From Prevotella sp. (lineage in GTDB: Bacteria > Bacteroidota > Bacteroidia > Bacteroidales > Bacteroidaceae), in assembly GCA_051875605.1 (NCBI GenBank), contig JBJEHA010000013.1:3648-67647 (forward strand): 64,000 nucleotides of DNA, given 5' to 3'. The position numbers and the translations under genes are program-made. Below are positions 1-64,000 of this stretch, piece after piece (position 1 is the first letter of the stretch; each line of letters begins with the position of its first letter). Under the pieces are notes generated by a model, which was given only the letters and a program-made list of their open reading frames with translations, was not told the origin of the DNA and did not search any database.

Positions 1-213
1 GCTCATCCATGCTATAAGGTGGCGTGGTACAGCGGAAGGCAGCGCATACCCATGCGCATCGACCGCAAGGCATTCAACTATATAAAGGTAGGGCCATATA
101 TCGCGCATCTTGGCAATCTCAATTCCACTACCACAAACCAGCGGCTCTATAAGCGGGCAGAAGACAATGCGTTCGTGGACATCACACAGCGATTCTGGAA
201 GACACGCTCATGA
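1..213 (+). CDS. 3' end of a gene truncated by the window edge (hypothetical protein)
   Basis: Frame is open from base 1 (AHPCYKVAWYSGR...) to TGA at 211-213, which overlaps the ATG of the next gene (ATGA coupling). Confidence 0.55.
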   Translation, partial: AHPCYKVAWYSGRQRIPMRIDRKAFNYIKVGPYIAHLGNLNSTTTNQRLYKRAEDNAFVDITQRFWKTRS

Positions 214-821
214 AGCAGCACACCGGTGACACGCCCAGAGTGGCCATCGTGGACAACAACACCTTATCGGCCATCGGACTGAGGCAAATGCTTCAGCATG
301 TGATGCCCATCATAGAGGTTGAGACCTTCGGTTCCATGACAGAACTGGAAGCCAACCATCCCGAACGGTTTGTCCACTATTTTGTGCAGATGAGCATTGT
401 CCTGTCCAACAGGGCCTTCTTCTCGGAAAGGAGAAACAAGACCATTGTCCTGACCACATCGGCCGACCCGGACAAGCATCCGGTTGAATTCCACAGCCTG
501 TGTACAGCCTTGCCGGAACAACAGCTCGTGCGTGCACTGCTCATGCTTGAACAACATGCTCACGGAACCGGAAAGAACCTGCCTCCCATGCCGCAGAAAA
601 CCCAGGACAAGCTGCTCACCGACCGTGAAATAGAAGTGCTCTCCCTATTGGTACAGGGCTATATCAACAAAAGCATTGCAGACCGGCTCAACATCAGCCT
701 GACGACTGTCATTACACACCGCAAGAACATCAGTGCAAAACTGCATACGAAAAGCATTGCCACCATGACAATCTACGCTGTGATGCACGGCTATGTGGAC
801 ATCAACCTGGTCAAGGGGTAG
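210..821 (+). CDS. LuxR-family transcriptional regulator (C-terminal HTH)
   Basis: C-terminal LTDREIEVLSLLVQGYINKSIADRLNISLTTVITHRKNI is a LuxR/GerE HTH; the N-terminus is a degenerate receiver-like region. Confidence 0.85.
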   Translation: MKQHTGDTPRVAIVDNNTLSAIGLRQMLQHVMPIIEVETFGSMTELEANHPERFVHYFVQMSIVLSNRAFFSERRNKTIVLTTSADPDKHPVEFHSLCTALPEQQLVRALLMLEQHAHGTGKNLPPMPQKTQDKLLTDREIEVLSLLVQGYINKSIADRLNISLTTVITHRKNISAKLHTKSIATMTIYAVMHGYVDINLVKG

Positions 822-898
822 GCACATGCTGTTCATACGAGGGGAAGTCCATGTACAGACAGGATTCTCCAGTTAAGGAAAAGATAAATTTCAACATC

Positions 899-3031
899 AT
901 GAAACGTTTTTTCATTTTATTCATTATGACGGTCGCCGTGCTGTCCGTATCAGCTGTTCCTGCCAAGCGCGGGGTATGGAAAAAGATTACGCTGGAAAAC
1001 GGTACAGCGCTTGATGCCCAGCTTCGAGGTGATGAATTTTCCCATTATTATGAGGACAAGGACGGAGTCTGCTACACAGAAAATGAAAGCGGACTGTTCA
1101 GCATGGCCAACATGGACGAGGTCATGGCCAAAGGCAATGGTCGTCGCGCACAAACCATGTCGTACCAGCAAAGGCTTGCAAGGAAAGCTGCACGGAACAG
1201 GACCTCTGCATATAACGGCCTGAAAAAAGGCCTGATCATACTGGTGGAGTTTGCGGACATGGCCTTTGCCGACGGTCATGACCGTGCCCTCTTCAATAAT
1301 ATTGCGAACAAGGAAAACTACACCTCCGATGAAGGGTTCATCGGAAGTGTGCGTGACTATTTCCTGGCACAGAGCAATGGTACTTTTGCCATAGATTTCG
1401 ACGTGGCCGGTCCTGTAGTCATGTCACAGAACTATGCCTACTATGGCAAGGACTACGGAGGGCTGGGAAATGACATGAGGCCAGGCGAAATGGTTGTGGA
1501 AGCGTGCCGGGCTGTCGATCAGGATGTGGACTTTTCCGCCTATGACTGGGACGGTGACGGCGAGGCAGACCAGGTCTTCGTGCTGTATGCCGGGCTTGGA
1601 CAGGCAGCTGGAGGAAGTGCTAACACGATATGGCCACACATGTGGGCACTGAGCGACCCGGACAACTACGGTTCGAGCATCACGCTCGACAACGTCGTGA
1701 TAGACATTTACGCCTGCAGTTCCGAACTGGCTGTCAGCGACTCCGGGCAGCAAGGCATTGCCGGTATAGGCACCATCTGCCATGAGTTCTCTCACTGCCT
1801 GGGCTTTCCTGACATGTACGACACCGTGGGCTATAATTTCGGCATGTTCACCTGGGACCTGATGGACTATGGCAGCTACAACGGCGACGGTTTCATCCCC
1901 TCTGGCTATACCTGCTATGAAAAGATGATGGCAGGATGGATTACTCCGACTGAACTGACAGAAAACACGTCGGTCAGCAATCTCAAGCCCTGTTCCGAAG
2001 GCGGAGAAGCCTATGTTATCTATAATGATAGCCATCGCGACGAGTTCTATCTGCTTGAAAACAGACAACAGACCGGATGGGATGCCGCACAGTATGGTAA
2101 CGGTCTGCTGATCATGCATGTAGATTACGATGCCACTGTATGGGAGGAAAATACGGTGAACAATGTCGCCAGCCGGCAGCGTTGCACGATATTCCATGCA
2201 GACAACTCGGACGGCGATGTGGATTATGCCGGATATATTGACGAGGACGATGTTGCCGGTGACCCCTACCCTTACGGTACAAACAATTCACTTACCAACA
2301 CGACCACACCTAAAGCCTTGCTCTACAATGCCAATACAGACGGGTCCATGCTGATGAACAAGGACATCACGGACATCACACGCCATGCCGACGGCACCGT
2401 ATCGTTCTGCTTCAGTGTCAACGGAGGCGGTTCTGATGATGCAGATATCCAGTGGTATGAGAGCTTTGACAAGTGCAGCGGAAAGGGTGGCAATGATGGG
2501 CTGTGGTCGGGCTCCATCGCTTCCTCGTCTTTCACTCCCGACCTCCAGGGATGGACTTCCTCCACCGGTTCGTGCTATGGCGCCAACCAGTGTGCAAGGT
2601 TCGGTACTTCTTCCACTACAGGTATCATCCAGTCGCCACTGGTCACCGTCGATGGCGAGCTTACCATCACGTTCCTTGCTGCGCCCTGGAATGCGGAGAA
2701 CACTACGCTCCAGCTGCTCACACTCGATGACAATGCCGGGATAACCATCACCCCATCGGCCTTCGCACTTACACCCAAGGAATGGACATCCTGCACGGCC
2801 ACCATTTCTGGAAAAGGCTCCGTGAACCTGAAATTCGTGCCGTCAACCAACCGTTTCTTCCTTGACGAGGTGAAAGTCACGAAGCCTTCGGCTTCCGGCA
2901 TTGCACTTCCTGGCATGTCCGTCAAGACAGACTCGCATATCTATTCTGTCAGCGGACAGTACATGGGTACATCCGTCACGGCATTGCCTAAGGGCATATA
3001 CATCCGCGATGGAAGGAAGTTCGTGAAATAG
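899..3031 (+). CDS. Secreted M6-family (immune inhibitor A-like) metalloprotease with T9SS-type C-terminal tail
   Basis: Signal peptide MKRFFILFIMTVAVLSVSA (ATG at 899 preferred over 851); zinc motif CHEFSHCLGFPDMYD; Prevotella-type tail IYSVSGQY...KGIYIRDGRKFVK. Confidence 0.85.
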   Translation: MKRFFILFIMTVAVLSVSAVPAKRGVWKKITLENGTALDAQLRGDEFSHYYEDKDGVCYTENESGLFSMANMDEVMAKGNGRRAQTMSYQQRLARKAARNRTSAYNGLKKGLIILVEFADMAFADGHDRALFNNIANKENYTSDEGFIGSVRDYFLAQSNGTFAIDFDVAGPVVMSQNYAYYGKDYGGLGNDMRPGEMVVEACRAVDQDVDFSAYDWDGDGEADQVFVLYAGLGQAAGGSANTIWPHMWALSDPDNYGSSITLDNVVIDIYACSSELAVSDSGQQGIAGIGTICHEFSHCLGFPDMYDTVGYNFGMFTWDLMDYGSYNGDGFIPSGYTCYEKMMAGWITPTELTENTSVSNLKPCSEGGEAYVIYNDSHRDEFYLLENRQQTGWDAAQYGNGLLIMHVDYDATVWEENTVNNVASRQRCTIFHADNSDGDVDYAGYIDEDDVAGDPYPYGTNNSLTNTTTPKALLYNANTDGSMLMNKDITDITRHADGTVSFCFSVNGGGSDDADIQWYESFDKCSGKGGNDGLWSGSIASSSFTPDLQGWTSSTGSCYGANQCARFGTSSTTGIIQSPLVTVDGELTITFLAAPWNAENTTLQLLTLDDNAGITITPSAFALTPKEWTSCTATISGKGSVNLKFVPSTNRFFLDEVKVTKPSASGIALPGMSVKTDSHIYSVSGQYMGTSVTALPKGIYIRDGRKFVK

Positions 3032-3036
3032 AACGC

Positions 3037-3112
3037 AAAAACGGCATCCTCCTTGGATGCCGATGACAGGCGTTTCCGTTGCACACGCGGTGTGGAATGG
3101 AAACGCTTTTTT
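3037..3112. terminator. Pair of intrinsic terminators between convergent genes
   Basis: CGGCATCC/GGATGCCG stem (3042-3062) preceded by A5 (U-tract on the minus strand), and GCGTTTCC/GGAAACGC stem (3070-3106) followed by T6. Confidence 0.7.
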
Positions 3113-3137
3113 ATTATGCAGCTGCCGGAACGTCCTG

Positions 3138-3332
3138 TCAGGAATCCAGCAGCTTCTTGATTTCCTTTTCGGTTTTCGTGAGTTTATCCTTGCATTGCCT
3201 GATGAGCGACTTGGCTGTCTTCAGCTGTTCACTAAGCGAGTCCACGTCCATCTCGCCGCTCTCCATGCTCTTCACGATTTCCTCCAGTTGCCTTACGGCT
3301 TCCTCGTATTTGAATTCCTTGTTTGCTGCCAT
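3138..3332 (-). CDS. xseB: Exodeoxyribonuclease VII small subunit
   Basis: 64 aa; YEEAVRQLEEIVKSMESGEMDVDSL pattern; directly downstream of xseA. Confidence 0.9.
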   Translation of the reverse strand: MAANKEFKYEEAVRQLEEIVKSMESGEMDVDSLSEQLKTAKSLIRQCKDKLTKTEKEIKKLLDS

Positions 3333-3340
3333 ATCTTTGT

Positions 3341-4636
3341 CTATTCTATGATTGATGCTATCTTTCCATTGTCCAGCACTGTCTCTATCCTGTCACCCGA
3401 CTTCAGCTGCCTGATGTCCTTCACCACACGCCCTTTATGCAGGGTAATGCTATATCCTTTGCTGAGCAGCAGTGCGGGATCCACCGTCTTCATGCGCTGT
3501 TCCAGAAGATCCAGTCTGTGGGTTTCCTTCACCATCCTGCTCGTCACCGCCTGTCCCAGCCTGTTCTCCAGCATATCCAGCAACCGGATGCCATTGGCTG
3601 TATATTCCCGCAGTCCATTGGCCATTCTCATGAACAAGGCCTCTGCCTGAGCCGACTTGCGTGCCAGCAGCAACGATGTCTGGAGCGGAATCGCCTCAAC
3701 TGTCCGGTTCAGACGTAAAATTTCATATTCCATGCGTTGCCGTATCATCTTTCCCATCCGTTCCTGCATGTCGCAGATATAGCGGTCGGTCTCCGCCAGA
3801 TGTTCTATGAGGAAGGCTGCGGCGGCCGTAGGTGTCTTCACGCGTTTGAAGCTGACCATGTCCAGAACCGTATCATCACGCTCGTGCCCTATTCCCGTGA
3901 TGATGGGCAGCGGGAAGTTGGCCACATTCTCCGCCAGGGCCAGCGTATCAAATCCGGACAGGTCGCTGGTGGCTCCTCCGCCACGGATGATGACCACTAC
4001 ATCAAAGTCATCCAACTGCCGGTTGATGGCCTCCAGGGCTTCGATAACGGTCTGTTCCACGCGCTCTCCCTGGAGCACGGCGGGGAACAGGCTCACCCGA
4101 AAGGCATAACCCTGCGTGTTCCTTGCCAGCTGGTCGCAGAAGTCGCCATAGCCCGCTGCACCCTCATTGGAAATGACAGCCACATGCTGGGCGAAAAGCG
4201 GAAGGGAGAGCCCACGCTGCATGTCGAACACACCTTCGGCTTTCAGACGTTCGATAATCTCATGGCGACGGCGCATCATCTCACCCATGGTGAACTGCGG
4301 GTTGATGTCGCTCACAATCCATGAGAAACCGTATGCCTCATGAAACTGTGCATAGACCTTTAACAGCACCTTCAGGCCCGGACGCAGCTGCTGTCCTGTC
4401 ACCATTTCAAATTTAGGCCTTATGTATTGCCACACGTTCCGCCAGCACTTGGCCGAAGCGCGCGCCACAGGAGTGTTGCCCGAGGCATCTTTCTGTACCA
4501 GTTCCATGTAGCAATGGCCACGGACCTCCCTCAGTTCAGACAGTTCAGCCTCTACCCAATATTCATCAGGCAGCACGGTGGCAATGGCTTCAGCCACCAG
4601 CTGGTTCAGCTCGAGGAGTGTCAAAGTGGCAGACAT
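3341..4636 (-). CDS. xseA: Exodeoxyribonuclease VII large subunit
   Basis: OB-fold start (WVEAELSEL...GHCYMEL), IIRGGGATSDLSGFD, TGIGHERDDTVLD, KTPTAAA motifs; ATG at 4636 lies downstream of a TAnnTTTG box. Confidence 0.93.
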   Translation of the reverse strand: MSATLTLLELNQLVAEAIATVLPDEYWVEAELSELREVRGHCYMELVQKDASGNTPVARASAKCWRNVWQYIRPKFEMVTGQQLRPGLKVLLKVYAQFHEAYGFSWIVSDINPQFTMGEMMRRRHEIIERLKAEGVFDMQRGLSLPLFAQHVAVISNEGAAGYGDFCDQLARNTQGYAFRVSLFPAVLQGERVEQTVIEALEAINRQLDDFDVVVIIRGGGATSDLSGFDTLALAENVANFPLPIITGIGHERDDTVLDMVSFKRVKTPTAAAAFLIEHLAETDRYICDMQERMGKMIRQRMEYEILRLNRTVEAIPLQTSLLLARKSAQAEALFMRMANGLREYTANGIRLLDMLENRLGQAVTSRMVKETHRLDLLEQRMKTVDPALLLSKGYSITLHKGRVVKDIRQLKSGDRIETVLDNGKIASIIE

Positions 4637-4660
4637 GGCGTTTTCTGTAAACATTTGATG

Positions 4661-4668
4661 CAAATTTA
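4661..4668 (-). promoter_or_regulatory. Bacteroidetes sigma-A -7 box for xseAB
   Basis: Reverse complement TAAATTTG(CA) matches TAnnTTTG, about 25 nt upstream of the ATG. Confidence 0.6.
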
Positions 4669-4737
4669 CAAAAAATCATGGATAATATGCTGGAACAGGA
4701 CGAAAAATATACAGGAATCAGAATGGATTGATTTTGA

Positions 4738-5279
4738 CAAATTGTCAGAATTTTGTATATTTTCGTGACACTTTGATTTTTTGGCCATTTATGGATAATC
4801 ATGCGAGAGTGGAATTTTGTGCACCAGCGGAATTTTTGGGTTCCGGAGAGCTGTTTTGTAAACCATTGATAATCAATGGAATAAGTTTTTACATCCGGAA
4901 AGTGTTAACAAAAATCACCCGATTTTAACCTAAAATCCGTTAAATTCGTGCACAAAACAGCCAGTTTGTGCAGTTTTCAGTCCCCTTTTTTCGCACTTTT
5001 GGCCGGAAAATTGCGGTTTTGGGGTAGAAAAACCTGAGTTTTTGCCCCGAAACAGTTAAGTTTTTCCTCAAAAACACTTAAGTGCCGGATCGAAAATAGT
5101 TAACTAATTTTCTGGAAACAGTTAAGTGTTTCCCCCCTAACACTTAACTAATTTTTCCGTTTTGTGCAAAAAACCGACAATTCACACTTATTAACATGAA
5201 AACCAACCTAAAACCACCTGTTTTTCAAGACCACAAAAAATCAAAGTGTCACGAAAAAGCCAGTTTTCGTGACACTTTG
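4738..5279 (+). repeat. 542-bp dispersed intergenic element, copy 1
   Basis: End modules at 4738-4775 and 5242-5279; TTAA boxes at 5056/5078/5100/5122/5144; colinear with five other copies. Confidence 0.95.
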
Positions 5280-5339
5280 ATTTTAGGTAAACCATTCTCC
5301 TGTGCTTCATTCAGCAGGCTCATGCCGTTCCTGCACAGG

Positions 5340-6257
5340 TCAATATACACGCAGGGTATCGCCCACCCGTATCTGATAATAAGGTTCAAGATGATTTTTC
5401 TTGTACAGGCTTTTCAGTCGCATACCGTAACGTTGCGCGATGGAGTACATGCTTTCGCCTTCCTTGACCACATGTGGCCGTTTCTTGAACGCCTTGTCGG
5501 CCTTGCTACGCTTCTTTTTCAGATATACCACTTCGCCCTCGTTGAGTACATCCTTCCTGTTGCGTTCGTTGTAGCGTGCAATCTTCCGGTAGGATATGCC
5601 CACCTCCTTGCCGATGGAGCGGAACGTATCACCTTTGCGTGCTACGAGATAATAGTTGTCGTTGTAGCGGTAGATGGAATGCAACGTCTGTCCCTTGGCC
5701 GGCGTGTCGGTAGAAGAGTGATGGGCCAGGAATTTGTCATAGCTGGTTGCCCTGTCGTATTTCTGTAGCCCGTAGAGTTCAATGATTTCGATGAGCTTGT
5801 CGGCATAGCGCGGATTGGTGGCGTAACCACATCGCTTCAGCCCCACAGCCCACCCCTTGTAGTCGGTGCGTTTCAGGTTGAACAGCGAGGCATACCTGCC
5901 CGAAGTGGCCAGGAAGCGGCTATGGTCCTCATAGCTTTCCAGTACAGTATTGTATGCGCGGAAGCATTCCTGCCGTGCATCGTCGTCATGATAGGTCTTC
6001 CTGCCTGTCCACCCATGGCATTTTATGCCGAAGTGGTTATTGCCCTTCGTGGCCAGTTCACTTCTGCCAGCGGCACTCTCAAGCAGTCCCTGGGCCAGGG
6101 TTATGCTGGCGGGAATGTTATAGCGCAACATCTGTGAAATGGCAAGGTCCTTGTATTGGTCAATGTAGTTGAGATAAGCTGTATTCTGACGCAACTGCGC
6201 CTTTACGACGACTGTAGCCGTCAGGGTGAGCAGACAAAAAAGCAAACGTTTGATCAT
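5340..6257 (-). CDS. GH73 glucosaminidase with LysM domains (peptidoglycan hydrolase)
   Basis: Signal peptide; SITLAQGLLESAAG, NNHFGIKC and GYATNPRYA motifs; two C-terminal LysM-like repeats (ARKGDTFRSI, VKEGESMYSIAQRYG). Confidence 0.88.
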   Translation of the reverse strand: MIKRLLFCLLTLTATVVVKAQLRQNTAYLNYIDQYKDLAISQMLRYNIPASITLAQGLLESAAGRSELATKGNNHFGIKCHGWTGRKTYHDDDARQECFRAYNTVLESYEDHSRFLATSGRYASLFNLKRTDYKGWAVGLKRCGYATNPRYADKLIEIIELYGLQKYDRATSYDKFLAHHSSTDTPAKGQTLHSIYRYNDNYYLVARKGDTFRSIGKEVGISYRKIARYNERNRKDVLNEGEVVYLKKKRSKADKAFKKRPHVVKEGESMYSIAQRYGMRLKSLYKKNHLEPYYQIRVGDTLRVY

Positions 6258-6355
6258 CGCGTGATATTAAAAGAAACTTAAAAAATACAAAACGCAAAAA
6301 TACATATAATCAATCAAAAAACGCTAAAATAATGGGGGCATTTAAAATTAATTAG

Positions 6356-6363
6356 TAATTTTG
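6356..6363 (+). promoter_or_regulatory. -7 box upstream of folK
   Basis: TAATTTTG(CA) immediately before the GTG at 6368. Confidence 0.5.
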
Positions 6364-6367
6364 CAAT

Positions 6368-6751
6368 GTGACAGATAAGAAGAGAGTGGTCATAGCCCTC
6401 GGTTCCAACACCGATGCAGAAACGCACATGGAACAGGCCAAGCGACTTGTTTGCAATGGTTTCAGCCATGTCAGGTTCTCCTCTGCCGTATGGACAGAAG
6501 CCATCGGCATGGTGTCAGGCCCTTTCCTGAACTGCATGGCATCGGCGGAAACCGGAATGGATGTCCAGTCGGTGCTGCGGCTGCTGAAGGACATCGAGAC
6601 CCGATGTGGTGACAGGCAGTACCTCCGTGCGGAAAGCAAGGTGCTGATGGATGCCGACCTGCTGCTCTACGGATCGGAACGCCATCACAGGACCGATTGG
6701 GATCGCCCATACATAGGACAGCTCTACTCGGAATTATTGCAAAACAGATAA
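6368..6751 (+). CDS. folK: 2-amino-4-hydroxy-6-hydroxymethyldihydropteridine diphosphokinase (HPPK)
   Basis: IALGSN at the N-terminus, FLNC, and DADLLLYG motif. Confidence 0.8.
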   Translation: MTDKKRVVIALGSNTDAETHMEQAKRLVCNGFSHVRFSSAVWTEAIGMVSGPFLNCMASAETGMDVQSVLRLLKDIETRCGDRQYLRAESKVLMDADLLLYGSERHHRTDWDRPYIGQLYSELLQNR

Positions 6752-6759
6752 TCGTTTAT

Positions 6760-8031
6760 ATGTTCAGGTCTATCATTATTGCCGTGCTGGCTGGTCTTTC
6801 AGTCGGCACACATGCACAGGAATTTCACAAACACTTCAAGGACAGCACACTCAGAATTGACTATATCTTCGCCGGAAACACGGAACGGCAGGAGATTTCG
6901 CTCGACCGCATGCACACCATGCCCGGATGGTATGGGAAGCATGCACGGCTGGCAGAAGTGCCTGTAGAAGGCAACGGCCAGATTACCGTGCGCAGCCATC
7001 GTACCGGAGAGACCCTCTACCGCAACTCTTTTTCCACACTGTTCCAGGAATGGCTGTCCTATGACGAAGCCAAGACGGTCAGGAAATCGTTCGAGAATGT
7101 GTTCCTCGTACCTATGCCACGCGATACGGTGGACATCACTGTGGACCTGCGCAACAACCGCAGGGAAATCATGGCCAGCATGACCCACACCGTGGTACCT
7201 GGCGACATACTCATCAGGAAAACGGGGTTTGGCCGTACCACACCCTACTCCACTCTGCTGAAAGCAAAAGACCCGTCAAGGTGCATACACATCGCCTTCC
7301 TGGCTGAGGGCTATCAGGAGAGCGAGATGGAGATGTTTGAAAAGGATGCCTCCACAGCCATGGAGGCCATTTTCAGCCATGAGCCGTTCAAGTCCATGCG
7401 CGACAGGTTCAACGTCATAGCCGTGAAGTCGCCTTCGGAGGAGAGCGGAACCAGTGAACCTGCCAACGACATCTGGAAGAACACGGCACTGGGCAGTCAT
7501 TTCGACACGTTCTACAGCGACCGCTATCTGACCACACTCCATCTGAAGGACATGCACGACTGGTTGGCTGGTACGCCATACGAGCACATCATCGTGTTGG
7601 TGAATACCGGGAAATATGGCGGCGGAGGCATTCTCAACTCCTACAACCTCTCCATGACACATCATGAGAAATTCAAACCGGTGGTAGTACATGAGTTTGG
7701 ACACAGTTTTGCCGGATTGGGCGATGAATATGCCTACGAGGAGGAACTGATACCCATGTATCCGCATGACGTGGAGCCATGGGAAGCGAACCTGACCACG
7801 CTGGCAGATTTCCACGGAAAGTGGGAGACCATGATCGGAAAAGGCACTCCCATCCCTACCCCAGCCAATGGCGAAAAGGACAAGGTCGGGGTGTATGAAG
7901 GTGCAGGGTATAGTCCGAAGGGTGTGTACCGCGGTATGCAGGACTGCCGTATGCGCACCAACGAATACCCGGAGTTCTGTATGGTCTGTGAAAAGGCCTT
8001 ACGCAATCTCATAGACTTCTATACACGATAA
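6760..8031 (+). CDS. Peptidase M64 family (IgA peptidase-like)
   Basis: Signal peptide from ATG 6760; HEFGHSFAGLGDEY zinc motif; C-terminal CRMRTN...FCMVC. Confidence 0.85.
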   Translation: MFRSIIIAVLAGLSVGTHAQEFHKHFKDSTLRIDYIFAGNTERQEISLDRMHTMPGWYGKHARLAEVPVEGNGQITVRSHRTGETLYRNSFSTLFQEWLSYDEAKTVRKSFENVFLVPMPRDTVDITVDLRNNRREIMASMTHTVVPGDILIRKTGFGRTTPYSTLLKAKDPSRCIHIAFLAEGYQESEMEMFEKDASTAMEAIFSHEPFKSMRDRFNVIAVKSPSEESGTSEPANDIWKNTALGSHFDTFYSDRYLTTLHLKDMHDWLAGTPYEHIIVLVNTGKYGGGGILNSYNLSMTHHEKFKPVVVHEFGHSFAGLGDEYAYEEELIPMYPHDVEPWEANLTTLADFHGKWETMIGKGTPIPTPANGEKDKVGVYEGAGYSPKGVYRGMQDCRMRTNEYPEFCMVCEKALRNLIDFYTR

Positions 8032-8046
8032 AACAGGCTACAGCCG

Positions 8047-8649
8047 GTGAGTTACATGCAATTGTACGTGATTGCGCTGTTTGCCATGCTGTCAGAGTGG
8101 ACTTCGTCCTCAGCCATGGCACAGACCAGAAACGCAGACAGTGAACAGTTGTCCAAGGCCATCGAGTATTTCCAGAGTGGCAAGTACCATGAGGCCATGC
8201 TCATATTGCAGCCACTGGACAGCAGATATAAGCTCAATCCACGCTTCAGGGCTTATCTCGGCGTGTGCTGTTATTATGAATGGGACTATGAGAACGCGAC
8301 ACGATATCTGGACGAATCGCTTGGATATCTCGATGTTTTCGCTCCGCACGAACAGAGCATATACTATTACTGTGATGCCGAGAGCCATTTCCAGCTCGAA
8401 GCCTTCGAAAAAGCCATTCCACTGTATGAACGTGTGGTCAATGTGTGTTATGACAACGAAAAGGCTGACGTGTTCTTCAGGCTGGGATTCTGCTACATGT
8501 CCATGCGCCAATGGGAAACGGCACAGGAGTATTTCGAAAGTGCACAGGCCTACTATGTGCAGTTCGGCTGCCCAGACGATAAACTGCCAAGAATGGAGCA
8601 GCTGAAGAAAATGATTGCAGGATGTGCCCAATATCAAGGCAAAGACTGA
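8047..8649 (+). CDS. Tetratricopeptide-repeat protein, probably exported
   Basis: Helical repeats with TPR-like patterns (AESHFQLEAFEKAIPLY; FFRLGFCYMSMRQWETAQEYF). Confidence 0.7.
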   Translation: MSYMQLYVIALFAMLSEWTSSSAMAQTRNADSEQLSKAIEYFQSGKYHEAMLILQPLDSRYKLNPRFRAYLGVCCYYEWDYENATRYLDESLGYLDVFAPHEQSIYYYCDAESHFQLEAFEKAIPLYERVVNVCYDNEKADVFFRLGFCYMSMRQWETAQEYFESAQAYYVQFGCPDDKLPRMEQLKKMIAGCAQYQGKD

Positions 8650-8673
8650 CATTAAAGCGTATTGGCATGCAAA

Positions 8674-8689
8674 TGGCATGATGTTTGCT
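8674..8689 (+). promoter_or_regulatory. Putative sigma54 (-24/-12) promoter for clpC
   Basis: TGGCATG-ATGT-TTGCT versus consensus TGGCACG-N4-TTGCW (one mismatch), 31 nt before the clpC ATG. Confidence 0.5.
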
Positions 8690-8720
8690 GAATAAAACTA
8701 AACATTAATCAACTCATTTT

Positions 8721-11255
8721 ATGATGACCAGTCAATTCTCCCCCAACGTATCACAGATACTTGCCTTCAGTAAAGAAGAGGCCATGCGCCTTTCAAGCAA
8801 GGCCGTCGGGCCTGAACACTTGTTACTGGGCATACTCAGGGAAAAGGAAAGTCTGCTCGGGCGGATGTTTCTCATGATGGATGTGAACCCACAGACGGTC
8901 AAGAAGGAACTGGAGAAAAAAATCCAGGAAACCGACAGCAAGATAAATGGTCCGGTGATGGACATCATGCTCACAGACAAGGCCAGCAACATTCTTAAGC
9001 TGGCTGTTCTCGAAGCGCGTCTGCAACGCACTCAGACCGTTGACGTGCAGCATCTTGTACTGGCCATACTGCATGACTCTTCTGAAAATGGGGCCAAGGA
9101 AATTCTGGAAAACAACAATATGGACTACGATAATACACTCAAATTCTTCAAAAGCCAGACCAATCAGGTGCGTAATGGCATAGGATTGCCTGAAGACGAT
9201 GACCTGCTGGATGAACAGGCTGGCTCTGCAAAAGAAACAAAAGGCACACATAGTGCAACTGCCGTTAAGGGAAAGAACACAAAGACACCGGTTCTTGACA
9301 ATTTCTCAACAGACCTGACTCAGGCTGCTCTGGATGGCAAGCTCGACCCCGTTATCGGTAGGGAAAACGAAATCATGCGTGTCACGGAAATACTGAACAG
9401 ACGGAAAAAGAACAATCCCATACTCATCGGTGAACCGGGTGTGGGGAAAAGTGCCATAGCTGAAGGACTTGCACAACTCATTGCAAAACGTCAGACTTCA
9501 CCTTTGTTGTTCGGCAAGCGAATCGTCAGCCTGGACATGACCTCCATTGTTGCAGGAACAAAATACAGAGGACAATTCGAGGAACGCATACAGGCTTTAC
9601 TGAAAGAACTTGAAGAGAATAGTGATATCATTGTATTCATTGACGAGATTCACACGCTCGTGGGGGCAGGCAGTACACCGGGCAGCATGGATGCAGCCAA
9701 TATCATGAAACCGGCGTTGGCCAGAGGTACAATACAGTGTATCGGCGCAACGACACTAGACGAATACCGGAACAGCATAGAAAAAGACGGTGCATTGGAG
9801 CGTCGTTTCCAGAAGGTAATGGTGGAACCGACTACACCGGAGCAGACGCTGGACATTCTGCAAAACATAAAAGACAGGTATGAAACACATCACTTGGTAG
9901 AATATACAGACGATGCACTGAAAGCGTGTGTCAAGTTGACGGAACGATACATTACAGACAGATGTTTCCCCGACAAAGCCATAGACGCACTGGATGAAGT
10001 CGGTGCAAAAGTACATTTAAAGAATACAAGTGTCCCTCCGTTCTATGAGGAAATGCAGAAGGCCATTGACGATACCAAGACACAGAAAATGTGTGCTGTC
10101 AAAGAACAGAATTTTGAACTGGCTGCAAGAATCAGGGACAAACAGGTCGCTCTGGAGAAAGAGTTTGAGGACCTATGTGTGGAATATCTCAAAGACAAGA
10201 AGGAAAACCGCATAACTGTTACTGAAACGGAAGTTGCGGAAGTTGTTTCCATCATGTCGGGCGTTCCTGTTCAAAGAGTAGCAGAATCGGAAGGAATCCG
10301 GCTGAAAGGAATGGCAGAATCGCTTCGACAGGTTGTAGTGGCTCAGGATAAGGCTATAGACAAGATGGTGAAAGCCATCCTACGCAACAGGGTGGGACTG
10401 AAGGACCCTAACCATCCTATCGGAGTGTTCATGTTCCTTGGCCCAACGGGTGTAGGCAAGACTTATCTGGCAAAGGAACTGGCCAGGTTCATGTTCGGTT
10501 CCACGGATGCGCTCATCCGCGTGGACATGAGTGAATACACGGAGAGTTTCAATGTCTCCCGACTCGTCGGTCCGCCTCCAGGATATGTCGGCTATGAAGA
10601 AGGAGGCCAATTGACGGAAAAGGTTCGCAGACATCCCTATTCAATTGTCCTGCTTGATGAAATCGAGAAAGCCCATGGCAATGTATTTAACCTTTTGCTG
10701 CAGGTGCTTGACGAAGGCAGGTTGACAGACGGCAACGGCCGACTGGTTGATTTCCGCAACACAGTGATAATCATGACTTCAAACGCCGGAACAAGGCAAT
10801 TAAAGGATTTTGGCCGCGGAATAGGTTTCACTGCAACATCATTTGGTTCTGACATTGACGAGAGCGACAAGGAATATGCCAGAAGCATTATCCAGAAAAC
10901 ACTCAGCAAGCAGTTTGCGCCGGAATTCCTTAACCGTCTGGACGAAATCATCACATTCGACCAGCTCGACAAGAACGCCATCAAGTCGATTACGGATATA
11001 GAATTGGGTAAGTTACTTCGCCGGATGGAAGGCCTTGGCTATAGTGTCGAGGTGTCAGAGAAGGCAAGGGAACTGATTGCATCGAAGGGTTATGACGTGC
11101 AGTTCGGAGCCCGGCCGTTGAAACGTGCCATCCAGTCGTACGTAGAGGACGGCCTTTGCGAGATGATTCTAACGGATGAACTTCAGAAAGGTTCGAAGAT
11201 AATCGTTGACCGTGAAGACGGTGCTGAGAAACTTTCCTTCCGTGCCGAGCAATAG
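8721..11255 (+). CDS. clpC: ATP-dependent Clp protease ATP-binding subunit ClpC
   Basis: Clp N-domain, Walker A motifs GEPGVGKS and [11 protein letters not shown]-like [13 protein letters not shown] middle domain, [10 protein letters not shown]. Confidence 0.92.
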
Positions 11256-11328
11256 TCAAGTGCAGGATTTAGAGTGATTTAGTTCTGTTTTCCAGAAACA
11301 AAGTCCTGGTTGCAGGAAACGGATACAG

Positions 11329-11378
11329 GCGAACGCGCAGATAGACATGTGGAATTGTCTGTCTGCGCGTTCGCTTTT
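11329..11378 (+). terminator. Intrinsic terminator after clpC
   Basis: 19-bp stem GCGAACGCGCAGATAGACA/TGTCTGTCTGCGCGTTCGC (one G.T pair) followed by TTTT. Confidence 0.75.
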
Positions 11379-11401
11379 CCTGTTGTCATGGTGCAGTTTC
11401 T

Positions 11402-12478
11402 TCAGAGCATCCCTTTGGTTGAAGGAAGTATGAGGTGTGACACATCACGCCTGACCGCCATTTTCACAGCCTTTGCAAAAGCCTTGAAGATGCCTTCAAT
11501 CTTATGGTGCTCGTTAGTTCCGTCAGCACGGACATCCAGATTCATTCTTGCGGCATCGCTCAGGCTCTTGAAGAAATGGAAGAACATTTCCGTGGGCATT
11601 TCTCCGATTTTCTCCCGATGGAAGTCTGCTTTCCAGTTGAGCCATGCCCTTCCTCCAAAATCAAGGGCGACCTGACATAGACAGTCGTCCATAGGCAGAC
11701 AGAAGCCATAGCGTTCTATTCCCCGTTTATCGCCCAATGCGCGCATAAGGCATTCGCCCAGTGCTATGCCGGTATCCTCGATGGTGTGGTGCTCATCAAC
11801 GTGCAGGTCACCGCTAACGTGCACCTTCAAGTCGATAAGGCCGTGTCTCCCAATCTGTTCGAGCATGTGGTCGAAGAACCCCAGGCCTGTAGATATGTCG
11901 CACTTTCCTGATCCGTCCAGATTCATCTCTATGCTGATGTCAGTTTCGTGGGTCACTCTTTTGCAAACGGCCTTGCGTTCTCCGGCCAGCAGAAGTTCAG
12001 CGATTTTCTCCCAGGTCATACCGTCTTGTCCCAGAATCAAGGCCTTGCATCCCAGGTTTTCTGCCAGTTGTCTGTCTGTTTCCCTGTCCCCTATCACATA
12101 GCTGTTGGCCATATCATAGGCAGGATTGTCCAGATAGTGTGTCAGCATACCTGTACCGGGTTTGCGCATGGGGGAATTGTCTTCGGGAAAATGCCGGTCG
12201 ATGAGCTGTTCGTCAAATATTATCCCTTCCCCTTCAAGGGTCTGCAAAATGAAATTGTGAACCGGCCAGAATGTATCTTCAGGAAAAGATGCCGTGCCCA
12301 GACCATCCTGATTGCTCACCATCACACACCGGTAGTCATTGCGCTTGCACACTGCCGACAATGCTGCGAACACGCCATCGACAAACTTCAGCTTCCCGAA
12401 CGAGTCGATCTGCTCGTCGGCCGGCTCTTCTATCAGCGTCCCGTCCCGGTCTATAAAGAGTATTTTCTGTTTAACCAT
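11402..12478 (-). CDS. hisB: Bifunctional histidinol-phosphatase / imidazoleglycerol-phosphate dehydratase
   Basis: HAD motif FIDRDGTL in the N-domain; IGPD motifs [21 protein letters not shown]. Confidence 0.95.
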
Positions 12479-12490
12479 AATTACCTGTTA

Positions 12491-13384
12491 TCATTTCGTG
12501 ACTGCCTTGTCGGCATCAGCTTTATCCTTGTCTTTTCCCTTCATCCTGCTTTCCACGCTGGTATAGATGTAGTAATTGACAAGCATCACCCACATCAGCA
12601 CATAGGCCATAAGAAAGCCCACCGCAACCGAAACCGCAGCTTCCAGCAGACAGAAGTTCTCCGGCAGTCCGGACGCATCGCCGAGTGCCATGCCGAGTGC
12701 GTTTGACTGTTCTGCCAGAATGAGCACGTGTAGCGGCAAACCCAGGACTATGATAATGGGCACCAGGACAATGAGGGTGACGAACACGGTGATGAACATG
12801 AATCCTGCATATCGCCATGCCATGCGGTAGGGACGGCCGAACACTTCACGGATGGAGACATTCTCCTCCACGACATAGCGCATGCCGGTATAGACCAAAG
12901 GCAGGCATGCCATGCAGAAAACCAGCAGGTCTGCAGTGCTGATGGCCAGCATGCCCGTCAAGGTTGCAGGAACCCATTTCAGCAGCCCGGTCAACAGACT
13001 GCAGATGCCGATGTTCAGCAGTACATAGACCAGCCAGAGTGCAACATAGATGCCCGCAAGCTTCAGGTTGTGCATGTAGAGCTGTTTCAGACTGCCACCC
13101 CTCAGCAGCATGACAAAGCGCGTGGACAGCCAACACAGTACCAGGATGCCCGCGATGGCGGAAAGCACCGACAGTACCAGGGGCACGAAAATGGCAGATG
13201 GCTTCGCGTGGAAGTCCACCTCCGGAATCATATAGGCCAGACCATTGAGCAGTGCAAACGCAAGAGCGGCTGTCCATGTGTTCCGGGTGATGACGCCGAA
13301 ATTATCGCAGAACGTCAGAAAGGCACTTTTCAGGCAGGCTGAAAAACTGCGTACCTTGAACAATTCTTTATCTATCATATTCAT
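12491..13384 (-). CDS. Hypothetical integral membrane protein
   Basis: Five to six hydrophobic segments; its start overlaps the stop of the upstream methyltransferase. Confidence 0.65.
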   Translation of the reverse strand: MNMIDKELFKVRSFSACLKSAFLTFCDNFGVITRNTWTAALAFALLNGLAYMIPEVDFHAKPSAIFVPLVLSVLSAIAGILVLCWLSTRFVMLLRGGSLKQLYMHNLKLAGIYVALWLVYVLLNIGICSLLTGLLKWVPATLTGMLAISTADLLVFCMACLPLVYTGMRYVVEENVSIREVFGRPYRMAWRYAGFMFITVFVTLIVLVPIIIVLGLPLHVLILAEQSNALGMALGDASGLPENFCLLEAAVSVAVGFLMAYVLMWVMLVNYYIYTSVESRMKGKDKDKADADKAVTK

Positions 13385-14145
13385 ATTATTGTTTGTTTTC
13401 TGAATTCAGCGCAAACCACAGCCGTGGCTATGGCTACATTGAGGCTCTCTGCACATGTCGTTTCCTGTTGATAACAAGGTATATAGAGCCTCCGGTTCAC
13501 GCGTTTCCTTATGTCTTCAGATATGCCGTTGCCCTCATTTCCCATCACTATCATGCCGTGATGCGTGAGCTGCTGCGCATAGATGTTCTCGCCATCGAGC
13601 AGCGTGCCATAAACCGGATAGCCATCGGGCAAGCGGTCGATGAATGCGGACAGGTCTGTGTAGCACAGCCTCACGCGTGCTATGCTTCCCATGGTGGCCT
13701 GCACCACTTTCGGATTATATTGGTCGGCACAATCCGGGCTGCACACTATGGTATCGATGCCGAACCAGTCAGCCACCCGGATGATTGTGCCGAGATTGCC
13801 GGGATCCTGCACCCCGTCAAGAGCCAGGCAAAGGCGGTGCTCCACATCGGCTGCTGACAGGCTGGCTGACGGCTGACGGAAAACGGCGATTACCTGTTGC
13901 GGATGTTGCAGGAAACTTACCTTGCGCAGGGTTTCCTCATCCACCTCATACAATTCCGTGTCTTCAGGCAGTCTTTTCCCCACCGGTTGCCATTGGGATG
14001 TAGCAGCAACAAGTACGGGCACCAAGCCATGGTCAAGCAGGTCGCCCACCACTTTCGGCCCTTCCGCCACGAACACCCCTTCCGCCCTCCGGTTCTTCTT
14101 CAGTTCGAGTGAACGGATGTATTTTATCTTGTTCTTACTGAGCAT
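13381..14145 (-). CDS. TrmH/SpoU family RNA methyltransferase
   Basis: SpoU motifs LDGVQDPGNLGTIIR, GNEGNGIS, ESLNVAIA. Confidence 0.9.
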   Translation of the reverse strand: MLSKNKIKYIRSLELKKNRRAEGVFVAEGPKVVGDLLDHGLVPVLVAATSQWQPVGKRLPEDTELYEVDEETLRKVSFLQHPQQVIAVFRQPSASLSAADVEHRLCLALDGVQDPGNLGTIIRVADWFGIDTIVCSPDCADQYNPKVVQATMGSIARVRLCYTDLSAFIDRLPDGYPVYGTLLDGENIYAQQLTHHGMIVMGNEGNGISEDIRKRVNRRLYIPCYQQETTCAESLNVAIATAVVCAEFRKQTII

Positions 14146-14161
14146 GCCCTCAATTTTTGTG

Positions 14162-14169
14162 CAAACTTA
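14162..14169 (-). promoter_or_regulatory. -7 box for the methyltransferase operon
   Basis: Reverse complement TAAGTTTG(CA). Confidence 0.55.
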
Positions 14170-14248
14170 CATATTTTTTTCCGAATAACCACAGTGACAG
14201 GTTTGTTTAACGCGATTCAACATTCTAAGCGCAATAAAAGCCAAAAAT

Positions 14249-14790
14249 CAAAGTGTCAGATTTTTAACACTTTTGCTTACATTTTGATTTTCCAGCCATT
14301 TCTGAAGATTCGGAGGGAACCTGGTTTTTGCGCGCCAACGATTTTTTTTGATTTTGGACGGCTGTTTTGTAAATCATTGATAGTCAATGAGATGATTTTT
14401 TAAAGACCGGGAGTGTTAAAGAAAATCGTCCGATTTTAACATAAAATCCGTTAAATTTATGCACAAAATGCGCGGTTTGTGCAGTTTTCAGCCCCCTTTT
14501 TTCGTACTTTTGGCTGGAAAATCGCGGTTTTGGGGCCGAAAAACCTGAGTTTTTGCCCCGAAACAGTTAAGTTTTTCCTCAAAAACACTTAAGTGCCGGA
14601 ACGAAAATAGTTAACTAATTTTCTGGAAACAGTTAAGTGTTCCCCCCCTAACACTTAACTGATTTTTCCGTTTTGTGCAAAAAACCGACATTTTGCACTT
14701 GTTAACATGAAAATCGGCTCAAAACCGCCTGTTTTTCAAGACCCCGAAAAATCAAAGTGTAAGCAAAAACGTTAAAATTCTGACACTTTG
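14249..14790 (+). repeat. 542-bp dispersed intergenic element, copy 2
   Basis: End modules at 14249-14286 and 14753-14790; first TTAA box at 14567 (offset 319, as in copy 1). Confidence 0.95.
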
Positions 14791-14881
14791 CAAAAAGCGG
14801 GTATAGTCTCCTGTCCTTTTTCGGGAGACTGGTGCACAAACTTTTCAAACGTACCTCAATAAGAATTTGAAAAAAAAATCG

Positions 14882-14889
14882 TAACTTTG
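14882..14889 (+). promoter_or_regulatory. -7 box upstream of the ABC-F gene
   Basis: TAACTTTG(CA). Confidence 0.55.
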
Positions 14890-15003
14890 CATGTATATTT
14901 TCAGATAGGTATATTTCACGGCAAGCCTCCTCCCCAATTGCAGAGAGAAGTGGATTTTGTTCAGCAGACAGTTGCCGTGTGCAAGGCATAGAAGATAGAA
15001 ACA

Positions 15004-16941
15004 ATGATTTCAGTAGAAGGATTGAAGGTGGAGTTCGGCATCAAACCGCTGTTTGCCGATGCCTCATTCGTGGTCAACGACCATGACCGCATAGCCCTTG
15101 TGGGAAAGAACGGCGCAGGAAAGTCCACCCTTTTGAAGATACTCAACGGTTCGCAACAGCCTACAGCCGGCAGCGTTTCCGCATCAACCGGCACCACCAT
15201 AGGCTATCTGCCGCAGGTCATGAAGCTTCAGGACGACACCACCGTGCGCGAGGAGGCACGCAAGGCCTTTGCCGATACCACAAGGATGAAGGAACGCATA
15301 GACCGCATGAACCAGGAGCTGGCCGAACGCACCGACTATGAGAGCGGGGAATATCTGGCACTGGTGGAGAGGTTCACCGCAGAGCATGAGCGTTACATGA
15401 TGATGGGCGGGGAAAGTTATGAAGCCGAGATTGAGCGCACGCTGATAGGCCTGGGATTCGTGAAGACAGACTTCGACCGCCCTACAAGCGAGTTCAGCGG
15501 TGGCTGGCGCATGCGCATAGAGCTGGCCAAGATACTGCTGCGCAAGCCAGACGTGCTGCTGCTTGACGAGCCCACCAACCACCTCGACATAGAAAGCATA
15601 CAGTGGCTGGAGCGGTTTCTGGCCCAGGGAAGCAATGCCGTGGTTCTGGTGAGCCATGACCGCGCATTCATCAACAACGTCACCAACAGGACGCTGGAGA
15701 TATCCTGCGGAAAGATCATCGACTACAAGGTGAACTACAACGAATATGTGACCCTGCGCACGGAACGGCGTGAGCAGCAGCTCCGCGCCTATCAGAACCA
15801 GCAGAAGGAAATAGCTGACATCAAGGATTTCATAGAACGTTTCCGCTATAAGCCCACAAAGGCCGTACAGGTGCAGAGCCGCATAAAGCAACTGGAGAAA
15901 ATCGTGCCGATAGAGATTGACGAGGTGGACAACTCCGCGCTCCACCTGAAGTTCCCCCCTTGCCTGCGCAGCGGTGACTACCCGCTCATCTGCGATGAGC
16001 TGGGAAAGACCTATGGTGCTCACAAGGTGTTCGGACATGCCACGTTCACCCTGAAGCGCGGCGAGAAGGTGGCCTTCGTGGGCAAGAACGGTGAAGGCAA
16101 ATCGACATTGGTGAAATGTATCATGGACGAAATACCATATACAGGTACGCTGAAGTTGGGACACAACGTGCAGATCGGCTATTTCGCGCAGAACCAGGCT
16201 CAGCTGCTGGACGAGCGGCTCACCGTGTTCCAGACCATCGACAATGTGGCCACGGGAGATGTGCGCATGCGCATCAACGACATCCTGGGCGCCTTCATGT
16301 TCGGCGGCGAGGCATCGGAAAAACCCGTGAAGGTGCTGAGCGGTGGCGAACGCAGCCGGCTGGCCATGATTCAGCTGCTGCTCAAACCGGTGAACTTCCT
16401 GATACTGGACGAGCCGACCAATCATCTGGACATGCCTTCAAAGGATGTGCTGAAAGAGGCCATAAAGGCATTCGACGGAACAGCCATCATCGTGAGCCAT
16501 GACCGTGAATTCCTTGACGGGCTGGTGAGCAAGGTCTATGAGTTCGGCCAGGGCAGGGTAAAGGAACACCTGGGAGGCATCTACGACTTCCTGCGCTCAC
16601 AGGACCAGACCATCGACGAAAGGCTCTCCATGGCTTCACCTGTACAGTCCAAGGTCCAGCCTCAGAAAGCCGAGGAGGCAGCCACCGGGAAGCAGTCGTA
16701 TGAGGAACGGAAGGAAATGCAGCGGCGCAGGAACCGGCTTGAAAAAGCCGTAAAGGAAAGCGAAAGGAAGATCGAGTCGATGGAGAACAGGCTCAAGGAA
16801 CTGGATGCCATACTCTGCCAGCCCGAGAACGCATCGGACATGGAAATCATTACAGAATACACCTCCACCAAACGGTGTCTGGACAAGGAGGTGGAAAACT
16901 GGGAAAAGCTGAGCGAGGAACTGGAAAATACCACAGCATAG
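15004..16941 (+). CDS. ABC-F family ATP-binding protein
   Basis: Two ABC cassettes (GKNGAGKST/FSGGWRMR and GKNGEGKST/LSGGERSR, each with DEPTNHLD), no transmembrane segments, C-terminal coiled coil. Confidence 0.9.
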   Translation: MISVEGLKVEFGIKPLFADASFVVNDHDRIALVGKNGAGKSTLLKILNGSQQPTAGSVSASTGTTIGYLPQVMKLQDDTTVREEARKAFADTTRMKERIDRMNQELAERTDYESGEYLALVERFTAEHERYMMMGGESYEAEIERTLIGLGFVKTDFDRPTSEFSGGWRMRIELAKILLRKPDVLLLDEPTNHLDIESIQWLERFLAQGSNAVVLVSHDRAFINNVTNRTLEISCGKIIDYKVNYNEYVTLRTERREQQLRAYQNQQKEIADIKDFIERFRYKPTKAVQVQSRIKQLEKIVPIEIDEVDNSALHLKFPPCLRSGDYPLICDELGKTYGAHKVFGHATFTLKRGEKVAFVGKNGEGKSTLVKCIMDEIPYTGTLKLGHNVQIGYFAQNQAQLLDERLTVFQTIDNVATGDVRMRINDILGAFMFGGEASEKPVKVLSGGERSRLAMIQLLLKPVNFLILDEPTNHLDMPSKDVLKEAIKAFDGTAIIVSHDREFLDGLVSKVYEFGQGRVKEHLGGIYDFLRSQDQTIDERLSMASPVQSKVQPQKAEEAATGKQSYEERKEMQRRRNRLEKAVKESERKIESMENRLKELDAILCQPENASDMEIITEYTSTKRCLDKEVENWEKLSEELENTTA

Positions 16942-16967
16942 ACAAGTCAAACCAGAACAAATCAAAT

Positions 16968-19001
16968 ATGAAAAAAATCATCACAATCATGGCAATTGCA
17001 TCATTGTCAGTGGGTGCCAATGCACAGACACAGCTGTCGGCAGGCATCGACATGAACAACCTGGACACCTCCGCCAGACCGGGGGAAAGTTTCTATCAAT
17101 ACGCTTGCGGCGGATGGATGAAAAACAATCCGCTTCCCGCAGCCTATTCGCGGTTCGGCAGTTTCGACCAGCTGGCGCAGGACAACAACAAGCGCATCAA
17201 CAGCATTCTTACAGACCTGCTGACCAAGTCCTGCACCGCAGGGACCGTGGAGCAGAAGCTGGGCGATTTCTACAAGCTGGCCATGGACTCTACACGCCGC
17301 AATAAGGAGGGTGTGAAGCCGGTCATGCCCATGATACAGGAAATTGAGAAGGCCAAGACCAAGGACGAACTGTTCGCCATTCAGCTGAAGCATCTGAAAT
17401 ACGGCAACCAGCAGTTCATAGGATGCTATCTCGGTGCCGACGAGAAGGACAGCAAGAACAACATTCTCAATGTATATCAGAGCGGTACGGTGTTGAGCCA
17501 GAAAGAATATTATCTGGACAACGACGATGCTACCGTGAAGATTCGTGAAGCCTACAGGCAGCATATCGTGAACATGTTCAGGCTGTTCGGATTCAAGGAG
17601 AAGGTAGCCCAGAAGAAAATGGAGCAGATCATGGAAGCGGAGACCACTCTTGCAAAGGTCAAGAAATCGCAGACCGAACTGCGTGACGTGGAAGCCAACT
17701 ACAACAAGATCACGTTGGACAGGTTCGAGACCGACTACCCGCATCTGAAGCTGAGCAGGCAACTCCAGGCCATGGGCATAGACCTGGCCACATGCAAGGA
17801 ACTGGTAATCGGACAGCCGGAGTTCCTCAGCGGTGCCGACAAGCTTGCTGCCGGAATCAGCCTCGATGCCATGAAAGCCTATATGGAATGGGGTATCATG
17901 GTCACAGCAGCCAGTTATCTGAGCGATGATGTCGTGGAGGAGAAATTCAACTTCTTCGGCCGGGTGATGTCAGGACGAAAGGAAAACCATCCGCGATGGA
18001 AACAAGCCACGCTCCAGGTGGAAGACCAGATGGGTGAAGCACTGGGAAAAATCTATGCAGAACGTTATTTTCCCGCATCCTCAAAAGAACGTATGGAGAA
18101 ACTGGTAGCCAATCTGCAGAAGTCGCTGGCCGAGCGCATCCAGGAACAAAGCTGGATGAGCAAGGAGACCAAGGCGGCTGCACTGGACAAGCTGAACAGC
18201 TTCTATGTGAAGATAGGCTATCCCAATCAGTGGAAAGACATGAGCGGACTGACTATCAATCCTCAGCAGTCGTATTGGGAAAATGTACTGACGTGCATGA
18301 CCTATTGGACAAAATATGACATAGACCGCAAAGCCGGTAAGCCGGTGGACCGCGATGAATGGTTCATGACCCCACAGACAGTCAATGCCTATTACAATCC
18401 CACAACCAATGAAATCTGCTTCCCGGCAGGAATCCTTCAGGTGCCTTTCTTTGACCCGAATGCCGATGATGCCTTTAATTACGGTGCTATTGGCGTGGTT
18501 ATCGGTCATGAAATGACCCACGGATTTGATGACCAGGGGCGGCATTATGACAAGTTCGGCAACATGACTGACTGGTGGACAGAAGAAGACGGAAAGAACT
18601 TCAACGAACGCGCCGAGACATGTGTTGACTTTTTTGCAGCCATCAACGTGCTGCCAGACTTGAAGGCCAACGGGAAATTGACACTCGGAGAGAATCTGGC
18701 TGACCATGGTGGTCTGCAGGTTTCATTCAACGCCTATAAAAATGCAACCAAAGAATCAGATTTACCCGTCATTGACGGACTCACGGCAGACCAGCGGTTC
18801 TTCCTTGCCTATGCAGGAGTATGGGCGGCCAATATCACAGAAGCAGAAATCAGGAACCGCACAAAGAGCGACCCACATTCTTTGGGAAAATGGCGCGTAG
18901 ATGGTGCCCTGCCCCATATCGACGCATGGTATGAAGCATTTGACATCAAGGAAGGCGACAGTATGTATTTGCCTAAAGAACAAAGGGTGAACCTTTGGTA
19001 A
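16968..19001 (+). CDS. pepO: M13 family metalloendopeptidase (PepO/neprilysin-like)
   Basis: Signal peptide MKKIITIMAIASLSVGANA; VNAYY, HEMTH and GENLAD motifs. Confidence 0.88.
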   Translation: MKKIITIMAIASLSVGANAQTQLSAGIDMNNLDTSARPGESFYQYACGGWMKNNPLPAAYSRFGSFDQLAQDNNKRINSILTDLLTKSCTAGTVEQKLGDFYKLAMDSTRRNKEGVKPVMPMIQEIEKAKTKDELFAIQLKHLKYGNQQFIGCYLGADEKDSKNNILNVYQSGTVLSQKEYYLDNDDATVKIREAYRQHIVNMFRLFGFKEKVAQKKMEQIMEAETTLAKVKKSQTELRDVEANYNKITLDRFETDYPHLKLSRQLQAMGIDLATCKELVIGQPEFLSGADKLAAGISLDAMKAYMEWGIMVTAASYLSDDVVEEKFNFFGRVMSGRKENHPRWKQATLQVEDQMGEALGKIYAERYFPASSKERMEKLVANLQKSLAERIQEQSWMSKETKAAALDKLNSFYVKIGYPNQWKDMSGLTINPQQSYWENVLTCMTYWTKYDIDRKAGKPVDRDEWFMTPQTVNAYYNPTTNEICFPAGILQVPFFDPNADDAFNYGAIGVVIGHEMTHGFDDQGRHYDKFGNMTDWWTEEDGKNFNERAETCVDFFAAINVLPDLKANGKLTLGENLADHGGLQVSFNAYKNATKESDLPVIDGLTADQRFFLAYAGVWAANITEAEIRNRTKSDPHSLGKWRVDGALPHIDAWYEAFDIKEGDSMYLPKEQRVNLW

Positions 19002-19089
19002 AAGCCGTATAACATTCTATAGTCCATGTGCATGGGAGGGGTTCCTGCCTCATGCACATGGATACAACAATAACAAAATAAAACCAGAA

Positions 19090-20010
19090 ATGCCACTCCG
19101 ACTACCTGACCGTCTTCCAGCAATTGACTTGCTCAAGCAGGAGAATATCTTTGTCATGGACAACTCCAGGGCTACGACCCAGGATATCCGTCCACTGAAA
19201 ATAGTCATACTGAATCTCATGCCACTCAAGATCACAACAGAGACCGACCTTATCCGCCTGTTGTCAAACACGCCCTTGCAGCTTGAGATCAGTTTCATGA
19301 AACTTAAAAGTCATACGCCCAAGAATACCCCTATAGAACACATGATGATGTTCTATCGCGATTTTGAGGAAATGAGGAAGGAAAAATTCGACGGCATGAT
19401 CGTGACTGGAGCACCGGTTGAGACCTATGACTATGAGGATGTGAACTATTGGGAAGAAATCACTGCCATCTTTTCCTGGGCCAGGTCACACGTAACCAGT
19501 ACGCTCTTCATCTGCTGGGCAGCACAGGCAGGACTGTATTTCCATTATGGAATACCCAAATATGCTCTTCCGCGTAAGATGTTCGGCATTTTCAAACAGC
19601 ATTGTCTGAATCCCCTTCTTCCAATCTTCAGAGGATTCGATGATGAGTTTTCCATGCCACACAGTCGGCACACGGAAATCAGGCGAGAGGATATTCTGGC
19701 GTGCAAGGATCTGCAGCTGATTGCAGAATCCGCAGAAAGCGGTGTGAGTATGGTCATGGCGCGCAATGGCAGGGAACTGTTTGTGACCGGTCATCTTGAA
19801 TATGCGCCCAACACACTTGACAAGGAATACCATCGTGACAAGGGAAAACGAGATGATGTGGACATGCCTAAGAATTATTACCGCAATGATGACCCACGGA
19901 ACGAACCGCTTGTGACATGGCGCGCCCATGCCAACCTGCTGTTCAACAACTGGATCAACTACTACGTTTATCAGGAAACGCCTTATGACATCAATGCCAT
20001 AGAGGAATAG
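19090..20010 (+). CDS. metA: Homoserine O-acyltransferase (MetA family, probably acetyl-specific)
   Basis: ILNLMPLKITTE, TGAPVE, FICWAAQAGL, PHSRH, TGHLEY motifs. Confidence 0.93.
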   Translation: MPLRLPDRLPAIDLLKQENIFVMDNSRATTQDIRPLKIVILNLMPLKITTETDLIRLLSNTPLQLEISFMKLKSHTPKNTPIEHMMMFYRDFEEMRKEKFDGMIVTGAPVETYDYEDVNYWEEITAIFSWARSHVTSTLFICWAAQAGLYFHYGIPKYALPRKMFGIFKQHCLNPLLPIFRGFDDEFSMPHSRHTEIRREDILACKDLQLIAESAESGVSMVMARNGRELFVTGHLEYAPNTLDKEYHRDKGKRDDVDMPKNYYRNDDPRNEPLVTWRAHANLLFNNWINYYVYQETPYDINAIEE

Positions 20011-20014
20011 GCCT

Positions 20015-21865
20015 ATGGGAAAGGAAACAACGAGGAAGATAGAGCTGCTGGCACCAGCCAGGAATCTGGAATGCGGGAAGGCTGCCATTGACCATGGGGC
20101 AGATGCTGTATATATCGGTGCTACAAGATACGGGGCACGTGCAGCTGCCGGTAACAGTCTGGATGATATCGGTGAACTGTGTGATTATGCTCATCGTTTC
20201 GGATGTAAAGTATATGTAACGGTAAATACCATCATATATGATTTGGAACTGAAAGACACCCAGCTGCTCATCCGTCAGCTATATGACTTGCATGTCGATG
20301 CCATACTTGTCCAGGATATGGGATTGCTTAAACTCGACCTGCCTCCCATAGAACTACACGCAAGCACACAGACAGACAACCGTACTGCACAGAAAACGGA
20401 ATGGCTCAGAAGTTTGGGTTTCAGCCGTGTAGTGCTTGCCCGGGAACTGTCCATACAAGAAATCAGCGATATCCACAGACAGGTTCCGGACACTGAACTT
20501 GAGGTTTTTGTACATGGCGCCCTCTGTGTGAGCTATTCCGGACAATGCTATGCGTCACAACACTGTTTCGGCCGAAGCGCCAACAGAGGTGAATGTGCAC
20601 AGTTCTGCCGTCTTCCATTCACGCTCAAGGACAGTCAGGGGACAATTATCGAAAAAGACAAATACCTGCTTTCACTCAAGGACATGTCTCGCATTGACCA
20701 GCTTGAGGAATTGCTGGAAGCTGGTGTGACTTCACTGAAAATAGAGGGGCGTCTGAAAGATATCTGCTACGTGAAGAACGTTGTGGCTGCATATAGCCAG
20801 AAACTAAACAGTATCATCAGAATGTATCCTGACAAATACCGAAGGGCATCCTTCGGCCATTGCACATATTCCTTTGAGCCAGACCTGCGCAAGACTTTCA
20901 ACAGAGGGTTTACAGACTATTTCGCACACGGACGCAAGCGTGGAATAGCATCGTTTGACACGCCTAAGGCAAAAGGTGAATATGTGGGAAATGTAAAGGA
21001 ACTGTCGGCTAATGGACTGAAAGTGGCTGGCTCATCGACTTTTGCAAACGGTGACGGGCTATGTTTTCTCAACGAGAAAGGTGAACTTGTAGGATTCCGT
21101 GTGAACCGAGCTGACCGTAACATACTATATCCATACCGTATGCCAGAAGGCCTGCGAAAGGGTATGCCACTCTATCGTAATAATGACCAGAACTTTGAAA
21201 AAACTTTGCAAAAATCCAGTGCGGAGCGTAAGATGTTCGTGACGATGGAACTTACCACCATTGCAAATGGTCTATCACTCACTGCTACACTGGAGAATGG
21301 CAGATGTGCTACGATTACAGAAGAAATGGACTTCCAGCAAGCCCGTATGCCACAACATGAGAACATCCGGATGCAGCTATGCAAACTGGGCAATACGCCG
21401 TTCTCTTGTAATAACGTTGTAATTGCAAGAGAGCTTGAAAACATTTTCATCCCCTCCAGCATGCTTTCACGTCTTCGCCGCCAGGTGGTCGAGGAGCTGC
21501 TTATGCCTACTTTCGTCCCTAGGCCGCATCCATTGCCCCACAAGAACCTGAATGCCTCATCCACCATGTTCGAGCGTAAACAAGGGTTTCTCTACAACAT
21601 TGCCAACGACAAGGCACGTGAGTGGTATGAGGAACATGGAATGGACTTCACCACACCAGCCTATGAAATCAGACCTGTTCCACAGGCCTTGATTATGCAA
21701 TGCCGACATTGTCTGCGCTTTGAGTTAGGCTACTGCCCCAACCGTAACGGAAAAAATCCCACATGGCGCGAACCCCTGTATCTGGAACTCAATGACGGAC
21801 ACCGTTTCCGACTGCACTTTGATTGCAAACACTGCCAAATGAACATATATGCAGAAGACCTATAA
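20015..21865 (+). CDS. Peptidase U32 family protein (long, RlhA-like form)
   Basis: ELLAPA, FVHGALCVSYSGQC, NRGECAQFCR and KIEGR motifs; extended C-terminus. Confidence 0.85.
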   Translation: MGKETTRKIELLAPARNLECGKAAIDHGADAVYIGATRYGARAAAGNSLDDIGELCDYAHRFGCKVYVTVNTIIYDLELKDTQLLIRQLYDLHVDAILVQDMGLLKLDLPPIELHASTQTDNRTAQKTEWLRSLGFSRVVLARELSIQEISDIHRQVPDTELEVFVHGALCVSYSGQCYASQHCFGRSANRGECAQFCRLPFTLKDSQGTIIEKDKYLLSLKDMSRIDQLEELLEAGVTSLKIEGRLKDICYVKNVVAAYSQKLNSIIRMYPDKYRRASFGHCTYSFEPDLRKTFNRGFTDYFAHGRKRGIASFDTPKAKGEYVGNVKELSANGLKVAGSSTFANGDGLCFLNEKGELVGFRVNRADRNILYPYRMPEGLRKGMPLYRNNDQNFEKTLQKSSAERKMFVTMELTTIANGLSLTATLENGRCATITEEMDFQQARMPQHENIRMQLCKLGNTPFSCNNVVIARELENIFIPSSMLSRLRRQVVEELLMPTFVPRPHPLPHKNLNASSTMFERKQGFLYNIANDKAREWYEEHGMDFTTPAYEIRPVPQALIMQCRHCLRFELGYCPNRNGKNPTWREPLYLELNDGHRFRLHFDCKHCQMNIYAEDL

Positions 21866-22847
21866 CCCCTGGAACCTGCTCCTGCTGTCACTGTTGTCTG
21901 TGCTTACCGGTTGTTATCATCAGAAGACCAATCAACACGATGCACTGATAAGCTACAATGAAAGACAAATGGATTCACTTTCCTTTTACAGCAAGCACCA
22001 CTATAGCCGAAATTACAATTTTGTAGTCTCCGCCGACTCACTTGTGCTCCTTCGTCAACAGCCTGAGGAACTGGTGAGCGACATGCCTACCGATTCCCTG
22101 GTGTTATACCGTGATGAAAACATTGTCGTGGCGGATATACGCATGATACCGGAAGACCGCGTAGATTCCGTCTGGGTACAGGTGGCACACGACCAACATA
22201 CGTTCGGTTGGATCCGTGAAAGCCATCTGCTTCCTTATGTTGTGCCCGATGACCCTATATCACAGTTCATTTCCACGTTTTCCGATACCCATGTCCTCAT
22301 TTTCCTGCTCATCATTTCCATCATCTCCATCAGCTATCTCCTGCGCACTATTTTCCGACGCAAGGCCCACATCGTACATTTCAATGACATAACCTCATTC
22401 TACCCCACACTACTCGCGCTCGTTGTCGCGGCCGCTGCCACATTCTATTCAAGCATCCAGCTGTTCGAGCCGGAAATGTGGAGGCATTTCTATTACCACC
22501 CAACGCTTAATCCGTTTGGACTGCCCACCATGCTGTCCGTCTTCCTCTGTTCGGTCTGGGCAATCATCATCATCACATTAGCCACTGTCGAGGATGTTTA
22601 CCGGCAGCTCAGCTTTGCTGCAGCTACTTTCTACTTGTGTGGTCTTCTGGCAGTATGTGCAGCCAACTACATCGTTTTCAGCATCAGCACATTATATTAT
22701 TTAGGCTATCCGCTCCTGATGGCCTATGGCTGGTTCGCCATCCATACCTACACGGCACACAACCGCCACAGATATATCTGCGGGAATTGTGGTCAAAGAA
22801 TCATGGCAAAAGGTATCTGTCCGCATTGTGGAGCAGACAACGTATAA
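21849..22847 (+). CDS. Hypothetical membrane protein with lipobox and C-terminal zinc ribbon
   Basis: LLSVLTGC lipobox-like N-terminus, several hydrophobic helices, terminal CGNCG...CPHCG. Confidence 0.7.
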   Translation: MQKTYNPWNLLLLSLLSVLTGCYHQKTNQHDALISYNERQMDSLSFYSKHHYSRNYNFVVSADSLVLLRQQPEELVSDMPTDSLVLYRDENIVVADIRMIPEDRVDSVWVQVAHDQHTFGWIRESHLLPYVVPDDPISQFISTFSDTHVLIFLLIISIISISYLLRTIFRRKAHIVHFNDITSFYPTLLALVVAAAATFYSSIQLFEPEMWRHFYYHPTLNPFGLPTMLSVFLCSVWAIIIITLATVEDVYRQLSFAAATFYLCGLLAVCAANYIVFSISTLYYLGYPLLMAYGWFAIHTYTAHNRHRYICGNCGQRIMAKGICPHCGADNV

Positions 22848-22955
22848 ACAGACACACCTTAAATACTTCCCCATGAACATGTAAATCCTGACTATAAAGG
22901 AAAATCCTTACAAATGAGGATTGCATAAGACTGCCGGTAATGGTACTTTTGCACC

Positions 22956-25409
22956 ATGTTTTCAAAATCGTGCATGAACAAGAACCATTTCCTAACAGTA
23001 TCGGCAAAGACCTTCTGTATTATTATGCTGGCCGTGGCCACAAACATGAAAACACAGGCAATGATGCCTTTCTCGGCTCCAGTCGATTCTTCCAAAGTCT
23101 ATGACATTGAAGAAATAGTGGTGGTCTCACAGCCTAAGGAAAACCTAAGACTACGTGAACAGGCCGTAGGTTCCACATCGTTTTCCATGAAAGACTTCTA
23201 CAGTCTTAATTCGCATGATATCAGGGAATTGTCAGCTTTCGTGCCATCTTTTTCCATGCCTCAGTACGGTTCTCGCTACACTTCCTCCATGTACATCCGG
23301 GGCATTGGCTCCCGCATCAACAATCCAACTGTCGGCATTTATATAGACAATGTGCCGCTGATGTGTAAAAGCGCATACAATTTCCATATCTACGAACTCG
23401 ACCGCATGGACGTGCTCCGCGGACCGCAAGGTACACTCTACGGACAGAACACAGAGGGCGGACTGGTAAGGGTTTATACCAAGAACCCTGTGCAGCACCA
23501 GGGAACAGACATCAATCTCAGTGCCGGGTCACACTTCTACCGTAACGTTGAAGCCGCCCATTATGCCCGTCCTACCAATCATGTGGCCTTTTCTGTAGCC
23601 GCATTCTACGGCGGACATGACGGATTCTTCCGCAATACCCATCTGAACACACGGGCAGACAAGAGTGATGAGGGTGGCATACGCATGCGAACGGTAATAG
23701 ACCCTGCAGACAGGCTACACCTGGATTTGCTGGCCGACTATCAGGTGTCCAGTCAGAATGCCTTCCCTTACGGACAGCTCAATCCTGACAATGGACAGAC
23801 AGAACTTCCGGCCACGACCATGCAGAATCATTACCGGCGTCATTCGCTGTGTACAGCCTTGGGAATACAACTCAAAGGTGAACGGTTCGACATCAGCAGT
23901 ACAACCAGTTACCAGTATCTCAGCGACAACATGCTCATGGACATCGACTATCTGCCTTCCGCATACATGTACATGCAGCAGAGGCAATGGGAGAATGCCA
24001 TTACACAGGAACTGACCATGAAGAGCCGTAACAACGGCATGTGGAACCACACAACCGGACTTTTCCTGTCACAGCAATGGCTCAAGACCAATGCTCCCGT
24101 GAATTTCGGCCAGGACATGACCACACCCATTGCAACAGGCATCCAGACAGCCATGACACAGGCCATCGTGCGCTCCATGGCCGAATCCATGATGGCTCAG
24201 GGCATGACTGAACAGCAGGCTCTTGCCGCTGCCGCCATGGCTCTGGAACGCGCAGGAGGTATTGAAGTAGAAGTGGGCATGGATGTTCCTGGCTGTTTCC
24301 ATACACCTCAATTCAATCTCGGACTGTTCCACGAGTCAACGTTCAATCTGACACCAAGGCTCACACTTACCGCCGGATTGCGCTACGACATGAACCATAC
24401 ACGTATCAGCTACGATACCTACGCAACCATGGACATCGCGGCTTATGTCATGGGAAAGACCTCGGAAAACGTACTCACCTCACGTCTGTTCCACAAGACC
24501 AGGGACACCTACAACCAGCTTTTGCCCAAACTGGCCTTCACACTGAAGACCGACAACAAAGGCAGCAACGTGTTCATGTCCGTAAGCAAAGGCTACAGGG
24601 CCGGTGGATTCAACATACAGATGTTTTCCGACATTCTGCAGACTGAGCTTAATGCCAACAGACAACAGGCTATGAGAGGCAGCTATGACATACCTCACGA
24701 AGAGGCTGACTACCAACATATAGAAGAAACCATAGCCTATAAGCCCGAGACATCATGGAACCTTGAGGCTGGAGCACATCTGAACCTGGCCAACGGAAGC
24801 CTGCAGCTCGACTGCTCGGCCTATCACATGCAGGTTCGCAATCTGCAACTTTCTGTCATGGCCGGAAACTACGCTTTCGGGCGGATGATGGTCAATGCGG
24901 GTCGAAGTGCCACTACGGGCATGGAACTGGCATTGCGTGGCAGTGTACTGAACGACCGGCTCACATGGAACCTGGGCTATGCACTCACCGAAGCCACTTT
25001 CCGCAGCTACAAGGACATGACCGTTAACGACAGCGGACAACAATGCGTGGATTATCGTGGAAAGCATGTACCGTTTGTGCCTATACACACACTCAATGCA
25101 CATGCAGCATACAGGGCAGACATTAATGCCGGTCTGCTTGATTGCCTCACATTTGGAATCAACCTGACGGCTGACGGTAAAACCTACTGGGACGAAGCCA
25201 ACTCCTACAGTCAGCCATTCCATGCAGTGGCCGGAGTGAACGTGAGTGCCGGATCAGGTCCTCATACCCTGAGTCTGTGGGCAAAGAACATTACATCGTG
25301 CAAATACAACACCTTTGCCATGAGCAGTGGTGCAACAGGTGAAACCCGTTATTTTGCACAGCGTGGCAATCCATTCCAAATGGGTGTGGATTTGCGGCTC
25401 AGATTCTGA
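22956..25409 (+). CDS. TonB-dependent receptor
   Basis: IEEIVVVS TonB-box-like motif, plug motif VLRGPQGTLYG, terminal LRLRF; TACTTTTG -7 box at 22944-22951 (true start may be the ATG at 22974). Confidence 0.9.
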   Translation: MFSKSCMNKNHFLTVSAKTFCIIMLAVATNMKTQAMMPFSAPVDSSKVYDIEEIVVVSQPKENLRLREQAVGSTSFSMKDFYSLNSHDIRELSAFVPSFSMPQYGSRYTSSMYIRGIGSRINNPTVGIYIDNVPLMCKSAYNFHIYELDRMDVLRGPQGTLYGQNTEGGLVRVYTKNPVQHQGTDINLSAGSHFYRNVEAAHYARPTNHVAFSVAAFYGGHDGFFRNTHLNTRADKSDEGGIRMRTVIDPADRLHLDLLADYQVSSQNAFPYGQLNPDNGQTELPATTMQNHYRRHSLCTALGIQLKGERFDISSTTSYQYLSDNMLMDIDYLPSAYMYMQQRQWENAITQELTMKSRNNGMWNHTTGLFLSQQWLKTNAPVNFGQDMTTPIATGIQTAMTQAIVRSMAESMMAQGMTEQQALAAAAMALERAGGIEVEVGMDVPGCFHTPQFNLGLFHESTFNLTPRLTLTAGLRYDMNHTRISYDTYATMDIAAYVMGKTSENVLTSRLFHKTRDTYNQLLPKLAFTLKTDNKGSNVFMSVSKGYRAGGFNIQMFSDILQTELNANRQQAMRGSYDIPHEEADYQHIEETIAYKPETSWNLEAGAHLNLANGSLQLDCSAYHMQVRNLQLSVMAGNYAFGRMMVNAGRSATTGMELALRGSVLNDRLTWNLGYALTEATFRSYKDMTVNDSGQQCVDYRGKHVPFVPIHTLNAHAAYRADINAGLLDCLTFGINLTADGKTYWDEANSYSQPFHAVAGVNVSAGSGPHTLSLWAKNITSCKYNTFAMSSGATGETRYFAQRGNPFQMGVDLRLRF

Positions 25410-25593
25410 CGGTTCTCCCTTTTCCACATTTCCGTCTGCATTTCCCAAGACCTGAAAGGATATCGAGTTTCATCATATTCACCATCCACTCTATATTTAA
25501 TACTCGTGAAAGTATAATCCACCCTATCCTTCCCACTGGAAGGAAACCATAACATGAGTTTTTTTAAGAGTGAAACCTGTCGAAACGATTTTG

Positions 25594-26134
25594 CAAAGTG
25601 TCAGGATTTTAACACTTTTGCTTACACTTTGATTTTTCGGCATTCGTAAAAGCGGCCAGTTTTGGGTCGATTTTCATGTTAATAAGTGTGAATCGTCAGT
25701 TTTTTGCACAAAACGGGAAAATCAGTTAAGTGTTAGGGGGGAAACACTTAACTGTTTCCAGAAAATTAGTTAACTATTTTCGATCCGGCACTTAAGTGTT
25801 TTTGAGGTAAAACTTAACTGTTTCGGGGCAAAAACTCAGGTTTTTCGGCCTCAAAACCGCGATTTTCCGGCCAAAAGTGCGGAAAATGGGGGCTGAAAAC
25901 TGCACAAACTGGCTTTTTTGTGCACGAATTTAACGGATTTTAGGTTAAAATTGTGCGGTTTTTGTTAACACTTCGCATCAGTAAAAAATATACCATTGAT
26001 TATCAATGGTTTACAAAACAGGCCTCCGAAACCTGGAATTTACGCTGGCGCAAAAAAATCCGAATTCGCCGGATTCTACAGAAATGGTCGAAAAATCAAA
26101 GTGTAAGCAAAAATGTTAAAAAACTGACATTGTG
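25594..26134 (-). repeat. 541-bp dispersed intergenic element, copy 3 (reverse orientation)
   Basis: End modules at 25594-25631 and 26097-26134; one 1-nt deletion relative to the other copies between offsets 142 and 165. Confidence 0.95.
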
Positions 26135-26238
26135 ATTTTCAGACTGATACTTTGTTCATTGTCTGAAATCAATACCCACCAACCTAATTCCGCCTCCGGA
26201 TTTCATGGAATTAGACATACACCCTTATTGGTTCTGAT

Positions 26239-26290
26239 AAAAAAGGAAACGGGATGTACGTCACAAGGCATGGAACATCCCGTTTCCTTT
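26239..26290 (-). terminator. Intrinsic terminator
   Basis: 16-bp stem AAAGGAAACGGGATGT/ACATCCCGTTTCCTTT with an upstream A-run (U-tract on the minus strand), just past the stop at 26313. Confidence 0.7.
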
Positions 26291-26312
26291 CATTCCTACA
26301 GTAGTCTGGACA

Positions 26313-26759
26313 TTACTGATTCTTCAGCAGGTTCTCAAAGAACGCATTCAGGTCCTCATCCAGGTCTTTCATCAAGTCACCCCCGATAATGACAGTATCA
26401 TCATCCACAAGAAACAGTTCTGCAACCGTTTCGCGCTCGTCATTTTCGAGAACATAACTATATGGCTTCATGATGCACTGTTCCTCAATAGACTCCCTGT
26501 GCGCAGACAGTTCTGTACGCAGAGTCTCTGTGATTTTATTGTAGAAATCCTCATCCTTGTTGTCAATCCATTCTTCAATAACACAGCGTGTGATTTCCTG
26601 GTCATCGTCGTCAATGGCTGTCATTTCACCAGTGTCCTGGGATACACGAAGATGAATATCGGTGAAGCGTACTGCATCATCAGTAGCCGGAAATTTCTGG
26701 GCAATCTTCTTGATGGCCCGCTCGATTTGTTGTCTTGTCAGTTCTGATGCCTTCATCAC
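26313..26759 (-). CDS. Hypothetical acidic cytoplasmic protein
   Basis: 148-aa ORF with natural composition, co-oriented with its neighbour and followed by a terminator. Confidence 0.7.
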   Translation of the reverse strand: MMKASELTRQQIERAIKKIAQKFPATDDAVRFTDIHLRVSQDTGEMTAIDDDDQEITRCVIEEWIDNKDEDFYNKITETLRTELSAHRESIEEQCIMKPYSYVLENDERETVAELFLVDDDTVIIGGDLMKDLDEDLNAFFENLLKNQ

Positions 26760-26829
26760 TTGATTGTCTTTAGGTTGTTCTTGTTATAATGGTTATACCT
26801 GCACCACACATTCGTATGCCGTGCCGGTT

Positions 26830-28344
26830 TCAGAGCTTTATCTTCTTCTTGACACCCTTGCTCTCGTTACTCATACGGTCAAGAGCCGTAACAACGTATG
26901 TGTATTTGTTCCTGCCATCCGTGTAAGGGAGTTTATAGAATTCGTTGCCTGTAATTTCAACAATGCAGGATGCGTCATTGAGATTGACCTTTTGGCCTGG
27001 TGCAAAACGGTATATGACATATTTTTCGGCCTTGTCCTTCCAGTCGCTACCTTTTGGTGCCTGCCAGAACAGGATATATCCGTCATTGGTCCATACCGGA
27101 GTTACCTTACGCGGGTTCTTTGGTGCCTTCCCGTCAATAAAAGGCATCCGGGGCTGAAGCGCAGGGGCTTTCCAGTATTGCTCTTGAAGCACACTGCCAT
27201 ACCGTCCCATGTCATCGACAGCAGCCTTTGCATACCATAAGACAGTGCCTTCTACATTGCTCATCTGCTGGTGTAAAGCGTATTTTGCAGGCATCTGATT
27301 GACATTGGGGTTCTTAAGGTCGGCAGCCTTGACTGTACGTTCAATGTTTTCACCGATAAACAGCGGACGTGCACCGGCAAATCTGTTCCACCATTGTATC
27401 AGGGTCTGATAATCTGCCGCCTTGTTCCCGATTTCCCAATAGATTTGTGGTACACAATAGTCTATCCATCCATTGTTAACCCATAAAAGGACATCTGCAT
27501 AAAGATCGTCATAATTCTGCAGTCCGCTGGTTTCACTTCCTATATTCGGAGCACTTTTCTTGTTTCTGTAAATGCCGAAAGGTGAAACGCCGAACTTCAC
27601 CCATGGCTTACGTTTATGAATGGTTTCCCCAAGCTGCTTAATGAAGACATTTACATTGTCGCGCCGCCAGTCTCCCCTATCCTTGATTCCATTGTTGTGC
27701 AGCTGATATTCTTTGTCGTCTGGTATAACCTGTCCCTTTGAAGGGTACGGATAAAAGTAGTCATCAATATGGAGACCGTCAACATCATAACGGCTTACAA
27801 TATCATCTACCACATCGCAGATATATTGCCTGTTCTCAGGTATCGCCGGATTGAGAATGAACTGGCCGGCATAGCTGAAAACACGTTCGGGATGCTTTAT
27901 GGCGATATGATTATTGGCCAACGACTGTGTGCTTCCCGTTTTAGCTCTGAAGGGATTTATCCAGGCATGTATTTCCATACCACGTTTATGGCACTCTCTA
28001 ACCATCCAGTCCAGAGGATCCCAGTAGGGCGTTGGTGCTGTACCCTGGTTGCCTGTAAGGAAACGGCTCCATGGTTCTATCTTGCTTGCATAAAGCGCAT
28101 CGCATTCGGGACGTACCTGAAAGATAATGGCATTTACGCCAATCTCATGCAGACGGTTAAGCTGGTCTGTAAGCGTTTGCTGCATTGAGGCAGACGACAT
28201 GCCTTGAAATTGACCATTGACACACTGAATCCATGCTCCTCTGAATTCTCTTTTGTTTCCGGCTGTATTTTGGGCTGAAATTTGTAATACCGATACAGCA
28301 AACAGAAACAAGTAGAAAAACCTGATATAAGTATTTTTTCTCAT
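26830..28344 (-). CDS. Glycosyl hydrolase-like 10 (GHL10/DUF187) family protein, exported
   Basis: EFRGAWI and DGLHIDDYFYPY motifs; signal peptide from ATG 28344; -7 box TAACTTTG at 28363-28370 on the minus strand. Confidence 0.82.
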   Translation of the reverse strand: MRKNTYIRFFYLFLFAVSVLQISAQNTAGNKREFRGAWIQCVNGQFQGMSSASMQQTLTDQLNRLHEIGVNAIIFQVRPECDALYASKIEPWSRFLTGNQGTAPTPYWDPLDWMVRECHKRGMEIHAWINPFRAKTGSTQSLANNHIAIKHPERVFSYAGQFILNPAIPENRQYICDVVDDIVSRYDVDGLHIDDYFYPYPSKGQVIPDDKEYQLHNNGIKDRGDWRRDNVNVFIKQLGETIHKRKPWVKFGVSPFGIYRNKKSAPNIGSETSGLQNYDDLYADVLLWVNNGWIDYCVPQIYWEIGNKAADYQTLIQWWNRFAGARPLFIGENIERTVKAADLKNPNVNQMPAKYALHQQMSNVEGTVLWYAKAAVDDMGRYGSVLQEQYWKAPALQPRMPFIDGKAPKNPRKVTPVWTNDGYILFWQAPKGSDWKDKAEKYVIYRFAPGQKVNLNDASCIVEITGNEFYKLPYTDGRNKYTYVVTALDRMSNESKGVKKKIKL

Positions 28345-28461
28345 GATGTTAATATATGGCAGCAAAGTTAAGAAAAAAAAACTTCTTTAAAGAATTTTAA
28401 GCGTTTTTTTGCGCTTTCAACTCTTTATACCTTTTTGCTTAACTTTGTATAGGAGTTTCCT

Positions 28462-29898
28462 TTATTCTTTTTCAGGAGATATAACCTTCTGGGGAAAAAA
28501 ACTGCTGCCATCAAAACAGTGGGTACATACCTTGCATTTTGGCAGACCAATTGACTTGATAAGCGTTTCGATCTTATTGAACTTTAATGAAGTAAGCCCC
28601 AGCCGTTTACGCATTTCCTCAACCATTTTCCTGTATTCTTTGGAATCTGTAGTCGCGTATGCACCGAGATTATTACTTTCATCCCCCTCAAAGTCCTTGA
28701 TAATCCGTCTTGACAGTAATTCAAGATCACTCTTCGATGTGGTAAAGCCAATAAAAGGGCAGCCATAGACAAGTGGTGGACATGATATACGTGCATGCAC
28801 CTCTTTTGCACCGTAATCATAGAACATCTTGACATTATCACGCAATTGTGTTCCTCGTACAATGGAATCATCACAGAAAACGACCCTTTTATCCGTCAGT
28901 ATGGCTCTATTGGGAATAAGCTTCATCTTTGCGACAAGACTTCTTCTCGTCTGGTTACCTGGTGTGAAGCTACGGGGCCATGTAGGTGTATATTTAAGAA
29001 CAGCTCTCTTATAGGGTATCTGTTTGCCTTCTGCATATCCTAATGCAATTCCTACTCCAGAATCCGGTACTCCACATACACAATCGGCATCAACTTCATC
29101 TTCTTTGCCCATCAAGAATCCATTCCGTTCACGGAAGTCTTCAACATTGACTCCTTCATAATCACTTGCGGGAAAACCATAATAGACCCATAGGAAAGAA
29201 CAGATTTGCTCATGTTCAAATGGGTTCTGGAGGACTTCCATCCTGTCTGCATGAAGTCTGACGATCTCTCCAGGGCCGACATCCCTTACGGTGTGGTAAT
29301 CAAGATTAGGAAAACTAGATGTCTCACTTGAGGCTGCATAAGCACCATCTTTCCTTCCGATGACAATGGGGGTTCGTCCAAGAGGATCTCGTGCTGCAAT
29401 GATTCCATCTTCTGTCAGAACCAGCACAGAGCAGGAACCTTTCACTTTTTGATAAACCTTGTTTATACCATCTACAAAAGAGTTTCCTTGATTGATAAGC
29501 AATGCGATTAATTCAGTCTGGTTGATATCATTGGCAGACAATTCACTGAAGTGCATACGTTCCTTTAGCAGTTCGTCCGCTATTTCCCTGATATTATTGA
29601 CTTTTGCAACAGTGACAACAGCATAACGTCCAAGATGTGAATTGACAATAATGGGCTGAGGATCCGTATCACTGATAACACCTAAGCCTTGACATCCTGT
29701 AAACTCGTCTAATTCGTCTTCAAACTTTGAACGGAAATAATCCCGTTCCAGATTATGAATTTTCCTGCTGAATCCTTTTTCCTTATCAAATGTGACCATG
29801 CCTCCTCGCCTTGTTCCAAGATGTGAGTTGTAGTCTGTTCCGTAAAAAACGTCATTTACACAATCCTTGACAGAAATAGTTCCAAAAAAACCACCCAT
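28462..29898 (-). CDS. purF: Amidophosphoribosyltransferase-like protein lacking the N-terminal catalytic Cys
   Basis: PRPP-binding VVFCDDSIVRGT, GVPDSG, ARDPLGRTP and Fe-S-type Cys (ICSF, ISCPP, CKVCTHC); N-terminus is MGGFFG instead of MCG. Confidence 0.85.
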   Translation of the reverse strand: MGGFFGTISVKDCVNDVFYGTDYNSHLGTRRGGMVTFDKEKGFSRKIHNLERDYFRSKFEDELDEFTGCQGLGVISDTDPQPIIVNSHLGRYAVVTVAKVNNIREIADELLKERMHFSELSANDINQTELIALLINQGNSFVDGINKVYQKVKGSCSVLVLTEDGIIAARDPLGRTPIVIGRKDGAYAASSETSSFPNLDYHTVRDVGPGEIVRLHADRMEVLQNPFEHEQICSFLWVYYGFPASDYEGVNVEDFRERNGFLMGKEDEVDADCVCGVPDSGVGIALGYAEGKQIPYKRAVLKYTPTWPRSFTPGNQTRRSLVAKMKLIPNRAILTDKRVVFCDDSIVRGTQLRDNVKMFYDYGAKEVHARISCPPLVYGCPFIGFTTSKSDLELLSRRIIKDFEGDESNNLGAYATTDSKEYRKMVEEMRKRLGLTSLKFNKIETLIKSIGLPKCKVCTHCFDGSSFFPQKVISPEKE

Positions 29899-30056
29899 TG
29901 ACTTATCGAATTATAATTTGATACAATCTTCAGAAAACGTGCTTCGATTTCCGCGTGCAAAAGTACAAAAAAAACGCAGTTCAAGAAAAAGAGCATTCAT
30001 TTTTCTGTAAAAACATCTGTCAATAGTATGTCAAAGGCACGTTTAATGGAACATGC

Positions 30057-30095
30057 AAAAAGCCGCAGCATGGTCTGGAAACACCGCTACGGCTT
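30057..30095 (-). terminator. Intrinsic terminator
   Basis: AAGCCGCAGC/GCTACGGCTT stem with a preceding A-run, downstream of the stop at 30147. Confidence 0.55.
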
Positions 30096-30146
30096 AAGAA
30101 TAATTATTATATGGATTTGCTATTGATAAAGCCAGAAAATATCAGG

Positions 30147-31772
30147 TCAGAACTTATATCCAAGCGTCATAATCAGCTGACTATGCTTCTTTGTCACTTT
30201 TACTGCATTTGAATAGTTATCTATTTTGTCGATTTGTGCCTGGTTATTATCATCTATGTAATGATAGTCGCCCCAACTATCCATAAACGGATAGAAATCA
30301 CCTTTAGTAGCACTATACTGACATGCCAGATCAATTGTGAAATTCTTGTGTGAATACCCAACTCCAGCCGTTATCCTGTTCGTAGCTTTCCAGTTTGTAT
30401 AGTCAGTTGCACTGCTATAATTAGAACCGTATGAATCTATAGACCCGTCTTTATAGCCGGACGACTTGAACATAGGTGACACATAGTTATAACCCAATCT
30501 AAGCGACACACCGGGATATGGTTTTTCCTCTATACCCAGCTTAAATGTACTGACACCTTTCAGCGTGCGTTTGGTGTGCTGGTTCATGGCCAGGTCACTG
30601 CTGCTTTCTTCATAATAATCCCCCCACCATTCATCGAAATATCCACCATCGTTCACACGCGTATCGATTCTGCTGTAATCAGCGTACTCGTATGAAGCGC
30701 CGATAGCCAGAAAGTCTCCAATGGTATGCCCGATACTCGCTCCAAATGTCCATGGCGTATATACCTTGAAATCATAGGCAGCTGAAGCCACATAATTATT
30801 ATTATAACCTGAAATATTGGTATTGTTTACAAGATATGTATAGTTTGTAGTACGCAGGTCATAAAAAGTGGGCGTTGCAACCGAAATACCTATACGGAAC
30901 GGAGATTCCTCCATCGGCCGGAATATCACACCGCCCTTGATATCAAAACCCGTTCCAGTTATCCTACGTTCGTCACACACGGTCAGACTGCCAATAGGCT
31001 GATTGCTGAAATTAAGGACATTCTCAGTATATTCACTGATTCCTTTGTAGTGTACATCGTGAATACCTACTGTAAGTCCCAGGTAAACGCGGTCATTGAT
31101 GTTTCCACTGATATTCATATCGTATTCTCCGATATATCCGCTGCTAGAACGACCAAACATATAACCGTCTGACATATTATATCCAGAAGCACCAGAATTG
31201 TCAAAAATAAATGTATTATAGTACAGATTGTCGAGCTGATTGGTATAGTAATTCGTACCCATCAGTCTGTTGTTTTCCTTAACGACATTGAGGGCACCTT
31301 GTGGATCATCCCCAATGGCCTTGATGAACGAAAGAGTGTTTTGTGAAGCCTTGTTCTCTCCTGAAAAAACATCACTGGCCGTAAGGATGTAGTCAAAATT
31401 CTTGCTCTTATGGTAGTTAAAGGCAACATTGAGGAATGATTTCCTTCCACTCTTCATGGCATATACGAATCCTATCTGGTCGAAACTCATGTTTGTCTTG
31501 TTTCCATATCTGAAATCACCGGCGTCTTTCTGATTGAGCACACCGAACGAAACCGTAGCCTGGCTTTTCCGGAACAGGCCGATACCAGCAGGATTTGTGG
31601 CGATGGTTGAAATATCAGCTCCCAGTGCGTCCATTGCACCTCCCATACCCACATATCGTGCGGTTCCGTTCAGGTCTTTGTCTATCAGTTTCGTGTTTTC
31701 ATACGTTTCCTGGGCAAGGCCGACCGTTGTCAGGCACACCATTGCCACAGTCATGGTTAATATTCTTTTCAT
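30147..31772 (-). CDS. Outer-membrane beta-barrel, OmpP1/FadL-like family
   Basis: Signal peptide; GTARYVGMGGAMDALGADISTIATNPAGIG signature; terminal LGYKF. Confidence 0.8.
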   Translation of the reverse strand: MKRILTMTVAMVCLTTVGLAQETYENTKLIDKDLNGTARYVGMGGAMDALGADISTIATNPAGIGLFRKSQATVSFGVLNQKDAGDFRYGNKTNMSFDQIGFVYAMKSGRKSFLNVAFNYHKSKNFDYILTASDVFSGENKASQNTLSFIKAIGDDPQGALNVVKENNRLMGTNYYTNQLDNLYYNTFIFDNSGASGYNMSDGYMFGRSSSGYIGEYDMNISGNINDRVYLGLTVGIHDVHYKGISEYTENVLNFSNQPIGSLTVCDERRITGTGFDIKGGVIFRPMEESPFRIGISVATPTFYDLRTTNYTYLVNNTNISGYNNNYVASAAYDFKVYTPWTFGASIGHTIGDFLAIGASYEYADYSRIDTRVNDGGYFDEWWGDYYEESSSDLAMNQHTKRTLKGVSTFKLGIEEKPYPGVSLRLGYNYVSPMFKSSGYKDGSIDSYGSNYSSATDYTNWKATNRITAGVGYSHKNFTIDLACQYSATKGDFYPFMDSWGDYHYIDDNNQAQIDKIDNYSNAVKVTKKHSQLIMTLGYKF

Positions 31773-31822
31773 AATTGACGAATTATCAGTTTATACTTTT
31801 ACAGTTTTACGATATCCTCACT

Positions 31823-32749
31823 TTATCTTCTTCCGCCCATACGCGTGCCGCCTCCAGCATTACCTCTGCTGCCTCCCATCGCAGCTCCGGAACCGCCTCC
31901 AAAAGACCCGCTGCCAACAGAAGACGACCGAGTTCCTCCAAACGTTGAGCCATAGGAATTGTTCCGGGTGTTCCCAAAACTGTTCTGCTGGTTGTACGTA
32001 CCTGTTGTGGAAGAAGTCCGTCTGGTTCCGAAGCCAGTGTTTCCATATACCCCTGAACCATTAGCTGTATTTCTGGAATAAAGACCACTTCCATTGCGGT
32101 TACCCACATATCTCCCACCTGAAGAATAGTTTGACCTGTCATAGAAGGCAAGGGTTCCTGTATGCCCAGTACGATAATAGCTTACAGGTCTTGTCCATCT
32201 GTAATATGCCCATCCACCATAATACCATGGGTGATAATAATGATAGGAATAATATGGCCATCCCCATCCGTAACCATAGCAATACCACGGATCGTACCAT
32301 CCCCAATACCACGGATCATACCATCCCCAGCCAGTACGCCAGTAAGGATATCCCCAGCCATACCATGGGTCATACCAACCCCAATAGTCATCAAACCTGT
32401 TCATGCGCCTACTATAGCCGTAATCCTCATCCGGATCATAGGAATCATAGCCAGGTGCTGCGGCATACAGTGAATCCGGATATTCCCCGTTCCCTGGCTC
32501 AAAATCAAATATATCGTTGCCCAGAGAATCTGTGGCTATGGTCTGGTATGTGCTGCGGAAACGTCCCTGCCTATTATATTCGTCCACATCCCTTGAACTT
32601 CCCACATAATATGGAGGCCGTTCCGGAACAGCACGCCGTGGTGCCGCTTTTTCCTTTTCCACCTTTTTAGGTGTGAAATACATATCGTCGTCCTGTGCTG
32701 AAACCGACAACGTGAAAAAGAGTGCAAAAACAAGATATAAACTTTTCAT
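31823..32749 (-). CDS. Exported Trp/Tyr/Gly-rich low-complexity protein
   Basis: Signal peptide MKSLYLVFALFFTLSVSA (ATG 32749), DDDMYF motif, WYDPWY repeats, Gly/Ser-rich tail. Confidence 0.72.
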   Translation of the reverse strand: MKSLYLVFALFFTLSVSAQDDDMYFTPKKVEKEKAAPRRAVPERPPYYVGSSRDVDEYNRQGRFRSTYQTIATDSLGNDIFDFEPGNGEYPDSLYAAAPGYDSYDPDEDYGYSRRMNRFDDYWGWYDPWYGWGYPYWRTGWGWYDPWYWGWYDPWYCYGYGWGWPYYSYHYYHPWYYGGWAYYRWTRPVSYYRTGHTGTLAFYDRSNYSSGGRYVGNRNGSGLYSRNTANGSGVYGNTGFGTRRTSSTTGTYNQQNSFGNTRNNSYGSTFGGTRSSSVGSGSFGGGSGAAMGGSRGNAGGGTRMGGRR

Positions 32750-32950
32750 GTTCAATCCTTTCTCATAGGTTTCAATTTTCATAATGCAAAAATACTGCTT
32801 TATCTCCTGCAAAAATACGGAAAAACCCTAAAGGAAGATAGGCTTTTCCCTATTTTTATGTTTTTTTAGGGACATTGTCAGGATGCCCGGGAGCAGACAA
32901 CGTTTATTTGCCGGCAAAATTGTACTTTTGCATATCAAATACATTTTTAT

Positions 32951-33829
32951 ATGAAATATCTTTCCGCCCGATTTATCATTTCTACGGCACCATCCTGCAT
33001 GCAGGTGTGCAAGGACCTGCTGGCCGACATGGCCGGTGAGGCCGGTTTTGAATCGTTTGAAGAAACTGGAGAGGGACTCATTGGCTACGTGCAGACCACC
33101 TTTTTTGACCGTACACTGCTCGATACGCTTATTCAGGACTTTCCCATAGAACAGACTACCATTACCTATACCGTAAGTGAAATGGAGGATAAGGACTGGA
33201 ACGAGAACTGGGAAGAGGCCGGATTTGAACCCATTTCCATAGACAGGCGTTGCGTTATCTACGATGCCAAGCATACGGATATGGCGACAGAGACGGAAAA
33301 GAGTGTGCAAGACGGACGCCTAAGGGTCTTCATCGAAGCCAGGCAGGCTTTTGGTACAGGCACACACCAGACCACCCGGATGATGACTACCGCGTTGCTT
33401 AACATGGACCTGAAAGGTAAAAGAGTGCTCGATTGTGGATGCGGAACAGGCATTCTGGCCATTGTTGCCTCGCGATGCGGGTGTTCTGAGGCTATGGGCT
33501 ATGACATTGACGAATGGAGCGTGAGCAACGCCATGCACAACAGCGTTGTCAATGGTGTGGAGAATCTTTCTGTCTTATTGGGCGATGCCGGAATCCTGAC
33601 ACCGGAAAAAGGGCTGTTTGACGTGGTTCTGGCCAACATCAACCGCAACATCCTACTTCAGGACATGCCAAGATTCGTGGAACGCATGTCTGGAACAGCC
33701 ATACTTGCAATGAGCGGATTCCTTGTTGAAGACTGTGGACTGATTGAGCAGAAAGCACTGAGTCTGGGACTGAAGCGAATGGATATGCAGACTGAAGACG
33801 GATGGGCCTGCATGTCTTTCATGCGCTGA
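32951..33829 (+). CDS. prmA: Ribosomal protein L11 methyltransferase
   Basis: AFGTGTHQTT, VLDCGCGTGILA, LANINRN; TACTTTTG -7 box at 32923-32930. Confidence 0.92.
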   Translation: MKYLSARFIISTAPSCMQVCKDLLADMAGEAGFESFEETGEGLIGYVQTTFFDRTLLDTLIQDFPIEQTTITYTVSEMEDKDWNENWEEAGFEPISIDRRCVIYDAKHTDMATETEKSVQDGRLRVFIEARQAFGTGTHQTTRMMTTALLNMDLKGKRVLDCGCGTGILAIVASRCGCSEAMGYDIDEWSVSNAMHNSVVNGVENLSVLLGDAGILTPEKGLFDVVLANINRNILLQDMPRFVERMSGTAILAMSGFLVEDCGLIEQKALSLGLKRMDMQTEDGWACMSFMR

Positions 33830-34702
33830 TCACCATACAATGTCCTGATTGCCAATGGTCAGTTTCTTCATGTCGTAGAACGAACCATTGTAGATGTTGA
33901 AGTCAACATACCCTTTTATGCCGGGAAGCTTTCCCGCATCGGTATGTTGCCAGAATTTCCATGGTCCCTTGTATTCCACCTTTTTTACATAATAGTGGGC
34001 TATCCAATAGGGATAGTCATCGAATACAGGGGCACTGAGATAGTTTTCCTTAAATTTATAATAGGTATATATGATGGGCTTCACATGGTACCTGTCTTCC
34101 ACGATGTGCAGCCAAGTGAGCACGTCTCTCTGGAAATCCTCCACCGACTGGTTCTTGGGCTTGTGCTCCACGTCAAGCACCGGCGGCAGGTCGCCTTCCT
34201 CCAGATGTACCTGTTTCAGGAAGAAATAGGCCTGTTCGCGTGCGCTGGACTTGTTGCTCCAGAAATGATACGCGCCACGTATATAGCCATATTCGCGTGC
34301 CTGATAGAAATTGTCATTGAAGTTCTCGTCCAACCGGCTCGACCCTTCCGTGGCCTTGATCATGATGAAACGCAGTGGACAGCCTTCTATCATGCCATGC
34401 CGCAGTTCCTCCCAGTCTATCTCCCCTTGGTAGTGCGAGATGTCAATACCGTGTATTTCGTAGCCATCAGGATAGTTGGCGTCGCCGAAGAGCGCGCGCC
34501 AGCGGAAACCGGTCGGGCTGACAAAGAAGAAATAGAATGCCCATACATAGACAATCACGATGCCCACGCCTCCGGACCACCATGCCCATCGGGGAGAGCC
34601 AGCAAGCATCGGAATGAGGCCGCCTTTGTGCGCGCCCTTACTGCGACGTGCCTTCCTGCCCGCCGTCCTTCTGTGTTTTTCCGGTGCGTGTCTCTTAATC
34701 AT
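33830..34702 (-). CDS. GH25 lysozyme family protein, membrane anchored
   Basis: HGIDISHYQG, IKATEG, PPVLDVE, WQHTDAG motifs; N-terminal transmembrane helix. Confidence 0.88.
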   Translation of the reverse strand: MIKRHAPEKHRRTAGRKARRSKGAHKGGLIPMLAGSPRWAWWSGGVGIVIVYVWAFYFFFVSPTGFRWRALFGDANYPDGYEIHGIDISHYQGEIDWEELRHGMIEGCPLRFIMIKATEGSSRLDENFNDNFYQAREYGYIRGAYHFWSNKSSAREQAYFFLKQVHLEEGDLPPVLDVEHKPKNQSVEDFQRDVLTWLHIVEDRYHVKPIIYTYYKFKENYLSAPVFDDYPYWIAHYYVKKVEYKGPWKFWQHTDAGKLPGIKGYVDFNIYNGSFYDMKKLTIGNQDIVW

Positions 34703-34721
34703 GTATGTATGGAAAAGGGGG

Positions 34722-34757
34722 AAAAAGAACGGGAAGTGGAAGGGATGCCACTTCCCG
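34722..34757 (-). terminator. Intrinsic terminator after pfp
   Basis: CGGGAAGTGG/CCACTTCCCG 10-bp stem with upstream A-runs. Confidence 0.65.
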
Positions 34758-34789
34758 CCTTGTCTGTCTATAGCCTGTTGACGGCTGTT

Positions 34790-36430
34790 TTACTGCTGCT
34801 CGAGCACAAGTGTTTTGGTGGTCTGGTCGCAGACTACGCTCGGTCCCCAGTACTGGATGGGGCCAGGATATACGTAGCAGGTGTTGTTGGCCCATTCCTC
34901 GCGATGAGCGGCGAAAGTCTTGAATGGCTTGCCGTCGAGGTCAACGAGTGCCTTGCGGATGACAGGCTTCATTTCGCCGTTTCTGCGCTCCATGTTCATC
35001 ATCATGGTAATGGGCACACCGCCGGCTTTCCAGTCATCGGTCTTGGCTGTGGTGTTCTTCACGATGGCCATGTAGCCAGTCTTGCCGTTGGCGATGAGCT
35101 GCACGGCACTTGTACCGAGTGCATAGCAATAGTCGGCATCGAAATTGGAAGGAGCGGCGCAGCGTCCTTCATAGCCGAAGAAATGGTGCTGCGGAGCGAA
35201 CTTGCCCACGAACTTGCCTTCCTTGGCCCACTCGTCGAGCTTGGTGCCCACCATTTCGGAAATGAGCTTCTCGGTCTCTATGAGCGATACCTGCACGTTG
35301 CCGTGGGGGTCGCGGTCGAGTGAGAGCTGGCGTGCCACATCCTCGGGCAGAGTCTCGAACGTGGCCTTGTTGGCTTCGCTCAGATGAGCCAGGATGTACT
35401 GGCGCTGGGCGTCCTTGTCCAGGTCCTTGTAGTCTGCGCCATGGGCGGCAAGCAGGTCGTTAAGCTCCTGAATCAGGCGGCCGATGGCAGGGATGAACTC
35501 GATGAGTCCCTCGGGAATAAGCACCACACCGAAGTTGTTGCCCTGTTCTGCGCGCTTGGCCACGGCAGCGGCAATCTGCTCCACGATTTCATTGAGGGTC
35601 TGGTCCTTGGCTTCCACCTCTTCGGAAACGAGGCAGATGTTGGGCTGGCACTGCAGGGCGCACTCAAGGGCGATATGCGAGGCTGAGCGTCCCATGAGCT
35701 TGATGAAGTGCCAGTATTTGCGGGCGGAGTTGCAGTCGCGCTCAATGTTGCCGATCAGCTCGGCATAGGTCTTGCAGGCAGTGTCGAAACCGAAGGAAGT
35801 CTCGATCTGGTCGTTCTTCAGGTCGCCGTCGATGGTCTTGGGACAGCCGATGACCTGCACGCCATAGTTCTTTGCAGCATAGTATTCTGCAAGCACACAG
35901 GCATTGGTGTTGGAGTCATCGCCGCCGATGATGACGATAGCCTTGATGTCAAGCTGACGGATGATTTCCAGTCCTTTCTCGAACTGGTCCACCTTTTCGA
36001 GCTTGGTGCGTCCGGAACCGATCATGTCGAAACCGCCAGTGTTGCGGTAGTCGTTGATGAAGTCGGCAGTGATTTCAATGTATTTGTGGTCAACCAGTCC
36101 GCCGGGTCCCATGAGGAAACCGTAGAGGCGGTTTTCGGGGTTGAGCTTCTTGATGGCGTCGAACAGACCGGAAATGACGTTGTGTCCGCCGGGAGCCTGT
36201 CCGCCGCTCAGGATAACACCCACGTTCATGGCCTTGCTCAGGGATTCCTGGCCTTCCACGAACTCTACGAGCGGCATTCCATAGGTATTGGGGAAGAGCT
36301 TCTTGATTTCTTCCTGGTTATCCACGCTCTGTGTAGGAGCACCCTCCTGCACCTTTACTGCGCCCTGAAGCGCTTTGGGCAATTTAGGCTGATAGGCAGC
36401 CCTTTCTTTCTGCAATGCACTTTTTTCCAT
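34790..36430 (-). CDS. pfp: Pyrophosphate-dependent phosphofructokinase
   Basis: [36 protein letters not shown]; -7 box TAATTTTG at 36482-36489 on the minus strand. Confidence 0.93.
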
Positions 36431-36624
36431 TTCTTGTTATAAATAAAATATGATGTTTTGGTTTTGTTCTCTTATCCTCTGCAAAATTACTGATTTTCCG
36501 CGAAATGATAAAACAATCGGACAAGAAAACGTGCTTTTGAAGCCAGAAATAGCCATTGAAAGACAACTCTCTGTCAGAAATACGATGAAAGGAGTTTGGG
36601 CGGAACAGAGAAATGTGTTTTTGA

Positions 36625-37166
36625 CAAATTGTCACATTTTCGTTCATTTCTGTGACACTTTGATTTTTCAGGATTATGAAAAAAAGGCGGTTTGAGGCTG
36701 ATTTTCATGTTAATAAGTGTGAATTGTCGGATTTTTGCACAAAACGGGAAAATTAGTTAAGTGTTAGGGGGGAAACACTTAACTGTTTCCGGAAAATTAG
36801 TTAACTGTTTTCGTTCCGGCACTTAAGTGTTTTTGAGGAAAAACTTAACTGTTTCGGGGCAAAAACTCAGGTTTTTCGGCCTCAAAACCGTGATTTTCCA
36901 GCCAAAAGTGTGGAAAAAGGGGGTTGAAAATTGCACAAATCGCGTGTTTTGTGCGTAAATTTAACGGATTTTAGGTTAAAATTGGACGGTTTTTATTAAC
37001 ACTTTCCGTCCATAAAAACTTATCTTATTGATTATCAACGGTTTTCAAAAAAGGTCTCTGAAACCGAGAAATTCCGCTGGCGTTCAAAAATACACTTCCG
37101 TCTGATTCTTCAGAAATGGCCGGAAAATCAAAGTGTAAGCAAAAGTGTTAAAAAAATGACACTTTG
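36625..37166 (-). repeat. 542-bp dispersed intergenic element, copy 4 (reverse orientation)
   Basis: End modules at 36625-36662 and 37129-37166; first TTAA box at offset 319. Confidence 0.95.
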
Positions 37167-37356
37167 ATTTTCAGACAGATCCGGTCAATGCCCGTATGTC
37201 TGCGTGATGTCAGTTGCCCTGCAGGAAACGGCAGTGGAGCATCCAGACTGTGTGCCCAAACAGTCTGCAACACTTTTTTGACGGATTTTTCATACAAATG
37301 CTTGCAATTATTGTTTTTTTTCCTATCTTTGGCCTTGAATTTACATCAACCAACTT

Positions 37357-37629
37357 ATGGCAAGCAGAAAAGACTTGAAGCGTACCATCAATCTGATGTG
37401 TAGCGCATTGTTTGCAGAATGTACTGCAGCGTACCTCTACACGGGGAACATCAAACAGGAAGACGCCAACAACCTGTTAGCGTCCATCGTGCGTATCCAC
37501 AGCGACTACATCAGCCGCATTTCGCATGTGGAGCCCGGCATCCCTGCCAAAAAGTATTTCAGAGCGATAATCGACCAGTTCAACCAACAGATCTCGGAGA
37601 TTATCGACCAGATTGCAAACTTGAACTAA
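37357..37629 (+). CDS. Small hypothetical protein
   Basis: 90-aa ORF downstream of a TATCTTTG -7 box (37324-37331); first gene of a co-oriented run. Confidence 0.7.
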   Translation: MASRKDLKRTINLMCSALFAECTAAYLYTGNIKQEDANNLLASIVRIHSDYISRISHVEPGIPAKKYFRAIIDQFNQQISEIIDQIANLN

Positions 37630-37642
37630 AGGACGGCACTCT

Positions 37643-38200
37643 ATGTTGCAAAAACTCTGCGCTTGGCTGTTATACAAGCGTATGGGCTGGCTGAAGGAAA
37701 TCACTCAGGACCAGCCCGACAAATACATTATCTGTTTCGCACCACATACAAGTAACTGGGATTTTGTCGTCGGCCAGCTCTTTGCTGTAGCCGAAGGCAT
37801 GAAGAGCAATTTCCTCATGAAAAAGGAATGGTTCTTCTGGCCGTTGGGCTTGCTCTTCAGGCACATCGGCGGCATTCCCGTGGACCGGAACAGGAAGACA
37901 AGTCTCACCGACACGCTCGCACAGACCGCAAAGGAGTGCGACCGGTTCTCCCTATGCGTATCGCCCGAAGGCACACGCTCACGGAATGCTGAATGGAAGA
38001 AGGGATTCTACTACATTGCCTACAAAGCCGGGCTGCCCATACTGCTCTATGCCCTGGACTATGAAAGGAAACTCATCAGCTGCACGAAGACCGTTGTACC
38101 GTCCGGCGATTTCGACAAGGACATGAAGGAGATCAAGCTTTATTATAAGAATGTCAAGGGTAAGCACCCTGAACTGTTCACCATAGGAGACTTGGGATGA
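37643..38200 (+). CDS. 1-acyl-sn-glycerol-3-phosphate acyltransferase (PlsC family)
   Basis: HxxxxD motif APHTSNWD and SPEGTR. Confidence 0.85.
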   Translation: MLQKLCAWLLYKRMGWLKEITQDQPDKYIICFAPHTSNWDFVVGQLFAVAEGMKSNFLMKKEWFFWPLGLLFRHIGGIPVDRNRKTSLTDTLAQTAKECDRFSLCVSPEGTRSRNAEWKKGFYYIAYKAGLPILLYALDYERKLISCTKTVVPSGDFDKDMKEIKLYYKNVKGKHPELFTIGDLG

Positions 38201-41103
38201 AACGCATATTCATCATCATGCTGGCCGTGTTCGCGCTGAATACGGTCTCCCTGTGTGCACAATCACATCAGGAACAGCAAGCGACCGCTCTGCTGGAACA
38301 GCGGCTTCAGGATTTCTTCCTCCGCTACAAGGCCAAGGGAACCTTGTTCCCGCAGCAGCCACGTATGGAACGGCTTGAAGTGAACGATGATACAAGGCAT
38401 GTCAGGATTGTAGCCAGCAGCTACTTCGCCATGCAGGAATTCACACAGGCATCGGTGAGGTCCATCTACAGGAAAGTGAGCCGCGCCATGCCATCGCCCT
38501 ACAGCAAATACAGCGTAGAGATAGTGGTAAACGGCATGGCCATTGAGCAGCTGGCTGTTAACGGGCCTTCCGGACGCAAGCTCTACGGCGCGTGGGGAAA
38601 CATCGACTATGACGGACAGCCGTGGGTGAGCCGCATTTCAGCAACAGCAACCCCAACCCACGGACTGTACAACCGCCACATTGCGCTATGGGCCAGCCAT
38701 GGCATGTACTATGACCAGAGCAAAGGCTACTGGAAGTGGCAACGCCCCAACCTGTTCGGAACGACAGAAGACCTGTTCACACAGACCATTGTTGTCCCGT
38801 TCCTGATTCCCATGCTCGAAAACGCAGGGGCTAACGTGTTCACACCTCGCGAACGTGACTGGCAGAAAGAAGAGGTCATCGTTGACAATGACGACTCGCC
38901 CAGACTGCCCCACTATCTGGAAATGGAAATGGGAAAAGAATGGGAAACTGCAGATGTGAAGGGATTCGCACGCCATGACGGCACCTACCGCGACTCGGAG
39001 AACCCGTTTGAGGCAGGAACGGTGAGAAGGGCCCGGACAACAAAAAAGAAGAACGGTTCGGAAATCAGCTACCAACCCTCCATACCGGAGGAAGGCGACT
39101 ACGCCGTGTACGTGAGCTATGCTACCGTTCCGGGCAGCATACCCGATGCCGAATATACAGTATATCACAAAGGACAAGTCACCCGCTTTCACGTCAACCA
39201 GCAGATGGGCGGCTCTACATGGGTCTATCTCGGCACATTCCGCTTTGACAAAGGATGCAGCGAATTCAACCGCGTTGTGGTGTCGAACAGGTCAGAGCAC
39301 AAAGGTGTAGTGACAGCCGATGCCGTGCGCTTCGGTGGCGGAATGGGCAACATACAGCGGGGCGGAACGGTAAGCGGAATGCCGCGTTGCCTTGAAGCCT
39401 CGCGCTATTACGCACAGTGGGCCGGAGCACCCTACAGCGTATATAGCGGAAAGATGGGGACAGACGACTATACTGATGACATCAACGTACGCTCGAACAT
39501 GACCAACTGGCTGGCAGGCGGTTCGGTATATGTGCCTTCACTCGACGGCAAGAATGTGCCTATCGAGCTTAGTCTTGCCGTGCACAGCGATGCCGGTGTG
39601 GCCTACGATGGCCATTCTTTCATCGGTTCACTCGGCATCTGCACCACAGACTTCAATGGAGGCAGGCTCAACAGCGGGATTTCAAGACTGGCATCCAGGG
39701 ACTTCGCTGATGAACTGCTGTCTGGCTTACAGCGTGACCTGACCCATCATTACAGGACATGGACACGCCGCGACCTTTACGACAGGAACTATTCGGAAAC
39801 ACGCAAGCCGGAAATGCCTTCAGCCATCATAGAGACACTGTCACACCAGAATTTTCCGGACATGCTCATGGGACACGACCCGAACTTCAAGTTCACCATG
39901 GCGAGATCCATATACAAATCCATCCTGAGATATGTGTGCCAGCAGCACAGCAGGCCTTATATCGTACAGCCTCTGGCTCCGAACGGATTCAGCGTGACAA
40001 TGGCCGATAAAGGCAGGGTCAAACTGTCATGGACACCGACCACGGACGAACTGGAACCGACTGCATATCCGACAGCCTACAATGTCTATATGGCAACGGG
40101 CAACGGAGGATTTGACAATGGCACCATGACCACGGCGACCACACTGGAAATGGAAATCGAACCGAACACAGTGTATCACTTCAGGGTCACGGCAATGAAC
40201 AGGGGCGGAGAAAGCTTCCCCACCGAAACATTATCGGCCTACTGTAATCCTGATGCCACGAAAACCGTCCTCGTGGTCAACGGCTTCAAGCGACTGGCAG
40301 GACCGGCTGTGGTGAACACCATAGACGAACAGGGATTCGACCTTGATGCAGACATGGGCGTGTCTTACGGTCTTACCGCAGGATGGAACGGTCGGCAAAC
40401 CTGTTTCGACAGGAAACGGATGGGCACTGAAGGTCCTGGCGCACTGGGGTACGGAGAAGATGAAATGGCCGGAAAGTTTATCATGGGCAATACCTTTGAC
40501 TACGTGACAGAACACGCAACATCCATTGCTTCATCCGCACGTTACAACATCGTGAGCTGCGGAAAAGAAGCCATCGAGACAGGGAAGGTCAATCTGTCTG
40601 ACTATGACAGTGTTGACCTCATTCTTGGACTCGAAAAGGATGACGGCCATGCCCTGGCCTACTATAAGTCGGTTTCGCCGCAATTGCAGCAGAAGCTCAC
40701 TGCCTATGCACATGATAATGGGCGAATGCTCGTCAGCGGAGCATATATGGGATCGGACATTCAGGACGAGGCTGGCAAACAGTTCCTGCGCGATGTGCTC
40801 AAGGTTGAATGTACATCATACAATGACTCCGTTTCACATGATACGGTCAGCGGACTGGGCAGACAGTTCCGGATTATCAGGAATCCTAACCCACACCATT
40901 ATGCAGCTTCGGCAGTTGACCGGCTGTCACCAGCGCCATCGGCCTATTGTGCCATGCTTTATCAGGATGGCAGCAGCGCGGCTGTAGCCTATGACGGTAA
41001 CGACTACAAATGTTTCACTATGGGATTCCCAATTGAGTGCATAGCCAATAAAGATGACAGGACTGCCATCATCAACGGCATACTGGCATTCATCATGAAA
41101 TAA
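38197..41103 (+). CDS. Large exported protein: amidase_3-like plus golvesin-like and fibronectin type III domains (often auto-annotated as xanthan lyase)
   Basis: Signal peptide; IALWASHG, AVHSDAG and IIETLSHQN amidase-like motifs; VVTADAVRFGGG; FN3 pattern YHFRVTAMNRGGES. Confidence 0.7.
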   Translation: MKRIFIIMLAVFALNTVSLCAQSHQEQQATALLEQRLQDFFLRYKAKGTLFPQQPRMERLEVNDDTRHVRIVASSYFAMQEFTQASVRSIYRKVSRAMPSPYSKYSVEIVVNGMAIEQLAVNGPSGRKLYGAWGNIDYDGQPWVSRISATATPTHGLYNRHIALWASHGMYYDQSKGYWKWQRPNLFGTTEDLFTQTIVVPFLIPMLENAGANVFTPRERDWQKEEVIVDNDDSPRLPHYLEMEMGKEWETADVKGFARHDGTYRDSENPFEAGTVRRARTTKKKNGSEISYQPSIPEEGDYAVYVSYATVPGSIPDAEYTVYHKGQVTRFHVNQQMGGSTWVYLGTFRFDKGCSEFNRVVVSNRSEHKGVVTADAVRFGGGMGNIQRGGTVSGMPRCLEASRYYAQWAGAPYSVYSGKMGTDDYTDDINVRSNMTNWLAGGSVYVPSLDGKNVPIELSLAVHSDAGVAYDGHSFIGSLGICTTDFNGGRLNSGISRLASRDFADELLSGLQRDLTHHYRTWTRRDLYDRNYSETRKPEMPSAIIETLSHQNFPDMLMGHDPNFKFTMARSIYKSILRYVCQQHSRPYIVQPLAPNGFSVTMADKGRVKLSWTPTTDELEPTAYPTAYNVYMATGNGGFDNGTMTTATTLEMEIEPNTVYHFRVTAMNRGGESFPTETLSAYCNPDATKTVLVVNGFKRLAGPAVVNTIDEQGFDLDADMGVSYGLTAGWNGRQTCFDRKRMGTEGPGALGYGEDEMAGKFIMGNTFDYVTEHATSIASSARYNIVSCGKEAIETGKVNLSDYDSVDLILGLEKDDGHALAYYKSVSPQLQQKLTAYAHDNGRMLVSGAYMGSDIQDEAGKQFLRDVLKVECTSYNDSVSHDTVSGLGRQFRIIRNPNPHHYAASAVDRLSPAPSAYCAMLYQDGSSAAVAYDGNDYKCFTMGFPIECIANKDDRTAIINGILAFIMK

Positions 41104-41141
41104 CAATAATCACATAACATCTATTTTTAATTTAATTTAAC

Positions 41142-41495
41142 ATGTATAGAATCCAGGCAAATCCGACAGCGACAAGAAATATAGAGGTGAGCGAACAACA
41201 CTTGGCCACCATCAGGAAATATGCGCTGTTCCAGAACCTCGCAGGAAGCACAGGTATCATTGACGAAAGTGTCCTCGACCGTCTCAAACTCACGCTCCGG
41301 TCATTATTGGGCAATGACACCGGCAACAACAAAGAACTGCTCGACCTGTGCCTTGACGTAATCTACAATAACAACATGAAGGCGTTTGGGCTTACGCAGC
41401 TCGTTAAACTCTATACAGAATGGCTGGGCACACAGCCACAGGAAGAAGAGAACGGAACAGGAAACGTCAACGGGAATCTGCAGGAAACGTGCTGA
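41142..41495 (+). CDS. Small hypothetical protein
   Basis: 117-aa ORF in the operon; its stop overlaps a GTG in frame with the next gene. Confidence 0.65.
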   Translation: MYRIQANPTATRNIEVSEQHLATIRKYALFQNLAGSTGIIDESVLDRLKLTLRSLLGNDTGNNKELLDLCLDVIYNNNMKAFGLTQLVKLYTEWLGTQPQEEENGTGNVNGNLQETC

Positions 41496-43405
41496 ACAAC
41501 ACTGAACTGAGACTGTCGGACTGGCTCCCTACGACAAAAAAGGAAGCGCAGCTAAGAGGATGGGATGAACTTGATGTCATCCTGTTTTCCGGTGATGCCT
41601 ACATCGACCATCCTTCCTTCGGTGCAGCCGTCATAGGCAGGACGCTCGAGGCAGCAGGATTGAGGGTAGCCATCGTGCCACAACCGGATTGGCATGGCGA
41701 CTTCCGCGATTTCAAGAAACTCGGTACACCGAAACTCTTTTTCGGCATAGCACCGGGATGTATGGACTCAATGGTCAACAAGTACACTGCCAACAAACGT
41801 CTCCGTTCTGAAGATGCCTACAGTCCAGATGGCAGACACGATTGCAGACCGGAATATCCCACTATCGTCTATAGCAGGATCCTTCGACAACTGTTCCCTG
41901 ACACTCCAATCATTCTGGGTGGTATTGAAGCTTCCATGCGAAGATTATCCCACTATGACTATTGGCAGGACAAGCTTAGAAGGTGCATACTTTTCGATGC
42001 ACCTGCCGACATGATTATATATGGCATGGGAGAAAAACCTATTCTCCGGCTGGTTCAGGAATTGCGTTCAGGACAGGACATCAAGAATATACATGGCATT
42101 CCGCAAACCGTTTTCCTTGCCACCAGAGAGAATATTCCCGGGGATATCGGGACTGAAGATATCCTGCTGCACTCCCATGAAACCTGTCTGAAAGACAAGA
42201 AGGCCCAGGCGGAAAACATCAGACACATTGAGGAAGAATCCAATAGCATTCATGCGCATAGGCTCATCCAGCAGAGCGGATCGCTTTACACCATTGTCAA
42301 TCCTCCTTTTCCCCCTATGACAACGGAAGAGCTGGATGCGTCGTTTGACTTACCTTACACCAGACTGCCACATCCCAAATATAAAGGGAAACGCATACCG
42401 GCCTACGAAATGATCAGGCATTCCGTCAATATCCACCGTGGATGCTTCGGTGGCTGTGCTTTCTGCACCATCAGTGCGCATCAGGGAAAATTCATTACAT
42501 GCCGCAGTAAGGAAAGCATATTAAGGGAAGTCGCCCAAATCACTCGAATGCCGGACTTCAAGGGATACTTAAGTGACCTTGGAGGACCTTCGGCCAACAT
42601 GTACGGGATGGGTGGCCGTAACCGCAAGCTGTGTGAACGATGCAAACGCCCTTCCTGTATTCATCCGCGCATCTGTCCTAACCTCGACACTGACCACTCT
42701 TCCCTGCTTGACATTTATCATGCAGTTGACCGTATGCCAGGCATAAAGAAAAGCTTCATTGGCAGCGGGGTGCGTTATGACCTTCTTTTGCACCGTACCG
42801 GTAATGCACAAGCTGATGCTGCTGCCCGACAATACACACATGAACTGATTACAAAGCACGTGAGTGGACGGCTTAAGGTGGCTCCAGAACATACGTGTGA
42901 TGCAGTGCTCGACCTCATGAGAAAACCATCCTTCAACCAGTTCCGTGAGTTCAAGCACATATTCGACACCATCAACAGGCAGGAAAACCTGCGCCAGCAG
43001 ATTATACCATATTTCATAAGCAGCCATCCCGGTTGCCGGGAGGAAGACATGGCACAGCTTGCCGTAACGACAAAGTCCCTTGACTTCCGGCTCGAACAGG
43101 TACAGGATTTCACCCCTACTCCCATGACCATCAGTACAGAGATGTGGTACACAGGCTATAATCCCTATACGTTACAGCCAGTCTTCTGTGCGAAGACACC
43201 TCAGGAGAAACTTGCACAACGACAATATTTCTTCTGGTACAAACCACAGGAGCGCAATGCTATCGAACAGGCGTTGCGGCGCATTGGACGTCCTGACCTC
43301 ATCAACCGACTTTACGATAACACCAGTAGAAATGCAAATAAAGGAAAGCACGGTCATAGGCAAGAAAAGCCAGGCGACATGCGAAGACGGAATCGTCACG
43401 ACTGA
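41489..43405 (+). CDS. YgiQ (UPF0313) family radical SAM protein
   Basis: GDAYIDHPSFG, CxxxCxxC as CFGGCAFC, DLGGPSANMY, QVQDFTPTPMT; the start is uncertain (GTG 41489 chosen; the ORF is open from 41420). Confidence 0.88.
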   Translation: MLNNTELRLSDWLPTTKKEAQLRGWDELDVILFSGDAYIDHPSFGAAVIGRTLEAAGLRVAIVPQPDWHGDFRDFKKLGTPKLFFGIAPGCMDSMVNKYTANKRLRSEDAYSPDGRHDCRPEYPTIVYSRILRQLFPDTPIILGGIEASMRRLSHYDYWQDKLRRCILFDAPADMIIYGMGEKPILRLVQELRSGQDIKNIHGIPQTVFLATRENIPGDIGTEDILLHSHETCLKDKKAQAENIRHIEEESNSIHAHRLIQQSGSLYTIVNPPFPPMTTEELDASFDLPYTRLPHPKYKGKRIPAYEMIRHSVNIHRGCFGGCAFCTISAHQGKFITCRSKESILREVAQITRMPDFKGYLSDLGGPSANMYGMGGRNRKLCERCKRPSCIHPRICPNLDTDHSSLLDIYHAVDRMPGIKKSFIGSGVRYDLLLHRTGNAQADAAARQYTHELITKHVSGRLKVAPEHTCDAVLDLMRKPSFNQFREFKHIFDTINRQENLRQQIIPYFISSHPGCREEDMAQLAVTTKSLDFRLEQVQDFTPTPMTISTEMWYTGYNPYTLQPVFCAKTPQEKLAQRQYFFWYKPQERNAIEQALRRIGRPDLINRLYDNTSRNANKGKHGHRQEKPGDMRRRNRHD

Positions 43406-44141
43406 CGATTTCATCGCAGTAATCGATGGCAGCACGAGCAAGACTTCACACCGGCAGCGACCTGGCCTGAGCAACGGACGGCTGGCCATGCTGCGGATCT
43501 GCGAGTATATCAGCAACATGCCCGCAGACATCTGTCTGCGCAATTGCTGCAAAGGCCTGACCCACTGTCTCAGTTCTCCTACCGTCAGCAGTACAGCCGT
43601 ACGCCAGTATATGTTGCTTCCGCCCATCCAGCGTCCGACAGCAAGCCTTGGCATCTACAACCGATACCGCAAGGAAGTATGGCTTATCGGCGATTGCCAG
43701 TGCCTCATAGACGGACAGCACCATCAGAATCCGAAGCCCCATGAAGCCGAGCTGGCAGAAGCGCGTTCCATATATATCAAGCAGCAACTTGGAGCCGGGC
43801 ATACCATAGAGGAGTTCCAAAAGAAGGATACCGGACGTGCACACATCATGCCCCTACTCATCCGGGCCTGCGACAGCCAGAACATCGATTATGCGGTCGT
43901 TGACGGCACGCCGATTCCTATCAGGCACATCAAGGTCATTCCATGCCGGAAAGCAAGAGAGATTGTCCTTGCGTCAGACGGCTATCCCCTCCTTCTGCCC
44001 ACCTTGGAGGCATCTGAACAGTTTCTTGCGCAAGTTCTGCAGGACGACCCTCTGATGACCGGTGCCTTCAAGGCCACCAAAGGACTTATGCAGGGCAACA
44101 AATCGTTTGACGACCGCTGCTATATCCGCTTCACCCCATAG
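43332..44141 (+). CDS. PP2C/PPM-like phosphatase-fold protein
   Basis: CEDG, VIDG, LASDG and terminal DDR acidic motifs in PPM order; ATG 43332 preferred. Confidence 0.6.
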   Translation: MQIKESTVIGKKSQATCEDGIVTTDDFIAVIDGSTSKTSHRQRPGLSNGRLAMLRICEYISNMPADICLRNCCKGLTHCLSSPTVSSTAVRQYMLLPPIQRPTASLGIYNRYRKEVWLIGDCQCLIDGQHHQNPKPHEAELAEARSIYIKQQLGAGHTIEEFQKKDTGRAHIMPLLIRACDSQNIDYAVVDGTPIPIRHIKVIPCRKAREIVLASDGYPLLLPTLEASEQFLAQVLQDDPLMTGAFKATKGLMQGNKSFDDRCYIRFTP

Positions 44142-44180
44142 CCAAGGAAACTGATTATAAAAAAACAACTACCATCTATC

Positions 44181-46418
44181 TTGAAACACATCAGCAACAC
44201 CATCCGCCGCATCCTGCGCCGACACGCCACAGCATTCCCCGCACTGCTTGCCATGTGCCTACTCTATTCCTGTGCCACCAGCAAGCACATTCCTGAAGGA
44301 CAGCAACTGCTCACCGGGGTGGAAATCAGAGCCGACCAGAAAGGCTTCGACCCTTCACGCCTGCAACCATACATCCGGCAGAAGGCCAACTCACGATGGT
44401 TCTCTCTCTTCACCATTCCGCTTGCCACCTACTCCCTTTCCGGACCTGACACGACCAAGTGGATTAACCGCACACTGCAGCGCATCGGCGAAGCACCCGT
44501 GCTATACAGTCAGCAACAGGCGCAACAGACATGCGAAGACCTGCGCATAGCCATGAACAACATGGGCTACATGGATGCCGATGTCACCCTGCAGACCATC
44601 AGCAAGCGACGCACGGTCAAGGTCATCTACACCCTGCATCCCGGACTGGCCTACCGCATCAACACGCTCACCTACGACATACAAGACCCCAACATACGCA
44701 CCATCCTGCAACAGCCCGGCAACACGCCGCAACTCCATGCAGGAGCTCCTTTTACCATAGATGCGCTCAATGCCGAACGCAAGCGCATCACCTCACTGTT
44801 GCTGGACAGTGGCTACTACCACTTCAACAAGGATTTCATCGTCTTTGATGCAGACACCGTAACGGGCAGCACAGACATAGACCTCACCCTGCGGCTCCTG
44901 CGCTACAAGGCCACGAACAACAGTCCCGACACACTTCATCCACGCTACACCATCAAGACCATCAGCTATATCAACGGTGAAGGAGGCGACCGTATCAGCC
45001 TGCGCCCCAGCACGCTCCATGCAAGCACTGCACTCAAGGCCAACGAACGGTTCAGTTCATCGGCCCTGCAGAAAACCTATAACAACTTTGCGCGGCTACA
45101 GGCGGTGCGCTACACCAGCATCCGCTTTACCGAACTCCCTGATGACTCGCTTGACTGCGAGATACAGCTGAGCACCAACAAGCCACACGCCATAGCCTTC
45201 CAGCCCGAAGGAACCAATACTGCGGGCGACTTCGGAGCTGCAGCTACGCTCACCTATCAGAACCGCAACCTGTTCCACGGTTCTGAAGTCTTCAGCCTAC
45301 AGCTGCGTGCTGCGTTTGAAGCCATTACCGGCCTTGAAGGCTACCAGAACCAGGACTATGAGGAATATAATGTGGAGACAAGGCTGCAGTTCCCGCGTTT
45401 CGTGGCACCTTTCCTCTCCCGTTCCTTCAGGAACAAGAGTACAGCCACCTCCGAACTGTCCCTGAGCTACAACCTGCAGAACCGTCCGGAGTTCCACCGG
45501 AGAGTCTTCTCCGCCGCATGGCGATACCGCTGGAGCGAACCGCGTCACCACACGGCCTGGCGCATTGACCTTCTCGACCTCAACTATGTCTATATGCCCT
45601 GGATGTCGCCCACCTTCAAGGAAGAGTATCTTGACAACGCATCATCGAGGAACGTCATCCTCCGCTACAACTACGAGGACCTCTTCATCATGAAGACAGG
45701 CGCCTCCCTGAGCTACACCAACAGGAAACAGGCCTTCAAGGTGGGCATAGAGACAGCGGGCAACGTGCTCAGCGCAGCAGCCCACATCCTGGGGTCGCCC
45801 CGCAACAGCGAACAGCAATATACACTCTTCAACATCGCTTTCGCGCAATATGCCAAAGCCGATATCGACTACACCCGCATATTGAATTTCGACCCGCGCA
45901 ACAGCCTGGCCATACACCTGGCTCTCGGCATATCCTATCCCTATGGCAACAGCAACGTGCTGCCTTTCGAGAAACGCTACTTCTCAGGTGGTGCCAACTC
46001 CGTACGCGGATGGAGCGTACGCTCACTCGGCCCGGGTTCATACAGGGGAACAGACGGACGCATCGATTTCATCAACCAGACAGGCGACATGAAGCTCGAC
46101 CTCAGCATGGAATACCGCACGGCACTCTTCTGGAAACTCCACGGTGCATTCTTCATTGACGGCGGCAACATCTGGACACTCCGCGCATACGAGGAACAGC
46201 CCGGCGGACAATTCAAGTTCAACCGCTTCTATAAGGAGATTGCAGCGTCCTATGGTCTCGGACTTCGTCTCAACCTTGACTACTTCCTCATCCGTTTCGA
46301 TATAGGCATGAAGGCCATCAATCCAGCCTACCAGGATGCACGCCGCCACTACCCCATTGCACACCCGTCCATAGGCAGGGACATGGCGCTGCACTTTGCC
46401 GTGGGCATGCCTTTCTGA
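44181..46418 (+). CDS. BamA/TamA (Omp85) family outer-membrane protein
   Basis: Lipoprotein-like N-terminus (LLYSC), POTRA-like region, YFSGGANSVRGW motif, terminal GMPF. Confidence 0.88.
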   Translation: MKHISNTIRRILRRHATAFPALLAMCLLYSCATSKHIPEGQQLLTGVEIRADQKGFDPSRLQPYIRQKANSRWFSLFTIPLATYSLSGPDTTKWINRTLQRIGEAPVLYSQQQAQQTCEDLRIAMNNMGYMDADVTLQTISKRRTVKVIYTLHPGLAYRINTLTYDIQDPNIRTILQQPGNTPQLHAGAPFTIDALNAERKRITSLLLDSGYYHFNKDFIVFDADTVTGSTDIDLTLRLLRYKATNNSPDTLHPRYTIKTISYINGEGGDRISLRPSTLHASTALKANERFSSSALQKTYNNFARLQAVRYTSIRFTELPDDSLDCEIQLSTNKPHAIAFQPEGTNTAGDFGAAATLTYQNRNLFHGSEVFSLQLRAAFEAITGLEGYQNQDYEEYNVETRLQFPRFVAPFLSRSFRNKSTATSELSLSYNLQNRPEFHRRVFSAAWRYRWSEPRHHTAWRIDLLDLNYVYMPWMSPTFKEEYLDNASSRNVILRYNYEDLFIMKTGASLSYTNRKQAFKVGIETAGNVLSAAAHILGSPRNSEQQYTLFNIAFAQYAKADIDYTRILNFDPRNSLAIHLALGISYPYGNSNVLPFEKRYFSGGANSVRGWSVRSLGPGSYRGTDGRIDFINQTGDMKLDLSMEYRTALFWKLHGAFFIDGGNIWTLRAYEEQPGGQFKFNRFYKEIAASYGLGLRLNLDYFLIRFDIGMKAINPAYQDARRHYPIAHPSIGRDMALHFAVGMPF

Positions 46419-46478
46419 CCCGACATTCACCCAATAAGCTGCCGGGCAATGGATAACACATGCTTTCAGCCTGAAAAT

Positions 46479-47020
46479 CAAAATGTCAGAATTTTGACGT
46501 TTTTTGTGACACTTTGATTTTCGGGCCATTTATGAAGATTTGGGCGAGAACGGATTTTTATGCGCCAGCGGAAAATTCCGGTTTTGGAAGACTAATTTGT
46601 AAACCATTGATAATCAACGGGATAAGTTTTTACAATCACAAAGTGTTAACAAAAACCGCCCGATTTTAACCTAAAATCCGTTAAATTCGTGCACAAAACG
46701 CGCGATTTGTGCAGTTTTCAGCCCCCATTTTCCGCACTTTTGGCCGGAAAATCGCGGTTTTGAGGCCGAAAAACCTGAGTTTTTGCCCCAAAACAGTTAA
46801 GTTTTTCCTCAAAAACACTTAAGTGCCAAGACGAAAATAGTTAACTAATTTTTCGGAAACAGTTAAGTGTTTCCCCCCTAACACTTAACTGATTTTTCCG
46901 TTTTGTGCAAAAAACCGGCAATTCACACTTATTAACGTGAAAATCGGTCAAAAACAGCCCGTTTTTCAGCACTCAGAAAAATCAAAGTGTCAGCAAAACC
47001 GTTAAAAATTTGACACTTTG
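46479..47020 (+). repeat. 542-bp dispersed intergenic element, copy 5
   Basis: End modules at 46479-46516 and 46983-47020; first TTAA box at 46797 (offset 319). Confidence 0.95.
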
Positions 47021-47099
47021 AAAATCGCAATCTCTCCATGACAATAACCCAGTAATTCGATTTTTTCTGTTCATCCTTGTCTGTGTCAGCAAAAAGCAG

Positions 47100-47107
47100 T
47101 AATTTTG
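47100..47107 (+). promoter_or_regulatory. -7 box driving the TPP riboswitch leader
   Basis: TAATTTTG(CA) about 20 nt before the aptamer P1. Confidence 0.65.
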
Positions 47108-47127
47108 CAGCGGCTTGCAAAATGCAA

Positions 47128-47245
47128 GCTAAAGGGGTGCCCGCTGTGGCGGGCTGAGATCAGACCCTCTGACCTGATCCGGGTAATGCCGGCGTAGGGA
47201 TTTGGCAAAACATAAAAAGTGCCCCTTTTTGTGTATTCTTTTTTT
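47128..47245 (+). ncRNA. TPP (thi-box) riboswitch with terminator-type expression platform
   Basis: P1 GCTAAA/TTTGGC (47128-47133/47201-47206); GGGGTGC...GCTGAGA...ACCTGATCCGGGTAATGCCGGCGTAGGGA core; hairpin ACATAAAAAG/CTTTTTGTGT (47210-47234) plus a T-rich tract. Confidence 0.92.
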
Positions 47246-47258
47246 ATTAGCAACATTC

Positions 47259-49580
47259 ATGAAAAAATTTTCAATGCTTCTTGCCGCAGCCTTGTGCGCT
47301 GGCGCCAATGCCCAGGCAGGATGGAGAACCGAACCGGTGGACACAGCTGAGACCCACGTGCTGCAGGATGTGCAGGTAGTGGCAACAAGAGCCGGAAAGA
47401 ACACGCCTATGGCATTCAGCAACATGGGCAAACAGGAAATTGCACGCGAGAACTACGGTAAGGACCTGCCGCAGCTGCTCTGGCTCATGCCTTCGGTAAC
47501 TGTATCGTCTGACGCTGGTATGGGCATCGGCTATACTGGCATCCACGTGCGCGGTACTGACCCCACACGCATCAACGTGACGGCCAACGGCATTCCAATG
47601 AACGATGCAGAGAGCAGCCAACTCTACTGGGTGAACATGGGCGACTTCGCATCCAGTCTTGAGAGCATCCAGCTACAGCGTGGCGCAGGTACATCTACAA
47701 ACGGCGCGGGCGCATTCGGAGCAACACTCAACATGCAGACGGAAAACATCGGCTCACAGCCTTACGGCAGCCTTGACCTCTCGGCCGGTACATACGGCAC
47801 ACACAAGGAAACGTTCCGCTTCTCTACAGGTCTGCTTGGCGGTCACTGGGGTTTCCAGGGACGCTTGTCAAACATAAGCAGCGACGGCTATATTGACCGC
47901 GCACAGTCAAGGCTCGGCTCCTATTTCCTGCAAGGCGGATATTTCAGCGACAACACCATGGTGAAACTCGTGACATTCAACGGCAAGGAAAAAACCTATA
48001 TGGCATGGGACTATACCTCAAAAGCCGACATGGAACGGTACGGACGCACCTACAACCCTTGTGGACAATACACTGCCGCCGATGGTTCGACAGCCTATTA
48101 CAGCAACCAGACCGATAACTATCACCAGCAGCACTACCAGCTCATCTGGACACAGCGCATGGACAGCAAATGGAGCCTGAACACGGCACTGCACTATACA
48201 CGTGGCGACGGCTATTACGAGCAGTTCAAGAGCGGACAGAAACTGTACAAGTATCTGCTGTCCAAAAAAGAAGATGGTCTATATGCCGACCTCGTAAGGC
48301 AGAAGAAGATGGAGAACGACTTCTACGGGGCAATCGCCGCGCTGAACTATGACAACGGCAATGGCATCCAGGCCACTGTAGGCGGTGGATGGAACAAGTA
48401 CGACGGCGACCACTTCGGCAAGCTGCTCTGGGTGGGCAGTCCGTATATGGAAATGACGACAGCCGATGGCGATGACTACAACGACTACCGAGGCGGGAAT
48501 ATCGTGACTTCACCCGACCATGAATATTATCGCAACAATGCCAAGAAGACCGATGGGCATTTCTACGGCAAGCTGACATGGGAAATCGTGAACGGACTGA
48601 GCATATTTGCCGATGTACAATACAGGCATGTAGGATATAAGATGAGCGGTTTGTCACAGGAGTTCGACGGCAACACGCAGCTTCCGCTTACGCTCGACAA
48701 GAAGTATGACTTCTTTAATCCCAAGGCAGGTCTGTCATGGACTCCCGCTGAAGGCCATAGCCTGTATGCTTCCTATGCCATTGCCCACAAGGAACCTACG
48801 CGCAACGACTTCGAGGACATGATGGCCGAGACGGATGTGGTGAACCCGCAGGCCGAAAGGCTCAACGACCTGGAAATAGGCTATCGTTATGAGAGCAACC
48901 GTTTCCATGCCGGTGTCAACCTTTACTATATGGACTACGACAACCAGTTCGTGCTCACCGGCGCACAGGACTCCAACGGCGAGATGGTGGCACGCAACAT
49001 AAAGGACAGCTACCGCATGGGCATGGAACTGACTGCCGGGTGGAACATTGCCAAAGGTCTTGACTGGAACGTGAACGCCACATGGAGCAAGAACAGGGCC
49101 AAGGACATGAGCCTGACCGTGATCAATGAGGACTGGAGCCAGTCGTATGTCAATGTGGGAACAACTAAACTGGCCTTCTCCCCCGACCTCATTGCCAGTA
49201 GTGTGTTGAGCTACGGGTACAAGGGATGGCGCGCCGCATTCATGACAAAATACGTGGGCGAACAGAATATGACCAACTCCGGTTTCAAGCGTTTCCTCAA
49301 CACGGACGGACAGACTTATACAAGTGCAGTGATTGATGCCATGTGCGTGAGCGACCTCGACCTTTCCTATACATTCAGGTGGAAAGGCGTGAAGGAAGCC
49401 ACTGTGGGCGTGACCATATACAACCTGTTCAACGAGGAATATGAAAGCAACGGAAGCTGCAGCATGAACTTCAAGAACGACGGCGGAAAGGTTGTGGCCT
49501 ACGATGGGGGATGGGCATGGGCTACCTATTCAGCACAGGCACCCACACACTTCCTGGCACATCTGTCCATAACATTCTAA
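47259..49580 (+). CDS. TonB-dependent receptor, probable thiamine uptake
   Basis: Signal peptide from ATG 47259, LQDVQVVA TonB box, plug IQLQRGAGTS, terminal SITF; lies under a TPP riboswitch. Confidence 0.88.
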   Translation: MKKFSMLLAAALCAGANAQAGWRTEPVDTAETHVLQDVQVVATRAGKNTPMAFSNMGKQEIARENYGKDLPQLLWLMPSVTVSSDAGMGIGYTGIHVRGTDPTRINVTANGIPMNDAESSQLYWVNMGDFASSLESIQLQRGAGTSTNGAGAFGATLNMQTENIGSQPYGSLDLSAGTYGTHKETFRFSTGLLGGHWGFQGRLSNISSDGYIDRAQSRLGSYFLQGGYFSDNTMVKLVTFNGKEKTYMAWDYTSKADMERYGRTYNPCGQYTAADGSTAYYSNQTDNYHQQHYQLIWTQRMDSKWSLNTALHYTRGDGYYEQFKSGQKLYKYLLSKKEDGLYADLVRQKKMENDFYGAIAALNYDNGNGIQATVGGGWNKYDGDHFGKLLWVGSPYMEMTTADGDDYNDYRGGNIVTSPDHEYYRNNAKKTDGHFYGKLTWEIVNGLSIFADVQYRHVGYKMSGLSQEFDGNTQLPLTLDKKYDFFNPKAGLSWTPAEGHSLYASYAIAHKEPTRNDFEDMMAETDVVNPQAERLNDLEIGYRYESNRFHAGVNLYYMDYDNQFVLTGAQDSNGEMVARNIKDSYRMGMELTAGWNIAKGLDWNVNATWSKNRAKDMSLTVINEDWSQSYVNVGTTKLAFSPDLIASSVLSYGYKGWRAAFMTKYVGEQNMTNSGFKRFLNTDGQTYTSAVIDAMCVSDLDLSYTFRWKGVKEATVGVTIYNLFNEEYESNGSCSMNFKNDGGKVVAYDGGWAWATYSAQAPTHFLAHLSITF

Positions 49581-49592
49581 AAAGATACGGGA

Positions 49593-50234
49593 GTGATGAC
49601 AGAACTGACGGACACGGCAGCCTGGATGGGCTGGATAGCAGACAACCGGCTACGACTGCTCGATATACTCGGCACGCTGGTGGGACTGGTCTATATCCTG
49701 CTCGAATACAGAGCAAGCATATACCTGTGGCTGGTGAGCATCGTGATGCCTCTGATTGACATGGTGCTTTATCTGGAAGCTGGCCTTTATGCTGACTTCG
49801 GAATGGCCGTGTACTATGCGCTGGCAGCCATATATGGCTATGCCGTATGGAAATTCATGGGCAGAAAGGGGGCTGACGGTGAAATGCCTGTCAGCTACAT
49901 GCCCAAATCGCGGATGGTACCGGCCATGGGGGCGTTTGCCGTAGCATGGATGGCGATATACCTGATACTGCGGTACTGCACGGACAGCAATGTGCCGGTA
50001 AGCGACAGTTTTGTCAACGCCCTCAGTATCATCGGTCTTTGGGCACTGGCACGCAAATATGTGGAACAGTGGCTCGTATGGATTGTGGTCGATGCGTTCT
50101 GCTGCGTGCTCTATGCCTATAAAGACATACCTTTTAAGGCCGGACTGTACGGACTGTACGCGGTAATTGCCGTGTTCGGGTACAGGAAGTGGAAGCAGAT
50201 GGTCAAATCGGATGAAGGGAGGATGAATGCATGA
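49593..50234 (+). CDS. PnuC-family transporter (thiamine-type, PnuT-like)
   Basis: Seven hydrophobic helices; DSFVNALSIIGLWALARKYVEQWLVWIVVD PnuC signature. Confidence 0.85.
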   Translation: MMTELTDTAAWMGWIADNRLRLLDILGTLVGLVYILLEYRASIYLWLVSIVMPLIDMVLYLEAGLYADFGMAVYYALAAIYGYAVWKFMGRKGADGEMPVSYMPKSRMVPAMGAFAVAWMAIYLILRYCTDSNVPVSDSFVNALSIIGLWALARKYVEQWLVWIVVDAFCCVLYAYKDIPFKAGLYGLYAVIAVFGYRKWKQMVKSDEGRMNA

Positions 50235-50881
50235 ACGGATATTATGCAATGATCAGCAGCGAAACACGCTTCGATGCTGTTGTGCTTTGCAATGGCAGTT
50301 TTCCACATCATGCCCTCCCCCTGTCCGTACTACAGGAAGCAAAGTTTCTCTGTTGTTGCGACGGGGCTTGCAATCAGCTGGAAAGGACAGGCAGATGGCC
50401 GGACATGATTGTGGGCGACGGTGATTCGATTGACAGAAAGCTGTGCAGGAAATATGCTGACAGGCTGCTGATTGTGTCGGAACAGGACGACAACGACCAG
50501 ACCAAGGCCACACGCTATTGCATGGAACAAGGTTACAGGAAACTGGCTTATGTGGGCGCGACTGGAAAGCGTGAGGACCATACGATGGGCAACATTTCAC
50601 TGTTGGCAAGGTATCAGTCGGAAATGAACCTGCAACCAACCATGCTAACCGATTACGGCTGGTTTGTCGCAGCTACGGGAAAGTGTTGTCTCGAAACGTT
50701 TCCAGGTCAGCAGGTAAGTATTTTCAACATTTCATGTTCTAAGCTGGAGAACCGGGGACTGCGTTGGTCATCCTACCCCTACCAGTCGTTGTGGCAGGGC
50801 ACGTTGAATGAGGCCACCGCAACCACAGCCGAACTGGACGGAGACGGTAGCTATATCGTGTTCCGTACTTATCCGGAATGA
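50231..50881 (+). CDS. Thiamine pyrophosphokinase
   Basis: CCDGA, VGDGDSI, EQDDNDQTKA, GATGKREDHTMGN motifs. Confidence 0.88.
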   Translation: MNGYYAMISSETRFDAVVLCNGSFPHHALPLSVLQEAKFLCCCDGACNQLERTGRWPDMIVGDGDSIDRKLCRKYADRLLIVSEQDDNDQTKATRYCMEQGYRKLAYVGATGKREDHTMGNISLLARYQSEMNLQPTMLTDYGWFVAATGKCCLETFPGQQVSIFNISCSKLENRGLRWSSYPYQSLWQGTLNEATATTAELDGDGSYIVFRTYPE

Positions 50882-50910
50882 ACAGATTCCGTTAAATTAA
50901 ACCAAACAAG

Positions 50911-50952
50911 AAAACGGGGAAGCATCTGAATACCAGTATCTTCCCCGTTTTT
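50911..50952. terminator. Bidirectional intrinsic terminator
   Basis: AAAACGGGGAAG/CTTCCCCGTTTT arms between convergent genes. Confidence 0.75.
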
Positions 50953-50963
50953 ATTATACTTTA

Positions 50964-52070
50964 TTATCGGAACTCATTTATGGCCTGTATAACTGCAGTG
51001 ACTTCTGCATCTGTCATGGTCTGATTACAAGGTATGCTCAATTCACACGCATGGATGTATTCGGAAAGAGGGAAAGACAGGCTGTTCCATTCACGATAAC
51101 AGGTTTGCTTGTGGGGCGGAATGGGATAATGGATAACAGTCTGTATGCCCCGTGTCTTGAGATAGTCTTGCAGACGGTCGCGTTCAGGACAGAAGACAGG
51201 AAAGACATGAAACACACTGTCCCTCATCGGAATCCTTACAGTATGGACAGCAGGATTGTCCAGTTCCCTGTAATATCTTTCAGCTATAGCTTTTCTGCAC
51301 AAATTGTCTGCGTCTAAATACTTCAGCTTCACCCGAAGCACTGCAGCCTGGATTTCATCCATACGGCTGTTCCTGCCCTTGAAGGAAAAGACATACTTCC
51401 GTTCACTTCCGTAGTTTCCAATCGTCCTGCACACTTCTGCCAGATGGGCATCGTCTGTGGTAATGGCTCCTGCATCACCCATGGCTCCAAGATTCTTGCT
51501 GGGATAGAAGCTATGACCGGCAGCATGACCCAAAGCGCCCGTTCTCTTGTTTCCGAAACAACATCCATGGGCCTGGGCATTGTCTTCAACCAGCAGAAGC
51601 CTGTTTCGTGCACATAGCCATCCAATGCGATTCGTATAGGCACATATACCATAAAGATGTACAATCAATATGGCCTTTGTCCTTGGTGTAATGGCTTGTT
51701 CAATAAGTTTGTCGTCAATCTGCAGGGTATCGAGGTCAGGCTCTACCAGAACCGGTTTAAGCTTGTTTTCTGTAATGGCCAATATGGATGCAATATAAGT
51801 ATTGGAAGGCACTATGACTTCATCACCAGGCTGGAGTTTACCCATTTCCATGTAAGCCCTGAAGATAATGGTCAGGGCATCAAGTCCATTGGCACAGGAC
51901 ACACAGTGCCTGGTACCGATAAACTGTGCATAGCTTTCTTCAAAGTCTGTAATATGCTTTCCTTGCAGATACCATCCGCTCTCAACAACCTCACGTACGG
52001 TTTCACGATATTCCGCAGCATGCTGGTCGGTAATTTTTTTCAGTGAAAGATAATCTATCATATATCCCAT
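50964..52070 (-). CDS. DegT/DnrJ/EryC1/StrS sugar aminotransferase (FdtB-like)
   Basis: EDNAQAHG, SFYPSKNLGAMGDAG, NSRMDEIQAA. Confidence 0.88.
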   Translation of the reverse strand: MGYMIDYLSLKKITDQHAAEYRETVREVVESGWYLQGKHITDFEESYAQFIGTRHCVSCANGLDALTIIFRAYMEMGKLQPGDEVIVPSNTYIASILAITENKLKPVLVEPDLDTLQIDDKLIEQAITPRTKAILIVHLYGICAYTNRIGWLCARNRLLLVEDNAQAHGCCFGNKRTGALGHAAGHSFYPSKNLGAMGDAGAITTDDAHLAEVCRTIGNYGSERKYVFSFKGRNSRMDEIQAAVLRVKLKYLDADNLCRKAIAERYYRELDNPAVHTVRIPMRDSVFHVFPVFCPERDRLQDYLKTRGIQTVIHYPIPPHKQTCYREWNSLSFPLSEYIHACELSIPCNQTMTDAEVTAVIQAINEFR

Positions 52071-52999
52071 TCGTATGTATCATAACAGACAGCTCTTCCG
52101 CCAAAACCTTCTTTTTGGTAAATAAGCGCACGGTTGAGTTCATCGCCTTGCAATCCGGTAGAAGTTCCGAAATCAAAAAACGGTCTGTGTTGCAATGCCT
52201 CTTCCATACATTGAGGAAACAGCAGGTCCAAAGCATGGAGTAGCTTGCCTTCTTGTGAAGCAGATATATATTGTGCATGGACGACATTGGTAGTAACATA
52301 GAAGACAGCTCCGGCCAGCATTCTACCATCCAAATAGGCAGCATAAAGCTGGAGGGCTTCAGGAAAGGCCTGTTTCAATTGCTGTATTTCACCAAGGGAA
52401 TGTACTGGCCTTGTATGATATTTATTTAACAGATTTTCTGTAAGCAGTTCCCAGAATTCGGTCCAGTCTTCAGACTTACGCACAACAATACCGGTTTTCT
52501 CTGCCTTTCTCAAACCGGTTTGCCTGATTCTATAAGGAGCAATGGTATGGTGCCAGGAAACAACAGTAGAAATACTGCGTGACTTAAGTCTTGCACCGCA
52601 TTGGCTGAAAATGGCATATAGGTCTTCCTCAGCAGGACAGGAATGGTATATCCATGGAACAGGTTTATAAATCACATGGTGTATGCCGTACTCCTTCAAG
52701 AATCCAGTCAGTGAAATGAAAAGATCACAAATATCTGCAGCCGTTGCCCTGTCATTCATGATCAAACCACCATAAGTGAGGCCTCCATGAGACACGAGCA
52801 CACCGTTTTCCATCCTGTTCGCTGGTAGAAGCGCATATAGCCTGCCTCTTCTGAATACCATAACCGAAGCATCCTCAAACCGTTCGGCATGGTAGTCCAT
52901 ATAATTCCTGTCAAAAAGGAAAGTGGCATTCTTGGATTGCCTCAGGAAATCATTCCATTCCTGACATTGCCGCTTGGTGTATCTACAGAACTCAAACAT
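52058..52999 (-). CDS. GNAT/FemAB-like acyltransferase
   Basis: ATFLFDRNYMDYH, SHGGLTYGG, FFDFGTS, KEGFGGRAV pattern; start at ATG 52999. Confidence 0.7.
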   Translation of the reverse strand: MFEFCRYTKRQCQEWNDFLRQSKNATFLFDRNYMDYHAERFEDASVMVFRRGRLYALLPANRMENGVLVSHGGLTYGGLIMNDRATAADICDLFISLTGFLKEYGIHHVIYKPVPWIYHSCPAEEDLYAIFSQCGARLKSRSISTVVSWHHTIAPYRIRQTGLRKAEKTGIVVRKSEDWTEFWELLTENLLNKYHTRPVHSLGEIQQLKQAFPEALQLYAAYLDGRMLAGAVFYVTTNVVHAQYISASQEGKLLHALDLLFPQCMEEALQHRPFFDFGTSTGLQGDELNRALIYQKEGFGGRAVCYDTYEWDI

Positions 53000-53396
53000 G
53001 CTTTCTGGCATATTCCTTAAACTCATCGTATTCGTAGATATAATCATCTTCATCAAAGAGTTCTGAAGCCAGGACCAGGCATACAGCACCCGATGAAAAA
53101 TCCTCAAGTGTCCTCCATATACCTGTTCCTACATAAAGCCCTTCGTAAGGATGATTAAGGTGTATCGTTTGCTTCTCCTGCCCGTCATCCAATGTAACAT
53201 CAAACGAACCGTTTGCAGCAATGATAATTTCCTCACATTCCTTGTGGGCATGACCACCACGTCGTTCTCCAGCCGGTATGTCATATGTCCAGTAAACCCT
53301 TTTAGATACAAAAGGAATGGATTTCTGCGATTCTGCAACAGTAAGATTTCCTCTGGGATCGGTAATCTTGGGTAATCTGATTATCTTTATGTTCAT
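52992..53396 (-). CDS. FdtA/QdtA family cupin (dTDP-4-keto-6-deoxyglucose 3,4-ketoisomerase)
   Basis: DPRGNL, RGGHAH, GSFDV, LASELFDEDDYI. Confidence 0.85.
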   Translation of the reverse strand: MNIKIIRLPKITDPRGNLTVAESQKSIPFVSKRVYWTYDIPAGERRGGHAHKECEEIIIAANGSFDVTLDDGQEKQTIHLNHPYEGLYVGTGIWRTLEDFSSGAVCLVLASELFDEDDYIYEYDEFKEYARKHV

Positions 53397-54448
53397 GAAT
53401 TTAAAACGTATCTTTTTGCCAGAACGTATAACTTATCCACGAAAAATGTTTTTGTGAGCCATGCAACGGCGAGAACACAACATAGCGTAAGGGAAATAAT
53501 ACAGAAGTCTTTGTTGCCATCCCAACCAATTCGATAAAGGATGCAATGCACCAGCCGTATGGTTAACATGTGGGTAAGGAAGATTTCCAATGCCATGGTG
53601 CCACCCTTTCCCATTAACGGATGACACAATAAACGCATAAGCAGTCCCTTACCCTTGTCATTCAGTGCAAACCAATACAGGAGCAATATGTTTGCAGCCC
53701 AGAAAAGCGAGGCACAATGAAAATTGACCCCAATCTGTTCATAAACGCCAAAGCACAATACATATAAAAGGAGTATGGCCATTTCTATCAGTGTTATCAG
53801 CCATATATGCTGAACATCAACCCAATTGCGTATTTTCCTGGATACTTCATTACGGTATATTCTGCAAATAACCATACCAATGCAAAGTTCCATCAGCCTG
53901 ACAGGTGGAAAAGCATACATGACAGCATTGGTATACCGCTCTGGCAACAAAGCCGCAAGCAGAAAATATCCCACAAGGAAAAACATACTGTACGCAGCCA
54001 GCACCTTGGGACGCATGCTGTATATAATCCTGTATATAGCTGAAAAGACAAGATAGAAAAACAAGATGTCACACAAGAACCACGATGATCCATTGGCTAC
54101 AAAAAGATATTCCGCTTTCGGTATCCAACATTGCAGCAATAATGCCTGCAAGACCAATTGTAGCCAGGAATAGACAATTCCACCTTTGAAGTCCAATGCT
54201 GCCATAATGGCGAAAACCACCAGATGCAAAGGATAGAATTTCATTAACTGGCGCGTGTATAGCGTCCTTGTTGAGAACTGTTTTCCTGTGATTCTATCTC
54301 CATAGGCATAGCTGAGCACAAAACCGCTGAGCATGAAAAAGAAGGAGACACCACATTCTCCTCCAGCCTCGAAATCGGGACTGAAGAAATGGCTGACCAC
54401 AATCAGCATCATGAAAACAAATCTCCAACCTTGTAGCGATGTAATCAT
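53393..54448 (-). CDS. Acyltransferase-3 (OafA-like) membrane O-acyltransferase
   Basis: LQGWRF..MLIVVSHF, GVSFFFMLSGF, NGSSWFL; many transmembrane helices. Confidence 0.82.
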   Translation of the reverse strand: MITSLQGWRFVFMMLIVVSHFFSPDFEAGGECGVSFFFMLSGFVLSYAYGDRITGKQFSTRTLYTRQLMKFYPLHLVVFAIMAALDFKGGIVYSWLQLVLQALLLQCWIPKAEYLFVANGSSWFLCDILFFYLVFSAIYRIIYSMRPKVLAAYSMFFLVGYFLLAALLPERYTNAVMYAFPPVRLMELCIGMVICRIYRNEVSRKIRNWVDVQHIWLITLIEMAILLLYVLCFGVYEQIGVNFHCASLFWAANILLLYWFALNDKGKGLLMRLLCHPLMGKGGTMALEIFLTHMLTIRLVHCILYRIGWDGNKDFCIISLTLCCVLAVAWLTKTFFVDKLYVLAKRYVLNS

Positions 54449-54475
54449 AAACAGTCTATTGCCAGGTCAGGCCCT

Positions 54476-55657
54476 TTATTTTTTCATATAGGGATCTGTT
54501 CCAAGTACCGTCTTGCTCAGCCGTTTAGCCTTTTCACGCAGTCCATTGACATCAGCATCAGGCTCGCCATAACAAAGCACAACACCCATTCTTCTTCCTA
54601 CATGCGCTTCCGGCTTACCGAAGATACGGATTCTTGTGTGGTCTTCGCTTAATGCCTCCGAAAGATGATAATCCAATGGACTGGCAGACTCAACAGGAGA
54701 CAGTATTACCGCACTCGCTCCAGCATGTTCGAGGTGGATACCTGCAATGGGCAATCCCATGACAGCACGGAAGTGAAGTTCAAATTCGCTCAGATTTGTT
54801 GTATGACCCAACGTCACCATACCTGTATCGTGCGGACGTGGAGAAAGCTCCGAGAAAATGACTTCCCCTTGCCGGGTAAGGAAGAACTCTACCCCCCATA
54901 TTCCTGCACCCGTCAATGCCTTCGTCACTTCTGCCGCCATGTGCTGTGCCTGTTTCAGGGCATGCTCAGGAATGCTGTATGGCTGCCAGCTTTCACGGTA
55001 GTCACCGTCTTTCTGCACATGACCTATCGGTGGGCAGAACAGGGTCTCACCGTTTTGCTGTGTTACCGTGAGCAAGGTAAACTCCGATTCAAAATCGATG
55101 AACTCTTCTATGATAACCTCCCTGACATCCCCCCGACTGCCTTCCATGGCTTCATGGAAAGCCTGTTCCAGTTCTTCATCGTTATGCACATAGCTTTGCC
55201 CATGGCCGCTCGATGACATGAGTGGCTTTACGACACATGGGAACCCGATGCTTTGCGCGGCAGCCTTAAACTCTTCCATTGTCTTTGCATAGAAATAACG
55301 TGCTGTGCGCAATCCCAGTTCACGCGAAGCAAGATCGCGTATTGCCCTGCGGTTCATGGTGTAGTTCACGGCTCTCGCGCTTGGTACTACCTGGATGCCT
55401 TCTTCCTCATATTTAAAGAGTCTTTCCGTACGTATGGCCTCAATTTCCGGAACAATGATGTCCGGCTGATGCTTCCTGACCACATGGTCCAAAGCATCAC
55501 CGTCAAGCATGGAGAACACCTCACATTCATCAGCCACCTGCATAGCCGGAGCCATTGCATATCTGTCACATGCCACCACATACTGTCCGGCCCTTTTGGC
55601 TGCAATCACAAATTCCTTACCCAGTTCACCTGAGCCTAAAAGCAATATTTTCTTCAT
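54476..55657 (-). CDS. purT: Formate-dependent phosphoribosylglycinamide formyltransferase
   Basis: [40 protein letters not shown]. Confidence 0.93.
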
Positions 55658-55663
55658 TGTTTT

Positions 55664-56797
55664 CTACCTGTTTCTGTACATGTTTTCGTAATATTTCTGA
55701 TAGTCGCCCGAAGTGACATTATTGAGCCACTCCTCATTCTCAAGATACCATTTAACGGTTTTCTCTATGCCTTCCTCAAACTGCAGAGAGGGTTCCCATC
55801 CCAGTTCACGCTGTAACTTGGTGGAGTCGATGGCGTAGCGCAGGTCATGGCCGGCACGGTCTGTGACATAGGTGATGAGGTCAAGGTCCTCACCTTCCTT
55901 TCGGCCCAGGAGCCTGTCCACCGTTCTGATGACCACTTTTATGATGTCAATGTTCTTCCATTCGTTAAACCCGCCTATATTATAGGTTTCGGCAATCTTT
56001 CCCTGGTGGAAGATGATGTCGATGGCCCTCGCATGGTCTTCCACATACAGCCAGTCACGCACGTTCTCTCCCTTGCCATAGACGGGCAGTGGCTTACGGT
56101 GGCGAATGTTGTTGATGAACAACGGTATAAGTTTTTCGGGGAACTGATAGGGACCATAGTTATTGGAACAGTTGGTCACTATGATAGGCATGCCATAAGT
56201 ATCATGATAAGCCCTCACGAAATGGTCGCTGCTGGCCTTGGAAGCCGAATAAGGTGAGTGAGGATTGTATTTTGTGGTTTCATAGAAGAAGTCCTCACCG
56301 TATGCCAGATGGTGTTCACCGGACGAGGCCGCTGTCGAGAAAGGAGGTTCTATGCCTTCTGGATGTGAAAGCGGCAGGGCACCATAGACTTCGTCTGTCG
56401 ATATGTGGTAGAATCGTTTCCCCTCATATTTCCCGGGCAGTGACTCCCAATAGAGCTTGGCAGCCTGAAGCAGCGAGAGAGTGCCCATCACATTGGTGCG
56501 TGCGAATGTGAACGGGTCTTTTATGGAACGGTCCACATGGCTCTCCGCAGCCAGATGTATGATGCCATCGACTTGATACCTGCCCATCAGTTCGAGCATG
56601 GTGTCGAAATCGCAAATATCAGCCTTGACAAAGGTGTAGTTGGGCTTCTCTTCCACATCCTTAAGATTGGCAAGGTTTCCGGCATAGGTTAGTTTGTCCA
56701 GATTGATAATATGGTAATCCGGATACTTGTTCACGAAAAGGCGTACGACATGACTGCCTATGAATCCGGCTCCGCCGGTAATGATGATTGTCTTCAT
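55664..56797 (-). CDS. rfbB: dTDP-glucose 4,6-dehydratase
   Basis: TGGAGFIGS, HLAAESHVDRSI, ISTDEVYG, YSASKA, NNYGPYQFPEKLIP. Confidence 0.95.
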   Translation of the reverse strand: MKTIIITGGAGFIGSHVVRLFVNKYPDYHIINLDKLTYAGNLANLKDVEEKPNYTFVKADICDFDTMLELMGRYQVDGIIHLAAESHVDRSIKDPFTFARTNVMGTLSLLQAAKLYWESLPGKYEGKRFYHISTDEVYGALPLSHPEGIEPPFSTAASSGEHHLAYGEDFFYETTKYNPHSPYSASKASSDHFVRAYHDTYGMPIIVTNCSNNYGPYQFPEKLIPLFINNIRHRKPLPVYGKGENVRDWLYVEDHARAIDIIFHQGKIAETYNIGGFNEWKNIDIIKVVIRTVDRLLGRKEGEDLDLITYVTDRAGHDLRYAIDSTKLQRELGWEPSLQFEEGIEKTVKWYLENEEWLNNVTSGDYQKYYENMYRNR

Positions 56798-56814
56798 ATA
56801 TAGTATAAGTGATT

Positions 56815-57318
56815 TTATGCTTTTCTGCTGTCATTCAGGGTCACCACTTCACAGTCCGTGAAACGTTGTCCCTCTATGGTGAGCCTCACGATGGTCCTGT
56901 CCTTGTGCCATCCCTGCATGCCTGCCGCTCCGGGATTGATGTGGAGCATGTTGAGTGTCTTGTCGAACTGGACCTTAAGGATGTGCGAGTGTCCGCAGAC
57001 AAAGAGCCGGGGCGGTGAGGCGTAGAGCGTGCCGCGCACCGAGGGGTCGTAGTGTCCGGGATAGCCGCCAATATGCTTCAGCAACACGTCAACATCTTCG
57101 CACTTGAAGCGTAGCCGTTCTGTGAACATGCGTCTGAGGTCGCCTCCGTCACAGTTGCCGCAGACCGCCCTCAGCATCCGGAAATCCGCCAGCCGCTGGG
57201 CGACCTCAAGCGTTCCTATATCACCCGCATGCCATATCTCATCACAGGGCTCAAAGTAGTGCAGATAGCGGTCATCCCACCATCCGTGGGTATCGCTGAT
57301 GATGCCGATGCGCTTCAT
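56815..57318 (-). CDS. YfcE-like metallophosphoesterase
   Basis: SDTHG, HAGD, GNCD, GHSH, NPG motifs. Confidence 0.85.
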   Translation of the reverse strand: MKRIGIISDTHGWWDDRYLHYFEPCDEIWHAGDIGTLEVAQRLADFRMLRAVCGNCDGGDLRRMFTERLRFKCEDVDVLLKHIGGYPGHYDPSVRGTLYASPPRLFVCGHSHILKVQFDKTLNMLHINPGAAGMQGWHKDRTIVRLTIEGQRFTDCEVVTLNDSRKA

Positions 57319-57977
57319 GGCAACTGACTTTCTGGTACATCCCCGCCGTCACCGGGACAAGCCTTTCTCCGCTCCTCCACATAGTGTGCCAGCAGTTCCA
57401 CCGTACCCTCGATTCCCAGGCGCGACGAGTTGACGCAGAGGTCATAGCCGTCTGCCGCCGCCCAGATCTTGCCTGTATAGTAGTTGTAATACGCGGCCCT
57501 CCGTGTCTCGGTGTCGTCTATGTATTTTGCAGCCGAATCCTCGTCACATCCTCTTCTCAGTGCCACCCTTTGCAACCGTTCCTTGGCATCGGCCGTAACG
57601 AATACGCTCACCATGCCTGGAAAGTCGCGCAGGATATAGTCTGCACACCTTCCCACAAAGACACAGCTGCCTTTTTCCGCCGCCTTCCTGATGGCCTCCG
57701 ACTGCAACTGGAACAGCCATTCCTGCGAGAATCTGTTGTTGTAGAAATTGCTGTCGCCCACATGCGGCGCGTGCAGGTGGAAAAGTGTCTTGAGAAACCC
57801 TCGGTTTTCATCGTTCTCCTCAAAGAATTCCGTGCAGAAACCGCTTTCATCGGCAGCGAGGCTCAGGATTTCCCTGTCGTAGAACTGTGCGCCCAGTCGC
57901 TCGGCCAGTGCCTTGGCTATGGTCGAACCTCCACTGCCCATCTGTCGGCCTATGCAGATTGTCATATTGTTGTCCAT
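57315..57977 (-). CDS. Cytidylate kinase-like family protein
   Basis: IGRQMGSGG P-loop variant, VFVGRCADYIL, YDLCVNSS. Confidence 0.8.
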   Translation of the reverse strand: MDNNMTICIGRQMGSGGSTIAKALAERLGAQFYDREILSLAADESGFCTEFFEENDENRGFLKTLFHLHAPHVGDSNFYNNRFSQEWLFQLQSEAIRKAAEKGSCVFVGRCADYILRDFPGMVSVFVTADAKERLQRVALRRGCDEDSAAKYIDDTETRRAAYYNYYTGKIWAAADGYDLCVNSSRLGIEGTVELLAHYVEERRKACPGDGGDVPESQLP

Positions 57978-57986
57978 TGCTATCGG

Positions 57987-59342
57987 TCAGTTATGTTGTT
58001 GTCTTCTTGTCCGTTTCATGAAAAGCCCCATCACCACCGCTGTCACCACCGCCGAGCAAAGGTCTGATGCCGGCATGGCATACCAAACGCCGTCCACGCC
58101 CCAGATGCGCGGCAGCAGCACGAGCAAGGGCAGCAGGAATATGAGCTGCCGAGAGAGCGACAGGAATATGCTCACACTGGCCTTGCCGATGCTCTGGAAG
58201 AAATTGGTGATGACCATCTGGTAGCCTACGACCGGCAGCACGAGCATGAGTATGCGCATGGCACGCACCGTGAGCTGTGTCAGTTCCTCGTCGCTGGTGA
58301 ACAGCCTTGCACACGGATGTGTGAAGAACTCCGCCAGCACCCATCCGCCGGTCATCACGACCGTTGCCGCCATAATAGAGAGGAACAGCGCCCGCATGAG
58401 CCTGTCCGTATGCCCGGCACCATAGTTGTAACCGGCAATGGGCTGCATGCCCTGGTTGATGCCCATCGTCACCATGACAAAGATGAATGCCACCCTGTTG
58501 GCTATGCCGTATGCACCCACAGCCATATCGCCTCCGTGGCGCATCAGGCCGTTGTTGATGAACACCACCACCAGGCAGGCACAGGCATTCATGGCAAAAG
58601 GTGAGCAGCCTATGCCCACGATGTTCCTGACGATGGTCCATCGCGGTGCGAAGGTACCTTGTTCCAGGTGAACCAGCTCATCCTGACGGCAGAACACAGA
58701 GAGCTGCCACACCATGGCCACAGCCTGTGACAGCACCGTGGCCCACGCTGCACCGCGGATGCCCATTCCCAGACCATAGATGAAGAGCGGGTCGAGCAAC
58801 GTATTGAGTGCCACCGTGCACATGGTGGCGTACATGGCCTTACGCGGTTTCCCCGATGCCCGCAAGGCTGCATTCATGCCGAAATAGACATGCGTGACCA
58901 CATTGCCCAGCAGAATCACCTGCATATAGTCGCGTGCATAGGGAATGGTCTGTTCGCTCCCGCCGAAGAACAGCAGGATGTGGTCAAGGAAGAGCATGCT
59001 CACAACGCAGAACACCAGTCCGATGACCACATTCAGTGTCATGGTGTTGCCCAGTATGTGGACTGCCGTCCGGTAGTCCTTCTGCCCGAGCTTCACGGAG
59101 ATGAGCGTAGAGGCTCCCACACCTATCGCTGCACCGAAAGCGGCCGAGAGATTCATGAAGGGGAACGTCACGGCCAGACCGGATATGGCGAGTGCGCCCA
59201 CTCCCTGCCCGATGAAAATGCTGTCCACCATATTATAGAGGGAAGAAGCCGTCATGGCAATGATTGCAGGCAAAGCATATTGCATGAGCAACCGTCCCAC
59301 AGGTTTCGTTTCCAGCTCCAGAGTAGCTCTTCTGTTGTCCAT
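57987..59342 (-). CDS. MATE family efflux transporter
   Basis: PAIIAMTASSLYNMVDSIFIG, LNTLLDPLFI, GIRGAAWAT; twelve-TM pattern; ATG 59342; -7 box TATTTTTG at 59361-59368 on the minus strand. Confidence 0.9.
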   Translation of the reverse strand: MDNRRATLELETKPVGRLLMQYALPAIIAMTASSLYNMVDSIFIGQGVGALAISGLAVTFPFMNLSAAFGAAIGVGASTLISVKLGQKDYRTAVHILGNTMTLNVVIGLVFCVVSMLFLDHILLFFGGSEQTIPYARDYMQVILLGNVVTHVYFGMNAALRASGKPRKAMYATMCTVALNTLLDPLFIYGLGMGIRGAAWATVLSQAVAMVWQLSVFCRQDELVHLEQGTFAPRWTIVRNIVGIGCSPFAMNACACLVVVFINNGLMRHGGDMAVGAYGIANRVAFIFVMVTMGINQGMQPIAGYNYGAGHTDRLMRALFLSIMAATVVMTGGWVLAEFFTHPCARLFTSDEELTQLTVRAMRILMLVLPVVGYQMVITNFFQSIGKASVSIFLSLSRQLIFLLPLLVLLPRIWGVDGVWYAMPASDLCSAVVTAVVMGLFMKRTRRQQHN

Positions 59343-59490
59343 CTTCTGCTGATTATGCTGCAAAAATACAAAAAAAACGGCACTTAGGGTAGTCTGTGCT
59401 GCAAGAAAATGCACATATTCCGCCCCACCCGTCTGCAAATGGCTTCCAACGCTTCCAACTATACCGGAAGAATGCGCAGGGAAGGAAAAT

Positions 59491-60032
59491 CAAAATGTCA
59501 GATTTTCAGCCGATTTTGTGACACTTTGATTTTTCGCGGTCTTATAAAAAAGACTATTTTGGCCGGATTTTCATGTTAATAAGTGTAAATTACCGGTTTT
59601 TTGTACAAAATGGAAAAATCAGTTAAGTGTTAGGGGGGAAACACTTAACTGTTTCCAGAAAATTAGTTAACTATTTTTGTTCCGGCACTTAAGTGTTTTT
59701 GAGGCAAAACTTAACTGTTTCGGGGCAAAAACCTATGTTTTTCGGCCTCAAAACCGCGTTTTTCCGACCAAAAGTGCGGAAAAAGGGGGCTGAAAACTGC
59801 ACAAATCACGAGTTTTGTGCATGAATTTAACGGATTTTAGGTTAAAATCGGACGCTTTTTGTTAACACTTCACACCCATAAAAAACTACCCCATTGATTA
59901 TCAACGGTTTACAAAACAAGTCTCTAAAACCCAAAAAATACGCTGGCACGTAATAATCCGATCTCGCCCGACTCTTCAGAAATGGCCAGAAAATCAAAGT
60001 GTAAGCAATTGTGTTAAAAAACTGACACTTTG
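59491..60032 (-). repeat. 542-bp dispersed intergenic element, copy 6 (reverse orientation)
   Basis: End modules at 59491-59528 and 59995-60032; first TTAA box at offset 319. Confidence 0.95.
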
Positions 60033-60206
60033 TAAAATCACAGATTGGAAACATCCACGGACAGACAACCGCCATGCAGACTTCATGCCTTCAGGAAAAA
60101 ATAAAGTGCAGGGTGACAAAAATGGTTTTGGCGGTTTTTTCGGCTAAAAGTTCGTTGCTTTGACATTATTTATGTAATTTTGCATGGCTTTCAGGGTAAA
60201 GACCCG

Positions 60207-61766
60207 ATGGAAACGTACATTATGACAATGAACACTAAACTAAGAAAAAGAATATTCAATGTTTTTGCGGAGCAAGAAACGCTATGCCGCATGTGGTTTT
60301 GTGGGTTGGCGCTACTGTGCTGCATAAGCTGTGGCAACAGCGGGCAGCACCATTTCGACAGCCTGCTCACAAGCCTGGCCGCAGAAGACGGGGTGGTCGA
60401 TGAGGACGACTGGCAACGCATCACGGCCTTTCTGGACGACAACAAGGCCAGACTGCCGGAACTCTGTCCGGACGGCGAGATGGATGCAGGACGCGTAAAG
60501 GAATATATCGTGGACTATTTCAAGAACAGAAGGCCGGCTATGGACGTGGAAATCACCGCTGCCCGGCAATGGCTGAACGTGAGGTTCTATCTGGAGCGTT
60601 CGGGGAGCATGATACCATACGATGCCGTGCAGGGCGACGGAAGGTTCAAGACCGCCATCGTGGGACTGCTCAACGCCCTTCCTGAAGCCGACGGGCGGTG
60701 CAGCATCCTGGTGGCCAACAGCGAAGTGAACGACTATCCGGAAGGCATGCAGAAGTTCCTGGCCGACCGAGACATATTCAAGGCGACTGCCGGACTGGGC
60801 GACCCATCCTACACTGATTTCCGGGCTCTTTTCAGCCATATACTCGGCCATATACAGCGCGGAGAAGTGAGCGTCCTGGTGACAGACCTGATATACTCCA
60901 CACTCGACATGAAGGGCGTGAACCGCGTCAAGGTCCTTGCAGAGGCCGAAGCCACCACCAACGCCACATTTAAAGGGGCAGCCAAGGACATGGCTGTACT
61001 CGTGGTGAAGATGAGGGGAAGCTATAACGGACGCTATTTCAGCTACAACGACCAGCAGAAAGGAACCGACTACAACGGTGAGCGACCCTATTATTTCGTG
61101 ATTGCGGGGCATCAGGCCGACATGGCACGGCTCACGACAGACAAGGCCTATGCACGCTTTGTGGGCATGGAAAGCATTGACGGCTATGAAGCCAAGGTGC
61201 TTTTTGCCCCCGACGGATTCTACCATCCCTATTATTCCCTGCTGCTGGGCAATGCTGCCAACAGGGGAAGATTCCGCCCGATACGCGACAGGGAGAACGG
61301 CATACATGGGCTGCACGATGTGGAGCCGGACAGGAATTCCGGGGAAATAAGACTTGCACTGGCTGTTGACATGGGTGGCATGCTGGTAGATGAAGGCTAC
61401 CTCACCAATCCGGACAACTATGAAATCGCATCCGATGACTCCATCCACATAGAACGCATCACGAGGATAGACACTCAGGGAGCTTCGCCCACGGACAGGA
61501 AACTCATGGGACAGGCCACACATCTCATGGTACTTCAGGGCAAAGGGATAAGCCGGGACCAGCAGGTAAGCATCAGGCTGAAGAGCTGTATGCCGGAATG
61601 GGTGGCACTGTCGTCCAGCAGTGACGACAGCCATGTGGGAGGAAAGAGGTTCGCTCACACCACATTCGGGCTTGACAGGTTGCTGGGCGGCATGGACAAG
61701 GCCTACAGAAAGGCTGACGGCAGCCATCCTTGCTATTTCAGTCTGGAACTGAGGCTGGAACAGTAG
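60207..61766 (+). CDS. Hypothetical lipoprotein with a degenerate vWA-like domain
   Basis: LLCCISC lipobox-like segment; FYLERSGSM (MIDAS-like D/ExSxS) and VLVTDLIY; TAATTTTG -7 box at 60175-60182, so the 60180 start is unlikely (true start may be 60207-60228). Confidence 0.7.
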   Translation: METYIMTMNTKLRKRIFNVFAEQETLCRMWFCGLALLCCISCGNSGQHHFDSLLTSLAAEDGVVDEDDWQRITAFLDDNKARLPELCPDGEMDAGRVKEYIVDYFKNRRPAMDVEITAARQWLNVRFYLERSGSMIPYDAVQGDGRFKTAIVGLLNALPEADGRCSILVANSEVNDYPEGMQKFLADRDIFKATAGLGDPSYTDFRALFSHILGHIQRGEVSVLVTDLIYSTLDMKGVNRVKVLAEAEATTNATFKGAAKDMAVLVVKMRGSYNGRYFSYNDQQKGTDYNGERPYYFVIAGHQADMARLTTDKAYARFVGMESIDGYEAKVLFAPDGFYHPYYSLLLGNAANRGRFRPIRDRENGIHGLHDVEPDRNSGEIRLALAVDMGGMLVDEGYLTNPDNYEIASDDSIHIERITRIDTQGASPTDRKLMGQATHLMVLQGKGISRDQQVSIRLKSCMPEWVALSSSSDDSHVGGKRFAHTTFGLDRLLGGMDKAYRKADGSHPCYFSLELRLEQ

Positions 61767-61877
61767 TCCGGACCGGACAAGGCGGCAGAAAGCGCATTGT
61801 CAGTCCCTTTTCTGCACCCCACCCCCTTCCGGCGAGAACTCTTTTTCATATAAAGACAGATATCACAAAAGTACAAT

Positions 61878-62324
61878 ATGGACAAAAACTTGTTTCTGCC
61901 TACTGCCGGCGTTGCCCTCACACTGGGATTTCTCGCCAGCTGCACAGGGATTTTCGAGACACTCTATTACGACAATGAATTCAGCAACGAAATGTATAAC
62001 CTGCATCTGTACCTCCCAGTGGCCTTCCTGCTGGTGGTATGGGGCTGGGGAGTTGCGGTCCTGTTCTATTATGTAGTGAACTCTGTGAGCTTCTCACGGT
62101 GGTACCACTGGCTGCTCACCCTTGTCCTGACATCGGGTGCAGCCACGGCATCCTGCTATGCCTACACGAGCAACTGTCTTGCAGATGCCGGAATGAACTT
62201 CAACGCGCAATTGGCAGGATTCAGCATCATCATGGCCATGCTTGAAGCGATCCTGTTCACCATAGGCTCTTTTTCCATGAGGTGGTGGAGCAGTAACTGC
62301 CGACATACACCATTCCCGGAATAG
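61878..62324 (+). CDS. Small hypothetical membrane protein
   Basis: Three to four hydrophobic helices; lies in an operon between the lipoprotein and the tubulin-like gene. Confidence 0.65.
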   Translation: MDKNLFLPTAGVALTLGFLASCTGIFETLYYDNEFSNEMYNLHLYLPVAFLLVVWGWGVAVLFYYVVNSVSFSRWYHWLLTLVLTSGAATASCYAYTSNCLADAGMNFNAQLAGFSIIMAMLEAILFTIGSFSMRWWSSNCRHTPFPE

Positions 62325-62357
62325 AAGCCGGAAAATCCACTCTTAAATGATCACAGA

Positions 62358-63902
62358 ATGAGACTATTCTTGTTTTTAGTTGGCGGTACAGGGTCGCGTG
62401 TAATGCGCCCGCTCATCATGCAGTTTGCCGCCGGCATCCATCCACTTGACGATAACGGACAGCCCATGCCACTTGAAGTGGTACCGGTCATCGTAGATCC
62501 GCACAAGGCCAATGAAGACCTGAAACGCACCGACAATCTGATGCGCTGGTACAAACAGATAAGGCACACGCTGTATGGCGAAAGGAATGACGTAAAGGAA
62601 GGGTTCTTCTCCGTAAAGCTTTCCACGCTGAGCGACATCGTTCCGGACAGCACGGACCTGACCGACAGCTTCCTGTTCAATATGGGAGCCATAGCCTCAA
62701 AGACCTTCAGGGAATTCATTTCATACAACACGCTTGACCTTGGGAACCAGGCACTTTGCTCCATGATGTTCTCCGATGACCAGCTCAACACGAAGATGGA
62801 CATCGGGTTCGTGGGTAGTCCGAACATTGGCAGTATAGCCCTCAACCAGTTCAAGGACAGCGAAGAGTTCCGGCAGTTCAGCAATGTGTTCGGGAAAGAC
62901 GACCGCATCTTTGTGGTGAGCTCTATCTTCGGCGGTACGGGAGCAGCTGGCTACCCCATCATCGTGAAGAACATCAGGAATGCCGGAGAAAACATACAGA
63001 TAAACAATCGGGCTGACCTCAGGGACGCACGTATAGGTGCACTTACGGTACTCCCCTACTTCAATGTTCAGCAAGACAGGAAAAGCCCGATTTCAAGAGC
63101 TGATTTCATATCAAAGACCAAGTCGGCACTGTTCTATTATCACGACAATCTCACCGGGCTGCGTAGGGATGGCGATGAACTTCCGCTGTCAAAGGTTAAC
63201 GCCTGTTATTATCTTGGCGATGAGATACCCTCGAACCCCTATTTCAACGACCCCGGGGGAAACGGGCAGAGAAACGATGCACATATCGTAGAGTTTGTCG
63301 GTGCACTGGCCATACTTGACTTTCTGCAGATTCCTGATGACGAATTGATTGCCGTGAACGGCAATGCACGCCAACCCATCTACAAGGAATTCGGTCTCGC
63401 AGCCGACAAGACGACACTTGGTCTCATGGACTTGGGACAGCCCACAAGAAGACTGATAAACAGGCAGATGGTGAAGTTCCACCTGGCTTATATGTATCTT
63501 ACAAACCACTTCAGGGAAGATGTGGGAAGAGGATATACGCAGGACAAGCCTGAAATAAATTCCGGATTCCTTGCATCACCTTTCTACAACAACCTGACTG
63601 CCAACTTCTTCGTGGCATACAGACAATGGCTGAAAGAACTGGAAGGCAACCACAGAAGCTTTGTCCCGTTCAACATGGAAACAGACCGGCTGAAGGATGC
63701 GCTGACTGGCATGGTGGCCAAAAGCGGTTTCCTGAAACATACCATTGACTACAAGACCATTCTTGCAGCCATGAACGCCACATCACAGAAAGCCACAAGA
63801 AAAGGACTATATGACGGTGCACACACAGCACTCAAATTGCTCGACCTGCTCAACACCACGCTGGAAAAAGTGATAGACGAAAAATATGAAGCCGTGTCAT
63901 GA
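62358..63902 (+). CDS. Tubulin/FtsZ-superfamily GTPase-like protein (Tubulin_2-type)
   Basis: N-terminal FLVGGTGSRV, VIVDPHKAN, GFVGSPNIG and tubulin-signature-like SSIFGGTGAAG; no FtsZ C-terminal peptide. Confidence 0.7.
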   Translation: MRLFLFLVGGTGSRVMRPLIMQFAAGIHPLDDNGQPMPLEVVPVIVDPHKANEDLKRTDNLMRWYKQIRHTLYGERNDVKEGFFSVKLSTLSDIVPDSTDLTDSFLFNMGAIASKTFREFISYNTLDLGNQALCSMMFSDDQLNTKMDIGFVGSPNIGSIALNQFKDSEEFRQFSNVFGKDDRIFVVSSIFGGTGAAGYPIIVKNIRNAGENIQINNRADLRDARIGALTVLPYFNVQQDRKSPISRADFISKTKSALFYYHDNLTGLRRDGDELPLSKVNACYYLGDEIPSNPYFNDPGGNGQRNDAHIVEFVGALAILDFLQIPDDELIAVNGNARQPIYKEFGLAADKTTLGLMDLGQPTRRLINRQMVKFHLAYMYLTNHFREDVGRGYTQDKPEINSGFLASPFYNNLTANFFVAYRQWLKELEGNHRSFVPFNMETDRLKDALTGMVAKSGFLKHTIDYKTILAAMNATSQKATRKGLYDGAHTALKLLDLLNTTLEKVIDEKYEAVS

Positions 63903-63943
63903 CACTGGCTGCAATCATTTAACAGAACCTGTTCAACAGACTA

Positions 63944-64000
63944 ATGAGTAAAATACTTTCCTACAATAAGAAGACAACCGGTGAAGGATGGATAGCACTT
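63944..64000 (+). CDS. 5' start of the next operon gene, truncated by the window edge
   Basis: ATG at 63944 opens MSKILSYNKKTTGEGWIAL to the window end. Confidence 0.45.
   Translation, partial: MSKILSYNKKTTGEGWIAL

Follow-up and report, generated by a model that had tools for sequence, protein, structure and literature searches.

A 38-bp module of inverted boxes forms the ends of a 542-bp non-coding repeat in an uncultured Prevotella

Positions 14249-14286 of the 64,000-nt stretch of Prevotella DNA analysed here (hereafter the window, C13:3648-67647) hold two 10-bp boxes that face each other across an 18-bp spacer, an arrangement that a preliminary description of the sequence had read as a dimer-binding or crossover site. 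The locus raises the question of what larger unit this module belongs to, and whether it serves recombination, folds as a hairpin or is recognised as a duplex by a protein.

The module and the repeat that it bounds

The pattern CAAAGTGTCA-N18-TKACACTTTG (up to two mismatches) matched 12 times in the window, with starts at 4738, 5242, 14249, 14753, 25594, 26097, 36625, 37129, 46479, 46983, 59491 and 59995 and none expected from 100 shuffles, confirming that all 12 ends noticed earlier fit a box-N18-box arrangement. The module at 14249-14286 matched with one mismatch, and all nine central hexamers listed in the preliminary description are present in the window. The 12 matches are the end pairs of six non-coding copies of 541-542 bp, with interior orientations + + - - + - (Table 1), and the genes that flank them are housekeeping genes.

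Table 1 Copies of the element in the window, their end modules and neighbouring features (window coordinates; L and R, left and right end)
Feature	Position	Strand	Description
Copy 1	4738-5279	+	Pattern pairs and interior
Copy 1 L module	4735-4775		Mixed, hexamer TGTATA, inner half TTTTCG-TGACACTTTG
Copy 1 R module	5242-5279		S-type, perfect 16+6+16: CAAAGTGTCACGAAAA-AGCCAG-TTTTCGTGACACTTTG
Terminator-like segment	5238-5283	-	Copy 1 S-type end
Glucosaminidase/LysM gene	5340-6257	-	Stop codon 57-60 bp from copy 1 R module
SpoU methylase gene	13381-14145	-	Flanks copy 2
Copy 2	14249-14790	+	542-bp non-coding element, between divergent genes
Copy 2 L module	14249-14286		T-type: CAAAGTGTCA GATTTT TAACAC TTTTGC TTACATTTTG; subject of the preliminary description
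Copy 2 R module	14753-14790		T-type, hexamer TAACGT read from outside inwards
ABC-F ATPase gene	15004-16941	+	Flanks copy 2
Copy 3	25594-26134	-	541-bp element
Copy 3 R module	25594-25631		T-type
Copy 3 L module	26097-26134		T-type, outer box variant CACAATGTCA, inner box without compensating change
Copy 4	36625-37166	-	Between PPi-phosphofructokinase and acyltransferase
Copy 4 R module	36622-36662		Mixed, hexamer CGTTCA, outer unit TGACAAATTGTCA
Copy 4 L module	37129-37166		T-type
Copy 5	46479-47020	+	Between Omp85-family gene and TPP riboswitch
Copy 5 L module	46479-46516		Mixed, hexamer TGACGT
Copy 5 R module	46983-47020		Hexamer TAACGG, inner box TGACAC
Copy 6	59491-60032	-	53 bp from MatE gene start codon
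Copy 6 R module	59491-59528		Mixed, hexamer CAGCCG
Copy 6 L module	59995-60032		T-type

Genome-wide, the 38-base motif is the common end-piece of about 130-180 copies of a 542-base non-coding repeat that makes up about 3% of this uncultured Prevotella genome. The assembly (2.83 Mb, 95 contigs, 50% G+C) is a fragmented MAG, 95% complete, whose contigs break inside the repeat, with about 60 contig ends terminating within it. Allowing two mismatches per box, 274 modules were detected; with one mismatch per box, the spacer measured 18 bp in 216 of 222 pairs, 19 bp in five and 16 bp in one, so that the exact length proposed from the window holds and does not vary freely. The exact 18 bp is real, yet not peculiar to the module, since the rate of indels per bp in the spacer is not below that of the entire element, itself poor in indels throughout (6/(222x18) versus 21/(92x504), by arithmetic on the counts). 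The distance of 504 bp between the two modules of a copy, from which the proposed 48.0-turn phasing follows by arithmetic alone, was likewise recovered in 71 of the 92 paired full copies, with 505 bp in a further 13, and rare variants of element length (+10, +21, +31, and also -4 and +34), which have no bearing on the phasing, were encountered. About 125 interiors were identified by blastn, with a median identity of 85%.

The element is a short, high-copy, non-coding unit with terminal inverted repeats and without a long ORF. The majority fraction was 0.95-0.96 in the boxes, 0.85-0.91 in the inner tract, 0.75-0.80 in the outer tract and 0.68-0.79 in the hexamer, and beyond the module it was 0.75-0.85 in the adjacent arms and 0.95 in the element core. 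No hexamer is more frequent in the 542-bp consensus than AAGTGT/ACACTT, which has 10 sites versus an expectation of about 0.26 for a random hexamer counted on both strands. The Bacteroidetes promoter pattern TAnnTTTG, sought outward and inward, had no match in this consensus. Modules also join other repeat families, namely F1 and F2, in mosaics, and the S-type ends described below delimit variants of 563-576 bp as well as a family of 784-816 bp that carries three 22-bp direct repeats; no module-bounded element longer than 816 bp was found in the assembly. The proposal that solo modules elsewhere in the genome would represent empty sites did not survive the scan, in which most solos were full copies with a D-type (see below) or degenerate other end, or were ends of the 784-816-bp family. 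Solo-LTR-like deletion products, recognisable as T-tract / N6 / A-tract palindromes, were not seen in this genome.

The 542-bp family is specific to this species, being absent from all 400 same-genus genomes searched, three of which carry two or three solo palindromes. Palindromes of the S-type were detected in several Prevotella, Prevotellaceae, Bacteroidaceae and Paludibacteraceae MAGs in a one-genome-per-species scan, with 36 modules in the Prevotellaceae MAG S34M_St_53, where they bound unrelated non-coding elements of about 380-580 bp, and six in an Oscillospiraceae MAG. Many or most of the palindromes in other genomes lie 3-100 bp after a stop codon, and solo palindromes in this position belong mainly to those genomes, not to this one. 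The inner half of the T-type module, TTTTGCTTACACTTTG, is the exact right arm of palindromes in other genomes. The AAA-ATPase_like/PDDEXK_9 genes that adjoin the palindromes of the Oscillospiraceae MAG were considered as a partner and are absent from this genome.

Module architectures and folding

The module is a family of architectures that share a single building block, the 10-bp box CAAAGTGTMA with the core AAGTGT / TGTCA, placed between A/T tracts. Among 263 modules of 38 bp, 181 are T-type, with the layout CAAAGTGTCAG-WTTTT-TAACNN-TTTTGC-TTACACTTTG; 42 are mixed, T-rich on both sides of a G+C-rich hexamer; 26 are S-type, that is, perfect 16+6+16 palindromes of the form CAAAGTGTCAC-GAAAA-N6-TTTTC-GTGACACTTTG; and 14 are of other kinds. 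A further 18 ends, about 6%, are D-type and depart from the inverted-box pattern in carrying a direct-orientation outer box (...AAAAAT-TGA-CAAAGTGTCA-AAAA; none in the control). The spacer had been described as two T-tracts around a variable hexamer, which is accurate in part: the two T-tracts hold for T-type and mixed modules, whereas the S-type reads A-tract / loop / T-tract, and the hexamer varies freely in S-type and mixed modules only, the T-type having TAAC followed by two free bases. Counting TAACAC+TTTTG, a repetition of the inner box TTACAC-TTTG offset by 12 bp, the T-type module has three boxes.

Across 44 T-type ends, the outer box was more variable than the inner box. The outer tract nearly always follows the form A^kT^(5-k): a TpA step is missing from 86 of 90 mixed A/T pentamers versus 11.2 expected, and all four ordered outer-tract types occur. 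As tracts of the form A(n)T(n) resemble A-tracts in behaviour, unlike T(n)A(n) tracts, the avoidance of TpA suggests that the outer tract is constrained on A-tract-like groove geometry and not on base identity. The outer unit of the D-type is a 13-bp dyad, TGACA-AAG-TGTCA, in which either orientation is possible. The orientation of the outer box is likewise ambiguous at 4735-4775 and 36622-36662, where the outer unit is the 13-bp palindrome TGACAAATTGTCA, which at the left end of copy 1 includes the TGA preceding the module. Read on the opposite strand, the hexamer at the right end of copy 6 is CGGCTG, the loop usual in the S-type.

Folded as DNA, S-type modules reach -21 to -25 kcal/mol (z about -11), and their flanks read AAAAT/ATTTT; the right module of copy 1, past the end of the glucosaminidase/LysM gene, reached -21.3 kcal/mol (z -11.7). 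The sequence features of an intrinsic terminator, namely a stable stem-loop and a T run past genes, are those of the S-type; T-type modules fold weakly, as does the one at 14249-14286 (-6.1 kcal/mol, z -2.1), and mostly adjoin 5' gene ends. Among 40 S-type modules chosen by hand from this and other genomes, pairing extends to 95.9% of arm positions, a value that the manual choice inflates, and compensatory changes, whose occurrence is not so inflated, were found in 8 of 16 pairs (53 cells), which none of 500 shuffles matched. In T-type modules a median of 10 out of 16 arm positions are paired, and a C.T mismatch occupies position 9/30 in 160 of 181 cases and in all 44 ends of a hand-picked alignment. 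No covariation was detected in these 44 ends, in which changes in the outer box (positions 3-5) were uncompensated and 482 of 500 shuffles paired as well. Since the S-type arms covary and the T-type ends do not, the S-type palindrome is maintained as a hairpin, or via hairpin-templated repair, and the majority form is maintained as a duplex sequence. The retention of boxes, length and TpA-free spacers in the T-type points to recognition of the duplex by a protein.

Recombination, partner enzymes and genomic context

The dimer-binding part of the original proposal agrees with a site read as a duplex, with two symmetric boxes at a fixed distance, whereas a tyrosine-recombinase crossover within the hexamer was not borne out. 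The boxes lie 18 bp apart and not 6-8, and arms of 16 bp, complementary in the S-type only, would leave a 6-bp centre. Identity of the hexamer in direct orientation between both ends was found in none of 87 copies, and inverted identity in 17 of 87, at the level of chance (13.7 expected). Homogenisation of the two ends within copies, suggested earlier from matching inner halves, was weak overall (mean identity between left and right ends of 31.41 of 38 positions versus 30.90 with shuffled partners, z 2.5), resided in the outer tract only (z 3.5) and was not significant for the inner halves (z 1.1 and 1.5). The two ends were identical in five copies versus 0.6 expected, one of these lying within a long inverted duplication that is possibly an assembly fold-back.

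Target-site duplications of 2-10 bp were not detected, the longest words shared by the two flanks being those of a shuffled-partner control, and no 2-bp repeat was present. The outer flanks read AAAAT at 99 ends and TTTT(R) at 75, left and right being independent (27/26/15/14), and the left flank occurs in two forms (55 A-type, 33 T-type), without a fixed target tetranucleotide. In one case of a repeat-F1 linker without the element, the sequence ...AGAAAT belongs to the flank and not to the element. Duplication of a whole 38-bp palindromic target, by which the module would be a long target-site duplication, is at odds with the unlike loops of the two ends and was rejected.

Searches for a partner enzyme covered IS605, Mu-like and other candidates, all of which lack the boxes. 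No boxes were found near three Y1_Tnp transposase genes, and the RAYT-like gene among these is flanked by a different repeat, F1; RAYT or IS605 TnpA was thus rejected as the partner. None were linked to the ends of four tyrosine-recombinase-like genes or present at the Mu-like DDE+ATPase pair, the only such pair in the assembly. One tyrosine recombinase gene, at C11, ends 35 bp from a variant element; it was rejected because its surroundings are of the susC type and the adjacency is no more than chance would give, one such case being estimated to arise by chance in about 45% of instances with four recombinase-like genes. Module pairs enclosing a transposase or other moving gene were not found, an absence that in a 95%-complete MAG is not proof.

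With gene calls based on crude greedy ORFs, the neighbouring genes are divergent for 34 of 88 copies (background 14%), tandem for 43 and convergent for 11, and the gene ends that elements face are 5' in 111 cases and 3' in 65. Copies are also spread apart, as 3 of 107 within-contig gaps were shorter than 6 kb versus 40.9 +/- 4.4 for random intergenic placement, and none of 2000 runs was as low. Copies 1, 2 and 4 occupy the same site in 6-10 other samples, namely those with identical flanking proteins, and the interior orientation was the same wherever it was readable (copies 2 and 4, three contigs). As no insertion polymorphism was seen at these three loci in the 6-10 samples, mobility is inferred and not shown. 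A search for orthologous empty sites found synteny kept in 80 related loci, but no alignment of the intergenic DNA was possible where the element is inserted. When copy 4 was compared between two samples, 41 of its 542 positions differed, concentrated at 36931-37106, versus 5 differences in 1,760 bp of flank; barring an artefact of assembly, this patch suggests that copies have exchanged sequence by gene conversion. In one contig the left junction of copy 2 is followed by the right flank of a different copy, which reflects either recombination between copies or a chimera.

Interpretation and comparison with known systems

The reading that we favour, with about an even chance of being correct, is that the 38-bp module would be a cis-acting end-binding platform of a MITE/BIME-like non-coding family, bound as a duplex by a protein and derived from a hairpin. 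Its ancestral form would be an S-type hairpin repeat, with 16-bp arms and a 6-nt loop, standing after stop codons and also bounding unrelated non-coding elements of 380-800 bp. This ancestry is supported by the covarying S-type arms and by the T-type inner half, which equals the right arm of palindromes elsewhere, and the confinement of the family to one species also counts in favour of the platform. In the 542-bp family this module would have been remodelled into the non-hairpin T-type of fixed length, composed of an outer inverted box, an A^kT^(5-k) tract, a second box TAACACTTTTG and, 12 bp further inward, a third box TTACACTTTG. A putative trans-acting protein would read the boxes on the duplex, may have moved the elements and may still organise them, with rigid A-tract-like spacers setting the geometry of the boxes; the central hexamer would be a remnant of the loop or part of a box, and not a strand-exchange overlap. 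That the module bounds different interiors (the 542-bp, 563-576-bp and 784-816-bp units and the elements of S34M_St_53) argues for a cis-acting site of elements, and the recurrence of AAGTGT about ten times along the element suggests that ends and interior are probably read by the same putative protein. Several observations run against the platform: an outer box that is more variable than the inner one and can stand in either orientation is unusual for the cleaved tip of a transposon; no target duplication, matching enzyme or element above 816 bp was found; the outer flanks are AAAAT or TTTT(R) independently of each other; and no insertion polymorphism was seen at three loci in 6-10 samples.

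It is unlikely that the module functions as an RNA or single-stranded DNA hairpin, be it a REP-like bidirectional terminator, an mRNA-end hairpin, an insulator or a substrate of HUH/Y1-type enzymes. The strong folding of the S-type between AAAAT/ATTTT flanks (z about -11), the covariation of its arms, the position of most palindromes in other genomes 3-100 bp past a stop codon and the terminator-like segment at 5238-5283, 57 bp past such a codon, all suit this role, and the missing target duplication would suit Y1-type transposition. However, 181 of 263 modules are T-type, with a weak fold, a fixed C.T mismatch and no covariation; elements prefer 5' over 3' gene ends; the Y1 genes have no boxes nearby, the RAYT-like gene being flanked by F1; and there is neither a constant tetranucleotide at the left end nor an Rfam match. 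A hairpin or terminator role is thus good for the S-type only. Still far less probable is a tyrosine-recombinase core site with a 6-bp overlap, whose two ends synapse for inversion, excision or integration and whose T-type would be an attL/attR-like hybrid. The 16+6+16 layout does resemble lox/FRT/dif-type sites, and the T-type can be read as an outer CAAAGTGTCAG arm joined to an inner CAAAGTGTAAGC arm, each of which is a full palindrome elsewhere; compatible with such a site are also the outer tract as the sole significant concordance within copies, the lack of target duplication and the recombinase gene 35 bp from a variant element. This reading conflicts with hexamers that are never shared directly (0/87) and match in inverted orientation at chance, with a TAAC that in the T-type itself belongs to an inverted repeat, and with the collinear interiors of copies 2 and 4 in other samples. 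It also needs about 130 prior targets bearing boxes, whereas relatives have 0-6, and the genome offers four recombinase-like genes only, with the single adjacency at about 45% by chance.

Equally doubtful as the hairpin is a role of the modules as host architectural sites, bound by a nucleoid-associated or bridging protein and marking, together with the bent, AAGTGT-rich interior, domain boundaries or loop anchors, with mobility a matter of the past. Copies avoid each other (3 of 107 gaps below 6 kb versus 40.9 +/- 4.4), boxes, core and length are kept while the arms diverge, occupancy is fixed across samples, the spacers have an A-tract-like geometry and divergent intergenic regions are enriched (34/88 versus 14%), all in line with this role. 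Even spacing would however result equally from target immunity in transposition or from selection against recombination between close copies, spacing and gene calls rest on a fragmented MAG, and a candidate protein was not found; moreover, the absence of the element from 400 same-genus genomes means that it cannot be a conserved housekeeping device. A more specific version appears rather improbable, namely that the ends and the internal AAGTGT array would be landing sites of an unrecognised putative bridging or domain-forming protein of this Prevotella lineage, on a formerly mobile element domesticated to organise the chromosome, whose copies stand at least about 6 kb apart and whose ends would clamp a strongly bent 466-bp core.

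With the duplex-bound platform as the preferred reading, the series from S-type through mixed and T-type to D-type may record a hairpin repeat becoming a protein site on duplex DNA, with boxes, length and groove geometry kept. The repeats, at about 3% of the genome, break the assembly at about 60 contig ends and so affect MAG quality; they sit mainly in promoter-side intergenic DNA by housekeeping genes, where they possibly affect gene regulation, in the genome of an abundant, uncultured gut or rumen lineage. The family looks mobile and is non-randomly spaced, without target duplication or a partner enzyme found in the assembly. As the one feature common to otherwise unrelated Prevotellaceae repeat families, the module offers a way of tracing the protein by which these repeats are spread or used.

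Among known systems, the core sites loxP, FRT, dif/pdif and attC share with the module inverted arms around a centre that varies between sites, and the bracketing of elements by inverted sites is reminiscent of the pdif modules found on Acinetobacter plasmids. Unlike tyrosine-recombinase sites, the boxes are 18 bp apart, the central hexamer is not common to partners, no recombinase is linked, and inversion or excision was not observed for the interiors of copies 2 and 4 in other samples. The 38-bp inverted repeat of Tn3 and the ends of Mu, Tn7 and Tn402 are multi-site transposon ends associated with target immunity. They resemble the present family in an end of about 38 bp, in a box repeated at the ends and inside and in copies that avoid each other's neighbourhood, but differ from it in their 5-bp duplication; the Mu-like pair of this assembly has no boxes, and the module sequence is, we presume, unrelated to the Tn3 inverted repeat. 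PATE derived from IS200/IS605 have, like the present family, no duplication; their subterminal hairpins, fixed tetranucleotide target at the left end and matching Y1 transposase contrast with the dimorphic left flank, the mostly non-hairpin ends and the lack of a matching Y1 TnpA seen here.

Closer parallels are found in bacterial MITEs (Correia/NEMIS, RUP and the MITEs of P. gingivalis, PMC4596501), which are also non-coding, intergenic, high in copy number, bounded by terminal inverted repeats and confined to one lineage. Unlike these, the 542-bp family has no target-site duplication and no parent IS with the same ends, its 38-bp end is an inverted-box pair plus a third box, and its length and core are far better conserved than those of a decaying MITE, with copies at least about 6 kb apart. 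REP/BIME and REPIN-RAYT systems are approached by the S-type, a 38-bp extragenic palindrome with a variable loop, often at gene 3' ends, and by the family as a whole in its mosaics with F1 and F2 and in being lineage-specific, vertically inherited and fixed across strains. The two REP superfamilies are defined by GTAG or CGTC tags (PMC3733652), neither of which is carried by the modules, whose ends read CAAAG...CTTTG. Extragenic repeated palindromes of 20-40 bp, as in REP, are represented by the S-type only (26 here, 36 in S34M_St_53); unlike REP, most modules stand in pairs at the ends of a 542-bp unit, not as solo palindromes, and have lost the capability to form a hairpin, and, unlike REPIN-RAYT, no RAYT gene is flanked by modules. 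Nothing similar to the module or the element was found in Rfam, in plasmid and phage collections or in the searchable literature, and the kinds of repeat nearest to the 542-bp family, undescribed there, are REP/BIME mosaics and MITEs.

Repeat families in the intergenic DNA

In the window's genome (G000), at least three repeat families form a mosaic in the intergenic DNA. Beyond the 542-bp element, we found a second family, F1, in which GTGCGGGCGGGACGCCCACACCCCCAG occurs twice in inverted orientation with about 58 bp between the copies, and a third, F2, which bears the hairpin CCCTCCCCGGGGAGGG. F2 adjoins the left end of the element and was found at 22 element flanks, mostly on the left side. 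Outside the right end of the element, F1 is often present at a distance of 11 or about 50 bp. Coordinates are collected in the table.

Features in and outside the window
Feature	Location	Remarks
TPP riboswitch	window 47123-47218	75 bits
Methyltransferase-like ORF, 1258 aa	G000:C30:70048-73824 (L005)	outside window; several F1 copies inside, in frame
F2 examples	G000:C95:11561 and C6:41300	outside window
Element copy	G000:C30:129824-130365	outside window; flanks are perfect inverted repeats, at least 60-90 bp long
784-816-bp family	G000:C11:19160-19955 and C29:52317-53100	outside window; S-type ends
AAA-ATPase_like + PDDEXK_9 protein genes	L061:1632-7085, L051:6205-7791, L039:2345-3940	near S-type palindromes

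Differences between samples and inverted flanks

Comparison of G000 with contig k141_908836 of ERZ27279456 revealed about 40 differences within a 175-bp patch of copy 4 (window 36931-37106), and 5 in 1.76 kb of its flanks; either copies have undergone gene conversion with one another here, or the patch stems from the assembly. In another sample (L006:2140-2900), the left junction of copy 2 runs through the element into an F1-bearing flank, which in G000 is the neighbour of the copy at C76:20701. This contig is either chimeric or carries a rearrangement that arose between copies. The inverted repeats around the tabulated C30 copy continue into F1 on both sides, with the contig end about 2 kb away, and this copy with its inverted flanks may be an assembly fold-back.

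Neighbouring genes, signals and related elements

Copy 5 lies immediately upstream of a riboswitch-controlled operon, since the TPP riboswitch, which precedes a TonB-dependent receptor gene, starts 102 bp downstream of this copy's right end. In copy 1, the left end module gives, at window 4734-4763 and directed into the element, an 11/12 match to the sigma-70 consensus (TTGACA-16-TATATT); because Bacteroidetes promoters are of another type, this match is probably meaningless.

The 784-816-bp family shares the TTGATWATCAA and TGCACA...TGTGCA dyads, and its core is GTGAACACTATATTYCACGSC, a 22-bp direct repeat present three times; the end of one copy lies 35 bp past a tyrosine recombinase gene, which is followed by a susC-like gene. 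In one Oscillospiraceae MAG and one Prevotella MAG, S-type palindromes (perfect 16+6+16 dyads) lie 5-620 bp from AAA-ATPase_like + PDDEXK_9 genes, including three consecutive paralogues in L061; no such gene is present in G000.

F1 and REPINs

F1 arms number about 120 across G000. The methyltransferase-like ORF on C30 also carries a RAYT-like Y1/HUH domain, with F1 arms on either side. The F1 layout of two inverted arms is similar to that of a REPIN.
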